In this document: piece after piece, positions 1 through 64,000 of the stretch
Position numbering within the stretch: position 1 is the first letter of the stretch
Layout of the letters: the number at the start of each line of letters is the position of its first letter
Assembly: GCA_965224245.1 (NCBI GenBank)
Contig: OZ245046.1
Location: 3,616,001 to 3,680,000 of the forward strand
Direction of reading: 5' to 3'
DNA: 64,000 bases
From: Candidatus Eiseniibacteriota bacterium
GTDB taxonomy: Bacteria; Eisenbacteria; RBG-16-71-46; CAZAMP01
Translations under genes and position numbers: made by a program
Notes under the pieces: model-generated
What the model saw: only the letters and a program-made list of their open reading frames with translations
Databases searched by the model: none
What the model was told of the DNA's origin: nothing

Positions 1-857
1 AACCCTCCCGAAAGGGCGGCGGCGCCCCGCTCGAGCCACGTGCCGAGGTTCGTCAGATAGTCCATCGACGCTCGGAGCTTCGGAGCGGACGCGAGGCTCG
101 TTCCCGCGAGCGGTGAGCCCACGAGCACGAGCTTTCCGAGCCGCGACGGATCGTCGTTCAGCACCTCGGCCCACCAGCGCGTCACGAGCCCGCCCCGGCT
201 GTGGCAGATCACATCGACCTCGGCCTCGGAGCCCTCGAAGGCTCTCTTCAGATCCACGGCGTTCAGGTATGGGTTCACCGAGACCGTCGGGTGATCGAAG
301 CTCAGAACCTCGTCGTAGTGCGCGAAGGCCGCCTGGAGGAAGGCGCTGCCCCCATCGCTCGCATGGATGCCGTCGACGAGCGCCTCGGTCTTGCTGAACG
401 TACCGTGGACGAAGAGCAAGATGCGTCCGTCGTTCGCCGCGCGGTCCACGGAAACGGACCCGCCCGGGGTCCATCGACGCATGCCCTGGTTCGGCGTCAG
501 CCTCTTGTCCAGCTTCGTGAGGGCGTCGCCGATGCGGTTCTTCTCGAGCGACTCGAACTTGAGCTGCGCGACGACGCGTCCGCCGACGCGCTGCCCTCGG
601 CGGCCCCGCCGGCGACCGGCGTGCTGCCGACCGCCGAATCCGCTTCGCCAACGGAGGACACCGTCCTCGTCCACGAGCGACATCGAGTCGACGTTGTCCG
701 ATACCCGCCCCCCCGCGCGCCTCACGTGGTGGATCGGAGTCGGTTTGAAGTCGGGAATGGTCTCGTCGGCGGAGTAGATGTCCAGTCCGTCGATGGCCCT
801 CTCGATGGTCTTCTCCACCTCGATCGGACTCAACCGATCCGCTTCACCGGTGGTCAT
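1..857 (-). CDS. Alpha/beta-hydrolase (lipase/esterase-like); 3' end runs off the window
   Basis: Not in the ORF track; translated by hand from ATG 857 (SD AAGGAGG upstream): MTTGEADRLS...RILLFVHGTFS...FDHPTVS...VDVICHSRGGLV...LVGSPLAGTSLA. Shows the oxyanion HG, the nucleophile elbow HSxGG and the GSPxxGT motif. Start overlaps the upstream stop at 844. Confidence 0.85.
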   Translation of the reverse strand, partial: MTTGEADRLSPIEVEKTIERAIDGLDIYSADETIPDFKPTPIHHVRRAGGRVSDNVDSMSLVDEDGVLRWRSGFGGRQHAGRRRGRRGQRVGGRVVAQLKFESLEKNRIGDALTKLDKRLTPNQGMRRWTPGGSVSVDRAANDGRILLFVHGTFSKTEALVDGIHASDGGSAFLQAAFAHYDEVLSFDHPTVSVNPYLNAVDLKRAFEGSEAEVDVICHSRGGLVTRWWAEVLNDDPSRLGKLVLVGSPLAGTSLASAPKLRASMDYLTNLGTWLERGAAALSGG

Positions 858-3302
858 CGAACGGCCCCTCCTTGATCGGAAGCGGCGTGACGGATGCGTC
901 GCGCGCCGTACGGACATCGATCATCGAATGAAACTCCCCCGGACTGCGGAGGTTCTCGAACCCTTCGTCGATCGCCTCCCAGAAGCTGCCGTGCGTGGTC
1001 AGCCCGACCGCCTCGATCGGGAACAGCTTGTTCTCACGCATTCGGTGGAGCACGTCTCGATAGTCCGGCTTGCCGACGACCCACCGCCGGGTCCCTTGCG
1101 TCGTGCCCGTCGAGGTGCGGAGCTCTTCCTCGTCGACGGACTTCGTGTATGTCACCTCGAAGAACTCCTTGCGGTGCTCCTCCCAACGCCAGTACCCGGC
1201 AAACGCATGTCCTTCTAGGAGAAACACGACGGGATGGATGTCCACGTATTCGAGACAAGCCGCGATGAGCAGCGCGAGATCGATACACGTGCCTCGGCCG
1301 CCGGCCAGCACCTGCGTCGGTGTCCGGAGACGTTGTCCGTCGACCGAGTACGTCGGCGGAGGGTTGATGTAGCGAACCTGGAAGTGGTGAACGATCGCCG
1401 CCCACATCGCCTGTACCTGGAGATCGACGTTCTCCATCGTTCCGTCGAGATCGCTCACGTCCACGCTCTGATAGCCGTCGAAGCCCGCGGTCCGATCGTC
1501 CGTGAGCGTCATCAGGTGCCACTGGGCCTGGTCGATGACTCGCGCGACACCCGGATCGCCCGGAAGAACGAAAGACGGCAGCCAGAGCCGATCGGCGTCG
1601 GTGTCCTTCCACTCGTCGGCCGGAAGCAACGTCACGCGTTGCGTCTCTCGGCAAACCAAGCGATCCTCGTGCCGGATCTCGATGAAGAGCGACGTCCGGA
1701 TCGGCTCCTGCACGGTCCGAATGAGATCCGACGTCAGCGGGACGCTGATCTCGCTCGCAAGGTTCAGGGGCGTCGTGTCGGCCAGGTCCCACCGTCCGCG
1801 GTAGGGGAAGCTGTCGGCTCCGACGTGGAGGTTCACCTCGATCTCGAGTCCGCGAAGCATGCCCGACCGGTTCTTGTGGAGCTTGAAGCTGTCGAACAGA
1901 CACCCGAGGCGGTTGTGCATCAGCGAGTAGTTGATCTCCCGCCGCGCGCGGATGTCGAGCTTCAGCCAATCGTACGTGTCGTTCTTGGCAACCTCGATCG
2001 GCGCCGCACGCACCTGGGACTGTCGCGTCGCGTACGTCTGTGCCTCGCCGACCTCGGCCTGGAGCAGAGCGTGATCGGACCAGAGCACGATGCCCGTACC
2101 GACCATGCGCTGCGGCGCGCGCCGCAGCGAGCGGATCGCCTCGTCGAACGCGGGGAGCGCTTGCCAGTCGGCGTTTTGATAGTCGGAGTAGAAGCCCGAT
2201 AGGAGCCGCTCGGCGAGCTCGTCGTCGATCGTGTCCTGAAACCCGATCGCGTGGCGTGCCCCGTCCGCCACCACCATCGCACAGACCCGAGAGGCGGAGT
2301 TGTAGACGTTCGCGTAGACCAGCTCGGGCGGAGCACCGCCCGCGGTCAGCGCCAACGCGAGGTGCTCCGCATCGATCTGAGCGGGCTCGCCCTTCGACCC
2401 GGTCAGCACGACACCATCGCGGCTGGACCAGCCCGTCAGGAGCGATCCGTCGGGGTCCAGATCCTCGCGCTCGCGCTCGATCACCTGGGCGGCCTGATGC
2501 GCGTCCAGTCCGGCGATGTGGATCAGGGCGGGGCTCGTATCGGCCACGTGGGCTCGGAGCTGCTCCAGCGTCGGATTGATGAGCTCGTCCAGCTCGAGTC
2601 CGAGGCTGTCGCGTACGCGCTGCCGCTCCAGATCGAACGTGAAGTAGTCGTCGAGTCCGCCCGGACAGGCCTGCACGTACAGCGCCGATCGGGTCCGGCT
2701 GGCGCGAGACTTCCGGTCGGGGGACTCGTCCCGGGCCAGGTGGCGGATCACCGTGAGTTCCCCGGTCCGACCCAGGAGCTTGCTCGTGGTGCTCAGCACG
2801 TACTCCCACGGCGCGATCCGCGCTTCCCACGCCTCGGACTCGACCGAGTACGGCACGCAGACCTCGACGAACCGCGCCTGCCGAGCCAGGCGAGAAGGTC
2901 CTCCCCCCCGGACAGCGTTTCCACTTCCCTGTGGAGCTCCTCGTGCTGCCGCCGGCGATCGGCCTGCTCCGTCCAACGAATGCGTTTGGTCAAGCGGTAG
3001 CGCCAGCGCATCGCGAGGTCCTGCAACGTTCGATCGCTGGCGATCGTCGCCGTCTGGCCATCCGAGCTTCGAAAGACGATCTCGGTTCCGATCACCGATC
3101 GCGGAGGCACGGACCCGGTAGTCGCCTTGATAACAGGTGGCTTCGTCGCGGATGTTCGAGCCTTCGCCGCCTTCTTCTTTCCGGCGGAGCGCCTCGTCGT
3201 CTTCTTCTTCGACGGGGACTTCTTCGCGCGAGGCGTCGCCTCAGCGTCGCGGTTCGATTGCCGATCCTTGTGCCGGATCGCCTTCTTCTTCTTCTTTGGC
3301 AT
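844..3302 (-). CDS. Lys-rich N-terminus + degenerate CHAT-like domain + transglutaminase/papain-like C-terminal domain; frameshifted near 2870-2910
   Basis: ORF 2793..3302 and ORF 844..2976 join through a one-base shift (about 819 aa if repaired). CHAT-like motifs: APWEYVL, LIHIAG, LVYANVYNS, AIGFQDTIDD. C-terminal motifs: YINPPPT, GQRLRTP, GTCIDLALL, GHAFAGYW. Confidence 0.7.
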
Positions 3303-3464
3303 CGGGACCTCGAGAACGATCTTGGGACGGCGGCATCGCTCCGATCCAAAACATGCTCGCGATAGTGGCCCGCGGCACGAGTGGCGTCAATCTCCAAGCG
3401 TCGGCGTTTCGGCGCGCGGCGGCCACCGCACGATGAGAGTGCCATCCACTCGTGCCGCTCGACG

Positions 3465-4727
3465 TCATCTGAGAACGACGAACTGCCGCGACAGCGTCAC
3501 GGCACCGGCCTCGAGACGATAGAAGTACACACCGGGCGCCACGGCCCGCGCGTCCCACGTGACAGCGTGACGTCCCGCGGTCTTCTCGCCGTGAACGAGC
3601 GACGCGACCTTTCGTCCCCCCGTGTCGAACACGGTGACGTCGACGAACGTGTCCGTCGGAATCTGATAGGACACGACCGTCGGCCCCCGAGCCGGGTTCG
3701 GGTCCGCCGGTCCCAGGGTCGGCACGGCCGGCTCGAAGGGTGTCGACGTCGATGCGCGCGGGACGCCGTCCGAGCCCACGCAGTCGATCGCGATGAACGG
3801 TGTCCCGTCGTGGAGCAGTCCGGCCACGCCGAGCTCGTGCATGCCTTCCCACTCCAGAGCCCCGAGGATCAGATCGACCCGGCGCCGGCCGAAGTGCAGG
3901 ATCAGGTCCTCCCATCCGTCCGGCCCGTCGGTGATGCACTCGCATGGAACACCATCGTCGACCGGCGTGGCGAGGTCGGTCACGTTCGAGAACGTCGGCG
4001 GCAGCGTCAGCGAGAAGCTCTCGTGGTGCTCGGGCGTGTACAGCACCACCGTGGACGGATCGATCGTCCGGACGTCGAAGCCGTCGGTTCCCAGGATGCC
4101 GACCGGCACCGTGGATGACGCGAACGGCCCGTCGCCCACGAGGTTCGGGCAGACCTGCGGCTCGACGTCGAGAGGAACCTCGATCGTCGGCGCGCACGTG
4201 AACGCGAGGTCCGCGGTGCTCTCGACATCACCGATCGCGACCTCCACGTGCACCTCGGTGCCGGGAAAGCACGGCGGCTTCGAGCACTCGGCGGTCCACT
4301 CCGTCGTTCCGATGAAGTAACGAAAGCCCGGCAGGAAGTCGCCGATGAACATCCCGTCGACGTACCACGGCACACAGCACGTACACGCGAAGGAGTTGAT
4401 CTCGTAGATCTCCACGAGCGCCGGGTCGAACACGCAGCCGTCCCACCACCGACCGCGGGTTCCATAGCGAGCCGCTCCGTCGTAGCCGGCCTCGCAGCAG
4501 TCTTCGGTGATCCAGAGCTCGAAGGGCACTCCGCGCAAGTCGTCGCTGACCTCGAGCACCCATCGCACCTTCGCGGACGTGACGCCGACGGGCGCCACGC
4601 TCGAGATCGTTCAGGGATCATCGTCGTCGTCGAAATCGAGATAGATCCGATTGGCGTCCGCGATCGCCGCGCCGACGAGCAGCGCGAGCCCGAACAGCGC
4701 GAACACCCTCATCAATCGCTGAACCAT
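3465..4727 (-). CDS. Secreted Cys-rich protein with C-terminal FlgD-Ig/T9SS-like domain; in-frame TGA at codon 39 (4611-4613)
   Basis: SD GGAGGGAG, ATG 4727 and a signal peptide (MVQRLMRVFALFGLALLVGAAIADA) are in frame with ORF 3465..4598. C-terminus PNPARG...VFDTGGRKV...WDAR...GVYFYRL. Confidence 0.75.
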
Positions 4728-4891
4728 TGAGACTCCCTCCTCTCTGCGGAGCTCGATCGGCGACTCGCTCGAGCGGCCCGGACGCCCGGGGTCGCGCCCC
4801 GGATGGGGCCGACACCGATCGCCGATCGCGAATGGCGGGCTCCAAATACCCGATTCAAGAGATCACGATGGCGTGTTCAAATGAATGAGAC

Positions 4892-4911
4892 AATGATGCA
4901 AGCGCATCATT
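4892..4911. promoter_or_regulatory. Perfect 8-bp inverted repeat in an AT-rich patch; possible operator
   Basis: AATGATGC-AAGC-GCATCATT, upstream of the 4727 start. Confidence 0.35.
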
Positions 4912-5048
4912 TGATATGAAATCGACCGAGATTCGAGGAGGGGACTGCGGGGCAGGTTTCGCGATGGAAGAGGAGACACGGGACCGAGCGAGGCGCCGGA
5001 GGTCCGCGCGGATCGTGCCGAGACACGACCCGCGCGCGGGTCGACGTC

Positions 5049-6413
<1,365 letters not shown>

Positions 6414-6650
6414 TCAGATCTCCCTGATCGCCGGTTGACTGGAGGCCGGCGGAAACGATGCCCAGACCCGCGCATCCGGCGGCCGTGAGGCCTCCCGGCC
6501 CGGCGGGCGGACGATCCGGCGGATTGCCGGGGTTAGTCGAAAAGACCTGGGAGTTTACACCTGGCTGCGGGTCGTTGAACACCCATCGTATGTAGGGACT
6601 ATCCGAAGGCAGACGGGCGCCCCCGGCATGCGGGGATCGGCGGGGGTCTG

Positions 6651-6758
6651 GCACCGAGGCCGGATCCCGCACCGAGACCGGGTCCAGCACCGAGGCCGGG
6701 TCCAGCACCGAGGCCGGGTCCAGCACCGAGGCCGGGTCCAGCACCGAGGCCGGGCCCG
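6651..6758. repeat. Intergenic tandem repeat, 6 x 18 bp (GCACCGAGGCCGGGTCCA)
   Basis: Three exact central copies plus three variant copies, read directly. Confidence 0.92.
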
Positions 6759-6876
6759 GCGCCGTGGCGCCGGCGCCGGGCGGACGAGGCGCACGCATGG
6801 GTCGGCCCCGGGGCACCGGCGCCCGCGAGCGCCCGGCCGACCCCACCGGGCGTGCCGGCGGCGAACGAGACCGGTG

Positions 6877-9315
6877 TCAGGCGGGGCTCTCCAGGAACGC
6901 CAGCGCCTCGTCCTTCTTGCCGTCCATCATGATCCGGAGCGATCGCCCGCCCGACGCCGACGGGACGTGGATCACCCGCACGATGTCGGTCAGGTCGCTC
7001 GCCGACGGCACGAGCGACGTGAGCCGGTTCTCGGAGTCCCGGAGGAACGCCTCGTTGAACACGACCTCGGCGCGGTCGGGATAGAGCGGCAGGTGCTGGA
7101 TCCCCGCCTCGACGAGGTCCTGGAAGAAGTGCGTTCCGAACGACACGTCGGGCTCGTATCCCTCGCGCGCGCGTGCGATCTCGATCAACAGGAGCGTGTG
7201 GTTGATGTCGGCGTAGGTGACGCGGACGCCCAGGCGGTGATCCGAGCTCCCCCATCGGCCGGGGCCCATCAGGATGTACCGCTTGCCCTCCAGTGCCGCA
7301 TTCAGATGCCCCACCGCCGCCGTCACCGTGTGACAGTCGGCGGCCGACGCCAGCGCCGTGTAGCGCACCGGGTCCACGTAGACGATGTACTCCACCTGGG
7401 CGAGGTCGGCGGTGGCCACGTCGCTCCGGGCCGAGAAGATCTGATCGGTCTCGGGAACGTTGGCCGGGATCTGCACGTCGGACATCTCGATCCGCGAGGA
7501 GAGCGGCCGGCACTGGAGCACGTAGAAGTCCTGGCCGTCGAACGCGAACTCCACGTCCACCGGGCGATCGTACGCCCTGGCGATGGACTCGAGCATCCAC
7601 CGGAGACGCGGCACGAACTCCGAGCGTGCCAGGAGGTTGTCGAACGTGACGATCAGGTTCTCCGGCGACTCGGTGATCCGCTTGGTCACCGGCGGAATGA
7701 GGTCGCCGTCGCGGTGGATGGACACGATGTCGTGCAGCAACGGGTACGGACCCTCGGCGAGGATTCGATCCAGCGACACGCACCGGAACTCGTTCCGCTT
7801 CAGGTCGATCACGTCGAGGTAGCGCTGCGAGTATCGGCAGGCGTCCTGGACGTTGCCCTCGGGTCGCAGCGTGGGCATGCCCAGCGCGATCATCCGGGGA
7901 TAGTCGCCGCCAACGCGATCCACCGCGCGCGACCCGAGACCCATCACCAGCCGCACGAGACCGTCTTCCTTCCGGATGCGCGGGTTCCACCGATACTCGT
8001 TGTGTGAGAACGCGACGCCCGCCCACGCGGGAAAGAAGAACCGGCCGTGCCGCTTCCCGACGACCTTCTGGATGATCACGCCCATCAGCTCGTCGTAGTC
8101 GATCAGGTTCTTGGCCCGCCGGTAGGCGATCGGATCGGGACCCAGCGTGCTGGCGAACACCTCGGCGATGGCCCCGAGAAGCTGGTGCAGCCGGTCCTCG
8201 AGATCACCCTGGTTGCCCAGGAAGATGCTGGCGTACTTGCCCGAGAACGCGTAGTTGAAGTTGTCCTCGAGCAGGCTCGACGACCGCACGATCAACGGAT
8301 GCGGCCCGATGCGCTCCAGGAACGCGCGGATCTGCTTGACCACGTCCTCGGGGAACTCGGCGTTCTTGAACACCTCGCGCACGGCGCCGAACTCGGACCG
8401 GACCTGATCGATGTCCTTGTACTTCTGGTCGGTGTACTCGATCAGGTCGTTCACGCGGAGGAAGCGCTGGAAGACGTCGGTGCGCACGAACAGCGACTCG
8501 GGCGTCCTGAACGGCCACTCCTCGTGCCCGGCGGCCGCGGCGTCGCGCAGGATCGCGGCCGCGAGCACCATGCCTGCGGCCTTCCCGCCCACGCGACCCG
8601 ACCCGCCCTCGGTGCCCACCGAGTTGGTCAGGATGCGGTTCGCGTCACGTACGGTCATGTGGTGCTTGGCCACGCCGAGGAAGTCGAGCTGCTCGGAGAT
8701 CACGCGCCGCAGCAACGTGACCCGCAGGCCGAACGCCTCGGCCTTGGGGAGTCGCACCCACCGGCCCGGCAGCTCGCAGTACTCGGCCACCTTCTCGGCC
8801 AGCTCGTTCACCGGCAGCCCGGCGTCGTTCGCGAACAGGTTGAGGTTCTCGGCCTCGCGTCGCTTCCGGGTCAGGAGAACGACCGCGTCCAGCTCGCCGG
8901 CGGTGAAGGAGTCGGCCGCGTACTGCGTGACGAGCCGGTCGATCTCGCGGCGCTCGTCGGCGTTCCAGCGATGGGCCATGCCGCGGTTGATTCCGGGATG
9001 ATCGCCGGTCTCCCCGTCGGGTGCGTCCCCGGCGTCGTCCTCCTCGTCGTCGTCCTCGAGCCCATCGTCGGGTGACGGGGCCTCGCCCGACAGGGCCTCG
9101 CGCGCCTCGTCGTAGATCGCGTCGACGTCCTTGACGCCCCGGTTGTGGAGCATCAGCAGGAGATGTCGGATGATCTTCGAGCGGAGCTCGGGGAAATAGG
9201 CGAGATACCCCTCGATCAGGTCACGGCGGTCGGGCGGCGTGTCCGATGCGGTCACGGTGGGCCCGTCGGGCCGTCCCCCCGGGTCGATCGGGTGGACGTC
9301 TGTCGGCTTTTCCAA
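6877..9315 (-). CDS. PEP/pyruvate-binding (PPDK_N ATP-grasp) domain protein, dikinase-like
   Basis: VGGKAAG, PLIVRSSSLLED, FSGKYAS, MGVIIQ, GVAFS, VDVEFA, YVLQCRP, GPGRWGS, SFGTHFFQ. Start uncertain: TTG 9315 chosen, ORF open to 9570. Confidence 0.85.
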   Translation of the reverse strand: MEKPTDVHPIDPGGRPDGPTVTASDTPPDRRDLIEGYLAYFPELRSKIIRHLLLMLHNRGVKDVDAIYDEAREALSGEAPSPDDGLEDDDEEDDAGDAPDGETGDHPGINRGMAHRWNADERREIDRLVTQYAADSFTAGELDAVVLLTRKRREAENLNLFANDAGLPVNELAEKVAEYCELPGRWVRLPKAEAFGLRVTLLRRVISEQLDFLGVAKHHMTVRDANRILTNSVGTEGGSGRVGGKAAGMVLAAAILRDAAAAGHEEWPFRTPESLFVRTDVFQRFLRVNDLIEYTDQKYKDIDQVRSEFGAVREVFKNAEFPEDVVKQIRAFLERIGPHPLIVRSSSLLEDNFNYAFSGKYASIFLGNQGDLEDRLHQLLGAIAEVFASTLGPDPIAYRRAKNLIDYDELMGVIIQKVVGKRHGRFFFPAWAGVAFSHNEYRWNPRIRKEDGLVRLVMGLGSRAVDRVGGDYPRMIALGMPTLRPEGNVQDACRYSQRYLDVIDLKRNEFRCVSLDRILAEGPYPLLHDIVSIHRDGDLIPPVTKRITESPENLIVTFDNLLARSEFVPRLRWMLESIARAYDRPVDVEFAFDGQDFYVLQCRPLSSRIEMSDVQIPANVPETDQIFSARSDVATADLAQVEYIVYVDPVRYTALASAADCHTVTAAVGHLNAALEGKRYILMGPGRWGSSDHRLGVRVTYADINHTLLLIEIARAREGYEPDVSFGTHFFQDLVEAGIQHLPLYPDRAEVVFNEAFLRDSENRLTSLVPSASDLTDIVRVIHVPSASGGRSLRIMMDGKKDEALAFLESPA

Positions 9316-9574
9316 GGGCGCCCCCTGCCCCGGCGGGTGTTGCGAAACGACCGCGAAGAGAATACCACAGGGCGTTCCGGATTCGATCTCACTGCCCGCG
9401 GAGGTCCTGGTGTCCCGACCCGGAAGTCGTGCTACCTTCTCGCCGACGCTCGCGGCTCCCGGCCGCGCTGCGACTCCTCGACGGATCTTCGGATACGCCT
9501 GCGTCGCCCCGTCGTGCCGGGAGCCACGATCACTCGGCGAGAAGGCGACATGACCTCCGGATCGGAACACTAGG

Positions 9575-10831
9575 ATGAACTCGATCGACTACACGCTGGG
9601 CGACACGACCGCACTGTTCGAAGACGCCGCCGACCGGCTCGGGCTCGAGCCCGCCGCGCGCCAGCTGCTCGCGGCGCCCGAGCGGGAGATCCTCTGTCAC
9701 ATCTCCATTCGCATGGATGACGGGAGCCACCGGATCTTCGGGGCGCATCGCGTGCGGCACAACTCCGCGTACGGCCCCACACTCGGGGGCATACGCTGGC
9801 ACCCGGCCGCGAGCCTCACGGCCTCGCGTGACGGTGCCGCGTGGAACACCTGGCAGGCCGCCCTCCTGGACATTCCACACGGCGGCTCGGCCGGCGCCGT
9901 CGACTGCAACCCGAAGGAGCTCTCCACGGTCGAGAAGGAGCGCCTGGCCCGGCGGTTCGTCAGCGTGTTCCGCGACGTCATCGGCCCCGGGCACGACGTG
10001 CTTCTGGCCGACACGTACGTCACCCCCCAGATCCTCGGCTGGATGACCGCCGCCTACGAGCTCTTCGCAAAGGTCGCCACGTCGGGCAGCACGGTCGGCA
10101 AGCCGGCCGCCCTCGGGGGCACGCTGCCCGAGTCGGAGAGCATCGCGCGGGGGGGTGTGGCGGCCGTGGTCGCCGCTCTGGAGGAGGCCGACCTCGATCC
10201 GGCCACCGCCACCTACGGCGTCGTCGGGTTCGGACCGGTCGGGCGAGCGGCCGCGCGGTACCACATGGAGCGAGTCGGCGGCCGGTTCGTGACGGCCAGC
10301 GACTCACGAGGCGGCGTCCGGGCCACCGGCACCGGCGGGTTCGAACCCGATTCGCTCGTCCGGCACAAGGTCCAGACCGGACGCGTGGTCGACCTGGACG
10401 GCGCCGAGAACGTCTCGAACGCCGACGTGCTCGCCGCGGAGGTGGACGTGCTCTACATCGCCTGTCCCGCGCAGCCCATCACCGCGGAGGTGGCCGCCTC
10501 GGTCGGCGGCAAGATCCTGTGCGAGCTCTCCGATGCCCCCACGACCAAGGAAGCGGATCCGATCCTGCTGGACAAGGGCGTCGTCGCGATCCCCGATCTC
10601 CTGGCCGGCGGCGGGCGACTCCTGATCGCCCACCTGGAGACCGTCCAGAATGCACAGAACGACCGCTGGCCCCTCGAGGACGTCCACCACCGGCTCGACG
10701 CCGGCATCCACGCGGCCTTCTCGGCGATCCACGAGATGGCGCACGCCGAGGGCTGCTCACTGCGCACGGCGGCCTGGATGTGCGGGATCGAACGGGTGGC
10801 CGAGGCCTGCCGCGCCCGAGGGTGGTGCTGA
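9575..10831 (+). CDS. Glu/Leu/Phe/Val dehydrogenase family protein, probably catalytically inactive
   Basis: Full-length GDH fold (HRVRHN, GGIRWHP, GKP, SDSRGG, IPDLLA, RTAAW...RGW) but the conserved Lys positions are substituted. Confidence 0.85.
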   Translation: MNSIDYTLGDTTALFEDAADRLGLEPAARQLLAAPEREILCHISIRMDDGSHRIFGAHRVRHNSAYGPTLGGIRWHPAASLTASRDGAAWNTWQAALLDIPHGGSAGAVDCNPKELSTVEKERLARRFVSVFRDVIGPGHDVLLADTYVTPQILGWMTAAYELFAKVATSGSTVGKPAALGGTLPESESIARGGVAAVVAALEEADLDPATATYGVVGFGPVGRAAARYHMERVGGRFVTASDSRGGVRATGTGGFEPDSLVRHKVQTGRVVDLDGAENVSNADVLAAEVDVLYIACPAQPITAEVAASVGGKILCELSDAPTTKEADPILLDKGVVAIPDLLAGGGRLLIAHLETVQNAQNDRWPLEDVHHRLDAGIHAAFSAIHEMAHAEGCSLRTAAWMCGIERVAEACRARGWC

Positions 10832-10890
10832 CGCCGCTTGCCGGGCGGCACCCGCGGACCGAAAAACCTCCCTCCCGTCGCATCTCGCGG

Positions 10891-10928
10891 CTTGACTTTT
10901 TATGCGTCATGACGAATATTTATGCACA
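10891..10928 (+). promoter_or_regulatory. Tandem ARG boxes (ArgR operator) overlapping the argR promoter
   Basis: Cores TGACTTTTTATGCG (10893-10906) and CGAATATTTATGCA (10913-10926), 20 bp apart; TTGACT -35 at 10892. Confidence 0.75.
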
Positions 10929-11368
10929 TGACACGCACACGCCGACACCGGGCCATCCGGGCGCTTCTCGCCCGGGGCCCGATCCGAAGCCAGGGCGACC
11001 TCCGGGACTCGCTCGAGACCCAGGGAATCGACGTGACACAGGCCACACTCTCGCGGGACCTCCGGGAGATCGGAGTCGTGAAGGGCCCCGGCGGCTACCG
11101 CCTGCCCGGCAAACCGGTCTCCGTCCCGGCCGACGTCCTCGAAGACGCGATCCGCCGCGAGCTCGTGTCGGCCGCCGCGACCGGCGCGCTCGTCGTGCTG
11201 CGCACCGAGCCCGGCCACGCCAACGCCCTCGCCATCGATCTGGACACCTCGCCGACGAAGGAGATCCTCGGGACGATCGCGGGCGACGACACGGTCTTCG
11301 TCGCCACGCCGTCTCCCCGACACGCGCGACGCCTCCTCTCACGGTTCGACGCCCTCGTGACGCGCTGA
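10928..11368 (+). CDS. argR: Arginine repressor
   Basis: IRSQGDL, VTQATLSRDLREIG, VLRTEPGHA, ILGTIAGDDTVFV. Confidence 0.95.
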   Translation: MTRTRRHRAIRALLARGPIRSQGDLRDSLETQGIDVTQATLSRDLREIGVVKGPGGYRLPGKPVSVPADVLEDAIRRELVSAAATGALVVLRTEPGHANALAIDLDTSPTKEILGTIAGDDTVFVATPSPRHARRLLSRFDALVTR

Positions 11369-11445
11369 GCCGAGCCGCGCACGAGCCCGGTCACCCGTTT
11401 TTGCGAACACGTCATCTCGCACTTCCACTCGCAGGAGAATCGGAC

Positions 11446-12648
11446 ATGAAGGTCGCACTCGCATACTCCGGAGGGCTCGACACCTCCGCGATCATCCCCT
11501 GGCTGATCGAGAACTACGACGCGGAGGTCGTCGCCGTCGTGGGCGACGTGGGGCAGGATCCGGACGAGCTCCTGGGCATCGAGGCGAAGGCGCTCGCCTC
11601 GGGAGCGTCGGCCTGCGAGATCGTCGACCTGAAGGAGACCTTCATCTCCGACTACGCGTTTCTCGCCCTCAAGGCCGGTGCCGTGTACGAGGGGCAGTAC
11701 CTCCTGGGCACGGCGCTGGCGCGTCCGAGCCTGGCCCGCGCCCAGGTCGAGGTCGCGATGACGCACGGCTGCGAGGCGCTCTGCCACGGCTGCACCGGGA
11801 AGGGCAACGATCAGGTGCGGTTCGAGACCGTGTACGCGCACTTCGCTCCCCACATGACCGTGATCGCCCCCTGGCGCGAGTGGTCGTTCCGCTCACGCGA
11901 GGACCTCCTGTCCTACCTCCGGGAGAAGTCGGTGCCCACGACGGCGTCGGCGACCAAGATCTACAGCCGGGACGCCAACCTCTGGCACATGTCGCACGAG
12001 GGCGGCGTTCTCGAGGATCCGGCGATGGCGCCGCCGGACGACGTGTGGACGCTCACGGTCTCACCCGAGGACGCCCCGAACACGCCCCGGCACGTGACGA
12101 TCACGTTCGATTCGGGAACGCCGACCGAGATCGACGGGGTCGCGATGTCCCCCGCGACGCTGGTGGCCTCGCTGAACCGGATCGCGGGCGCCCACGGCGT
12201 CGGTCGGATCGATCTGGTGGAGAACCGGCTCATCGGGATCAAGTGCCGGGGCTGCTACGAGACGCCGGCCGGGACCGTTCTCCACGCCGCGCTCCGCGGG
12301 CTCGAGGACATCGTGTACGACCGGCCCACGCGGCGGTTCCGCGAGGAGGTCGGGATCCAGCTGGCGCACCTGGTCTACGACGGCCAGTGGTTCACGCCGC
12401 TTCGCACCGCTCTGGCCACCTGCGTCGATGCCATGGCCCAGCCGCTCTCGGGTCGGGTCACGTTGAAGCTCTACAAGGGCGTGGCGCTGGTGGAGGGACG
12501 CGAGAGCGTGAACTCGCGCTACGCGGCCGACTACGCCACGTTCGGCGAGGACGACGTGTTCGATCAGAAAGACGCCGCCGGGTTCATCAAGCTCCTCACG
12601 CTGCCGTCGCGAATCGCCGAGCGCCGCAAGCACACCGTGCCCGCGTGA
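11446..12648 (+). CDS. argG: Argininosuccinate synthase
   Basis: SD AGGAG; MKVALAYSGGLDTS, HGCTGKGNDQVRFE, YSRDANLWH, VENRLIGIKCRGCYETP. Confidence 0.97.
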   Translation: MKVALAYSGGLDTSAIIPWLIENYDAEVVAVVGDVGQDPDELLGIEAKALASGASACEIVDLKETFISDYAFLALKAGAVYEGQYLLGTALARPSLARAQVEVAMTHGCEALCHGCTGKGNDQVRFETVYAHFAPHMTVIAPWREWSFRSREDLLSYLREKSVPTTASATKIYSRDANLWHMSHEGGVLEDPAMAPPDDVWTLTVSPEDAPNTPRHVTITFDSGTPTEIDGVAMSPATLVASLNRIAGAHGVGRIDLVENRLIGIKCRGCYETPAGTVLHAALRGLEDIVYDRPTRRFREEVGIQLAHLVYDGQWFTPLRTALATCVDAMAQPLSGRVTLKLYKGVALVEGRESVNSRYAADYATFGEDDVFDQKDAAGFIKLLTLPSRIAERRKHTVPA

Positions 12649-12649
12649 T

Positions 12650-12712
12650 GCGGGCGCGCGTGCTCGATTGACGCGAGCCCGCGTGATCGATTGACGCGGG
12701 CCCGCGTGCTCG
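12650..12712. repeat. Imperfect 23-bp tandem repeat (about 2.7 copies) between convergent argG and prmC
   Basis: GCGGGCGCGCGTGCTCGATTGAC / GCGAGCCCGCGTGATCGATTGAC / GCGGGCCCGCGTGCTCG. Confidence 0.7.
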
Positions 12713-12724
12713 CGCGACGTCCAC

Positions 12725-13576
12725 TCAGCGCCGCGTGGCGAGCACGACCCGATCGAGCCCGGCGAGGTCTCGCCGGCACTCGAGGAACGAGAGCTCGGGC
12801 TCGCCCCGCACGACGTCGGTGGCCGAGCGACCCTGAGCGGCGCCGATCTCGAACGCGCAGAGGCCGCCGGCGCGAAGCACGCCGGGTGCCGCGCGGACGA
12901 GCGTCTTCACCACCTTTAGGCCGTCCGTGCCGGCGTAGAGGGCGAGGTGCGGCTCGTGGTCGTGCACGATCGGCGGCAGCGTCTCGTCGGTCGCGACGTA
13001 GGGCGGGTTCGACACGAGCACGTCGGCGTTCCGGACGTCGAGGGCCGAGAGCCCATCGCCGACGATGATCGCGAGCCGATCGATGACCCCGAGGCGCTGG
13101 GCGTTCGCGCGTGTCGTCCGGGCCGCGACCGACGAGCGGTCGATCCCGATCGCCCGCGCGACGGGGAGGGCGCGCAGGAGGCTCACCACGACGGCGCCCG
13201 ATCCGGTACCCACCTCCACGATCAGCCCGCCGCGTCCGCGGTCCGGCCAGGCGTCGACGACGGCCTCCACGAGGAGCTCGGTCTCGGGTCGGGGAATGAA
13301 CACGCCGGGACCGACGACGAAGCGGTCCTCGTAGAAGTCGGCGTAGCCCACCACGTACTGCCGCGGGACGCCGGACGCGCGGGCGGCCAGCGAGGCGTCG
13401 TAGCGGCGGCGCGACTCGGCCGAGACCGTGACGTCGCCGGTGACGAGATCCAGTCGATCCTCGAGGCCGAGCGCATCGGCCAGGAGAACCTCGGCCTCGC
13501 GCTTCGGATCGTCCACCACACCTCGGAGCCGCTGGGCCCCGTCGGCCAGGAGACGCATGAGGGTGTCGTTCCGCAT
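12725..13576 (-). CDS. prmC: Release factor glutamine methyltransferase
   Basis: VFIPRPETELLVE, VGTGSGA, VSNPPYV, EPHLALYAGTDGL, EIGAAQ; start approximate. Confidence 0.93.
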   Translation of the reverse strand: MRNDTLMRLLADGAQRLRGVVDDPKREAEVLLADALGLEDRLDLVTGDVTVSAESRRRYDASLAARASGVPRQYVVGYADFYEDRFVVGPGVFIPRPETELLVEAVVDAWPDRGRGGLIVEVGTGSGAVVVSLLRALPVARAIGIDRSSVAARTTRANAQRLGVIDRLAIIVGDGLSALDVRNADVLVSNPPYVATDETLPPIVHDHEPHLALYAGTDGLKVVKTLVRAAPGVLRAGGLCAFEIGAAQGRSATDVVRGEPELSFLECRRDLAGLDRVVLATRR

Positions 13577-13697
13577 CCGAGGTCGGCCTCGTGTGGGTGG
13601 ATGAGAGCCTGCCGCGCGGTCTCGAGCGAGTCCGCGGAGGAGCCGACGAGCGTCCGGTGACCGCACCGCACGGCTCCTCCCCGGATCCGGCGTCGCC

Positions 13698-15650
13698 TCA
13701 GTCCAGGATCGTCACGCGCGCGGACGACCCGGTGAGCTCACGCCCCGTCGCCGTCGCCGCCACCGCGTAGTATGCACCCTGCGGCACGCGGCGTCCGCCG
13801 TCGTCGTTGCCGTCCCAGTGCCAGCGGGCGGCGCCCCCGCTCCTGTGGGGAGCCCCGGTCAGCACGCGGACGAGCCGTCCCGAGACGTCGTACACCCGGA
13901 GTGAGAGCTCGCCGTCGGACCCGGCCTCCTCGCTCGACAGCCCGCCGATGGTGACCTCGACCCCGTACCGCGAGGGGTTCGGCCGCACCGTGGCCCGGAG
14001 CACGTCGGCCCGCGGCTCGGACAACCGAGGGATCGTGGCCAGGTCGTACGTCCACTGCCACACCAGACCCCCCGCCTCCGGCACGGCCAGCGCCTCGGTC
14101 CACTGCAACACCTGCACGTACATCGACAGCGCCGGCTCGAGATAGCCCGCCGACGGGAGCCCTTGATAGAACGAGTTCATCAGGCCGGTGTATCCCCAGA
14201 TGAAGTCCGTCGTTTGAATCGTGCTGGCGATGTGTGCCGGGAACATGCCCCCCGGCGTGGTCGGGAATGTCAGGAGCTGACCGGACAGCCAGTTGGCCGC
14301 GCGCAGATAGGCGACGCCGTACGTGAGATCGGCGGTCACGTCGTAGAGCTCGCCGAGGTAGTTCATGGGGCCGATGTGACCGACGCACCAGTTCGTGTCC
14401 CCGAAGTGCGCGGTCCAGTCCAGCGTGTTCTGAACGACGTCTTCGTTGCCCTGGTAGAGGACGTAGTTGCCCGCCCCCACGGCGTGGTCGAGGAACGCCT
14501 GATCCCCCCACAGCGCGTGGGCCTGGAGGAACAGGCGTCCGATGCCCGCGGCTCCACCCCCCGCGATCACCGAGTACGACGGCGGGACCCCCTCGCGGCC
14601 CGGCCACTTGTACGCCGGCTGCCGCGGCGCCGCCGGCTCGGAAACCGCGATGTTGATCATGTGCGTGAGCGCCGCCCTCGCGAGCTGTTCGTAGCGCATG
14701 TTGGTCGGCCACGTGCGGGCCATGTCGATGAACAGCTCGGCGATGCCCGAGGTGCCGCCACAGAACCCGGTGTACGTCAGGTTGTAGTCGAGCGGGCGAC
14801 GGGCGGCCCAGCTCTTGCCTCCGGCGCCGTCGTCGTCGGCGATGAACTCGAGGGCGTCGACGGTGCATAGGGCGACGTTCAACGCATGCGTGCTTCCGGT
14901 GGCGCGATAGACCTCGACCGCCCCGCGCGCGATGCCGGTGTTCCCGTAGGCCGCGAAGCTGTAGTCGTGCGGATACGGGAGCTCCTCGAAGTAGAAGCAC
15001 CCCGGCGCGTTCACCCACCCGGGAAGCCAGGTTCCGAACCACGAGAGGGGGAGCTTGACGTTGTCCAGCCACAGCATCGCGTCGTTCGCGAGGTCGCGGT
15101 AGGCCGTGTTGCCGGTCCGCAGATAGCCCTCGGCGAACGCCATCGCGTTCCACGCAGTCGAGACCTTGGCGATCTTGTCCAGCGTGGGGTCGACGTTCTC
15201 CCAGGCGTACCAGGCGACGCCACCCCCGGTCTGAGGCACCGCCCGCGTCGCCATCCAGTCGAGCGCACCCTTCCAGTAGGTGTCCGACCCGACGTAGTTG
15301 GCCTCCATGAAGAGCTGCGCGACGGCCCCCATGCTGACGATCCCGTGCGCGCGGCCGGGGGGCGCCACGACCGACGACGCATCACCGCCGGCGGACGACA
15401 CCCCGACGGTACGGCTGTCGGCGAGGGGCGGCAGGCCGGCGGCCGCGCGCATCTCGTCGACCCATCCCGGGTACTCGGGCATCTTGCCGAAGAGCCCGCA
15501 GCTCGCGTCCGGGTCGGCCGGTGCGCCCGGCGTCGGGACCGGCCCGCAGGCGTCGGCCGGCGGGACGAGGCCGGCCGCCACCGCGGCGACCGACATCACG
15601 CCGAGCGGCGCCCCCCATCGACGATCGGCGATCCACTCACGTAGGTTCAT
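13698..15650 (-). CDS. Secreted LanC-like (alpha/alpha barrel) protein with C-terminal FlgD-Ig/T9SS-like domain
   Basis: Signal-like N-terminus; repeated GxxG helix starts ([36 protein letters not shown]); C-terminal PNP...[10 protein letters not shown]...WDG...GAY. Confidence 0.7.
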
Positions 15651-15952
15651 CGGGCCCTCCACGGTCTGGGCCGCCGCGCGGTCGGCGCGGTCGCGCGGAC
15701 AGGCGACGGCTGGTCAACGATCGAGCGCCCGGCGGGAGCCGAGCGAGCGGGCGACCGATGCTGGGGCGGGCGTGGAGCTGGGCAGCGGATGAAGATGAGA
15801 CGACACGGGTCGCCATCGACGAGTACGAGTCTGGCATCGGGGGTGCCGGGGCGCAACTCGGGACACGATCTCCGCCGCGGCCCGGTCCGAGCGGCGGCTT
15901 CGGACTGCGGAGAGGAGGATCCGACCGGCGTGTCGGCGGTGCCGGACGGGCG

Positions 15953-17044
15953 TCACTCGGCCAGGGACGCGGCCTCCAGCCGCTCCTGGGCATCGACGAG
16001 CATCAGCGCATCGGACATCTCGTCGAGGTCGCCGTCCAGGAACTCGGGCAGCCGGTGCAACGTCATCTTGATCCGATGGTCGGTCACGCGACCCTGCGGG
16101 AAGTTGTACGTGCGGATCTTCGCGCTGCGATCGCCCGAGGAGACCTGCGAGCGGCGCATCGCGGCCTCGGCCTCCTGCTTCTTGCGTTGCTCGAGGTCGT
16201 AGAGTCGCGACCGGAGGACGACCATCGCCCGGGCGCGGTTCTTGTGCTGGCTCTTCTCGTCCTGACACGACACGACGAGCCCGGTCGGGACGTGCGTGAG
16301 GCGGACGGCGGACTCGGTCTTGTTGACGTGCTGTCCGCCCGCACCCGATGCCCGGAACACGTCGACCCGGATGTCGTCCGGGCTGATGCTGACGTCCACG
16401 TCCTCGGCCTCGGGCAGCACGACGACGCTGGCCGCCGACGTGTGGATGCGTCCGGACGCCTCGGTCTCGGGGACCCGCTGCACGCGGTGCACGCCGCTCT
16501 CGAACTTGAGACGGGAGTGCACCTCCTCGCCGCTGACGCGCATCAGCGCTTCCTTGACGCCGCCCGCTCCGCTCTCGCTGAGGGCGATGAGCTCGGTCCT
16601 CCAGCCGCGGCGCTCGGCGTGGCGCGTGTACATCCGCAGGAGGTCGCCCGCGAACAGCGCGGCCTCTTCCCCACCGGTGCCCGCGCGGATCTCCAGGATC
16701 ACGTTCTTGTCGTCGTTGGGGTCGGCCGGGATCAACAGAAGCTGGAGGGTCTTCTCGAGCTCGGGCCGCCGGGCCTCGAGCTCGGGGATCTCGGCCGCGG
16801 CGAGTTCGGCCATCTCCGCGTCGTCACCGTCGGCGAGCTCTCTCGCCTCGGCGAGCTGGGTCTCGAGCGAGCGGTAGGCGTTGATCGACTGGATCAGCGA
16901 CTCCAGCCGCCGCACCTCGCGTCCGATCTCGCGCAGCGCCGAGTGGTCGGCCAGCACCTCGGGGGCGCTCATCCGCGTGGTCAGCTCCGAGAGGCGCGCC
17001 TCGTACTTCTCCACCGAGCCCAGGACACGCGACATGTTCAGCAC
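15953..17044 (-). CDS. prfA: Peptide chain release factor 1
   Basis: [26 protein letters not shown] (PxT), [20 protein letters not shown] 17044 with SD GGAGG. Confidence 0.97.
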
Positions 17045-17170
17045 GACCGACCTCCACCTCGAGTCGCCGCCGGCGCCGGCAGAGCCGGTGCCCCCTCCAT
17101 GCTCACATACCACGAGACCCCAGCCGCGGCCACGCGCAGCTGGGGTCGAAACGATCGGGACACGAGGACG

Positions 17171-17437
17171 CTAGCCGGCAGCCGGCGTCTCCTTGGTGTC
17201 GGCTCCGGCGGTGGCCGGTGTCGGCGCGTCTTCCTCTTCGAGGCTGTACTTCTTTCGGAAGCGCTCGACGCGACCGGCGGTGTCGACGAGCTTCTGCTTG
17301 CCGGTGAAGAACGGGTGACAGGCCGAGCAGATCTCGATCGTGAGGTCCTTGCCCAGCGTCGACTGCGTCTGGAAGCTGTTTCCGCAGACGCAGGTCACGG
17401 TGATGACGCCGTACGTCGGATGGATGTCTGCCTTCAT
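17171..17437 (-). CDS. rpmE: 50S ribosomal protein L31 (Zn-binding type)
   Basis: [31 protein letters not shown]. Confidence 0.97.
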
Positions 17438-17494
17438 CGGTCGGTCCTTCTGGTAGCGCCGGTCCGGCGCGGGGGTACGGTTTTCAGGGCGGCG

Positions 17495-17524
17495 AGTGTA
17501 GCAAGCCCTTCGAGGCGCGATCAA
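17495..17524 (-). promoter_or_regulatory. Putative sigma70 promoter of rpmE
   Basis: TTGATC-N18-TACACT with extended TG. Confidence 0.5.
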
Positions 17525-17765
17525 GCGACCGAACGAGGGCCACCGGCGGATCCCTCGACCGGCGACTTGCCCTCATGCGTCGTCATGCTCACCAGAGTGA
17601 GCATTGACGCACGGATCGGCAATCAGGGCAGGCGGGTCGGGCGCCGGGGCCCACTTCGCCCTCAGATGCGCCAGAAGGTCCGAGCGGTTCGGGGGCATCG
17701 CGATCGTCACCGACAAACGACTGCCGCACAACACATTAGACGAAACGAGCCACCGCCCCGCCACC

Positions 17766-19064
17766 CTACGTGTTCATCAGCTCCAAGAACTTCTTGTTCG
17801 TCTTCGTCTCGGCCATCTTGTTGGTCAGGAACTCCATGGCCTCGATCGGATTGAGCTCCGAGAGGAACTTCCGGAGGATCCAGATCTTGTTCAGGACGTC
17901 CTTGTCGAGGAGCAGCTCCTCGCGGCGGGTGCCCGAGCGGTTGATGTCGATGGCCGGGAAGATGCGCCGGTCGGCGAGCTTGCGATCCAGGACGAGCTCG
18001 CAGTTACCGGTGCCCTTGAACTCCTCGAAGATGACGTCGTCCATGCGGCTGCCGGTCTCGACGAGCGCGGTGGCCACGATGGTCAGGGAGCCGCCCTCCT
18101 CGATGTTGCGCGCGGCCCCGAAGAACCGCTTGGGGCGCTGAAGGGCGTTGGCGTCGACGCCACCGGAGAGGATCTTGCCCGAGTGCGGCACCACGGTGTT
18201 GTGGGCGCGGGCGAGACGCGTGATCGAGTCCAGGAGGATGACCACGTCGCGGCCGTGCTCGACCAGGCGACGCGCCTTCTCGATGACCATCTCGGCCACC
18301 TGCACGTGACGCTCCGGCGGCTCGTCGAACGTGGAGCTGACCACCTCGCCGACGACCGAGCGCTCCATGTCGGTGACCTCCTCGGGGCGCTCGTCGATGA
18401 GCAGCACGATGAGGTCGATCTCCGGGTGGTTCTCGGTGATGGCGTTGGCGATCTTCTGGAGAATGATCGTCTTACCGGCCTTGGGGGGCGACACGATGAG
18501 GCCGCGCTGCCCGAGCCCGACCGGCGCCAGGAGATCGATGATGCGCGTGGTGAAGTCGCGGTCCTTGCACTCGAGCTTCAGCTTCTGCTCGGGGTAGAGC
18601 GGGGTCAGGTTGTCGAAGATGGTCTTCGACTTGGCCTTCTCCGGTGGCTCGAAGTTGACCGCCTCGACACGAAGGAGCGCGAAGTAGCGCTCGCCGTCCT
18701 TCGGCGGGCGCACCTGGCCGTTGACGGTGTCGCCGGTGCGCAGGTCGAAGCGCTTGATCTGCGACGGCGAGACGTAGATGTCGTCCGGGCCCGGCAGGTA
18801 GTTGTAGTCGGGCGAGCGCAGGAAGCCGTACCCCTCGGGCAGGATCTCCAGCACGCCCTTGGCGAAGATGAGACCGTTCAGATTGGTCTGGGCCTCGAGG
18901 ATCTTGAAGATGAGCTCCTGCTTGCGGAGGCCGGAGGCGCCCTGGACTCCGAGATCGGTCGCGACGTCCATCAGATCGGAGATCGTTCGCGACTTCATCT
19001 CGGCGATGTCGAGCTGGGCGGGCCGATCCTTGGGCTCGGCGGCTTGCTCCTCGACGTTCTTCAT
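17766..19064 (-). CDS. rho: Transcription termination factor Rho
   Basis: [43 protein letters not shown]. Confidence 0.98.
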
Positions 19065-19455
19065 GTGGCGTCGTCCTGAGGTAGGTGTGGTTGGTTCGGA
19101 CTCCGCGGGCACCTCGTCGGGCGCGGCGGGACTGGTTGAGCGATTGGGGCGGGGAATGACGGTCTCCTGGAGTTCACGCGTGGTCGGAGTCGAGCTCGGG
19201 CCGAGGGTTCGGGAGAACACCGGCACGGTGCCTCGGGATCACGCGCAATCGAGTATCGACCAACGAAACCGGTAACGTCTCACGGTATTCTGCATGTGCC
19301 GTCTGAACGGGGCGCGGCGGTGTCGTCTTGGAGCGGTCGTCCCAGCGTGGCGCGGCGCTGCCCGTCGTGATCCACGGTGGGTTGCGAGAACCCCGAGAGA
19401 GTCGTGGAAACAGCGGCGGGAGACACGCGGGAGCGCCCGCTGAGCGAATGTCCGG

Positions 19456-19485
19456 ATGATAGGGAGCGTTCTCGGCGAGCGTCAA
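19456..19485 (-). promoter_or_regulatory. Putative sigma70 promoter of rho, giving a leader of about 385 nt
   Basis: TTGACG-N18-TATCAT. Confidence 0.55.
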
Positions 19486-20477
19486 CGATTTTCTGGACGC
19501 CCGAACAGCCTCCGGAGCGATGCTCCGTGACGCTCCATGTCGTCGCGTCGCAGTCGTTTCCGGAGCTGCTCGGCCTCCGCTCCTCCGGTCTTCGCGTCGG
19601 CAAGCACACGTTCCCAGAAGCGCCCGGAACGGATCTCCTCGAGGATCCGCTCCATCGCTCGGCGGGACTCCGCGCCGACCACGTCCATCCCCGCCCGGAG
19701 TGAGCCGTAGCGCGCCGTCGGCGAGATGGCGTCCCACATGCCGTCGACGCCGTAGCGCGTGATCAACCCCGCGGTCAGCTGGATCTGCTGGACGCACTCG
19801 AGGTAGGCCATCTCCGGCGGATGGCCCGCCGCCACGAGCGTCTCGTAGCCCGCGGTCACCAGCGCCGCCAGTCCTCCGCAGAGGACGGCCTGCTCGCCGA
19901 ACAGGTCGACGACGGCCTCGTCGGTCGCCGTCGCGACGAGGACCCCCGCGCGGGCGCATCCGATGCCCTTCGCGTAGGCCAGCGCCGTCTCCAGCGCGCG
20001 CCCACCGGCGTCGGCGTACACACCGACCACGGCCGGAATCCCGTCGCCGGCCACGTAGCGGCCGCGCAGCTCCACCCCCGGCCCCACCGGCGCGATGACG
20101 ACGGCATCGTGACCGGCCGGGACGTCCAGCGAGCCGAACACGAATGCCGACGCGTGCGCGAGACCGATGGTGGTGCCGGGATCGAGACCGCCGGTGACGT
20201 GCTCGTCGAACACGCGGCCGACGTGCTCGTCGGGGACCAGCAGCATCACGAGATCGGCTCCGCGGCCCGCCTCCTGGAGATCGAGCGGCGCGAAGCCGTC
20301 GGCGACCGCCCGGTCGCGGCCGCGGCCGGGGCGCGCCCCCACGCGCACCCGGAGCCCCGAGTCGCGGAGATTCAACGCCTGAGCGCGACCCTGATTCCCG
20401 TAGCCGACGATCGCGACCACGGCATCCGCCAGAGGCGCGGCGGAGATCGCGTCGTCTCGGAGGATCCGGTCCGTCAT
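19482..20477 (-). CDS. ilvC: Ketol-acid reductoisomerase homologue (class I), divergent active site
   Basis: VGYGNQGRAQALNLRDSG, LVPDE, DLFGEQAVLCGG, PEMAYLEC, ISPTARYG. Confidence 0.85.
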   Translation of the reverse strand: MTDRILRDDAISAAPLADAVVAIVGYGNQGRAQALNLRDSGLRVRVGARPGRGRDRAVADGFAPLDLQEAGRGADLVMLLVPDEHVGRVFDEHVTGGLDPGTTIGLAHASAFVFGSLDVPAGHDAVVIAPVGPGVELRGRYVAGDGIPAVVGVYADAGGRALETALAYAKGIGCARAGVLVATATDEAVVDLFGEQAVLCGGLAALVTAGYETLVAAGHPPEMAYLECVQQIQLTAGLITRYGVDGMWDAISPTARYGSLRAGMDVVGAESRRAMERILEEIRSGRFWERVLADAKTGGAEAEQLRKRLRRDDMERHGASLRRLFGRPENR

Positions 20478-21706
20478 GGTGCGACCTCGCTCGTCGGGGG
20501 ACCGGCCGCCACGATCGGCTCGGTGGTGTGCTCGAACGTGTCCTCGCCGATCAGGCGTCCGTCGGAGAAGGACGCGATCCGCGACGGGTCGCGATGGAAC
20601 CACACCTCGATCGTGCTTCCGCTCTTCTCGACGTACCGCTGGATCCTCGCCGGGGGACCGTCGAGGACGAAGCGCTTTCGTCCCTCGCGTCCGACCTGAC
20701 CCGAGAGATCCAGTACCGATCGTGGCACCGGAACCGACGTCCCCCGCGCGGCGCGGGCGGCGGTGATGGTCAGCGTGGCACCGGCGCGATCGCCGGCCTC
20801 GAGCCGGATGCGCGCGAGGAGCTCCAGCGCGGGCGCCTGCCACGGCGTGACCGCGATCGCCTCGCGCGCCGCCCGTTCGGCGACGTCCCGGTCGCCGAGG
20901 CGGTAATGGGCGAGGGCGAAGTTGTAGAGCGCCTCGGCGTCGGTCGGCAGCTTCTCGAGAATCGTCGCGAAACGAGCGCCGGCCTCCTCGAACGCCGCGC
21001 GATCGCCGGTGGCCTCGCCCAGCCGATGGAGGCTCACCCCGAGCTGGTACTGGGCGCGCACGTCGTCGGGCGCCAGGGACACGGCGTCGCGGGCGAGGGC
21101 CACCGCCTCGGCCTGGCGTCCTCCGGACGCGTTCTCCTCGGCCCCGCGCACCAGCGCCGCGACCACGGCGCCCTTCTGGCGGGAGTCCTCGCGGGCAAGC
21201 GCGACCGCTCGCGCGAAGAGCTCGATGGTGCCCTCCGGCTCGCCCTCGTGGAGCATCAGCGTGGCCCGCGCCGCGTACGTGCCGGCGGACGCCGGATCCA
21301 CTCGCTCGGCTCTCGAGAGGAGGTCCGTGGCCAGGCGACGATCCGTGTCGCTCGCGCGATCGAGCGTGTCGAGGACGGCCTGGACCGGGACGAAGAGATC
21401 CCGCCAGATCGTGCGCCGCATCGTCGCCGCCCGGGCCGCCTCCTTCTTACCCTTGGCCTCGGCCTTCTCGAGCGCCCGGAGCGCCTCGTCGTCGCGGCCC
21501 ACGCGCACCGCCGCGCGCGCGTAGAGCCGCAGCACCGAGTCGTCGTTCGGGTGCTCGCGCAGCTCGGCGTCCACGCGCTCGAATGCGCGCTGATCCTCTC
21601 CGCGGTCCAGATCGAGCGACGCCGACCGGAGAGCCGCGTTCCCGCCGCATCCGGCACCGAGGCCCGCGATCGCGATCGTGAGGATCGCCAGGACTCCGGC
21701 TCTCAC
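20474..21706 (-). CDS. TPR-repeat lipoprotein
   Basis: GTG overlaps the priA stop; lipobox LGAGC; TPR-like helices (AQYQLG, ALYNFALAHYRLG). Confidence 0.75.
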   Translation of the reverse strand: MRAGVLAILTIAIAGLGAGCGGNAALRSASLDLDRGEDQRAFERVDAELREHPNDDSVLRLYARAAVRVGRDDEALRALEKAEAKGKKEAARAATMRRTIWRDLFVPVQAVLDTLDRASDTDRRLATDLLSRAERVDPASAGTYAARATLMLHEGEPEGTIELFARAVALAREDSRQKGAVVAALVRGAEENASGGRQAEAVALARDAVSLAPDDVRAQYQLGVSLHRLGEATGDRAAFEEAGARFATILEKLPTDAEALYNFALAHYRLGDRDVAERAAREAIAVTPWQAPALELLARIRLEAGDRAGATLTITAARAARGTSVPVPRSVLDLSGQVGREGRKRFVLDGPPARIQRYVEKSGSTIEVWFHRDPSRIASFSDGRLIGEDTFEHTTEPIVAAGPPTSEVAP

Positions 21707-23838
21707 AGGAGATCGATCGGATCCATGTCGACCGTCAGCCGGACCCCGGCGAAGCGTCGCTTCTCGCCCTCGAACCACGCCATCGCGGTGGACGCCGCCG
21801 CCGCGAGCCTCGCGTGCTTGGGCGCCTGGAGCGCCAGGTGCCATCGGTACTTCCCCTTCAATCGGCTCAACGGCTGGGGCGCCGGGCCGAGCCGTCCGAC
21901 CGAGCCGCCCTCGCCACCGACCGTGGCCAGCACGTGATCGATCGCGTCCGCGGCCGCCATCACGCGCTCCTCGTTCGCGCCGTCGAAGAGCAGGTTGGCC
22001 ATGCGCGTGAACGGTGGATACCCGAGCTCGCGACGGACGCGCAACTCCATCGCGAAGAACTCCTCGAAGTCCTGCGCGGCCGCCGACGTCAGCGCGTAGT
22101 GCTCGGGATAGTACGACTGCAGGACGACCTCGCCGGGCTTGTCGCCCCGGCCGGCGCGGCCGGCGACCTGGGTCAGGAGCTGGAACGTGCGCTCGGCGCT
22201 GCGGAAGTCCGGCATGTTGAGACCGGAGTCGGCGTTGATGACGCCCACCAGCGTGACGTTGGGAAAGTCCAGCCCCTTGGCGACCATCTGGGTCCCCAGG
22301 AGGATGTCGGCCTCGCCCTTTCCGAACGCCTTGAGGATCTTCTGATAGCTGCCGCGCGTGCGCGTGGTGTCGGTGTCGAGCCGCAAGACGCGTGCTCGCG
22401 GGAACAGCACGCCGAGCTCGTCCTCGACCCGTTCGGTTCCGATGCCGCCGAAGTTGAGCCGGAGCGAGCCGCAGGTCTCGCAGGCGCTCACGTGCTCCCG
22501 CGTCGTCCCGCAGTAGTGGCACACGAGCGCGCTCGTGCGACGATGGTACGTGAGCGACACGTCGCACTGCGTGCACGTCATCGTGACCCCGCAGTGCCGG
22601 CACTGCACGAACGGCGCGTACCCCCTCCGGTTCAGGAACAGGATCACCTGATCGCCCTGCCACAGCCGGTCCGCGACCTTCTTGGCCAGCGATCGACACA
22701 GGATGGGTCGCCGCTTCTCGACGCGCCCCGAATCGCCCAGTCCGAACGGTCCGTGGGCGTCCCGCTTCTCGTCCAGCCGGAGGTCCTCGCAGCGCACGGT
22801 CGCGCGCGCTCGGTTGTCGATGCGCTCGGGCAGCGTCAGGAGTCGGTACTTGCCGCGCTTGGCGTTCGCGAAGCTCTCCAGCGACGGCGTGGCGCTCCCC
22901 AGCACGACGGTGGCGCCGGCGTGAGACGCACGCACGATGGCGACCTCGCGCGCGTGGTAGCGGGGCGTGTCGGACTGCTTGTACGTCCCCTCGTTCTCCT
23001 CGTCCACGATGACCAGACGGAGATCGGGGAGCGGCGTGAACACCGCCGAGCGCGCCCCCACGGCAACGGCCAGCTCGCCGGTGCGGGCGTGTCGCCAGGC
23101 GTCCTGTCGAGCCCGCTTGGTGAGCCCGCTGTGGAAGACGCCCACCCGATCGCCGAAGGCGAGACGGAAACGCTCGACGACCTGAAACGACAGCGCGATC
23201 TCGGGCACGAGGATCAGGACCTGGCCACCCTCGGCCACCGCATGCTCGGAGGCGCGGACGTAGACCTCGGTCTTCCCGCTGCCGGTGACGCCGTACAGGA
23301 GGTGGGTGGCGAAGGTGCGGGACGCGATCGTGTCGGTGATCGCGTCCACCGCGCTCGTCTGATCGGACGTCAGGCGAGCCGGCTCGGTCGCGAGTCCGAG
23401 CGTCTCGGGCGCCCGGTACGGACGGGCGCGACGCGACTCGGTCCGCAGGCCGCCCGGCAGAGCCGTCATCAGCACGTCCCCCAGCGAGGCGACGTAGTAC
23501 TCGGCCACCCAGCGCGCGAGCTTCAGGATGGCGGCGTCGAACACGGGCTCGGGATACGTGACCGCCGCGATCGCCTTCAGCCGGGCGCTCGGGATGTCGG
23601 TCTCGTGACGAAACCCGACGACGAACCCGGGGCTCCGGCCGCGTCCGAAAGGCACCTCGACCTGACTTCCCTGGGCCACGCGGCCCCGGAGGTCGGCGGG
23701 AATCCGGTACGTGAAGAGCTGCGGCAGCGGCCTCGGAACCGCGACCTCGGCGAACGGGGCGTCCACGTCCGCGGTCGCCTCCGGACCACACTCGTCGCCG
23801 CCGGTGGCGGTGGCGGACATCCGATCGGTCTTCGACAA
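21703..23838 (-). CDS. priA: Primosomal protein N' (replication restart helicase)
   Basis: GVTGSGKTEVY, LVPEIAL, DEE, LNRRGY, four CxxC pairs, GTQMVAKGLDFP, QVAGRAGR. Confidence 0.97.
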   Translation of the reverse strand: MSKTDRMSATATGGDECGPEATADVDAPFAEVAVPRPLPQLFTYRIPADLRGRVAQGSQVEVPFGRGRSPGFVVGFRHETDIPSARLKAIAAVTYPEPVFDAAILKLARWVAEYYVASLGDVLMTALPGGLRTESRRARPYRAPETLGLATEPARLTSDQTSAVDAITDTIASRTFATHLLYGVTGSGKTEVYVRASEHAVAEGGQVLILVPEIALSFQVVERFRLAFGDRVGVFHSGLTKRARQDAWRHARTGELAVAVGARSAVFTPLPDLRLVIVDEENEGTYKQSDTPRYHAREVAIVRASHAGATVVLGSATPSLESFANAKRGKYRLLTLPERIDNRARATVRCEDLRLDEKRDAHGPFGLGDSGRVEKRRPILCRSLAKKVADRLWQGDQVILFLNRRGYAPFVQCRHCGVTMTCTQCDVSLTYHRRTSALVCHYCGTTREHVSACETCGSLRLNFGGIGTERVEDELGVLFPRARVLRLDTDTTRTRGSYQKILKAFGKGEADILLGTQMVAKGLDFPNVTLVGVINADSGLNMPDFRSAERTFQLLTQVAGRAGRGDKPGEVVLQSYYPEHYALTSAAAQDFEEFFAMELRVRRELGYPPFTRMANLLFDGANEERVMAAADAIDHVLATVGGEGGSVGRLGPAPQPLSRLKGKYRWHLALQAPKHARLAAAASTAMAWFEGEKRRFAGVRLTVDMDPIDLL

Positions 23839-24035
23839 GATGGACCTCGATCGACGCAGGAGCCGGGGACGGCGCTCGGGGCGCCCGGCCGCCGGTTGGC
23901 GCCCGTCAGGGACGGCGTCCGTGCGGGCGCGGCGCGGGCGACGGCCAGTATAGGGAACCGATGCCGGCGCGGTCGAGTTTGCCTGTGCATGCCCGCGGCG
24001 TGGGCCGTGCTAGGCTCCCCGGTCGGAGGATACCC

Positions 24036-24698
24036 ATGCAGCACCTCGCGCGGCGGCGGTTCCGAGCCGCCGCACCCATCGCGGCCGCGGCCGCGCTGGT
24101 CGCCATCGCCCTCTCGCCCGCGCTCGGGGATGAGCCCGCCGAGCCCGAGCCTCGCCTGTCGTTCCACATCGTCGACGCCTCCACGCCCGAGTGTGAGGTC
24201 ACCGGCGATCACCTGACGTGCGCCGACATCCGCACGATGGGACACGCGGGCACCGCGCAGCGGCTGTACGTGATCGTCACCGGGGTACCCTCGCTCTACA
24301 GCGTGCAGTTCGGCATCGACTACGACGACGGCGTGACGCTCGGACGCTGGACGCCGTGCATCTCGGGGCTCGAGCAGGCAACCGAGTCATGGCCCGAGCG
24401 GAAGTCGGGGCTGGGCATGATCTGGACACGCTGCCTCGAGCCGCGGGGACCCGACGGCATGATCGTGCTCGGGTACATCGACGTGCCGCCGACCGCGTGG
24501 GGGCGCGTGTGGTTCACGCACTACATGGCCGCGGTGGACGCCAGTGCCATGATCTGCCAGGACTCCGCGACGCCCACGATCCCCATCCTGTCTCCCGAGG
24601 AGCAGGGCATGGTCCGCGTGCACGGCGTGCACCCCGGTCGGTGCGGCTGCCCCCCCGACGAGGCCCCCAGGGACGCGGCGGGCGAGAGCGAGGACTGA
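24036..24698 (+). CDS. Secreted Cys-containing hypothetical protein
   Basis: SD GGAGG; signal peptide MQHLARRRFRAAAPIAAAAALVAIALSPALG; beta-rich body. Confidence 0.7.
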   Translation: MQHLARRRFRAAAPIAAAAALVAIALSPALGDEPAEPEPRLSFHIVDASTPECEVTGDHLTCADIRTMGHAGTAQRLYVIVTGVPSLYSVQFGIDYDDGVTLGRWTPCISGLEQATESWPERKSGLGMIWTRCLEPRGPDGMIVLGYIDVPPTAWGRVWFTHYMAAVDASAMICQDSATPTIPILSPEEQGMVRVHGVHPGRCGCPPDEAPRDAAGESED

Positions 24699-24708
24699 CG
24701 CTCCCGCG

Positions 24709-25665
<957 letters not shown>

Positions 25666-25964
25666 ACGTTCCTCCTCGGTTCGAAGGGGCCGGCTCGGTC
25701 GCTGGCGTCGAGCTCGATCACGTCCCACGCTACGATGCCACGTCGGTTGCGGCGGCGCCAGTGGCACTGCGCGGTCGTCGGAACCGGTGTCGGGGTGTCT
25801 CGGGTGGACATCGAAGACCGGGGGTCCGAGTCCCGACGGAACGAAGGGCGGGCGGATCCCCGCGGCAGCCAGCCTGGCGCGGGAGGGCCTGCGCGACGCG
25901 CAGTGCCGACTGGACGGTGGTGCGCTCGCCGAACATGCGGGAAGCCGCCTTCGGACGAGGCGGC

Positions 25965-26645
25965 TCACGACCGAGGAAGCGGCGCCCGCACGGTCCAGAC
26001 TCCGATTCCCACCATCAGGACCAGCATCGTCACGAAGGCAGGAAACGAGCTCGAAAGATCGGCCCAGATCCGTCCGATCCCGGCCGCGCCCGGGAGAACG
26101 TGCAGAAAGAGCGTCTGAACGGGCAGCACCGCGTACACGAGCACGGCCGCGAACCTGATCCGCAACGACAGCAGCAGGCCCAGCCACACGATCGCGGATG
26201 CGTTGGTGAGGGCCCAGACGGAGACCGGTCCGTACACGTTCCACAGCAAGATGACGATCAGCGGCCAGGCGAGCATCGCCGGCCAGAGCGCGATGGCGAG
26301 CGTCGCCATCCTGACGAGGTTCAGCGACACCCGACCCAAGGGAAGGCTCGACCAGCACTCGAAGCGATTCGGAAGCGTGCTGCCCGCCAGACCGGATCCC
26401 ACCAGCAGTACGGGGAACACGCTGAGGACGAGACTGGCCATGTAGTTGAACGTGACGCCGGAGGGCTCGGCATCGGTGGGGACTCGTGACGTCACGGCTC
26501 CCAGCAGCGCCAGGGTCCCCGATCCCGAGGCGAGCACGGCAAGCTGCAACCACCAAAGCTGCCGAGCTTCGGCTCGGACCAGCGAACACGCCAGGGGCAA
26601 CCTCGGGGTGTCTTCATGCGAGCGGATCGAAGATACCGTCGTCAT
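25965..26645 (-). CDS. Integral membrane protein (putative ABC permease)
   Basis: About 6 hydrophobic segments; ATGA overlap with the upstream gene in a GntR-ABC operon. Confidence 0.65.
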   Translation of the reverse strand: MTTVSSIRSHEDTPRLPLACSLVRAEARQLWWLQLAVLASGSGTLALLGAVTSRVPTDAEPSGVTFNYMASLVLSVFPVLLVGSGLAGSTLPNRFECWSSLPLGRVSLNLVRMATLAIALWPAMLAWPLIVILLWNVYGPVSVWALTNASAIVWLGLLLSLRIRFAAVLVYAVLPVQTLFLHVLPGAAGIGRIWADLSSSFPAFVTMLVLMVGIGVWTVRAPLPRS

Positions 26646-27286
26646 CTCGGGCACCTATCCTGGAGACGAACACGAGCCGCGAGGACGCTCGGCATCCACA
26701 GCAGGATCAGGATGATCATGACCAGCGAGGGCCACGGAGTGGTCACCATCTCCAGCGGTCGCCGAAACGTCTCGTGACTGTGGGGCGGAAAGATCAGGAG
26801 CGGGAAGATCGCCGGCACGAGAGCTCGCCAGAATACGTTCACGCGCATGCTGTACATCTGGTACGCGATGAGCGCCAGACCGGTGAAGACGAACATCCAG
26901 CCGTGTAGCTGGATGCCGTGGCGCGGTAGCAGCCAGGCCAGGAGCAGCCACGCCGGCAGGCAGCACAGGAACACCGTGATGCCGTTGAGGAGCATGGACT
27001 CGTTGATCTGCCGGCGGCTGAGCGGCAGCACGAATCGCAGGGCCGTGTTGTGGGTGACTCCGAGTGTGAAGATGACCCAGGGTGCCATCGCGTAGAACAG
27101 CAGCAGCAGCAGCAGCTTGAGCCCGACGAAGCGATCCACGGCGAGCTCGGGACAGTCCTTGCAGCCGAGATCGTACAACGCGATGACCGCGATCACGGCA
27201 AACATCGCCCACCCCCCGATCAGGTAGTAGACGACGCGTCGCCAATCAGCGCCGATCATGTGCAGGAGTTCGGTCGTGCCGGCCAT
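26642..27286 (-). CDS. Integral membrane protein (putative ABC-2 permease)
   Basis: Hydrophobic segments, LPLSRRQI motif, SD GGGAGG. Confidence 0.7.
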   Translation of the reverse strand: MAGTTELLHMIGADWRRVVYYLIGGWAMFAVIAVIALYDLGCKDCPELAVDRFVGLKLLLLLLFYAMAPWVIFTLGVTHNTALRFVLPLSRRQINESMLLNGITVFLCCLPAWLLLAWLLPRHGIQLHGWMFVFTGLALIAYQMYSMRVNVFWRALVPAIFPLLIFPPHSHETFRRPLEMVTTPWPSLVMIILILLWMPSVLAARVRLQDRCPR

Positions 27287-28154
27287 GGACGCCTCCCTTC
27301 ATGATCTGTACGGCGATCTCCTCGAGGGTCATCGCCGAGGCCCTGACCGACTCGGCCCCCTTGGCGGCCAGGTCCTGGGCGGTCTCCTCGCCGCTGGACG
27401 AGACGATCTGATGGAATCGTCCCTGTCGGGTGTGCTCCACCAGCCCCCGGATGTCCTCGACCTCGCCCTCGAGCCGAAACTGAACCCGTCGCCATCGATC
27501 GATCAGCTCGTCCTTGCCCACGTGCAGCTGGATCCGGCCTTCCCGCAAGAACACGAGCTCGTCCGCCAGGCGGTGCAGATCGTCCAGGATGTGGGTGGAG
27601 TAGAGGATGGTCATCGATCCGGTCTCCAGCATCTCTGCGAGAACGTCGAACACCTCCGTGCGGACGACCGGATCGAGTCCCGCGGTCGGTTCGTCGAAGA
27701 GCGCGAGCCCGGGATGGTGTGCGAGGGCGATGACGAGCGACAGCTTCACGCGATTCCCGGTCGAGAGGCGCTTGATCGGCTTCGATAGATCCAGCTGAAA
27801 ACGCGCGGCCAGGCGTGCGGCCTGCTCGTGATCCCACTTCGGGTAGAATCGAGAGACGAGCGTCGAGAACGAGTGGCCGGTCATCCAGTCGTAGAAGACG
27901 GGTCGATCGGGAACGTACCCGACGACCTCCTTCCACGCGCCTTTCCACGGGTCGGCCGAAAGCCCACAGACACGGATTGCCCCCCGGTCGCGATCCAGGA
28001 CCCCCATGATCGTTCGCATCGTCGTCGTCTTGCCCGAGCCGTTCGGTCCGACCAAGCCGACGACCTTCCCCGAGTCGAGCTGCAGATCGAGAGGACCGAG
28101 CGTGAAGTCCCCCAGCTCGAGCCTCACGTCGGTCATGTCGAGAGCATGGATCAT
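27246..28154 (-). CDS. ABC transporter ATP-binding protein
   Basis: GPNGSGKTT, LSTGN, FDEPTAGLDP, STH. Confidence 0.93.
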   Translation of the reverse strand: MIHALDMTDVRLELGDFTLGPLDLQLDSGKVVGLVGPNGSGKTTTMRTIMGVLDRDRGAIRVCGLSADPWKGAWKEVVGYVPDRPVFYDWMTGHSFSTLVSRFYPKWDHEQAARLAARFQLDLSKPIKRLSTGNRVKLSLVIALAHHPGLALFDEPTAGLDPVVRTEVFDVLAEMLETGSMTILYSTHILDDLHRLADELVFLREGRIQLHVGKDELIDRWRRVQFRLEGEVEDIRGLVEHTRQGRFHQIVSSSGEETAQDLAAKGAESVRASAMTLEEIAVQIMKGGVHGRHDRTPAHDRR

Positions 28155-28564
28155 GGTGCGACCTCCTCCCGGTCGCGCTCGGGATCGTCGGGTCTGGACT
28201 CGAGCGCGCGACGGACGATTTCGAGGATCTGTTCCTTCGACAGCCCCAGGAGCTGCGCCTCCTCGAGTGGATCACCGAGGGCCTCGATGACCCGCTGGAT
28301 CGCACGTTCCCGGCGATCCGACTGATCGAGAGGCGCGACGTAGAAGCCTTTTCCTTGCCGCGCGTAGATCACTCCCTGACGCTCGAGCTCTTCGTAGGCG
28401 CGCTGCACGGTGATCACGCCGACTCGCTGCGTCATCGCGAGGCTTCTGATGGATGGGAGCTGGAAGTGTTCGGGAAGCTCTCCGCTGAGGATCATCTGCC
28501 GGACTCGGCGGACGATCTGCTCCCGAAGGGGGAACGGAGACATCTCGGACAGGGACAGCAGCAT
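28151..28564 (-). CDS. GntR family regulator (YtrA subfamily)
   Basis: PLREQI, LPSIRSLA, TVQRAYEELERQG, GKGFYV; short C-terminus; precedes an ABC ATPase. Confidence 0.93.
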   Translation of the reverse strand: MLLSLSEMSPFPLREQIVRRVRQMILSGELPEHFQLPSIRSLAMTQRVGVITVQRAYEELERQGVIYARQGKGFYVAPLDQSDRRERAIQRVIEALGDPLEEAQLLGLSKEQILEIVRRALESRPDDPERDREEVAP

Positions 28565-28577
28565 CGACTTGGTTCCT

Positions 28578-28604
28578 TACTGTATTCAGCAAGTATATAC
28601 AGTA
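28578..28604. promoter_or_regulatory. YtrA-type operator
   Basis: TACTGTAT...ATACAGTA inverted repeat, equal to TGTA-N13-TACA, just upstream of the gntR gene. Confidence 0.75.
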
Positions 28605-28698
28605 GATACGGACGGCGCAAGCCCCGGTTTCACCCGTAACCCCCGGGCGCTAGGGAGGCCCGAGCCGATGTCGATGCAAGCCAATGTTTCAAAATGGG

Positions 28699-30099
28699 TT
28701 ACGGGAAGGGTCGAATCTCGGTCACCTTTCGATAGCGCACGCTCTGGTCGGCACGCGGGTCCGAGCCGGCCTCGACGAGCACGAGCTCGATCCGGGATGG
28801 GTATCCCGCCGGATACTCCACCCACGCGTCGAACTCGCCCTCGGGCCCCGCATCGATCCAGCTCGCCAGCTCGCCATCGGCGAGGACGCCGAGGAAGCGG
28901 CCTCGCTCCAGCGTGCCTCGCAGCCGTACCGCGAGCGACGTCCACCGCACCTCGCCCAGTACGAGCGGACGACTCACGAACGTCATCGCCGTCCACACGT
29001 CGCCGGCGCGATCCACGTGCACGCCGATGCCGACGTCCGTCCAGTCCTCGTGGAGCATGTTGCGACGATGGGCCGGGCTGGCCAGGAACTGCTCGTGCAC
29101 CGACCGCGCGCTCGAGCCCCGGGCGAGGTTCTCGCCCATCACCAGGTCCCCTCCCCCGCACGCCGCCCATCGATCGCGCACGTCACGCCCGGCGCGGTCG
29201 ATGTGCGCCAGGTGGTCCAGGCGCTGCATGGTGTCGGCGTAGCGACGCGAGCACTCCGCGAGGTCGGTGTCCCACCGGACGATGCCCACGCCCGCGTCCT
29301 GCCGTGCGTCGTTCAGAAGTGCGTGCAGAACGCGAGCGATCTCGGTGCGGTCCCGCGTCGCATCGGCGTTCCGCCCGGCGTCCCGAGGCGCCGACGGCGT
29401 CCCGCCGACGCGGACCCGGGCCAGCGCGAGCACCTCGGGGCCGAACTCCAGCGACCCCATGACCTCGATGTCGTAGGTGCCCGCGTCCGGAAACGCGATC
29501 TCGGCTCCCCAGATCGGCCTGGCGCCCTCGAGCGGGACGTCCACGACGGCACCGGACGGCTGCGTGACGAGGAGCTCCAGCGCGTCGAGGTCCGTCATGG
29601 CCTCGAGCGCGATCGTCACCGACTCGCCGGGCAGAATCGCATCCAGTGACCCGACGAGACGGACGCGGCGCGCGGAGGCGAGGACGACGTAGAGATCGGT
29701 CCCTCGAACCTCGGGATCGGGCTCTCGGGCCAGCCCGACCCGATCCAGTCGCCCATCGGAGAAGATCCGATCCAGATCGCCCGACGCGAACGACAGCCCC
29801 TCTTGCAGCGAGGCGGCATTCATCGTGAACGAGACCAGGGGCTGATCGGGGATGCCGCGCTCGCGGACGAACTCCGCGACGTGACGGCGGATGCCTTCTC
29901 GCTGGTCGCGCGGCGCGAGAACGAGGCGGTCCACGAGGGCGGCGGCGATCGTCGAGAGATCGCGGTCCACGACGAGGTGCCCCGATCGGGCGCGCGCCTC
30001 GAGCCCGCGGTACCGGAGGAACGCGTCCGACCAGTCGGGCACGCCGCTCCCGTCCGCGGACGCGGGGAGGGGGGCGAGGCTCAGGGAGCCGAGGACCAT
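28699..30099 (-). CDS. Secreted CAP (SCP-like) domain protein
   Basis: LNDARQDAG, MGENLA, SPAHRRNML, VGIG; start uncertain (ORF open to 30291). Confidence 0.8.
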   Translation of the reverse strand: MVLGSLSLAPLPASADGSGVPDWSDAFLRYRGLEARARSGHLVVDRDLSTIAAALVDRLVLAPRDQREGIRRHVAEFVRERGIPDQPLVSFTMNAASLQEGLSFASGDLDRIFSDGRLDRVGLAREPDPEVRGTDLYVVLASARRVRLVGSLDAILPGESVTIALEAMTDLDALELLVTQPSGAVVDVPLEGARPIWGAEIAFPDAGTYDIEVMGSLEFGPEVLALARVRVGGTPSAPRDAGRNADATRDRTEIARVLHALLNDARQDAGVGIVRWDTDLAECSRRYADTMQRLDHLAHIDRAGRDVRDRWAACGGGDLVMGENLARGSSARSVHEQFLASPAHRRNMLHEDWTDVGIGVHVDRAGDVWTAMTFVSRPLVLGEVRWTSLAVRLRGTLERGRFLGVLADGELASWIDAGPEGEFDAWVEYPAGYPSRIELVLVEAGSDPRADQSVRYRKVTEIRPFP

Positions 30100-30262
30100 C
30101 GGCGCGATGCCGGCAAGCGCGAGCCGGGCGGCGACCGAGCGCCGAACGCGCCCGCGCGCGGTGCCGTCGCACCGGGTTCCCCGTCCGGCTACACTGCGCG
30201 CTCGGATGCGTCGCGGGACGGGCCGAACGGCGCCGCGACGCCGCGATGACGGGGAGGCGCTC

Positions 30263-31834
30263 GTGCGATCGGTTTCGGTCATGACCGTCATGGTGATCCT
30301 CGTGGTGGCCTCGTGTCTCTACCTGCCGATCCTGCTCGTGCCGCTCGGTCGTGACCAGGCCATCTTCGCGCTGGTGGGCCGGACGATCCTGGAGGGCGGA
30401 GCGCCGTATCGCGATGCGTTCGACTTCAAGCCGCCGGGGGTCCACCTCGCGTACGCCGCCGCGCTCGCCGTGTTCGGCCGCGCGCCCTGGAGCCCGCTCG
30501 TCCTGGACGCTCTCGCGACTCTCATCGGCTCGTTCTTCCTGTTTCGCCTGCTCCAACCATCGGGGCGGCCGGGCGCCATCACCGCGGCGTTGGTCTACGT
30601 CGTCGTCTCCGCCACCGAGCTGCGGTACTGGGACCTGGCCCAGCCCGAGGGGCTGTCGGTCCCGCTCGTTCTGGGTGCTCTCCTCGCCTGGAGACGCGTG
30701 AACCGTGCGGGAGCGCTGACGGCCGGGGTCGCGATCGGTGCCGCCACGCTCCTCAAGTACCCGGCACTGGGCGCGCTCGCGCTGCTGTGGCTCGTGCCGC
30801 GCGCGACGGCCGGCGAACCGGCACCACCGCGATGGCTTCGAATCGCCTGGACGGGCGTCGGCCTCCTGTGCCCGATCGGCGGCGTGGTGATCTGGCTGGC
30901 CCTCCGGGGCGCGCTGGGGGACTTCGTCGAGATCCAGACCGACTATCTCCCCGGATACAGTCGTCTCATCCAGCTCGCCGGCGCGGGCCGGGCGATCTCC
31001 GACGCGGTGCGGCTGGCCGCCGACTTCCTCGGGGCTCGCCCCCTCGTGTGGATTCCACCGGTGGTGACGTTGCCCTGGCTGCTGCGGAACCGGTGTCTCG
31101 GCCGCACCCGCTGGCTTCCCGCCGGCGGCGTCCTACTGGGGCTCGTGGGCGCTGCGCTCCAGGGCAAGTTCTTTCACTACCACTGGATCCCGCTCCTCCC
31201 GTTCGCGGCGATGGGCACGGGGCTCGGTCTGCAGTCGATGCTGGCGGGCCGGTCGGGCGCGCGGGCCGGAGCCGGCGTGCTCGCCGGAGGAGGCTTGCTC
31301 CTGGCCGTGCTGGCGGCTTTCTCGGCGCGCCCGACCTGGCCGGAGCGGCGCGCGGCGCTCGAGGGGCTCGCGAGCCGGGCCAGCCGCTCCGAGATCGCCG
31401 GGGACGCCGCCTTCGGCGCGTTCGGCGGCGGCGACTACTCCCCCGGCGCGACGTACGCTGCGGCAGAGCGGCTGGCGGCCCTGACCCGCCCCGACGATCG
31501 CGTGTTCGTCTGGGGCTTCGAGCCCCTCCTCTACCTGGTGGCCGATCGGGCCCCGGCGAGCCGGTTCATCTACAATGCACCGCTCCTGAGCCCGTGGTGT
31601 CCCCACCCCTGGATCGATCGCACGCTCGCCGATCTCCGGCGGGACCCACCGGCCGCGATCGTGGTCGTAAGGAACGATGCCATTCCGTGGGTAACCGGGG
31701 TACCCTTCGACTCGGAGACCGCCCTCGGGTACTTCCCCGATCTCGCGCGTCTGATCCGCGCCGAGTACCGCCCGGCGGCCGAGGTCGAAGACTTCGTCAT
31801 CCTGACCCACATCCCCCGAGAGCCGCCGCGATGA
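30263..31834 (+). CDS. Membrane glycosyltransferase, GT-C (ArnT/GT39-like)
   Basis: SD GGGGAGG, GTG; RDQAIF, PYRDAFDFKPPG, QPE, KYP, FFHYHW; multiple TM segments. Confidence 0.8.
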   Translation: MRSVSVMTVMVILVVASCLYLPILLVPLGRDQAIFALVGRTILEGGAPYRDAFDFKPPGVHLAYAAALAVFGRAPWSPLVLDALATLIGSFFLFRLLQPSGRPGAITAALVYVVVSATELRYWDLAQPEGLSVPLVLGALLAWRRVNRAGALTAGVAIGAATLLKYPALGALALLWLVPRATAGEPAPPRWLRIAWTGVGLLCPIGGVVIWLALRGALGDFVEIQTDYLPGYSRLIQLAGAGRAISDAVRLAADFLGARPLVWIPPVVTLPWLLRNRCLGRTRWLPAGGVLLGLVGAALQGKFFHYHWIPLLPFAAMGTGLGLQSMLAGRSGARAGAGVLAGGGLLLAVLAAFSARPTWPERRAALEGLASRASRSEIAGDAAFGAFGGGDYSPGATYAAAERLAALTRPDDRVFVWGFEPLLYLVADRAPASRFIYNAPLLSPWCPHPWIDRTLADLRRDPPAAIVVVRNDAIPWVTGVPFDSETALGYFPDLARLIRAEYRPAAEVEDFVILTHIPREPPR

Positions 31835-33810
31835 GCGCGACCGACCCCACGTACCGGACGTACAAGCTCACGCGCCCGACTCGGGCCCGTGGCCGCCTCG
31901 ACTACGAGTCGCATCTGAACGCCTCGCAGTGCGAGGCCGCGATGGCGCTCGAGGGACCGGTGCTCGTGATCGCGGGGGCCGGAACCGGGAAGACGCGCAC
32001 GCTCACCTATCGAGTGGCGCGGCTCCTGGAGACCGGCACCGCGGCCGATCGTATCGTGCTGCTGACGTTCACGCGGCGTGCCGCGCAGGAGATGATCGGT
32101 CGCGTGGGTCGGCTCCTGGGCGGCGACTGTCACGACATCGTCGGTGGCACGTACCACGGCTTCGCCAGCCGGATGCTGCGCCGACATCCCCCCGAGGGCT
32201 TCACGAACCGGTTCTCGATCCTCGATCGCAGCGACGCCGAGGACACGATCCAGCTCGTACGCGGCGAGCGCGGACTCGGCCCGCGCGAGCGTCGCTTTCC
32301 CAAGCGACGCACCCTGGCCGAGATGTTCTCGAAGTCGGTGAACCTGGGCCGACGCCTCGACGAGCTGATCGCCGACGAGTACGAGCAGTTCGCCGGGTAC
32401 ACCGAGATCATCCTGGAGATCCAGCGGGCCTACGACGCGTTCAAGGCCCGCCACGCGCTGATGGACTACGACGATCTCCTGATCTTCCTGGCGCACCAGC
32501 TCCGCGAGGACTCGCGCGCACATCGCGACATGTGCTCGTGGTTCCGCTACGTGATGGTCGACGAGTACCAGGACACGAACCGCCTCCAGGCCGAGATCAC
32601 CGATCTCCTGGTCGAGGAGCACGGCAACCTGATGGTCGTCGGCGACGACTCCCAGTCGATCTACGCGTTTCGCGGGGCGGACTACCGGAACATCGTGGCG
32701 TTCCCGGATCGCTACGAGGACGCGCGTGTGATCAAGCTCGAGCGGAACTACCGCTCGACCCAGGAGATCCTCGACGTGACCAACGCGATCATCGCGGCCG
32801 CGGAGGTCGGGTTCCCCAAGCGCCTGTACACCGAGCGCACCGGCGGCGACCTGCCGCGAGTGGTGATGACCCGGAGCGGTGAAGACGAGGCCGCGTTCGT
32901 CGCGCAGCGCGTGCTGGAGCTCCGCGAGGAGGGCGTGCCGTTGACGGACATCGCCGTGCTGTTCCGGAGCTCGTTTCACTCGTACGAGCTGGAGCTGGAG
33001 CTGGGGCGGCGCGACGTGCCGTTCGTGAAGTACGGCGGCTTTCGCTTCCTCGAGGCCGCGCACGTCAAGGACGTCCTGGCCCACGTGCGCGTCGTCGCCA
33101 ACCCGGACGACGCGGTGTCCTGGAACCGGCTCCTGTGCCTGCTGCCCGGCGTCGGCCCGAAGCGTGCGGCCGACATCCAGAGGATCGTCGCCGAGCGTGG
33201 CAATCGATTTGATTTCAAAGAGTTACCGTATCGAGGGGGAGCTCGCCGCGCCCTCGATGGGTTGACCGACCTCTTCACCGCGATGAGGGCGTCCGACATC
33301 CTGCCGGTCGACATGATCGGCCTCGTCCTCGCCTACTACGAGCCCTACCTGAGGGACCGCTTCGACGATCACCCGCGCCGGCTGACCGACCTCGAGCACT
33401 TCCAGGTGCTGACCGAGGGCTACGGCTCACTCGACACGATGCTGTCGGACATGTCGCTGGATCCACCGGACCGCTCCGTCGACAACCAGCTCGCCAGCCC
33501 GCTGGACGAGGGCGAGAAGCTAACACTGTCAACGATACATTCCGCAAAAGGGATGGAGTGGAAAGCGGTCTTTCTCGTCGGTGCCGTCGATGGTCAGTTC
33601 CCATCGCTGTGGAGCGCACGCGAGGTCGACACGTTGGAGGAAGAGCGACGGCTGATGTACGTGGCGACCACGCGCGCGAAGGACGAGCTGTACGTGGTGT
33701 ACCCGGTGGGCATCTTCCACGCATCGTCCGGCCAGGTGCTGACGCAGCCGACGCGGTTTCTCGCCGACGTCCCCGACCACGCGGTGGAGCGATGGGCCGT
33801 CACCCCGTGA
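31831..33810 (+). CDS. UvrD/PcrA/Rep family ATP-dependent DNA helicase
   Basis: IAGAGTGKT, LTFTRRAA, VDEYQDTN, VGDDSQSIYAFRGA, NYRS, TIHSAKGMEW, EERRLMYVATTRAK. Confidence 0.95.
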   Translation: MSATDPTYRTYKLTRPTRARGRLDYESHLNASQCEAAMALEGPVLVIAGAGTGKTRTLTYRVARLLETGTAADRIVLLTFTRRAAQEMIGRVGRLLGGDCHDIVGGTYHGFASRMLRRHPPEGFTNRFSILDRSDAEDTIQLVRGERGLGPRERRFPKRRTLAEMFSKSVNLGRRLDELIADEYEQFAGYTEIILEIQRAYDAFKARHALMDYDDLLIFLAHQLREDSRAHRDMCSWFRYVMVDEYQDTNRLQAEITDLLVEEHGNLMVVGDDSQSIYAFRGADYRNIVAFPDRYEDARVIKLERNYRSTQEILDVTNAIIAAAEVGFPKRLYTERTGGDLPRVVMTRSGEDEAAFVAQRVLELREEGVPLTDIAVLFRSSFHSYELELELGRRDVPFVKYGGFRFLEAAHVKDVLAHVRVVANPDDAVSWNRLLCLLPGVGPKRAADIQRIVAERGNRFDFKELPYRGGARRALDGLTDLFTAMRASDILPVDMIGLVLAYYEPYLRDRFDDHPRRLTDLEHFQVLTEGYGSLDTMLSDMSLDPPDRSVDNQLASPLDEGEKLTLSTIHSAKGMEWKAVFLVGAVDGQFPSLWSAREVDTLEEERRLMYVATTRAKDELYVVYPVGIFHASSGQVLTQPTRFLADVPDHAVERWAVTP

Positions 33811-33925
33811 CTCGCGCCTCGGTCGTCGCGAACACACGACCCTAGCAAAACACGCGACAAACGCCGCAAGTTCAAAAAAAGAACCGATTCGGCATTGACC
33901 TCGTGCGTAACATCGTTTTTTCTAC

Positions 33926-34014
33926 GTTGCCGAATCAGGAGAGAGTTCGAACGATCGACCCCTGCCACGTTGTTGGGAGAGCGGCGGGTGGCAAGCTGCC
34001 TGTGATTCGGCGAT
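33926..34014 (+). other. Candidate structured 5' leader RNA
   Basis: Outer stem GCCGAATCA/TGATTCGGC and inner stem TGCCAC-GTTGTT/AGCGGC-G-GTGGCA, paired by eye. Confidence 0.35.
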
Positions 34015-34121
34015 CGGGCACGCTCATCGGTCTCTCACGAGGAGGCGAATGGCAAAGTAGTTTCTAGTCACACGATGTTGACTTGCAAACGAACAGGTCA
34101 TGAACCACAGGAGGAGCCCCT

Positions 34122-35333
34122 TTGAAGCGTCTCTGGATTTCGGGTCTGGCGTGCCTCGCCATCGCGGCGCCGGTCTCGGCCGATGAGTCCACCGTCGATT
34201 CGATGGGCGGAATCGGACTCTACATCAAGGATGATACGAACCAGTTCCTGTTCCCGACCACGCTCGCCGACTACGCGGGCAACGCGTACCTCGAGCTGAA
34301 GGGTCCGGGAACCACGAACGCGTCACGGACGGCGGGCGCGACCTTCACCGTCCCGAAGTTCGAGGACACGACGTTCGGTGTGTACCTCAACCGTCCGACC
34401 CCGCCCGGGCTCCTCGTGGACGACTACGACGGTGCGCTCCACATCGATCGCTACCACGCGATCATGGCCCAGCGGGGCAGCGTGGCCATCGGGCTGGGCT
34501 TCGGCGGCGATTCCGTCGAGGACACGACGCTCGAGGACACCGGCGGCGGCCGCGACGAGAAGGCCAACCTCTACCAGCTGCTCCTCGGCGCCGAGGGCAA
34601 CTGGTTCGGCAGCGCCATGTCGCAGCTGGGCGTCCAGGTCGCGCTCGGCTCGGGCGAGATCCAGTCGGAGGACGCCGAGGACAGCTTCGAGACCGACTCC
34701 GAGGAGTCCTCGCTCGCCATCGCCGCCGGGCTCCGCAACTGGTACTCGCGCGGCTCCAAGGGCGACCTGGTCGCGCAGGCCGGCGTCACGTTCATGAACG
34801 GCGAGGTCGATCCGGCCGACGACGACGGCGATCCCGACGTCAAGAACAAGCGGAACGCGCTGGCCGCCGGCACCGGCCTCGGCTGGCACGCGCCGGTCTC
34901 CGGCAGCGCCAAGGTCGTCATGGTCTGCGAGCCGTTCGGCATCTCCATCGCGAAGTCCAAGCAGGAGAACCCGGCCGGCGACGACACCGAGCGGGAGGTC
35001 ACGGTCACCACGATGCAGCTGCCGTCGTTCTTCTTCGGCATGCAGGCGGCGGTCAACAAGTGGCTGACCGGTCGCGTGGGCGTCGCGCAGGTCTTCACGA
35101 CCACGACCATCAAGGACGAGGCGACCGGTGGCGGCGAGACCGTGTCGGTCGAGACCGAGAACTGGGACTCCAACTTCGACATCTCGTTCGGGCTCGGGGC
35201 CAAGATCGGCAAGAACTGGATGGTCAACGGCGTGTTCAACGACCAGCACTTCTTCGGCGGTCCGGACTTCCTGACGGGCGCCGGCGCCGGCCCGCTGCTC
35301 GCGAAGGTCTCGGTCAACGGAACGTGGAACTAG
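34122..35333 (+). CDS. Putative outer-membrane beta-barrel protein
   Basis: SD AGGAGG, TTG start; signal peptide; amphipathic strands with acidic loops; ends KVSVNGTWN. Confidence 0.7.
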   Translation: MKRLWISGLACLAIAAPVSADESTVDSMGGIGLYIKDDTNQFLFPTTLADYAGNAYLELKGPGTTNASRTAGATFTVPKFEDTTFGVYLNRPTPPGLLVDDYDGALHIDRYHAIMAQRGSVAIGLGFGGDSVEDTTLEDTGGGRDEKANLYQLLLGAEGNWFGSAMSQLGVQVALGSGEIQSEDAEDSFETDSEESSLAIAAGLRNWYSRGSKGDLVAQAGVTFMNGEVDPADDDGDPDVKNKRNALAAGTGLGWHAPVSGSAKVVMVCEPFGISIAKSKQENPAGDDTEREVTVTTMQLPSFFFGMQAAVNKWLTGRVGVAQVFTTTTIKDEATGGGETVSVETENWDSNFDISFGLGAKIGKNWMVNGVFNDQHFFGGPDFLTGAGAGPLLAKVSVNGTWN

Positions 35334-35398
35334 GCGTGACTTCTAGTCTCGTCTCGGGCCGGACCGGCACCTCGGTCTCCGAGACGCGGGAGGAATAG

Positions 35399-36217
35399 AT
35401 GCGGACTCATTGGAAGTATGGCGCGCTTCTGACCATCGGAACCGCGCTGGCGTTCGGTGGCGGCTGCAGCTGCCCCGGCAGCGTTCTGGTCAGCGACGGC
35501 TACGGCAACTTCTACCCGGGAAGCCTCTACGCGGGCCCGGGGGTTCTGACGAGCTGGACGATCGGCGGGTACCAGGCCGCCGACGCCGTGGGCAACGGCC
35601 CCGACGACTTCGACTTCGACGGCGACATCGGCTGGGATCCGGACGACTACAAGTTCGGGCCCTGCTGCACGCGTGATGGATGCATCAGCGTCAGCGACAT
35701 GGAGTGCATCCTGCGGTTCATGGGACGTCCGGTCTACAGCTGCGGCTTCTGCAGCAGCTTCGGCCGCGTCGACGCCACGATGACGATCGACGGTCTCTTC
35801 GAGAACGACACCTACGACATCGCGTTCACCGAGAGCGATGCCAAGGCCGCGTTCCTGACCGACGCCGGCTACACGACGATCGCGCTCCGCGCGTTCGACG
35901 GTCTGGCCGTCGTGCAGCTGATCGTCCCGGGCACGCTGACCGACACGCACGACATCTACGGCACCGACGGCAAGCGCATCGAGGCCAGCGCCGTGTTCGT
36001 GCTCGGCACCGACGTGTACAGCACGGTCGCCGACGAGCGCATCGAGCTCGGCACGATCACACTCGAGGGTGAGTATCCCGAGGTCGGGGGCACGCTGGCG
36101 GGCACGTTCTCGACCAAGGTCTTCGGACCGAACGGCGAAGAGGTGCAGCTCTCGGGTGACTTCCGCGTTCCGTTCGTGAACTCGATCGAGGACGTGGAGA
36201 TCACGCCGTACAACTAG
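35399..36217 (+). CDS. Cys-rich acidic lipoprotein-like hypothetical protein
   Basis: SD GGAGGA; signal ending AFGGGC; several Cys (CSC, CC, CxxC). Confidence 0.7.
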   Translation: MRTHWKYGALLTIGTALAFGGGCSCPGSVLVSDGYGNFYPGSLYAGPGVLTSWTIGGYQAADAVGNGPDDFDFDGDIGWDPDDYKFGPCCTRDGCISVSDMECILRFMGRPVYSCGFCSSFGRVDATMTIDGLFENDTYDIAFTESDAKAAFLTDAGYTTIALRAFDGLAVVQLIVPGTLTDTHDIYGTDGKRIEASAVFVLGTDVYSTVADERIELGTITLEGEYPEVGGTLAGTFSTKVFGPNGEEVQLSGDFRVPFVNSIEDVEITPYN

Positions 36218-36268
36218 CATCGCCGAGGCTCACGCGCGCGGGTGCGTGAGCGGGCACGCGACCGATCG

Positions 36269-36305
36269 CGCCTCCGGGCCTCCGGCCCGGAGGCGTTTCG
36301 CGTTT
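36269..36305 (+). terminator. Intrinsic terminator
   Basis: CGCCTCCGGGCC-TCC-GGCCCGGAGGCG followed by TTTCGCGTTT. Confidence 0.7.
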
Positions 36306-36327
36306 CCGGAAGACGGTCGATCACCGG

Positions 36328-37299
36328 CTACCAGGGTGCGGGCGCATCGCCGCCGTCGGGCGGACGCGACGCCAGGACCTCGTCGGCCAGTCCGCCCAGG
36401 CACACCCGCTGGAAGCTGCAGCGGCGGCAGACCCGGAGCTCCTCGACCCTCGAGAAGTCGGCCTCGTCGGCCTCGTTCGCGGCCACGTCGGTGAGCCGCT
36501 CCCGCATCACGCTCGCGCGGCGCCAGACGTGCCGCGCCGCTTCGTCGAGGTCCGACTCGTCAACCGTGCGCTCGGTCACCTCGTCGCGGACGAGGTTCAC
36601 CTCGGCGGTGCGGATGCGACCGAGCGTGATCCCCCAGCGCTCGCGGGCGTACAGCGCGTAGCAGGCGAGCTGCGTGGTGTTGGCGCGCGACGGACGTGCC
36701 CCGGTCTTCCAGTCCACGATGCGGAGGTCGGCGGCGTCCATGTACGCGAAGTCCATCTTCACGCTCACCGGAACGTCGTCGAGCACGAACGACGAGAGCT
36801 CTTCGAGTGCCATCCATCGCTCGGGCGGAACGCTCATGATCGCGGCGGTCACGTCGGAGGCGACGAAGCTCCGGATCGCCGAGATGCCACGCGCGTGGAG
36901 CGTCTTCCACTCCCGATCGGGCACGTCGGATGGGAACTCGTGCTCGAACAAGCGGGTCGTCTTGGCACCCCCCGTCCGGAACGCGTCGTCTCGCGAGTCG
37001 CGGAACCCGTCGCGCATCGTCGTGTCGAAGCGCGTGATCAGATCGTCCACCGGGGGGAGCGCTCGCTGCTGCCTCGCGAACGTGAGTGCGAACGCGACCA
37101 CCTCGTGCACCAGCGCGCCGATCCACATGTGACGGCTCTGGACGTTCTTCAGCACGTAGAGCTCTCGCACCGCGGGCGGCGCGTCCTCGCGCCAGCCGCC
37201 CCACGAGCCGTAGTAGCGGTAGAAGTACTGCCGGTGACACTCCTCGAAGACCCGATCGCGGCTCTGTGACCACGCGAACGTGTTCGTGAGCTCGCTCAT
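36328..37299 (-). CDS. PD-(D/E)XK nuclease (RecB/Cas4-like), probable Fe-S cluster
   Basis: WSQS..C, GALVH, KMDFA, IVDWKTG, QLACY, CRRCSFQRVC. Confidence 0.88.
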   Translation of the reverse strand: MSELTNTFAWSQSRDRVFEECHRQYFYRYYGSWGGWREDAPPAVRELYVLKNVQSRHMWIGALVHEVVAFALTFARQQRALPPVDDLITRFDTTMRDGFRDSRDDAFRTGGAKTTRLFEHEFPSDVPDREWKTLHARGISAIRSFVASDVTAAIMSVPPERWMALEELSSFVLDDVPVSVKMDFAYMDAADLRIVDWKTGARPSRANTTQLACYALYARERWGITLGRIRTAEVNLVRDEVTERTVDESDLDEAARHVWRRASVMRERLTDVAANEADEADFSRVEELRVCRRCSFQRVCLGGLADEVLASRPPDGGDAPAPW

Positions 37300-37348
37300 C
37301 GTCGGTCCGAGCGAGGTGAGCTGCGCGCTCGAGGGAGCCGGGTCGCGG

Positions 37349-38260
37349 TCACGCGTCGTATCCCATCTCGCGCAGCCGCCGCGGATCCTGCCGCCAGTCG
37401 GGGACGACCTTGACGAAGAGCTTCAGCACGACGGGCCGGTCCAGGAACTCCTCGATGGCCCGTCGCGACTGGATCCCCAGCTCCTTGACGGCCGAGCCGT
37501 GCGCGCCGACCAGGATGCGTTTCTGGCTCGGCCGTTCGACGCAGACCGTCGCGTGGATCTCGTCGCGCCGTGTGCCATCGCCCTCGGTGAAGGCGTCGAT
37601 CTCGACCTGAACCGCGTACGGAACCTCGTCGCGGAACTGGGCGAGCACGTTCTCCCGGATGATCTCCGAGACGAAGAACCGCTCGGGATGCTCGGTCAGC
37701 GTGTCCTCCGGATACAGAGGCGGCCCGGGCGGCAGCGCATCGCCCACGACACTCAGGAGCCGGTCGAGGTTCTCCCCTTCGAGCGCCGAGATCGGCACGA
37801 CCTCGAGGTCGGGCGCGTCGGTGGTGACCGCGTCGATCATGGGCAGGACGTCGTGGCGCGCGATCCGGTCCACCTTGTTCAGGGCTACCATGAGCCGTCC
37901 ACGTCCTCGACGCGCCTCGGTCATCGACTCGACGAGGTGCGCCATGGGCGTGGTCACGTCGTGGAGCACGAGGATGACGTCGGCCTCCATGAGCGCGCGA
38001 CGGGCCGCGGCGAGCATCGCGCGCTGCAGGCGGTAGCGCGGCGTCAGGAGTCCGGGCGTGTCCAGGAAGATCATCTGGTGGCCCGCGTCGCTCACCACGC
38101 CCATCACGCGGTGCCGCGTGGTCTGGGGCTTCGGCGAAACGATGGCGAGCTTCTGGCCGAGTAACGCGTTGAGAAGTGTCGACTTACCGACGTTGGGGCG
38201 CCCCACCAGCGCGACGTATCCCGATCGATGAGGTGACTTCTCGTCCAGTCGTGCGTCCAT
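37349..38260 (-). CDS. era: GTPase Era
   Basis: GRPNVGKSTL, KPQTTR, DTPG, NKVD, ISA, EVPY, KH domain. Confidence 0.97.
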   Translation of the reverse strand: MDARLDEKSPHRSGYVALVGRPNVGKSTLLNALLGQKLAIVSPKPQTTRHRVMGVVSDAGHQMIFLDTPGLLTPRYRLQRAMLAAARRALMEADVILVLHDVTTPMAHLVESMTEARRGRGRLMVALNKVDRIARHDVLPMIDAVTTDAPDLEVVPISALEGENLDRLLSVVGDALPPGPPLYPEDTLTEHPERFFVSEIIRENVLAQFRDEVPYAVQVEIDAFTEGDGTRRDEIHATVCVERPSQKRILVGAHGSAVKELGIQSRRAIEEFLDRPVVLKLFVKVVPDWRQDPRRLREMGYDA

Positions 38261-38267
38261 GAGGCGG

Positions 38268-38297
38268 ATTGTAGGGAGCGGGGCGTCCGGAAGACAA
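38268..38297 (-). promoter_or_regulatory. Putative sigma70 promoter giving a leaderless era mRNA
   Basis: TTGTCT-N18-TACAAT, 7 nt before the ATG. Confidence 0.5.
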
Positions 38298-38478
38298 CGG
38301 CCGAAAAAGCTCGCGATGAGACCTTGTCATCCCGCGCCGGCCGTGATTCGATCGGCCTCTGGGGCCGTCCCGCACGCTCGCCGCACGTGAGCGCGCGGCG
38401 TGACCGGCCGCCGCAGCGCCCGATCACCGTGCGCGAGACGGATGCTCGCGCCGACGATACCTTTCGACCAAGGAGAAC

Positions 38479-39096
38479 GTGAACATGCATGCTTCGAGCA
38501 GCGGATCGGTCCGGACGATTCTGAGCGGGTTGACGATCGGCCTGGTCGCGCTCGCGATGGGCTGCGGCGGCTCCGACGACGGGTCCGCCGCGGACGACGC
38601 CGGGTCGACGGCCCGCGAGGTGGCCGACAAGACCGGTGACGCAATGCGCGACGCCGCCGAGAAGACCGGTGACGCGATGCACGACGCCGCCGAGCGGACC
38701 GGCGAGGCCGTGCGCGATGCCGCGGACGAGGCGGGCGAGGCCGTGCACGATGCCGCGGCCGAGGCCGGTGACGCCATGCGCGACGCGGCCGACGAGGCGG
38801 GTGACGCGCTGGAAGGCGCCACCGGCGCGATGATGAAGACCGACGACGCCGAGATGCCCGCCGACGCGGTCACGCTGGTGGGCACCACCGGCTGCGGTCA
38901 CTGCTCGTTCGGCATCGGCAAGGCCTGCGCGGCGGCGATGAAGACAGCGGATGGGACCATCTACGTTCTCGACGGCGTGGACGCGGAGTCCGACCTGTTC
39001 CAGCACCGCATGGACGGGAAGAGTCTCACGGTCGTCGGCGTCGTCACCGAAGGCGATCCCGAGCACGTGGACGTGAAGTCCTACCGGATCATGTAG
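38479..39096 (+). CDS. Lipoprotein with 11-aa repeats and C-terminal CxxC-x7-C domain
   Basis: SD AAGGAG; lipobox LAMGC; repeats; GCGHCSFGIGKAC. Confidence 0.8.
   Translation: MNMHASSSGSVRTILSGLTIGLVALAMGCGGSDDGSAADDAGSTAREVADKTGDAMRDAAEKTGDAMHDAAERTGEAVRDAADEAGEAVHDAAAEAGDAMRDAADEAGDALEGATGAMMKTDDAEMPADAVTLVGTTGCGHCSFGIGKACAAAMKTADGTIYVLDGVDAESDLFQHRMDGKSLTVVGVVTEGDPEHVDVKSYRIM
38623..38820 (+). repeat. Coding tandem repeat, 6 x 33 bp
   Basis: ADKTGDAMRDA / AEKTGDAMHDA / AERTGEAVRDA / ADEAGEAVHDA / AAEAGDAMRDA / ADEAGDALEGA. Confidence 0.88.
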
Positions 39097-39170
39097 GGCT
39101 CACCGGACGCCGCCGGCAGCCGTCGCGCCGACCGCGAGCCGCGGCGTTCGGGCCAGCCGACGTTCAGAAT

Positions 39171-39203
39171 GAGCCGGCGCCCCCGGTTTCGGGGGCCCGA
39201 CTC
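39171..39203. terminator. Hairpin between convergent genes, possible terminator
   Basis: GCCCCCG-GTTT-CGGGGGC with flanking pairing; no clear U tract. Confidence 0.3.
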
Positions 39204-39322
39204 GATTGCTGTCGCGAGCATGGTCGTACGCACGATGGTCGCGACGCGCGCGCCGTGTCGACCGTCGGATTCCGGGCCGCGACGATGCGGTCGGAATGGG
39301 ACGAACGGCCTGCGCGGGTGCC

Positions 39323-40075
39323 TCACCCTCCGGAGCCGCCGGACGGGCCCTCGGGTCGCGTCCGCGGCGCAGGTGCAGGCGTCGGGTGCAGCGGACCGTT
39401 GGTGGTCCAGTTCCACGACCAGTCGGTCGGGACCGGGACGGACCGTTGCGCCCAGGGCGACGTCCACCAGAACGCGCCCCACATCGGATGCCAGATCGGC
39501 CACGGCCAGGGCATGGCCGCGGTCATCGGCGGCGGCAGCCGCATCTCGCCACCCGGCGGTACGGCACCCGGCCACCCGCCGGGCCACGTTCCCGGTCCCG
39601 GAGAGGCGCCCCAGGGCGGCGTCGACATGCCCGGCTCCGCGGACCGGTCGGCAGCCGCACCCCCGGTACCCGAACCGGTCGGCCCTTCGGCGCTCGACTC
39701 GCCGGGTGACGCATCGAACGGCGAGTCGTCGGGCGTGTCCGGCGACTCGTCCGCGAGATCCTCGCCGTCTTCCGGACCGGACGACCGTTCCCTCTCGATC
39801 GGCCAGGTCGGCGTCGTCCAGTCCGTGGGCGCCGCGGATCCGGCCATGGCCCCCGCGTCACCGGGCGCGGTCGTGCCGGCTGCGCCGGGCATTCCCGGTG
39901 TCGCGGGGGGCTCCACCCAGGGCCCTTCCGATGGCGTAAACGCCTCTTCTGCAGCATCTTCCGCGCCTCCCCGTGACGTCAGCTCACTCTCCAGCTCCGA
40001 GAGCGTCTGGACGGCGGTCCGCAGCGCGTCGGCGATGTGATGAAACTTGGCGTGAATGTCTCGATAATCGGCCAT
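39323..40075 (-). CDS. Hypothetical protein: N-terminal helix + Pro/Gly/Trp-rich low-complexity region
   Basis: SD AAGGAG; MADYRDIHAKFHHIADALRTAVQTL; fills the gap between genes. Confidence 0.65.
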   Translation of the reverse strand: MADYRDIHAKFHHIADALRTAVQTLSELESELTSRGGAEDAAEEAFTPSEGPWVEPPATPGMPGAAGTTAPGDAGAMAGSAAPTDWTTPTWPIERERSSGPEDGEDLADESPDTPDDSPFDASPGESSAEGPTGSGTGGAAADRSAEPGMSTPPWGASPGPGTWPGGWPGAVPPGGEMRLPPPMTAAMPWPWPIWHPMWGAFWWTSPWAQRSVPVPTDWSWNWTTNGPLHPTPAPAPRTRPEGPSGGSGG

Positions 40076-40183
40076 CGCGTGCTCCTTCGGAGGGGGCGTC
40101 GGCAACGGGTGAAACGTCGGCCGATCCGATCGAGAACTTGATCGACGGCATCGGTGACGATCGAACGACCGCGAGGAGGCATC

Positions 40184-41215
40184 GTGGGGATCCGCGTCGC
40201 GATCGTGGGAACCGGCTTCGGGGTGAGCACCCAGCTGCCCGGCTTCCGGCTCGCCGGGGGATACGACGTCGTCAGCCTGACCGGACGCGACGCGGCCAAG
40301 ACGGCCCGGCTCGCGGACCAGCACGACGTCCCGCACGCCCTCACCGACTTCCGGGACGCGCTCCGGGTCGGGTCGCCCGATCTGATGTGCGTCACGACCC
40401 CACCGGTCCACCACCGCGAGATGGCCCTGGCGGCGCTCGAGGCGGGCTGTCACTGCCTGCTGGAGAAGCCGATGGCCATGTCGGCGGCCGAGGCCGAGGA
40501 GCTGACCCGGGCGGCGGCGGCGGTCCCGTACCTGGCGATCGTGGATCACGAGCTCCGGGCGCTTCCGGCGCGGCAGGCGCTCAAGGCCCGACTCGATGCC
40601 GGGGGCATCGGACGCCCGCTCATGGCCCGGGTGGTGTTCGGGTCGCATGGACGCGCGCGCCCGGGTACACGGTGGAGCTGGTGGGCGCGCGCGGACGCCG
40701 GCGGTGGGCTCTGGGGCGCGATCGGCTCGCACGTGATCGATTCGCTGCGCTGGTTTCTCGGCGAGGTGTCCGAGGTGACCGCCCGGCTCAGCACGTCGAT
40801 TCCGTCCCTGCCCGACGAGGCCGGCGTCCATCACGCCGTCGAGACCGACGATGGCGCCGACGCGTTCCTGACGTTCGCGTCGGGCGCGGTGGGCACGATC
40901 TCGTTGACGTCGGTCGCGCACCGGTACGACGGATTCGGCTGGGAGATACACGGCACCGAGGGATCGCAGTGGCTGGACGACCGGGGGCGCCTCTTCGCCG
41001 CCGCGCGCAGCCGGGACACGCGCGAGGACGTGAGCCCCGTCGATCCGCTCGAGGAGGCGGGACCGATCGACGGATCGCTGTGGGCGCGCGGATTCGTCTA
41101 CCTGGCGCGTGACCTCCGCACGGCGATCGAGTCCGGCGGTCCGGCCCCGACCTACGCGGCCACGTTCGCCGACGGCCTGGCCGTGCAGCGGGTGCTCGAC
41201 GCCGGCCGACGCTGA
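40184..41215 (+). CDS. Gfo/Idh/MocA family oxidoreductase
   Basis: SD GAGGAGG; VAIVGTGFG, TPPVHH, LEKP, GGGLWGAIGSHVID. Confidence 0.92.
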   Translation: MGIRVAIVGTGFGVSTQLPGFRLAGGYDVVSLTGRDAAKTARLADQHDVPHALTDFRDALRVGSPDLMCVTTPPVHHREMALAALEAGCHCLLEKPMAMSAAEAEELTRAAAAVPYLAIVDHELRALPARQALKARLDAGGIGRPLMARVVFGSHGRARPGTRWSWWARADAGGGLWGAIGSHVIDSLRWFLGEVSEVTARLSTSIPSLPDEAGVHHAVETDDGADAFLTFASGAVGTISLTSVAHRYDGFGWEIHGTEGSQWLDDRGRLFAAARSRDTREDVSPVDPLEEAGPIDGSLWARGFVYLARDLRTAIESGGPAPTYAATFADGLAVQRVLDAGRR

Positions 41216-41230
41216 CGCGCCCGGATCGGT

Positions 41231-42430
41231 TCAGTCCGCGAGCGCGTCTCGCATGCGATCCAGCGCGTCGTCGACGTGCGCGCGCTCCAGCACCAACGGG
41301 GGCGTGATCCGGACGACGTCGTCGCAGTGGAGCGTCCATCCGAGCAGGAGCCCGCGCTCGAGCGATCGTTCGACGAAGCGCCGCGTTCGCGCGGCGTCGT
41401 CGAACTCGAGCGCCAGCAAGAGCCCGATGCCGCGCGCGGCGCGTACACCACCGCTCCCCACGAGGCCCTCGAGCCCGGTCAGGAACACGCGCCCGGTCAC
41501 GGCGGCGCGCTCGGACAGATTCTCCTCGCGCAAGAGGCGAAGCCCGGCCAGGCCCGCGGCGCAGGAGACCGGATGTCCCCCGAACGTCGTCACGTGACTG
41601 AGCGGCGGATCGTGCGAGATCGTCCGCATGACCTCACGCGCGCCGGCGATGCCGCCGAGGGGAAGTCCGCCGCCCATCGCCTTGGCCAGGCACACGAGAT
41701 CGGGAACGACGCTCCAGTGCTGCATGGCGAAGTCGCGGCCGGTGCGCCCGAAGCCCGTGATCACCTCGTCGAACACGAGGAGCGCGCCCATCGCGTCGCA
41801 CCGGGCCCGCAGCGCCGGCAGGAACCCCGCCGCCGGGACGCGGATCCCGCCCTCGCCCTGCACCGGCTCGACGATCACGGCCGCGCAGTCGGTCGTGATC
41901 GCATCCAGCGCATCGACGGCGTCGAACGGAAGGAACGTCACGTCCTCCAGAAGCGGAGCGAATGGGCGCCGATAGCGCTCGCTTCCCTGGATCGAGAGCG
42001 CCCCCATCGTGTCCCCGTGATAGCTCCGCTCGAACGCGACCAGCGCCCGTCGCCCGGTGTGCTTGCGCGCGATCTTGATCGCTCCCTCGATCGCCTCGGT
42101 GCCGGTGCAGCACGGGAACACCTGCTCGATCGGCTCGGGCAGGAGATCGACCAGGGCGGCCGCGAACGCGGTCTGGGCCTCCTGCTCGTACTCGCCGTAG
42201 ACCATCACGTGCGTGTGGCGCGCGAGCTGGCGAGCAACCGCCTCGGCGATCTCGGGACGTCCGTGCCCGAGGTTGGCCACCCCGATCCCGGCCGTCAGAT
42301 CCAGGTAGCGGCGGCGATCGCGCGTGTGCACGTACACGCCCTCGGCGGACGCGATCGACAGACCAATCGGCTCGGGCGACGTCGGAGCCAGCACCGCGCG
42401 CATCCGTTCCAGTCGAGAGGCGTCGGTCAT
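41231..42430 (-). CDS. Class III PLP aminotransferase (ArgD-like)
   Basis: YLDLTAGIGV, GTEAIEGA, SYHG, EPVQGEGG, FDEVITGFGRTG, AKAMGGG, TTFGG. Confidence 0.92.
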   Translation of the reverse strand: MTDASRLERMRAVLAPTSPEPIGLSIASAEGVYVHTRDRRRYLDLTAGIGVANLGHGRPEIAEAVARQLARHTHVMVYGEYEQEAQTAFAAALVDLLPEPIEQVFPCCTGTEAIEGAIKIARKHTGRRALVAFERSYHGDTMGALSIQGSERYRRPFAPLLEDVTFLPFDAVDALDAITTDCAAVIVEPVQGEGGIRVPAAGFLPALRARCDAMGALLVFDEVITGFGRTGRDFAMQHWSVVPDLVCLAKAMGGGLPLGGIAGAREVMRTISHDPPLSHVTTFGGHPVSCAAGLAGLRLLREENLSERAAVTGRVFLTGLEGLVGSGGVRAARGIGLLLALEFDDAARTRRFVERSLERGLLLGWTLHCDDVVRITPPLVLERAHVDDALDRMRDALAD

Positions 42431-42547
42431 GAGTCCTTCCAGGATCTGGGGGGACGGCCACCGGCGTCGCCGGGTCCCGACGATGCGCGGCGAGCGTACC
42501 ATGCGCCTCACCGGCGGTCGTCGTCCGGCCGGTGGCGTGGGCACGCG

Positions 42548-43927
42548 TCAATCGGTCGGAGGACCGTCGATCCGGGCTCCGATTCGCGTGACGACCTCGC
42601 GCCAGCGGCCGTCGGTCTCGTGCTCCACCTGAACGCCCACCGCGCTCGCACGGACCTCCTCGCCGAACCAGCCGGGGCCGGGCTCCTGCATGCGCCCGAT
42701 CGCGCAGAGGCGGGTCGCACCCAGGCACTCGAGTCCGTGCACGAGCGAGAGACACGCGCCGGGATCATCGCCCACGCCGAGCGATTGCAGCCGCCCCGAC
42801 CAGGCCTCCAGCGACTCCCAGAGCGCGGTCGGCGAGTCCACCTGCCGCACGACCACCGCGCGGCCGAGAGGTGACGGGATCAACGGTCCGCGTTCGACCA
42901 GCACCGCGCCGCCGCCGTCCACCGGCCACACGGCGCGCTCGCCCGTCCCCAGCGCCGCGGTCTCCGCCCGCGAGATCCGATGCCGGATCGCGGCCCGGGT
43001 CGCCAGTGGCGTCACGCCGCGGGGCAGCTCGGTGGCCAGCCGTCCGAGCCGGTCGGCCAGCCGCTCGGCGAACGCGCGGGCGTCGAGCGCTCGGTCCACG
43101 AAGACGACGTGCGGCGATAGGCACCCTTCCTGGTCCCAGATCGCCACGTCGACCGCGAGCCGCCAGGCGCTCTCGTCGAGGTCGAAGCCGTCGCGGGGCA
43201 GGTACGCCGCCGAGACCCGGTGTCCCATCGGCGAGATGCGAACCCCGGTGTGCGCCCACCGGTCGACGAGCGCACGGACGGTGGCGTCCGTGCCCGAGAC
43301 CAGCGCGTAGCTCGCCCAGGTGAACACGGGCCGCTCGAGGTCGGGATCACCGCCGGGCCAGCTCGCCAGCAGCATCGGGCGCGTGCCGTCCGCGACACCG
43401 AGCGCGCGCGTGATCGCGATCGCCAGCATCGTGGCCGTGACCGGCTCGCGCGACGGGAGCTTCACGAAGACCGGGTCGCCCGCCACGAGCGACAGGACGA
43501 GATCCAGCGCGGCCAGACCCGGAACGTTGCCGGCGGCCATGACGGCGGCCGGCCGCGGGTGATCACCGACGAAGCGCGGATGCGCGCTCGAGATCGCCTG
43601 TGCGATCGCCGGCGGCGACCAGCGCGCCGCCTGGCAGCGGATGCCCTCGGCCACGACCCCCGGACTGAACCCGGTCCACTCGGGCAGGAGCCGTCGCGCG
43701 AGAGTCTGCGACACGCCGTCCGGATCCGACCACTCGGTCAAGGCGTCCGAGAGCCGCTCCAGACGACCGTGCGGTGTGCCCGGGATCGCGGTCAGGCGGG
43801 ACAGGCCGCGGGCGAGCTCCGCGGGGCTCCGCCCACGGAGGGACCGGAGCTCCAGCCCGGCGCATCCCGAGAGCTCGGGGACCTCGGCCAGAGCGGCCCA
43901 GAGCGCCTCACCCGGGTCGTCGCTCAC
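42548..43927 (-). CDS. LuxC-like acyl-CoA/acyl-protein reductase
   Basis: AAGNVPG, VKLPSREP, GHRVS, WDQEGCLSP (catalytic Cys), RLCAIGRMQEP; GTGA overlap. Confidence 0.85.
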   Translation of the reverse strand: MSDDPGEALWAALAEVPELSGCAGLELRSLRGRSPAELARGLSRLTAIPGTPHGRLERLSDALTEWSDPDGVSQTLARRLLPEWTGFSPGVVAEGIRCQAARWSPPAIAQAISSAHPRFVGDHPRPAAVMAAGNVPGLAALDLVLSLVAGDPVFVKLPSREPVTATMLAIAITRALGVADGTRPMLLASWPGGDPDLERPVFTWASYALVSGTDATVRALVDRWAHTGVRISPMGHRVSAAYLPRDGFDLDESAWRLAVDVAIWDQEGCLSPHVVFVDRALDARAFAERLADRLGRLATELPRGVTPLATRAAIRHRISRAETAALGTGERAVWPVDGGGAVLVERGPLIPSPLGRAVVVRQVDSPTALWESLEAWSGRLQSLGVGDDPGACLSLVHGLECLGATRLCAIGRMQEPGPGWFGEEVRASAVGVQVEHETDGRWREVVTRIGARIDGPPTD

Positions 43928-44622
43928 GGCGCGGGGAACAGCGCCAGGATCGTCTCCCGATCGCCGCGCGAGAGCGTGATCCACGTGTTGTCGAGGTTGT
44001 GTCCGTACATGACGTCGTTGGGATTGGGGCTGTGACCCGGAGGACCCACCTCGTCCGATCCGGGCGCACTCTGGGAGATCCCGAGGGCGTGCCCGAACTC
44101 GTGGATCGAGAGCGCGAGGAGCTCGCGCCGCGTGAGGGCGCGGTCCACCGACAACGAGCCGAGCGAGATCTCCACCTCGACGTGCGTGTCGTGGTACGTC
44201 GTTCGCCCGAGCCAGTTGAGGCCACGGGCGACGAACCGGACGTCGACGCGACGCTCGGGCTCGGGCTCGCTCGTGGAGGACCAGATGACCGGCAGGCGCA
44301 CGGGGCGCCCGTCCGACTCCAGCGGGTCCAGCCACGTCTCGACCGCGGCCACGACGACCTCGCGCACCGCATCCGCGTCGACGTCGGAGGGAAACGCATC
44401 GTCCCGAACGAAGATCGGGACGACCACGGTGGGATCGTCCGGACCTCGCGTCTCGGTCCAGAACGACGGGACCCGAAACGCCACCTCGGTGTAGGCCGGC
44501 GTGTCGGTGTCTCGCGAGGGCACCTCGACGATGGACCCGCAGGAGACGGTCGTGGCGGCGAGGACGACGACCGACGCGGCACGGATGCGGGCGGTGCGAG
44601 ATCTCGTGGCGGGCGTCGGCAT
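43924..44622 (-). CDS. Matrixin-like zinc metalloprotease lipoprotein
   Basis: Signal ending TVSC; HEFGHALG...GHS..PNDVMY; LSRGDRET. Confidence 0.75.
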   Translation of the reverse strand: MPTPATRSRTARIRAASVVVLAATTVSCGSIVEVPSRDTDTPAYTEVAFRVPSFWTETRGPDDPTVVVPIFVRDDAFPSDVDADAVREVVVAAVETWLDPLESDGRPVRLPVIWSSTSEPEPERRVDVRFVARGLNWLGRTTYHDTHVEVEISLGSLSVDRALTRRELLALSIHEFGHALGISQSAPGSDEVGPPGHSPNPNDVMYGHNLDNTWITLSRGDRETILALFPAP

Positions 44623-45236
44623 CAGTCGGCTCCTCTTCGGAGCTCGATGCCGACCTGGAACGCGTGCATCACGAACGTCTCGTCGGAGACAATCTCGTCG
44701 TCGAGGGCCTCCAGCGTCGACAGGAGCGACCCCGGGAGCATCAGGCGCGCGCGGTACCCGACGCGAAACCCCAGTGCACCACGAACACCGAACGTCTGTC
44801 CGAGACCGACGTCCAGATGCAGTCGATCCACGGTCGAGGAGCCCTGCCCGTTCAGACGCTCGAACAGCGGCTCGGTCTCGTCGACCGGGATCGTGTAGCC
44901 CATTCCGGCGTGGAGCCGCCATTCGCGCCGGCTACTCACCGACAGGTCCCTGTGCCACGCGGCGCCGACGACGACGAAGTCGGGTCGAGCCTGCACCTCG
45001 ATCCCCACGCGGGTTCGCCGTCCCGCGGACAGGAGGACGCCGACGTCGATCGTCTCGGCGAAGACGGCGGCGTCACCGACGTGTTGCTCGAGCTGGGGCC
45101 AGATCGAGACACCCACGTCGAGCGCCGGGTCGGCGTCCCAGCCGGCTCGTGCCGCCGGTGCGGCCACGAGACCCAGCGTCGCCGACAGACCGGTCACGAG
45201 CAGCGCCGTCGCGCACCTCGGACGACGCGAGGTCAC
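44622..45236 (-). CDS. Small secreted, probably outer-membrane beta-barrel protein
   Basis: Signal ending ARA; alternating strands; overlaps both neighbours. Confidence 0.6.
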   Translation of the reverse strand: MTSRRPRCATALLVTGLSATLGLVAAPAARAGWDADPALDVGVSIWPQLEQHVGDAAVFAETIDVGVLLSAGRRTRVGIEVQARPDFVVVGAAWHRDLSVSSRREWRLHAGMGYTIPVDETEPLFERLNGQGSSTVDRLHLDVGLGQTFGVRGALGFRVGYRARLMLPGSLLSTLEALDDEIVSDETFVMHAFQVGIELRRGAD

Positions 45237-46330
45237 TGGAGCCACTCGTCCATCGAGATCGAGCATCCCCTGGCCGCGGCGCCCGGACGGCGCCCGGTGA
45301 GCCGGAACGCGTCGCCTCGGCGCTCTCCGACGTCGTCGGTCAGAACCGCCATCACGGAGTGGCAGTTGGCGAGGTCGTAGTGGCAGACGATGCCGGCGTC
45401 GGCATCCGCGAGCGTCTCGGGGTCGACGACGCGCGAGCGCATCCAGTGCGGGCCGTGCTTCACCCGACGTCGCACCGGGGTCGTGAGCGCATCGGAGGAC
45501 CAGTCGTGACGGGCGAGCGCGCGGAGGTCGTCGTTGTACATCTGGGAGAAGAGCTCCGTCATGCCGTACTCGTTGACGCAGGCGCCCGGATGCAGTCCGA
45601 ACACGTCCCGGTAGCGCGAGACGAGGCGCTCCTCGTCGAACTCGCGTCCGAGCCCCTTGGTTCCGCCGGTGTCCATCAGACGGCTCCGTGGCGGCAGCAT
45701 GCACCGGATGCCGGCCTCGGAGGCCGCCTCGAGCACCGGAATGAACGCCAGAGTCGTCCCCATCAGGAGAACCGGCTCGCCCTCGGAGCTGGCCCGTGCG
45801 AGCGCAGCGAAGAACGCGCCGAGCAGCGCGCGGCGGTCGCGCACGTACGTTCCGCTGCCGGGGCCACCGAACCTGGCCAGCACCACGTCGGTCATGTAGC
45901 TGAGCGAGGAGTCGGGCTGCTCGTCCAGCGTGGGTATCAGCGAGAGAATCCGAAGTCGCTCCCGATCGGGCAGCAAGAAGTGGCGAAAGGTCTCGGTGAC
46001 CGACAGCTCGTAGAGCGACGCATCGACGACGCCGTGAATGCCCCGCTCGCTTCCGCCCCGGGTCGTGCCGCTCGTCCGGAACAGGATCGCCGGGCTCGCG
46101 CAGGTGAGCGCCAGCTGAGCGAAGGCGTCGGCGGGAACCGGAGGAATGCGCATCCAGTCGGTCACGGTCTCGGGAGCGATGCCCCGTCCCTCACAGAGCG
46201 ATCGATACGCGGGATTGGTCTCGTGCTGGTAGCGGAAGACCTCCAGGGCCAGCACGTCGAAGTCGTCGGCGGCCGGGTCCCGGATGAACGCACGTACCCG
46301 CTCCCCGATTCGGCCGGCTCGCTCGTCCAT
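45233..46330 (-). CDS. LuxE-like acyl-protein synthetase
   Basis: FRYQ..NPAYR, FRTSGTT, SSLSYM, MDTGGTKG, NEYGMTELFSQ, DLAN, TDD, RGCS. Confidence 0.9.
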   Translation of the reverse strand: MDERAGRIGERVRAFIRDPAADDFDVLALEVFRYQHETNPAYRSLCEGRGIAPETVTDWMRIPPVPADAFAQLALTCASPAILFRTSGTTRGGSERGIHGVVDASLYELSVTETFRHFLLPDRERLRILSLIPTLDEQPDSSLSYMTDVVLARFGGPGSGTYVRDRRALLGAFFAALARASSEGEPVLLMGTTLAFIPVLEAASEAGIRCMLPPRSRLMDTGGTKGLGREFDEERLVSRYRDVFGLHPGACVNEYGMTELFSQMYNDDLRALARHDWSSDALTTPVRRRVKHGPHWMRSRVVDPETLADADAGIVCHYDLANCHSVMAVLTDDVGERRGDAFRLTGRRPGAAARGCSISMDEWLQ

Positions 46331-46580
46331 GGATCCTCCGCGACACGTTTCACCGCCATTCATCGCATTCTACGAGCCGCCCGACGTTTGCTCAAGTCGC
46401 CGGGCGGTGGCCCGGCGGGCGGCGCGGATGCTGGCGCGCGGGCGGCATCGCACTCGGTTTGGCGATCGCCGGTCGAGTCGATATGCTCCCGCGAACGCGC
46501 ACCGGCTCGGGACGGATCGGTCGCGGGACGACACGCGGCGCGGCTCGCGCGATCGCGCATCTCGAACCTTCGGGGGAACC

Positions 46581-48683
46581 TTGGCCTCTTCACGGAGCCG
46601 GCTGGGCATCGCGCTCGCGCTCGCCGTCGTGATCGCGGGAGTGATGCTGCTCACCACCGGCGGCCGCTTCGCGTTCCCCCTGGACGACCCGTACATCTAC
46701 CTCCAGTACGCCGAGCAGAACGCGCAGGGGCAGCTCTTCCGCTACAACGACGGCGATCCCACGACGACCGGCGCGACCAGCGCGCTGTACGCGCTCGTCC
46801 TCACCCCGCTGGCGCTGGTGCTGTCCGGAACGGGCCTGGCGATCGGCGGCTACGTGCTGGCGACCGTTCTTCTCGCGCTGTCGCTGGATGCGCTCCACGC
46901 GCTCGCGACGCGATGGCTCGGTCCCGGGTCGGCGAGGATCGCGCTGGCGTTGACCCTGCTCTCGGGACCCTTCATCTGGGGAACGTTCAGTGGCATGGAG
47001 ACGCCGCTCGTCACGTTCCTGGCGCTCCGCATGTTTCTCGCGTTCGATCGGCTGCGTGACGATCCACCGGCCACGCGCGCGTTCACGGTGTTCGCATCGC
47101 TGTTCGCGTGCGCGCGTCCCGAGTGCGGGCCTCTGACCTGGCTCGTCCTCGGCGCTCACGTGCTCGCGGCTCGGGGCCCCGGCGTGCTGGGCATGGGCCG
47201 CCTGGCGATCGTGGCCGGCGCGTCGTGCCTTCCGTTTGTTCTGAACCTGATCCTGACCGGGACCCCGAGCTCGACCACGCTGGCCAGCAAGGGCGCGCTC
47301 TTCCTTCCCGGCACCACCCTCGTGACGTGGCTCATGACGACGGCCCAGTTCGCGTCGCACGCGATCAAGGGCCTGTTCGGATCGGGAGCCGTCGGCGGGA
47401 CCGGCTGGCCGAGCGCCTACACGACGCTGGTCACGTTCGCGGCACCGCTCACGCTCCTCTTCGCCGTGCTGGGTGCGGGGCCCGCGGTCGCGCGCGAGTG
47501 GCGAGAGCGGCAGCCCGGGCTCGCGAGCGGCGGCACGATCGTCCTCTGCGGAGTGCTCGCGTCGTGGGCGGCGCTCGTGCCGATCACGCTGCACTGGAGT
47601 CGGTACCTCCTGCCGTACCTCCCGCTCCTGAGCCTGTTCACGGTGGCCGGCATCGAATCGGTCGCCCGCGGGCTCGCCGCGAGAGACCCCGGCCCGACGG
47701 ACGTCATCCCTGCGCTCCCCCCTCGGCCGGACGCGGGCGACGTTCGCCGCGGGCTGGTCGTGTTCTTCGTCCTCGCGTCGCTGCCCACGACCGCGTTCTT
47801 CGTCGCGGCCTACGCGTGGAACGCCCGCGAGATCGATCGACAGCACGTCGCCATGGCCCGGTGGATCGACGCGCGCACGCCCCCCGGGACCCACGTGGCA
47901 ACCAACGACGTCGGGGCGATTCGCTACTACGGGCACCGTCCCGTACTGGACCTCCACGGGCTCACGTCGCGGGATCTGGCCGCGTGCAAACAGGTCGGCT
48001 CGGGCGCGGTCTACGAGTTCCTGGAGGCGCTGGATCCCGGCCAGCGTCCCGATCTCCTCGTGGTGATCCCCGGATGGTTCGGCTCGGACTTCCTCTCGAT
48101 GCACGCGCCGGTGCGCTCGCAGACGTTGCGCAAGGCGATGATCGCCGGCAGCCCGCTGGTCGCCTACCGGACCGACTGGCGGCTGGCCGGCTCGGGCAAC
48201 GTGCCGAGCCCGGCCACCGGTGCCGAGCTGAACGCCCGCGGCACCGGGCGCCTCATGGATCGTCTGGACGTCGCGGACCTCGCGAGCGAGCACGAGCACG
48301 GATACGCACTCCACCTCGAGCCCGGAGAGAGCGCATCACCGGTGAAGACCCTGACCGGGCCCGATGGCGCCGGCCGGTCGACCGACGGCGGGAGGCTCGT
48401 CACCGGAAGCGAGTCGTTCTCGCTGCGCGCGGTCCCCAACGCACCGGCCGTGCTCGTGCTCAGAGCCTACGGTCACGTTCGGGCGAGCGTGCAGGCGGGC
48501 GCCGCCGAGCCGGTTGCGCTCGACGTGCGCGCATCGGATCCCGACCGGACCTGGACGGAGACGTTCGTCCCCATCCCCGCATCGGCGATCCCGACCGACG
48601 CCCTTTCGGTCACGATCCACGCCGTCGACGGCGCGCTCGTCGAGGGCGGATACCTGAGCTTTCACTACTGGCTCTACCAGTAG
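46581..48683 (+). CDS. Membrane glycosyltransferase-like protein (GT-C) with C-terminal soluble domain
   Basis: PLDDPYIYLQYA, GATSAL, SGMETPL, RPE, RYLLP, DVGAI, DLHGLT; start uncertain (TTG 46581). Confidence 0.78.
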   Translation: MASSRSRLGIALALAVVIAGVMLLTTGGRFAFPLDDPYIYLQYAEQNAQGQLFRYNDGDPTTTGATSALYALVLTPLALVLSGTGLAIGGYVLATVLLALSLDALHALATRWLGPGSARIALALTLLSGPFIWGTFSGMETPLVTFLALRMFLAFDRLRDDPPATRAFTVFASLFACARPECGPLTWLVLGAHVLAARGPGVLGMGRLAIVAGASCLPFVLNLILTGTPSSTTLASKGALFLPGTTLVTWLMTTAQFASHAIKGLFGSGAVGGTGWPSAYTTLVTFAAPLTLLFAVLGAGPAVAREWRERQPGLASGGTIVLCGVLASWAALVPITLHWSRYLLPYLPLLSLFTVAGIESVARGLAARDPGPTDVIPALPPRPDAGDVRRGLVVFFVLASLPTTAFFVAAYAWNAREIDRQHVAMARWIDARTPPGTHVATNDVGAIRYYGHRPVLDLHGLTSRDLAACKQVGSGAVYEFLEALDPGQRPDLLVVIPGWFGSDFLSMHAPVRSQTLRKAMIAGSPLVAYRTDWRLAGSGNVPSPATGAELNARGTGRLMDRLDVADLASEHEHGYALHLEPGESASPVKTLTGPDGAGRSTDGGRLVTGSESFSLRAVPNAPAVLVLRAYGHVRASVQAGAAEPVALDVRASDPDRTWTETFVPIPASAIPTDALSVTIHAVDGALVEGGYLSFHYWLYQ

Positions 48684-48976
48684 TCCACGAGCACCGGTCA
48701 CGGACACATCGCACGTCGTGCGAAAGCACGTTCGTCCTCGGCGCCCTCCGAGATCGGATCGGCCCGGGACGGTCACGCGCGTGGGCGGAACGCCCCACCC
48801 GGTCCGGCCTCGCACGCCCGCGTGGTATTCTGTGCACGCTCGTTGCCACTCCGGTGAATCCGGGGGATGCCCTCGGGGCGATGCGGCTGCCGCCACACGA
48901 CGTCGCCCACGGGGCAAGGCATCATCGCGTTGCATGCTCGACGGCAACCACGGCCGCATGGAAGGGGTACCCCCGC

Positions 48977-51946
48977 ATGAGAGAGCTTTGGAGGACCTTG
49001 CTCGCGGCGGCCGGCATCGCGCTGTCGGCGACCGGGCCGGCCAGCGGCTTCGTCTCGCCGGAGCCCGACCGGATGATCGACGTCCCGCTGCCGGCCGCGC
49101 ACAGTCCGTACGTGCATCCACGCGCGCTCACCGAGACGGTCGCGCTGGAGATCGAGGCCGCCTTCGCTCGCGTCAACGGCGGACGCTGGCAGGCATTCGG
49201 CGTCGACGCGCACACGTGGACGCCGTCGTACCTCGTGGGTAGCGGCGTGGAGACGGGCCTGCCCCTCGCGAACGACCGGGACGCCGAGTCCTCCGCGCGC
49301 TCGATCATCGCGGCCCATCCGGAAGTCTTCGGAGCCGAGGCGGCGGAGCTGACGCTCCGCGACGTCCGCCGCGCGCTGGGCGCCGTGGCCGTGCACGTCG
49401 TCCAGACCCACCACGGCATCCCGGTGTGGGGCGCGTCCGCGCATCTCACGTTCACCGAATCCGGCCGCCTCTTCGCCATGGGCTCGCGGATCTACGACGA
49501 CGTCGACGTCAGCGTGGACCCGTGGCTGTCGGCCCCCGAGGCGGAGCGCGTGGCGCGAGACGCGCTGCCGTTCGATCCCTCCACCGACGTCGTCGAGCGC
49601 GGCACGACCCTCGGGATCCTGCCGGTGCCGGCCGGCCCGAGCGACGTCGACCATCACCTCGTGTGGCGGTCGCGGATCCACACCGCCGACCCGCGCGGCA
49701 TCTGGGTCACGCACGTCGACGCACACTCGGGCGAGATCGTCTGGTGCTTCAACGACGTTCACTTTCTCGAGTTCTCCGGGTCCGCGGAGAGCGACGTCGC
49801 GGACGTCACGTACTGCGACGGCTCGACTCCGCAGGCTTCGGCGTATCTCGATCTGAACGTCGCCGGCATCGGCACCGTCACCACCGACGGCGAGGGGCTG
49901 TGGAACGCCGGCGAGGGCGGCGAGGACACGCGACCGGTGACGTCGCACCTCTCGGGTCCGTACGGGGCCGTATACAACGCCGGCGGTCCCGATGCGGTGT
50001 TCAGCGGCAGCGCCACCGCGGGGACCCCCTTCGCGGTCGTGTGGGACGACACGAACTCACAGCCCGACGAGCGGGACGTCTTCGACGCCATCAACGACGT
50101 CCACGACTTCTTCGAGACGTTCGACCCGGGCTACGTCTACTCCAACGACCCGATCGACGCGTACGTCAGCATCGACAACACGTGCAACGCGTTCTGGGAC
50201 GGCAGCATCAACTTCTATCTGGCCGGTGATGGCTGCGCCAACACCGGCGAGATTCAGGGCGTCGTGCAGCACGAGTTCGGTCACGGCGTCCAGAACAACC
50301 TCCTCGGCGAGCAGGGAAACGAGGGACTCGGCGAGGGCAACTCCGACGTGCTCGCGAACCTGATGACGCAGGAGTCCATCGTCGGCCGGGGGTTCTTCGA
50401 GGGGGACTGCGCCGGCGGACTCCGGAACTCCAACAACACGCTTCAGTACCCGGACGACGTCGTGGGGCAGAACGATCACGACGCCGGCCGGGTCATCGCG
50501 GGCTTCTCGTGGGACATGATGGTCGGCTTCCAGGCCCTCCACGGCGTCGAGCAGGGCGCACTGGAGACCGCTCGGCGCTGGCACTTCGCGCGCAAGCTGG
50601 AGACACCGACGTTTCAGCCGGCCCAGGTCATCGCCACGTTCATCGCCGACGATCTCCCGGCCAACGGCGGCGACGGCAACCTGGACAACGGCACGCCGCA
50701 CTTCGATGCGATCTGTGCCGCGGCGACCAACCACGGCTTCACGTGTCCGGAGATCTCGGCCGGCGTGTTCATCTCTCACGCGCCGGTGGTCTCGCGCGAC
50801 GTCGAGAGCGACGTGGCGTTCGTGGCCACGGTGGTCTCGACCGAGGGCCCGATCGATCCCGAGACGGTCCAGCTGACGTACCGGCGAAACGATGGCCCCC
50901 CGATCGACGTCGGGCTGCTCCCCACCGGAAACCCGGACGAGTACGCGGTCACGATTCCCGGAGAGGAGCTGCCGATCCCCTCGGAGGTCCGGTACTCGTT
51001 CACCGCCGAGGACGTGACCGGCACCCGGGGAACGCTTCCCCGGACGTCGGAGGCCGCGTTGGAGTTCGACGTGGCCGCCGTGTGGGAGCCCTTCGAGTCC
51101 GGCGACGGTGAGTGGATCGTGAATGCCGACGGCGCCGACGACGCCACCACGGGGCTCTGGGAGTACGGCGACCCCAACGAGACGATGCTCGACGGCGTCG
51201 TGCAGCCCGGTGACGATCACTCCGAGCCGGGATCGTTCTGCTGGGTCACGGGCAACGCCGCCGGATCGGCGGGTGCCGACGACGTCGACGGGGGCCGGAC
51301 CACGCTCCAGACGCCGGGCTACGACGTCTCGGGCTCGTCGCTGATCCTGATCAAGTACTGGCGGTACTACACGAACAGCCTCGGCGCCGAGCCGAACAAC
51401 GACGAGTGGGTCGTTCAGGTCCGAAACGACGGCGGTCCCTGGGTCGACGTCGAGCGGACTCAGGACGACCAGAACCGGTGGTATCAGCACGTGTTCGACG
51501 CCTTCGCGGTCTTCGGCGCAGCCGCCGGGAACCTCGAGGTGCGGTTCGTGGCGTCAGACGAGCAAGGCGCCTCGCTCGTCGAGGCCCTCGTGGACGACTT
51601 CGCCATCCTGGCCGACCTCGGCACGATCGTGAACGTGGAGATCGGGCCCGCGCCGGGCGGCGTCCCGGGCGCGGCGTATCTGGGCGGGGCGAGCCCGAAC
51701 CCGTTCAACCCGCGAACCACGATCCGCTATGGCCTGAGCACCTCCTCCGCGGTGCGCCTCGAGGTCTTCGACGCGACCGGCCGATCGATCCGGACGCTCG
51801 TCAACACGACGCAGACCGCGGGCCATCACGCGATCGTGTGGGACGGTCGCGACGATGTGGGACGGAACGTGGCCTCTGGACGGTACTACGGACGCCTGAC
51901 CACCGGCGACGAGACGAGATCGACGACGCTGACGCTCCTCAGGTGA
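48977..51946 (+). CDS. Secreted M4/M36-like metalloprotease with propeptide and C-terminal FlgD-Ig/T9SS-like domain
   Basis: Signal peptide; QTHHGIPV (FTP-like), HVDAHSGEI (PepSY-like), CNAFWDG, HEFGH, EGNSD, PNPFNP...WDGRDD..SGRY. Confidence 0.85.
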   Translation: MRELWRTLLAAAGIALSATGPASGFVSPEPDRMIDVPLPAAHSPYVHPRALTETVALEIEAAFARVNGGRWQAFGVDAHTWTPSYLVGSGVETGLPLANDRDAESSARSIIAAHPEVFGAEAAELTLRDVRRALGAVAVHVVQTHHGIPVWGASAHLTFTESGRLFAMGSRIYDDVDVSVDPWLSAPEAERVARDALPFDPSTDVVERGTTLGILPVPAGPSDVDHHLVWRSRIHTADPRGIWVTHVDAHSGEIVWCFNDVHFLEFSGSAESDVADVTYCDGSTPQASAYLDLNVAGIGTVTTDGEGLWNAGEGGEDTRPVTSHLSGPYGAVYNAGGPDAVFSGSATAGTPFAVVWDDTNSQPDERDVFDAINDVHDFFETFDPGYVYSNDPIDAYVSIDNTCNAFWDGSINFYLAGDGCANTGEIQGVVQHEFGHGVQNNLLGEQGNEGLGEGNSDVLANLMTQESIVGRGFFEGDCAGGLRNSNNTLQYPDDVVGQNDHDAGRVIAGFSWDMMVGFQALHGVEQGALETARRWHFARKLETPTFQPAQVIATFIADDLPANGGDGNLDNGTPHFDAICAAATNHGFTCPEISAGVFISHAPVVSRDVESDVAFVATVVSTEGPIDPETVQLTYRRNDGPPIDVGLLPTGNPDEYAVTIPGEELPIPSEVRYSFTAEDVTGTRGTLPRTSEAALEFDVAAVWEPFESGDGEWIVNADGADDATTGLWEYGDPNETMLDGVVQPGDDHSEPGSFCWVTGNAAGSAGADDVDGGRTTLQTPGYDVSGSSLILIKYWRYYTNSLGAEPNNDEWVVQVRNDGGPWVDVERTQDDQNRWYQHVFDAFAVFGAAAGNLEVRFVASDEQGASLVEALVDDFAILADLGTIVNVEIGPAPGGVPGAAYLGGASPNPFNPRTTIRYGLSTSSAVRLEVFDATGRSIRTLVNTTQTAGHHAIVWDGRDDVGRNVASGRYYGRLTTGDETRSTTLTLLR

Positions 51947-51970
51947 GCGCCGCCTCGGCGGGCGGGAACG

Positions 51971-52729
51971 TCACGGCCGTCGCGCCTCGACGAGGATCCG
52001 GTGATCGTGCACGACCAGCCCGCCGTGCTCGAGGATGTGAGCGTGGATCTCGGCGAGCAGCTCGCGCGATCCCTCCACGTCGTACCCCGGGAACTCCCAC
52101 GAGATCGCCTTCATGTACCAGGCGACCGCCCCCACGTCGCGGAACGTCTTGGGCAGTAGCTCCTCCCGGTCGTCGATCACGTGGAAGCCGGCGGCACGCA
52201 GCTGGCCGGCGTAGTCCGCGGAGCGACGGCCCTCTCCCGCTTCGTAGCGCTCGCGCAGCTCGCGGTCGTCCTCGGCCCCCACCTGCTGCGTCAGGAACGT
52301 CCCGCCGGGACGGAGCACGCGAAACACCTCGGTGGGTGAGAACGCCTCGTGGCGGTTCGTGATCAGACGAAACGTCTGATCCCGGAACGGAAGACGTCCG
52401 CCGCGCCCGCTCCAGAGGTCGTTGTCGGGCGCGGGCTCGACCTGGACGACGTGCGCACCCCGCGCGCGGAGCCGCCGGGCGGCGACCGACACGTTAGGCG
52501 GCCAGGCCTCGGTCGCCAGCGTCATGCCGCCGAACGGCGCGAACGTGGACAGGAACTCGCCTCCACCAGTCCCCATGTCGAGGAGCGGTGACGCCATCCG
52601 GGCCCGGATGCGCGCCGAGAGACTCCAGGAGGGTGCAGTCTCCTCCAGACGTCCGGCGAGATACGAGAAGTCCCAGCCTTCGAACGGTGCGTCCCGTGCC
52701 TCGGCGATCAGCTCGTCGAAGGGTCTCAT
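51971..52729 (-). CDS. Class I SAM-dependent methyltransferase
   Basis: GWDFS, LDMGTGGGE, LPF, RVLRPGG. Confidence 0.9.
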   Translation of the reverse strand: MRPFDELIAEARDAPFEGWDFSYLAGRLEETAPSWSLSARIRARMASPLLDMGTGGGEFLSTFAPFGGMTLATEAWPPNVSVAARRLRARGAHVVQVEPAPDNDLWSGRGGRLPFRDQTFRLITNRHEAFSPTEVFRVLRPGGTFLTQQVGAEDDRELRERYEAGEGRRSADYAGQLRAAGFHVIDDREELLPKTFRDVGAVAWYMKAISWEFPGYDVEGSRELLAEIHAHILEHGGLVVHDHRILVEARRP

Positions 52730-52745
52730 ACCGCCTCGGCCCGGG

Positions 52746-55313
52746 TCACCTGACCAGCGTCATCGTCCGGGTCGCCGTCGCCCGCCCCATGCGGAGCTCC
52801 GCCACGTACGTGCCCGACTCCAGCAACGTGCCCCTGTCGTCGGTGCCGGCCCATCGTACGACGTACGCGCCCGACGCGAGCGGCCGTGTGATCAGCTCGG
52901 CCACCCGGCGGCCCCGGACGTCGTAGACACGCAACGTCACCTCGCGCGGTCCCGCGTTCGCCACCCGGAACGCGATCACCGTCGATCCGTTGAAGGGGTT
53001 CGGACGGTTCGGCGCCATCACCAGCGGTGTCGGCGACGGCGTGCTCCCCGGCGGCGGCGCGTCCGGCGGGAGCGTCGGCGTCACCTCGTCGACGAGCTGC
53101 GGCCCGTCCCTCTCGTCACCGTTCACGTCCGCGAGGTACGCAAACGTCCAGTCGGGCCGGGTCGGCGCCCCGGACTCGTAGAGGTCCGCCCACTCCTCGT
53201 CGGTCAGACGCTCGAAGCCGAGCGTGACGTACTCGTGAAACGAGGAAGTCGGTCCCACGAACGCGGTCAGCGGCTGTCCCGGCGGTGCCGCCACGTACAC
53301 ACCGAGCTCGGGATACCCCGTCCCTCCGTGCAGGATCTTGCCGATCGGACTCCCCCACTCGTCCGTGGGCTGGGTGTGCACGTCCGCGACCAGGAGGTCC
53401 TCGTCGCTCACCGGCCGGCCGAGACCCCACGGGTCACTGAAGTAGAGATCGCGATACCAGCCCTGCTCGGTCTGCCCGTCACATCCCCCGATGAAGTACG
53501 AGCACCCCAGGAACAGGAGCTCGGACTCCGTGAGCAGCGTGCCGGACAGCTCCTTCTCGGCGATCGTGGCCAGCGTGGTCAGGATCTCCTCCACCCCCTC
53601 GAAGAACGTGTCGACGTACGCCGCCGCGCCGTAGCCGCCGATCTGCGAGAACGTCACCGCGGCGTCGGCGGCGAGCTCGGCGAGCGCGTGGTAGAAGTCC
53701 GGGACCGGCTCGACGTACGTGCGCGGATACGAGCAGAACGCACCACCGGTGTACGACTGCTTCGCGTAGAGGAGGTTGTCGTGCCGCAGCTCGGTCCAGG
53801 ACGCGAGCTGCGTGTTCATCTTCTGCTGCTCCCAGGCGCCCGTCTTCATGAAGTCCGGCACACCGGGCTGTCGACCGGTGCTCGACAGCGTGCGAATGGC
53901 CTGCAGCCACGACGTGTACAGGCTGCGATGCCACATGTCGGGCTCGTAGCCGTCGATCAGGTAGCGGAGCGCGCTCAGGTTCGACGCGTAGTGGTACGCG
54001 TCCAGCTCGTCCTGGAGGAGCAGGATCACGCTGTCGTTCCCGAGCGGGAAGAGAACGTCGAGAGGCTTCGGAAGACCACGGAACACCCGATGTCCGTGGA
54101 AGAGGATCCGGTCGAAGACCACGTTTCCGCTGATGAACGAGTCGAGGATGAAGCGCTGCCCCATCGTCAGAAACGCGTACGGCGGCGTGATGGGGGTCGT
54201 GCTCATCGGGTCGGCCATCAGGATCTGGGAGTTGATGGCCTGTGCCGTGTACGCCCCGGTCGCGAGCTCGTCCTCGAACGCGGTCATGACGTCCGGATCG
54301 ACGAGGTCGGCCGGGCTCCCCAGCCCGATCGCCGCCGCCAGTCGATCCAGCTCGACCAGGGTGACGTTGTCGGGATCGCCGACGAGCTGACGTACGAGGG
54401 AGTCGATCTCGTCGAGACCGTCCCCGCCGGGGCCCAGCATCATCTCGCGGAGGAGAAACGCCCCCATGATCTCGCGACTCACGTCCGGCACCGGCGGATC
54501 CACCCCTTCGGGCGGGGTGAGCCGGAACTCGGTGCGCCCGAGCCACATCATGGCCCGGAAGTAGCTACTCAGCGCCGCGGACTCCGTGTAGTGACCCCGC
54601 GGCTTCAGCTGGCTGAAGTCGTAGGTTCGCGGGACGTCGTTGAAGAGCGGGTAGTCCGCCGGCGCCTCGGCGGCACAGAACGCGAGGAGCTCCTCCACCA
54701 CCAGCTGGTTGTCGCCGCGGGATCCGAGCGTCGTCTCGTCGAGGAGGCTCCGGGCCACCGTCAGATACACGTCGACGTCGTCGAGCGAGGCACGCAGCTC
54801 GGGAACGCCGCCGTACGCGGCGTCGGCCGCGTCCCACCGGTCGTGAATGGCCTCGAGCGCCTCGTGCAGCACGCTGCGGAGGTGATCTCGTTCCACGATC
54901 CCCAGGATCTCGACGTACGATCGGTGGATGGCGTGCAGGATCGCGTCGGTGGACACGAAGAGCGGAAGATCGGCGTGCCAGATCGAATCCAGGGCGGTCC
55001 CGTATGCCGGGAACCTCAGGCGTTCGGAGACCATGAAGCCGTTGCGCCCCAGGAGTGCGAGCTCGCCCTCGGTCAGGTGGAAGCGATCGTCGATGGCGTC
55101 CAGGTACTCGGCGGATAGCGGATCGCCTGGGACCTGGGATGTGAACGGGCCGAACGGGGCGTGGGCGTCGATCAGCTCGCCCGTCGTCTGGTCACGGACG
55201 GACTCGAGAAACTCATGGTATGCGTCGGCGTCGAACTCGGCGCGTGTCGGCGAGACGACCACGGACAGACCGATCGCCAGGCACGAGACGATACCGGGGT
55301 GAAGGCGTGACAT
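52746..55313 (-). CDS. DUF3160-like secreted protein with C-terminal FlgD-Ig/T9SS-like domain
   Basis: PLFVSTDAILH, DFSQLKPRGHY, YFRAMMWLGR, GQRFILDS, SWTELRHDNLLYAKQ, RLTDEEW, PNPFN. Confidence 0.82.
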   Translation of the reverse strand: MSRLHPGIVSCLAIGLSVVVSPTRAEFDADAYHEFLESVRDQTTGELIDAHAPFGPFTSQVPGDPLSAEYLDAIDDRFHLTEGELALLGRNGFMVSERLRFPAYGTALDSIWHADLPLFVSTDAILHAIHRSYVEILGIVERDHLRSVLHEALEAIHDRWDAADAAYGGVPELRASLDDVDVYLTVARSLLDETTLGSRGDNQLVVEELLAFCAAEAPADYPLFNDVPRTYDFSQLKPRGHYTESAALSSYFRAMMWLGRTEFRLTPPEGVDPPVPDVSREIMGAFLLREMMLGPGGDGLDEIDSLVRQLVGDPDNVTLVELDRLAAAIGLGSPADLVDPDVMTAFEDELATGAYTAQAINSQILMADPMSTTPITPPYAFLTMGQRFILDSFISGNVVFDRILFHGHRVFRGLPKPLDVLFPLGNDSVILLLQDELDAYHYASNLSALRYLIDGYEPDMWHRSLYTSWLQAIRTLSSTGRQPGVPDFMKTGAWEQQKMNTQLASWTELRHDNLLYAKQSYTGGAFCSYPRTYVEPVPDFYHALAELAADAAVTFSQIGGYGAAAYVDTFFEGVEEILTTLATIAEKELSGTLLTESELLFLGCSYFIGGCDGQTEQGWYRDLYFSDPWGLGRPVSDEDLLVADVHTQPTDEWGSPIGKILHGGTGYPELGVYVAAPPGQPLTAFVGPTSSFHEYVTLGFERLTDEEWADLYESGAPTRPDWTFAYLADVNGDERDGPQLVDEVTPTLPPDAPPPGSTPSPTPLVMAPNRPNPFNGSTVIAFRVANAGPREVTLRVYDVRGRRVAELITRPLASGAYVVRWAGTDDRGTLLESGTYVAELRMGRATATRTMTLVR

Positions 55314-55478
55314 CGGTCCCTCCCGTCGTCGTGCGGATGTGTGACGGACGGCGAGGGAATCGTCGCACTCCAATCCGGACGGCGCAAGTCGCGACGCCAC
55401 GGATCTGGCAGCGTCCCCGGACGGCGCCGGGCCGCCACGCCCGGCAGTGGCGTCGTCTCCGGCACCGCGGGTAGCCGA

Positions 55479-56033
55479 TCAGTCCGTGGCGGGCACGAAC
55501 GGCCGGCCGTCCTCAACGGCGAAGAGCTCCGGGATCCAGCCGCTCTCCCCGTCGGCGCGGAGCATCCCGTAGGTGACGGGCAACGAGAAGCGCTGCGGCC
55601 CACACGAGCCCGGGTTGAACAGCACGAGCCCCGACGGCTCGGTGCGCACCTCGGGCCGGTGCGTGTGGCCGTAGACGAGGACATCGATCCCGTTGGCGTC
55701 GACCCACTCGGCCACCGAGTCGAGGAGTCCGCCGGGGCCGAGCGCCACGTGCGTCATCCCCACGCGCGTCGGGCCGACCCGGAACACGCGCCAGCGGGGG
55801 TGCTCGCTGGCCGAGAACCCGTCCACGTTGCCGGCCACGGCGTAGAACGGCGCGATCGGCAAGAGCTCGATCGCGATCGTGTCGCGGCCGAGGTCGCCCG
55901 CGTGGAGGATGGCATCCACGCCCGCGAGACGCTCGTAGAGCTCGGGGCGGATCTCTCCGTGCGTGTCCGAGATCACGCCGACCCGGGTCGCGCCGGTCAA
56001 GTCGATCGGCTCCTGCACACCCTCACTCTGCAT
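55479..56033 (-). CDS. YfcE-like metallophosphoesterase
   Basis: ISDTHG, HAGD, AGNVD, GHTH, NPGS. Confidence 0.9.
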   Translation of the reverse strand: MQSEGVQEPIDLTGATRVGVISDTHGEIRPELYERLAGVDAILHAGDLGRDTIAIELLPIAPFYAVAGNVDGFSASEHPRWRVFRVGPTRVGMTHVALGPGGLLDSVAEWVDANGIDVLVYGHTHRPEVRTEPSGLVLFNPGSCGPQRFSLPVTYGMLRADGESGWIPELFAVEDGRPFVPATD

Positions 56034-56325
56034 CGTAGCGCTCCTCGAATCCGACCGGCCGGTGGCAGTTGTGGCACACCTGCCGCGTGGTCTTCAGCGT
56101 GCCGTCCTCCTCGAAGTGCGACCGATGCATCGGCGGCGACGTCGGACGGTGATGACAGTCGAAGCACGTGCGCGGCTCGGTCGCCGACAGGTGATCGGCG
56201 TCGGCCGGGTACTCGGGCGGCCTGGCGCAGCCGGGCAAGCCGGCGAGCACCAGCGCCAGTGCCACGATCCCGCGCGTGGGGAGGCACCCCGGCACCGGCG
56301 AGACCGGTCGCCCCGCGCGCGTCAC
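56023..56325 (-). CDS. Small diheme c-type cytochrome lipoprotein
   Basis: Lipobox LPGC; CFDCH and CHNCH; start uncertain. Confidence 0.75.
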   Translation of the reverse strand: MTRAGRPVSPVPGCLPTRGIVALALVLAGLPGCARPPEYPADADHLSATEPRTCFDCHHRPTSPPMHRSHFEEDGTLKTTRQVCHNCHRPVGFEERYDAE

Positions 56326-56359
56326 CGGCGGCCCGTGTCCGCCGTCGCGCCCGCGAGCA

Positions 56360-57310
56360 CTACTCCGCGAGCCCCTTGGCCACGAGCCAGCGCTCGGCGT
56401 CGATCGCGGCCATGCAGCCCGAGCCGGCCGCCGTCACCGCCTGCCGGTACACGTGATCCTGGGCGTCGCCGGACGCGAACACGCCGTCGACGCTCGTGTA
56501 CGTGCTGCCGGGCTTCGTGACGATGTACCCGTTCGGATCCATCTCGAGCTGATCGACGAAGAGATCGGTGTTCGGACGGTGGCCGATCGCGATGAACACG
56601 CCCTGACACGGGAACTCGCGCTTGTCGCCAGTGCGCGTGTCCTCGAGCGTCACCGCGTGCACGCCGGCGGGGCCGGGCTCGCCGTGGATCTCGGCGACGG
56701 TCGAGTTCCAGGCCCACTCGATCTTGGGGTTGGCGAACGCCCGCTCCTGCATGATCTTCGAGGCTCGGAGCTCGTCGCGGCGGTGGACGACCGTCACCTT
56801 GCTGGCGAACTTCGTCAGGAACGTCGCCTCTTCCATCGCGGTGTCGCCGCCGCCCACGATGATGATCTCCTTGCCCTTGAAGAAGAACCCGTCGCAGGTG
56901 GCACAGGCCGAGACGCCATAGCCCATCAGCCGCTCCTCGCTCTCGATGCCCAGGAGCTTCGCCGACGCGCCGGTGGAGATGATGATCGCGTTCGACCGGT
57001 AGTGCTCCTCGCCGGCCCAGAGCTCGAACGGATGGGAGCCGAGGTCGACCCGGGTGATCGTCTTCAGCTCGATGGCGGTCTCGAAGCGCTTGGCCTGCTT
57101 GAAGAAGAGCTCCATCATCTCGGGGCCCATGACGCCTTCGGGAAACCCGGGGTAGTTCTCGACGTCGGTCGTGATCGTGAGCTGCCCCCCCGGCTGCTGG
57201 CCCTGGAACATGACCGGTGCGAGATTCGCCCGTGCGGCGTAGATGGCCGCCGTGTAGCCGGCCGGGCCCGACCCGATGATGACGACGTTGTGGACGTTGT
57301 TTGCGGACAT
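56360..57310 (-). CDS. trxB: Thioredoxin reductase
   Basis: [44 protein letters not shown]. Confidence 0.97.
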
Positions 57311-57645
57311 GGCGCTCAATCCCTTCATGCGCGTCAGGAACGGCGGGCGCGGCGCCCGGCGTATCACGTCTCGACTCGCGATCGCGCGGAACGGTTCCCT
57401 GGGCCCTCGGCCGCTCTCGCGCCCGCCCCTGTCGGACTCGGAGCGGGGGAATCTATCACCGGCGCCGAATCGGCGTCAAACCTCGGCCGGCCCCTGCCCT
57501 CCGGGATTCTGGACAGCCCCAGCCGGGCCTCCCCGGCCGGGGCCGCGCGCCCCAGGTCGGCCGGCGGACGCGCCCGTCCGTCGCTTTCGGGCAGGCGAGC
57601 CCCCTGCTATACTCGCCGATCCTCGTTTGCACGCGGGAGGCAGTC

Positions 57646-59382
57646 ATCGAGCAGCTACGCGCCCTCCGCCCGTATCTCGGGCGCTATCGGACGCCGATCG
57701 TGGCCGGCATCGGGTCGATGCTGCTCGCGATCGGATTCTCGCGGCTGACCCCGTGGTTCATGAAGCTGGCCATCGATGCGCTGGGCCGGCACGAGCCCCT
57801 GTCGGTGGTCCTGCGGTTCGTCGCCGCGATGGTCGGTGCGGCGCTTCTGGGCGGACTCTTCCTGTACCTCCAGCGGTGGCTCCTGATCGGGACGTCGCGA
57901 CGGATCGAGTACGACCTCCGCACCGACCTCTACGCCCACGTCCAGCGGCTGGACCTGGACTTCTTCAGCCGCCGCCAGACCGGCAACCTGATGGCGCACT
58001 TCACGAACGACCTCAATGCGGTGCGCGACGTTTGCGGTCCGGGCATCATGTACTTCACCCAGATGACGACGCTCCTGATCGCGTCCATCACGCTGATGCT
58101 GATCCTGGACGTGCGCCTGACGCTGGTGGCCTTCCTGCCGTTCCCGCTGATCTCGCTGTTCACGTACTACTACGGCAAGCGCATGTACACCTTCTCGCGG
58201 GCGGTCCAGGATCAGTTCGGCGTGATCTCCTCGCGCGCCCAGGAGGATCTCGGCGGCATGCGGGTCATCCGGGCCTACGCGCAGGAGGAGCCGTCGCAGC
58301 GCCGCTTCCACGACCTCGGGTTCGACTATCTGACCGCCAACATGCGCGTCGCGAAGCTCCGCGGCAGCTTCTTCGCGGTCACGACGGCGCTGACCGGTCT
58401 CGGCCTGGCGATCGCGTTGTGGATCGGCGGGCGTCAGGTCATCGACGGGACGCTGACGCTGGGCTCGCTGGTGGCGTTCACCGCCTATCTGGCCGAGATG
58501 ACCTGGCCCGTGATCGCGGTCGGATGGGTCATCGGCATGTTCCAGCGCGGGGCCAGCGCGATGTCGCGTCTGTCCGAGGTGCTGTCGGCGACCCCGAGCA
58601 TCGTGTCGGGGCCGGACACGTCCGCCCCCCGCCCCAGGATCGCGTTCGAGGACGTCACGTTCCGCTACCCCGGCGCCGACACGCCGGCGCTGTCCGGTGT
58701 GTCGTTCCGCCTGGAGGCCGGCCAGACGCTGGGGGTCGTCGGCCGCACGGGATCGGGCAAGAGCACGCTCCTGAAGCTCGTCCTGCGCTTCTACGATCCC
58801 GACGGTGGCCGGGTCGTCCTCGACGACGTGGACCTCCGCGAACGCGACCTCGAGAGCGTCCGGCGCACGATCGGCTATGCGCCTCAGGACTCGTTCCTGT
58901 TCTCGCGCTCACTGGCCGGGAACATCGCGTACGGCGACCCCGACTCGGAGCCCGACCGGATCCGCGACGCATCCGCGCGCGCGCGCTTCCACACCGACGT
59001 GACCGGCTTCCCTGACGGCTACGACACGCTCGTCGGTGAGCGGGGCGTCACCCTCTCGGGGGGGCAGCGCCAGCGCGCATCACTGGCCCGGGCGCTGATC
59101 CTGGATCCCGAGATCCTCCTCCTCGACGACACGCTCTCCAGCGTCGACGCCGAGACCGAGGAGGAGATCCTCGTCGAGCTCCGGGCGATCATGTCCCAGC
59201 GCACGTCGATCATCGTGTCGCACCGGATCTCCGCCGTGGAGGACGCCGACTGGATCCTCGTACTCGACGACGGACGTGTGATCGAGGAGGGACGTCACGG
59301 GGATCTCGTCGGGGCGGGCGGGCTCTACGCCCGGCTCCACGAGCGGCAGCAGCTGGCCGCCGAGATCGAGAGGCGCGCGTGA
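57646..59382 (+). CDS. ABC exporter fused permease/ATPase, subunit 1
   Basis: TM domain, GRTGSGKST, LSGGQRQR, LDD (degenerate Walker B); start appears non-canonical (ATC). Confidence 0.9.
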   Translation: MEQLRALRPYLGRYRTPIVAGIGSMLLAIGFSRLTPWFMKLAIDALGRHEPLSVVLRFVAAMVGAALLGGLFLYLQRWLLIGTSRRIEYDLRTDLYAHVQRLDLDFFSRRQTGNLMAHFTNDLNAVRDVCGPGIMYFTQMTTLLIASITLMLILDVRLTLVAFLPFPLISLFTYYYGKRMYTFSRAVQDQFGVISSRAQEDLGGMRVIRAYAQEEPSQRRFHDLGFDYLTANMRVAKLRGSFFAVTTALTGLGLAIALWIGGRQVIDGTLTLGSLVAFTAYLAEMTWPVIAVGWVIGMFQRGASAMSRLSEVLSATPSIVSGPDTSAPRPRIAFEDVTFRYPGADTPALSGVSFRLEAGQTLGVVGRTGSGKSTLLKLVLRFYDPDGGRVVLDDVDLRERDLESVRRTIGYAPQDSFLFSRSLAGNIAYGDPDSEPDRIRDASARARFHTDVTGFPDGYDTLVGERGVTLSGGQRQRASLARALILDPEILLLDDTLSSVDAETEEEILVELRAIMSQRTSIIVSHRISAVEDADWILVLDDGRVIEEGRHGDLVGAGGLYARLHERQQLAAEIERRA

Positions 59383-61175
59383 GCGCCCGCCACGAGTTCG
59401 AGGAGCAATCGCTCGGCAAGGCCTACGACCACCGTCTGATGACGCGACTGTTGAGCTACCTGCGTCCATCGATCGTGCTGATCGTGTTCGCGATGCTGTT
59501 CCTGATCCTGTCCTCGCTGGCCCAGCTCGCCGGCCCCTGGCTGACCCAGCGCGCGATCGACGACCACATCGCCGTCGGCGACGCGACCGGCCTCCTGCGC
59601 ATCGCCGCGCTCTGGGTCGGGTTGATCGCGGTCGGCGCGATCCTCCAGTACGTGCAGCTCGTCATGATGAACCTCATCGGACAGCGGGCGATGCTCGCGA
59701 TGCGCGACGAGATCTACGCGCATCTGGGACGCCTTCCGATGCGGTTCTTCGACCACAACCCGGTGGGACGCCTGATGACCCGGCTCACGAACGACGTCGA
59801 GGTCCTGAACCAGATGTTCACGCAGGGCGTCGTGGCCATCTTCGGCGACGTGTTCACGCTGCTCGGCATCATGGTGGTCATGACGGTCATGGACTGGCGG
59901 CTCGCCCTGGTGACGTTCTCCTCGCTGCCGCTCCTGGTCCTGGTGACGATCCAGTTCCGCCGGCGCATCCGGGGCGCCTACCGCGACGTCCGGATCGCCC
60001 TGGCGCGGATCAATGCCTACCTCCAGGAGAGCCTCGGCGGCATTCCCGTCATCAAGTCCCTGCGCCGGGAGGACCGCAACGATCAGGAGTTCGCCGATCT
60101 CGCGGACGATCACAAGGACGCGTTCCTCCGGTCGGTGCGCGCGTTCTCGGTCTACTATCCGATGGTGGAGATCATCGAGGCGCTGGCGATCGCCCTCGTG
60201 CTCTGGTACGGCGGCGGCGAGATTCTCCGGGACACCGTCACGTTCGGCGCGCTCGTGGCGTTCATCCAGTACGCGGGACGGTTCTTCCGTCCGATCCGTG
60301 ATCTGAGCGAGAAGTACAACATCCTCCAGGACGCGATGGCGTCGTCGGAGCGGATCTTCTCGCTTCTGGACACGCCGCCGGAGCCGGACGCGGCGACCGT
60401 CCCCGAGTTCGACGCGCGCGGTGACATCCGCTTCGAGAACGTGCACTTCTCCTACGACGGCAAGACCCCGGTGACGCGCGGCGTCGCCTTCGAGATTCCC
60501 GCGGGCAAGACCACGGCGATCGTCGGCTCGACCGGCGCGGGCAAGACCACGCTCGTCGGGCTGTTGACCCGGTTCTACGATCCCGAGGAGGGTCGCATCA
60601 CGATCGGCGGCGTGGACATTCGCGACATCCCGCGCCGCGAGCTGCGCCGCACGATGGCCATCGTTCAGCAGGACGTCTACCTGTTCTCGGGAGACATCGA
60701 GGAGAACATCCGCCTCGGCGAGACCGATCTCTCGCCGGAGCGGCTGGCGAAGGCCCTGGAGCTGAGCCACGCCGACAAGGTCGTCGCCCGATTGCCGGGC
60801 GGCCTGTCCAGCCCGGTCGGCGAGCGAGGCGGGAGCCTCTCGACCGGAGAGCGCCAGCTGATCGCGTTCGCGCGCGCGCTCGCATTCGACCCGGACATCC
60901 TGATTCTCGACGAGGCCACCGCGAGCATCGACAGCGAGACCGAGGCGCTCATCCAGGACGCGCTGAACGCGCTCCTGACCAACCGCACCGCGATCGTCAT
61001 CGCCCATCGCCTGTCGACGATTCGCAACGCGGATCAGATCCTCGTCCTGCACCACGGTCGGGTGTGCGAGAAGGGAACGCACGACGAGCTGCTCGCCGCG
61101 GACGGGCTGTACTCGCAGCTCTACCGGCTCCAGTTTCAGCTGGGACGTACCGAGGCAGCCGAATCGACGCCGTAG
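59379..61175 (+). CDS. ABC exporter fused permease/ATPase, subunit 2
   Basis: GSTGAGKTT, LSTGERQL, LDEAT, AHRLST; GTGA overlap. Confidence 0.93.
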   Translation: MSARHEFEEQSLGKAYDHRLMTRLLSYLRPSIVLIVFAMLFLILSSLAQLAGPWLTQRAIDDHIAVGDATGLLRIAALWVGLIAVGAILQYVQLVMMNLIGQRAMLAMRDEIYAHLGRLPMRFFDHNPVGRLMTRLTNDVEVLNQMFTQGVVAIFGDVFTLLGIMVVMTVMDWRLALVTFSSLPLLVLVTIQFRRRIRGAYRDVRIALARINAYLQESLGGIPVIKSLRREDRNDQEFADLADDHKDAFLRSVRAFSVYYPMVEIIEALAIALVLWYGGGEILRDTVTFGALVAFIQYAGRFFRPIRDLSEKYNILQDAMASSERIFSLLDTPPEPDAATVPEFDARGDIRFENVHFSYDGKTPVTRGVAFEIPAGKTTAIVGSTGAGKTTLVGLLTRFYDPEEGRITIGGVDIRDIPRRELRRTMAIVQQDVYLFSGDIEENIRLGETDLSPERLAKALELSHADKVVARLPGGLSSPVGERGGSLSTGERQLIAFARALAFDPDILILDEATASIDSETEALIQDALNALLTNRTAIVIAHRLSTIRNADQILVLHHGRVCEKGTHDELLAADGLYSQLYRLQFQLGRTEAAESTP

Positions 61176-61184
61176 TCCGGAATG

Positions 61185-62021
61185 TCAGCGGAGCCGTCGG
61201 ACCAGGGCCGCGAAGTCGGCGGGAGTCAGCTCCTCGGCCCGCGCACGGGCGTGTCCGGCGACCCCGGTCAGGGCGTCGGCCACCCGCTCCGGATCGAGCC
61301 CGAGCTCCGAGACGAGGTTCGTCCGCATCATCTTTCGCCGGTGCGAGAACGCCGCACGCACGACGCGCTCGAGGAACGCGGCGTCCACGTCGTCGGGAGG
61401 GTCCCGGAACTCCAGTGAAAGGACCGCCGAGCCCACGTCCGGGGCGGGAAAGAACGCGCCCTTCGGCACGTTGAAGCGGCCGCGACGCACCAGATGAAAC
61501 GCCGCGAACACGCTCAGCGATCCGTACGCCTTCGTGCGGGGTGACGCGAAGAGCCGATCGGCGTACTCACGCTGCACCATGACCACCGCACCCCGGAGAA
61601 GCCGTCGCTGGCGAATCAGCCACATCACCAGGTCGGTCGTGATCGCGTAGGGGAGGTTTCCGAACACGCCCATCGGCGCGCTGCGCACCAGTGCGAGGTC
61701 CACCGTTCGCGCGTCGGCCTCCATGACCGTCACCCGCTCGGCCCTGTAGCGATCGCGGAGGTGGCCGACGAGCGTGCGATCCACGTCGATCACCAGCACG
61801 TCGTCGAAGCGCCCGAGGATCGCGTCGGTGAGAACACCGGTTCCTCCCCCGACCTCGACGATGGGCGTGGCGGCCGGCCACGAGACGCTCGTCGCGATGC
61901 GCGCGGCCACCGCGGGCTGACACAGGAAGTTCTGGCTGAGGCTCTTGCGAGCCGCGATGCCCAGACGATCGAGGACGTGCCGGGGATGCTCGAACGACCG
62001 ACCCGTCTCGTGGTCGTTCAT
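61185..62021 (-). CDS. rsmA: 16S rRNA adenine dimethyltransferase
   Basis: KSLSQNFL, EVGGGTG, GNLPYAIT, MVQRE, YGSLS, RRK, RAEEL. Confidence 0.93.
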   Translation of the reverse strand: MNDHETGRSFEHPRHVLDRLGIAARKSLSQNFLCQPAVAARIATSVSWPAATPIVEVGGGTGVLTDAILGRFDDVLVIDVDRTLVGHLRDRYRAERVTVMEADARTVDLALVRSAPMGVFGNLPYAITTDLVMWLIRQRRLLRGAVVMVQREYADRLFASPRTKAYGSLSVFAAFHLVRRGRFNVPKGAFFPAPDVGSAVLSLEFRDPPDDVDAAFLERVVRAAFSHRRKMMRTNLVSELGLDPERVADALTGVAGHARARAEELTPADFAALVRRLR

Positions 62022-62824
62022 GGGTCGCGTCGAGCGTCGGGGGGCGCCTCGGCCTCCACGCGTGCGTCCAGACCGAACAGCGCGTTCGCATTCTCGTCGG
62101 TGATCGCCTCCAGGCGCGCCGGATTCATCTCCAGCAGGTCGGCCATCACCGGGATGACCTCCGCGATGAACGCCGGCTCGTTCCGACGCGAGGTCCCGGG
62201 CGCGGGCGCGAGCCACGGACAGTCGGTCTCGAGGAGCAGCCGATCGTGGGGCACGCGGGGAAGGATCTTCCGGTAGCGCCCCTTGCTGCGGGTGACGGCG
62301 CCACCGAACCCGAGGTGGAAGCCCGCGCCGACGATGCGGGGCACGAGCTCGGGTGGCCCGCCGTAGCAGTGCAGCACGCCGCCGACCCGACCGGCGTCCA
62401 TGGCCTCGAGCATCTCGACCACCGCCTCCTCGGCCCCGCGCGAGTGAACGATCAGCGGGAGATCGTGGGCGAGCGCCAGCTCCAGGTGGCACGCGAACAG
62501 CGCGCGCTGGGCGTCGTGGGGCGCGTAGTCACGATGGAAGTCGAGCCCGGTCTCCCCCACGGCGACGACGTCGCGATCGGTCAGGAGGGACTCGAGCGCG
62601 TCCAGGTCTCCCGGAACGTGCCGGGCCGACTCGTGCGGATGGATGCCCAGGGCGGCGTGCACGCGCCGGTTGGCGCGCGCGAGCTCGAGGGCGCGACGAC
62701 TGGATGCGACCTCGATCCCGACCTCGACGACGTGGCGGCACCCGGCCGCGAACGCGCGGGCGAGCGTGGCCTCGCGGTCCCCGTCGAATGGACTCGTCCC
62801 GAGATGGGCGTGCGTGTCGATCAT
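62018..62824 (-). CDS. tatD: TatD family hydrolase
   Basis: DTHAH, GIHP, GETGLD, HSR, HCY, LLETDCP. Confidence 0.93.
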   Translation of the reverse strand: MIDTHAHLGTSPFDGDREATLARAFAAGCRHVVEVGIEVASSRRALELARANRRVHAALGIHPHESARHVPGDLDALESLLTDRDVVAVGETGLDFHRDYAPHDAQRALFACHLELALAHDLPLIVHSRGAEEAVVEMLEAMDAGRVGGVLHCYGGPPELVPRIVGAGFHLGFGGAVTRSKGRYRKILPRVPHDRLLLETDCPWLAPAPGTSRRNEPAFIAEVIPVMADLLEMNPARLEAITDENANALFGLDARVEAEAPPDARRDP

Positions 62825-64000
62825 GGCCGCGAGCGCGTGTCCGGCTGGCTCGCGTTGCCACCCCGGCGGCGCCGGGACCGGCGCCGGCGTCGCCGGGGAG
62901 GGTCGCCGGGCGCGTCGGAGCGATCGGGCCCCTCGCGATCGGGCGCCGATCGGGCGCCTGCCGGCGACGCGGGCCGCTCCCGGTCGGCATCGCCGTCGCG
63001 GGGTCCGGCCCCGCCGGGGCCGGTCACTCCGGCGCGGGCCTCGGCCGACCGTGCGTCACCCCGCCGGCGACGGCGACGGGATCGGCGGCGACGGGGCTCG
63101 CCGTCACGATCGTCGTCCCGGCGAGCGCGTTCCGCCGAACGACCGGCGTCCTCGGCATCGGCGAACGCGACGAGCTCGGCATCGCTCCGGTCGCTGCCCG
63201 ATCGACCGCTCCCGATGTCGCCCGCGTCGGCACGGCGCCTCGCCTCGGCCTCGAGCCGGACCATCTCGACCGGCGAGGGCGTCTCGTCGCCTGACGGGGG
63301 ATCGGACGGGCCGCGCCGGCCCCGTCCCTTGGCCAGGAGCGGCGCCCCTTCGAAGTCGCGCGTCCTGGTGATCGGAATGCGTCCCGAGCGGCGCCCGGGA
63401 TCGGAGCGCTCGGCCGGCGCGTCGTCGTTCTCCCGGCGACCTCGCGCGTTCTTCATGCCGGTGGGCCTGGGATCGGGCTTGTGGCATCCGCTACCGGCGC
63501 CGCCGCGCCCGGGTGCCCCGCGCGGGCGCACCGCGCCGCCGCGCCACTGGCTCCGCGGCACCGGAAAGTCCTCGATCGCGTACTCGGTGACGACGCCCTC
63601 GGCGTTTCGCGTCCTCACGACCTGGCGAAAGTAGTCGTTGCCCGAGACCACGACCAGCTCCCCGCCGATCTCGAACTTGGCGCCCTGCTTCGGGTAGAGC
63701 TTCACGACTTCCTTGTAGAACGGATCCTCGTACATCAGGCAGCACATCAGCCGCCCGCAGCCGCCTGAGATCTTGGTCGGGGCAAGCGCCAGCCCCTGGT
63801 TCTTGGCCATCTTCAGCGTGACCGGCGAGAAGTCCTTGAGCCACGTCGAGCAGCAGTACTCGCGACCGCAGGGCCCGATTCCGCCGATCCGCTTGGCGGC
63901 GTCCCTGGCCCCGATCTGTCGCAGCTCGATGCGGGTCTTGAAGATGGAGGCCAGCTCCTTGACCAGCTCCCGGAAGTCGACCCGCTGCTCGGCGGTGAAG
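62821..64000 (-). CDS. ricT: RicT/YaaT (PSP1 domain) protein; 5' end outside the window
   Basis: Hand translation: RVDFRELVKEL..TRIELRQIG..GIGPCGREYCC..MAKNQ..KISGGCGRLMCCLMYE, then a disordered tail. Confidence 0.9.
   Translation of the reverse strand, partial: FTAEQRVDFRELVKELASIFKTRIELRQIGARDAAKRIGGIGPCGREYCCSTWLKDFSPVTLKMAKNQGLALAPTKISGGCGRLMCCLMYEDPFYKEVVKLYPKQGAKFEIGGELVVVSGNDYFRQVVRTRNAEGVVTEYAIEDFPVPRSQWRGGAVRPRGAPGRGGAGSGCHKPDPRPTGMKNARGRRENDDAPAERSDPGRRSGRIPITRTRDFEGAPLLAKGRGRRGPSDPPSGDETPSPVEMVRLEAEARRRADAGDIGSGRSGSDRSDAELVAFADAEDAGRSAERARRDDDRDGEPRRRRSRRRRRRGDARSAEARAGVTGPGGAGPRDGDADRERPASPAGARSAPDREGPDRSDAPGDPPRRRRRRSRRRRGGNASQPDTRSRP

Follow-up and report, generated by a model that had tools for sequence, protein, structure and literature searches.

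Two minus-strand genes at the left edge of the 64,000-nt stretch of Candidatus Eiseniibacteriota DNA analyzed here (the window; contig OZ245046.1, positions 3,616,001 to 3,680,000) belong to a conserved, tightly linked, and patchily spread two-gene module. Gene A joins a predicted CHAT/separase-type caspase fold that has lost its catalytic dyad to a putative transglutaminase-like Cys domain, and gene B encodes a DUF7379 alpha/beta hydrolase. With somewhat less than even confidence, we propose that the pair is a rewired caspase–hydrolase zymogen module, in which the dead caspase fold of A would dock B and the transglutaminase-like Cys-His-Glu domain of A would cut B at its Arg clusters. The features to which the text refers are as follows; all lie on the minus strand.

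3302 to 844: gene A, stop codon at 844-846
2880-3302: gene A 5′ piece, with its ATG at 3302 and an out-of-frame continuation to a stop at 2793; a Lys/Arg-rich disordered tail (approximately 3302-3095), followed by the beginning of the CHAT/separase N-subdomain (MRWRY...RW)
2878-2883: 1-nt frameshift in gene A, placed by tblastn and three-frame reading against the intact relative P0002
844-2880: gene A 3′ piece, with the dead CHAT core, the Ig-like domain, and the transglutaminase-like core
2055-3092: CHAT/separase-type caspase fold without catalytic dyad, from fold and HMM comparisons
1621-1980: Ig-like beta-sandwich (P0002 residues 444-563)
865-1620: transglutaminase-like core, with Cys at 1285-1287 (GTCID), His at 1207-1209 (GHAF), Glu at 1012-1014, and family-specific acidic residues
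867-873: Shine-Dalgarno-like AAGGAGG, 9 nt upstream of the gene B ATG and within the 3′ end of gene A
1-857 and on beyond the left window edge: gene B, a DUF7379 alpha/beta hydrolase of 445 aa (Pfam DUF7379)
717-722: Arg cluster 1 of the gene B pro-region (R46-R47 in HHVRRAGGR)
594-614: Arg cluster 2 of the gene B pro-region (RRRGRRG, residues 82-88), the predicted cut site

Domains of gene A and the frameshift in the window copy

The model of P0002, an intact 820-aa relative with 72% identity to the gene A product that served as the reference for placing the frameshift, superimposes on SAVED-CHAT (8tl0) with a Z score of 17.7 and an rmsd of 2.6 over 183 aligned residues. A Foldseek comparison recovered the CHAT fold with E 2.6e-7, and the Pfam CHAT (PF12770) match had E 5.7e-5 at 23.1-24.4 bits against a cut-off of 24. 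These comparisons predict that gene A adopts a CHAT/separase caspase fold, which the earlier note, having read CHAT-like motifs with a missing dyad from the window, had set as a test. The two degenerate motifs, HIAGLD (2503-2520) and ANVYNS (2296-2313), are indeed present on the minus strand. In an HMM alignment to SAVED-CHAT 8tl0, the dyad of which is H375/C422 (10.1101/2023.06.23.546230), the catalytic His position is taken by the Leu of HIAGL (2506-2508) and the catalytic Cys position by the Tyr of ANVY (2302-2304), and the spacing of the two agrees with the 47-residue spacing of H375 and C422. The His that is retained in HIAG is a structural His, not the catalytic one. His or Cys occurs at the dyad positions in 0/144 cluster representatives (with gaps in 7 and 13), which confirms, at the level of aligned sequences, that the dyad has been replaced family-wide. 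The fold, including the N-terminal pseudo-protease subdomain, is common to SAVED-CHAT, Csx29/Craspase (Z 14.3), DdvA (Z 14.6), and separase (Z 13.7). Unlike members of that group, gene A lacks a SAVED domain, TPR, or membrane segment, and whereas SAVED-CHAT and DdvA retain the His-Cys dyad, gene A does not. DdvA had been considered as a precedent for a dead CHAT domain and was dropped, as its paper reports the dyad as kept.

The sole intact catalytic set in gene A is that of the C-terminal half, which appears from its conserved residues to be a transglutaminase-like Cys domain with a Cys-His-Glu triad. The GTCID Cys and the GHAF His, both noticed earlier as kept, are each conserved in 120/120 sequences of the gene A homolog alignment and the Glu in 119/120; the Cys-His-acid triad is present in 93 of the 95 full-length representatives. 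Fold matches of this core, taken from the whole-protein model, are modest (3kd4_B, Z 9.4, 135 residues aligned, rmsd 3.1; PNGase 2f4o, Z 8.3), Atlas matches reached 0.90, and Pfam Transglut_core matched below its cut-off (E 0.0035). The preceding Ig-like domain matches several Ig/FnIII sandwiches with Z 8-9, including protein 4.2 chain 7tvz_E. The resemblance to the N terminus of DUF4011-type helicases, which the earlier note had pointed out, is borne out by an NCBIfam ProA match of the Ig-transglutaminase half (profile positions 1-246 of 1903, E 2.4e-54; 184 bits, with the cut-off at 1500). Thus, the Prometheus ProA/DUF4011-DUF3320 helicases have this N-terminal region in common with gene A, and most members carry the same Cys, His, and Glu/Asp. 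Unlike these proteins of about 1900 aa, gene A gives no Pfam match to a DUF4011, helicase, or nuclease domain. Two acidic residues set the family apart, D569 (108/114 in the family vs 0/14 outgroup domains) and D604 (114/114 vs 0/14). A PDB sequence search with the Ig-transglutaminase profile gave no significant match, the best relevant one being CPR-C4 (E 1.1), and the only long fusions of this region found were 11 DUF4011 helicases, which is weak evidence of absence. The transglutaminase fold also includes amidases, deamidases, and acyltransferases; therefore, the fold does not in itself imply proteolysis.

In the window, gene A is split over two ORFs (2793-3302 and 844-2976). The 5′ piece is 50% identical to P0002 residues 4-146, its basic tail is disordered in a homolog model (pLDDT <50 for residues 1-74), and GC3 periodicity changes frame at the break. 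Identical, gap-free short-read contigs cross the site in 3/4 runs; these represent no more than two samples from a single study, which may be the source of the assembly, and contigs lose rare alleles. We rejected the idea that the frameshift is a long-read error in the G7 homopolymer (2903-2909), since the break lies about 20 nt downstream of that run and is spanned by these contigs. Because of the frameshift, the window copy is probably not a working full-length example, and from its reading frames the module in this genome is probably disabled or reduced to a truncated restart product, such as the 670-aa protein (P0001) possible from a GTG at 2856. A search for sigma-70 promoters found none. 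The interpretation in the earlier note is supported as regards the fold, the lost dyad, the intact Cys enzyme, the helicase kinship, and conservation of the pair; activation or modification of B by A, a sensor role for the dead fold, and a defensive function of the module are still proposals.

Gene B and its arginine clusters

The gene B ATG at 857 overlaps the gene A stop codon by 14 nt and is followed by an intact HSRGG elbow, both as first read from the window. Reading the sequence left of the window, as the note had advised, showed that gene B continues for 480 nt to G000:C1:3615520 and supplied the rest of its triad: Ser220 (198-200, HSRGG) is joined by Asp391 and His425, both left of the window. 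Each of the three is conserved in 45/45 homologs. Pfam DUF7379 (PF24096) matches gene B with E 1.5e-34 (120 bits against a cut-off of 33); no paper naming DUF7379 was found. The fold is that of a lipase (Z 19.1 to 6wpx).

The pro-region carries the two Arg clusters. At least three Arg are present at cluster 1 in 45/45 homologs and at cluster 2 in 44/45, and an RG step is found in only 15/45 and in 32/45, respectively. Cluster 2 is located in an exposed, low-confidence loop of the model (pLDDT 51-69). Two such clusters occur in 47/47 gene B pro-regions compared with 5/157 neighbor proteins, a background that is biased low since the filter score disfavors Arg. Gene B is intact where gene A is frameshifted, 5′-truncated, or absent (the window, L059, and L136), which fits a latent rather than a constitutive toxin.

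Linkage of the two genes and their neighborhoods

Conservation of the pair in other genomes, on which the earlier note had staked its interpretation, is extensive. Gene B directly follows gene A at 66/80 loci, which represent at least seven phyla, and 6 more are cut by contig ends; conversely, of the 65 metagenome loci that leave 300 nt or more for it, 62 have gene A ahead of gene B, 49 of these with both A domains. The pair is also present at 11/11 fetched Bradyrhizobium-genus loci, and in 30 of the 57 intact pairs the start and stop codons overlap by -1, -4, or -8. Gene A homologs number 1170 at E <= 0.001 among the candidates scored. The spread is patchy (3/151 and 12/201 genomes), and within the phylum both genes are found in the same 3 of the 151 genomes. 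Of the 74 loci with room, 8 have A but no B beside it, and for 6 of the 8 genomes involved (all MAGs) no B match turned up anywhere. The A–B neighborhoods consist mostly of ordinary genes, with no conserved third gene found family-wide and no sensor domain encoded in the typical operon.

The two proteins diverge together (identity correlation r 0.91; same nearest neighbor in 33/47, kin not being independent). This co-divergence and the ordinary neighborhoods would suit a role outside defense: the transglutaminase-like domain would attach an acyl or amide group to proteins or take it off, and a thioesterase-like B would undo or finish that reaction as part of a stress or regulatory pathway; indeed, the B fold also matches palmitoyl-protein thioesterases (Z 17.1 to PPT2; Pfam E 2.9e-4). 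However, the patchy spread, the exposed conserved Arg loops, and the tie of B relatives to intact caspase-like proteases point to proteolytic control, and we regard such a modification pathway as unlikely.

A few loci depart from the standard arrangement. At L071 and L078, the genes after A encode an intact caspase and an alpha/beta hydrolase different from B, and at L019 only an upstream HEAT-hydrolase is left beside A. Arg-rich linkers are found in other A-adjacent proteins, namely the caspase of L078 and the HEAT-hydrolases of L005 and L006. Conceivably, A works upstream as a sensor or activator of exchangeable partners, B being only the commonest cargo, and acts through a protease cascade instead of directly on the hydrolase. 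These exceptions amount to 3/74 loci, however, compared with 66 that have a B partner, and no second protease is conserved in the A–B operons, making exchangeable partners quite improbable.

The link to defense was also sought in databases and neighbors. No PADLOC model matched gene A or gene B. A clear defense or toxin-antitoxin neighbor, by our own judgment and without a background control, was seen at only 5/75 loci, and 28/256 neighbors matched any PADLOC model, mostly as generic enzymes and likewise without a background control. No phage-borne copies of A or B were found in viral contigs, and a viral fold search gave nothing clear.

Comparison with caspase–hydrolase systems and a proposed mechanism

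In the LcCaspase/LcHydrolase pair, the caspase cleaves its alpha/beta-hydrolase zymogen partner at two R/G sites, yielding fragments that are lethal to cells (Evans et al. 2025, PMC12642450). As in that system, the A–B module links a caspase-fold gene to an alpha/beta hydrolase with an intact triad, at the level of gene order and motifs, and conserved Arg-containing motifs, again two in number, lie in exposed N-terminal segments of gene B. The differences are considerable. The caspase fold of gene A, unlike LcCaspase, is of the CHAT type, catalytically dead, and fused to a transglutaminase-like domain; the gene B motifs are poly-Arg instead of single R/G; gene B is 445 aa, compared with about 33 kDa for LcHydrolase (the sum of its published fragment sizes); and the A–B module has no fused sensor domain. 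In VMAP systems, caspase and hydrolase are always found together (Kaur et al. 2020, PMC7159879). The words "transglut," "BTLCP," and "DUF4011" are absent from two supplements of that study, and among openly accessible papers none on the gene A architecture was found, only ones on related systems.

Distant relatives of gene B also have protease partners. Each of the eight distant DUF7379 hydrolases in the tree has an intact CHAT, either as a fusion or in an adjacent gene, along with RRG/TRG-type motifs in its pro-region. These DUF7379-CHAT fusions and pairs (PF24096 with PF12770, PF24062, PF24063) share the core and a related pro-region with gene B. Their CHAT domains keep the His and Cys, in contrast to that of gene A, and none of the examples examined carries the Ig-transglutaminase domain of gene A. 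In addition, two close gene B relatives adjoin intact CHAT genes (L113, L116).

The dead CHAT domain might instead shield the Arg loops of B or soak up phage anti-caspase proteins, with released B being cut by other active CHAT/caspase proteases of the cell and the transglutaminase-like domain doing something else, such as self-processing. Kaur et al. (2020, PMC7159879) propose that inactive caspases serve as dominant-negative or peptide-binding domains, and the dead domain retains many invariant surface residues and is a separate gene at 7 loci and at 4/11 Bradyrhizobium-genus loci. This genome has 15 further CHAT matches, 10 with intact-looking dyad motifs, and two close B relatives sit beside intact CHAT genes. 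However, a strict inhibitor would poorly tolerate the loci at which B stays intact next to a broken or missing A, and shielding leaves unexplained why the transglutaminase-like triad is kept beside B in every full locus. We consider this a rather doubtful account.

In the zymogen mechanism, cleavage by A would free a lipase-like effector from the B pro-region. The freed B would likely damage the membrane or kill the cell under phage attack or another stress, the trigger, substrate, and role in defense being presumed. Points counted for the zymogen model are the A–B linkage, the CHAT ties of distant DUF7379 hydrolases, the precedents in PMC12642450 and PMC7159879, the Arg clusters, the transglutaminase-like triad as the sole intact catalytic set of A, the acidic residues of that lobe, the Arg-rich linkers in other A-adjacent proteins, and the survival of intact B beside a broken or missing A; those counted against it are the missing PADLOC model, few defense neighbors, no sensor domain, the A-only loci, RG in only 15/45 first clusters, and the range of non-proteolytic reactions that the transglutaminase fold covers. 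A more specific history, which we hold only tentatively, is a catalytic hand-over: an ancestral defense pair of CHAT protease and lipase zymogen may have lost its caspase chemistry and kept the fold as a docking or sensing arm, with the DUF4011/Prometheus N-terminal enzyme recruited as a poly-arginine-specific activating protease. If true, this would add a new protease class to bacterial immunity and assign a role to the N-terminal region of ProA. Protease-activated hydrolase zymogens have only recently been shown to be death effectors, triggered by an active caspase; the A–B family would be a version with a pseudo-enzyme caspase in which a transglutaminase-fold domain does the work. Being frameshifted, the window copy is ill suited to experiments. 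Intact natural operons are found at L066 and L006 and, in cultured Bradyrhizobium, at L076 (fused A) and L052 (A split, giving three genes). Cultured Bradyrhizobium thus offers the module as a compact two- or three-gene test system for bacterial pseudo-caspases and for the Cys enzyme, so far unstudied, with which Prometheus-type helicases begin.

The gene pair and its conservation

Two genes fill the left end of the window, which covers contig positions 3616001–3680000: gene A, a fusion of a catalytically dead CHAT (caspase-fold) domain with Ig and transglutaminase-like domains, and gene B, a DUF7379 alpha/beta hydrolase.

Features of the gene pair
3302 to beyond base 1, minus strand: genes A and B, filling the stretch
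3302 to 844, minus strand: gene A, split over two frames
857 to 480 nt left of the window, minus strand: gene B, 445 aa, read beyond the window edge

The 14-nt overlap between the start of B (857) and the stop of A, described in the earlier note, is present, and reading left of the window, as proposed there, recovered gene B complete. P0002, an intact 820-aa homolog 72% identical to gene A, aligns in frame 1 to ~2883 and in frame 2 from 2880, and third-position GC changes frame at ~2880–2883, with values of 0.80 and 0.85 for the coding stretches and 0.42 for the noncoding overlap. Short-read contigs from three of four runs, which represent at most two samples of one study and are possibly the source of the assembly itself, span the site with no difference. 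Given this gap-free agreement, the sampled population probably does carry the frameshift. The flanking genes are ordinary: the upstream one encodes a secreted protein with a FlgD-Ig tail, and the downstream one, which converges, a histidine kinase. A 6.6–6.7 kb contig found in all four runs has short matches to GC-rich window positions 2864–2885 (22 nt, one mismatch) and 2943–2960 (18 nt), which are probably due to chance. Separately, a short tandem repeat lies in the region of 6628–6760, between glutamate dehydrogenase and PEP-synthase-like genes, and its ORF translations contain PASVLD five times.

The A–B pair is real and conserved. In the best 80 of 247 genomic loci of A, B follows directly in 66, six are cut by contig ends and eight are without B. 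From 456 metagenome loci carrying B, the 80 best were taken; 15 of them have <300 nt upstream, and A lies directly upstream in 62 of the remaining 65, being absent in three; both sets, as best matches, are weighted to typical members. The pairing envisaged in the earlier note thus extends to other genomes. A reading in which A acts upstream to activate interchangeable partners appears quite improbable.

The best 80 A loci are from Acidobacteriota (32), Pseudomonadota (22), Gemmatimonadota (12), Planctomycetota (7) and a few other phyla. In the window's own phylum, full-length A occurs in 3 of 151 genomes, the same three that carry B, and in none of 20 closer relatives. In the genus Bradyrhizobium, a close B occurs in 12 of 201 genomes, and all 11 fetched loci have A alongside, though these genomes probably overlap partly with the 80-locus A set.

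The dead-CHAT and Ig-transglutaminase parts of gene A are separate genes, with a clean break at the linker, at seven alphaproteobacterial loci and at four of the 11 Bradyrhizobium-genus loci (L052:3999-6412, L039, L053, L064, L067, L068, L070, L183, L186, L188 and L189, labels of this kind denoting individual loci). The split genes mostly overlap by 4 nt, their hosts are Bradyrhizobium and one other alphaproteobacterium, and fused and split forms coexist within one genus. These natural forms indicate that each half of A is a unit of its own, and that the two remain side by side even when separated. At L055 and L059:4889-5884, A is reduced to a 5′-truncated Ig-transglutaminase remnant with B intact. 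No third gene conserved family-wide was found at A–B loci; a convergent ~210-aa gene with no Pfam match directly follows B at 12 loci (L052:7815-8444 and 11 others) in Alphaproteobacteria and Acidobacteriota.

Domains and catalytic residues of A and B

Domains of gene A, assigned from a structure model of P0002 (mean pLDDT 79.5)
1–74: disordered basic tail
73–419: CHAT/separase fold (Z 17.7 to SAVED-CHAT, 14.6 to DdvA, 14.3 to Csx29)
444–563: Ig sandwich
569–807: transglutaminase-like core (Z 9.4 to 3kd4, 8.3 to PNGase)

Profile alignment places Leu and Tyr of gene A at the catalytic His and Cys positions of SAVED-CHAT (10.1101/2023.06.23.546230). Among the best 120 homologs, the His position is F/I/V/C in 115 and the Cys position Y/W/Q/F in 111, and none of 144 further cluster representatives has His or Cys at these positions. 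By comparison with 14 ProA/DUF4011-type outgroup domains, the acidic residues D569, D571, D604, D605, D/E642 and D/E690 are conserved additions in the A family. The Cys, His and Glu of the transglutaminase-like core are present in 120, 120 and 119 of the 120 homologs. The C-terminal half matches the model for the anti-phage helicase ProA over positions 1–246 (E 2.4e-54, score far under the cut-off), as well as the N termini of 11 DUF4011 helicases. The caspase fold, its lost dyad, the retained Cys and His motifs and the DUF4011 likeness, all put forward in the earlier note, were therefore recovered.

Gene B residues ~122–445 adopt a lipase/thioesterase fold (Z 19.1 to the propeptide form of lipase BlEst2, 17.1 to PPT2), with Ser, Asp and His each conserved in all 45 homologs. 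Residues 1–120 make up an additional segment, the pro-region, containing two arginine clusters, the second in a low-confidence loop of the model. At least three Arg are present in cluster 1 in 45/45 homologs and in cluster 2 in 44/45, and an RG dipeptide in 15/45 and 32/45, respectively. When a cluster is defined more strictly, as 4 Arg in 7 residues, all 47 pro-regions have at least one cluster and 31 have two, compared with six clusters in 14,036 core residues and clusters in 5 of 157 neighbor proteins, the latter background being biased low.

Relation to caspase-hydrolase modules

In a described system, cleavage by a caspase at two R/G sites turns an alpha/beta-hydrolase zymogen into a lethal enzyme whose substrate is unknown (Evans et al. 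2025, PMC12642450); a term search of that text returned neither transglutaminase nor CHAT. Other reports describe caspase-hydrolase pairing as obligate, assign inactive caspases a binding or dominant-negative function (Kaur et al. 2020, PMC7159879), and list transglutaminase-like peptidases as effectors of other conflict systems (Kaur et al. 2021, PMC8195603). No description of the A–B architecture was found in the literature searched, which also took in PMC11506125 and PMC13700489. For all its likeness to the zymogen module, A–B falls outside it, because its caspase is dead. A role for A as guard or decoy is unlikely. We tentatively favor a mechanism, held at a little under even confidence, in which the transglutaminase-like domain of A would activate B.

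The examined distant DUF7379 hydrolases (for Bradyrhizobium, six of 20 matches fetched) are fused to or adjoin CHAT domains that retain both His and Cys, and their pro-regions carry RRG/TRG-type motifs. In a quick tree built from 63 hydrolase cores, with the root set by assumption on eight distant CHAT-linked rows, the 52 A-associated hydrolases fall into one group (SH-aLRT 99) together with L113, L116 and L136. The close B relative at L113:87-7233 shares its operon with genes for an intact CHAT-SIR2-like protein and for an nSTAND1-HEAT-TPR protein, an arrangement that looks like a conventional sensor-protease-hydrolase defense operon, and that at L116 lies beside an intact CHAT; neither of these two cases has poly-Arg clusters, and both show single RG-type motifs. 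The simplest reading is that caspase-type proteolysis controls the B lineage and that A took the place of the active protease, an order of events that is only inferred since the root is assumed.

Defense context and variant neighborhoods

PADLOC models gave no match for gene A or B. Of 256 nearest neighbors at 75 loci, 28 match some PADLOC model, a count without a control set. By our judgment, five of the 75 have a real defense or toxin-antitoxin neighbor.

Judged defense neighbors
L044: Septu
L042: PDC-M19
L053: AbiEi
L006: QatA-like NTPase
L017: PD-DExK nuclease

The remaining matches are generic (methyltransferases, sigma-54 activators and helicases). Neighbor genes thus support a defense role weakly at best, and the patchy spread and L113 provide better hints. 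A nondefense modification cycle seems improbable. The module is a good lead, open to testing, though its defense context is weak and the copy of gene A in the window is broken.

Other arrangements were also observed. At L078:9626-14947 and L071, the place of B after A is taken by an intact caspase (FSGHG, ISDAC), whose linkers are Arg-rich, and by another alpha/beta hydrolase. At L005:7827-9267, L006, L019 and L029, a HEAT-plus-alpha/beta-hydrolase gene and a HEAT-repeat gene lie upstream of A, with a poly-Arg hydrolase linker in L005 and L006. The window's genome contains 15 other CHAT-domain proteins (~950–1200 aa, at 15 places on the window's contig), with intact-looking dyad motifs in 10, and a second, distant Ig-transglutaminase protein of 502 aa (contig positions 4648461-4649042; L003:1255-2763), which retains Cys, His and Glu and has a helical tail that is Clp-N-like by eye, with no Pfam match.
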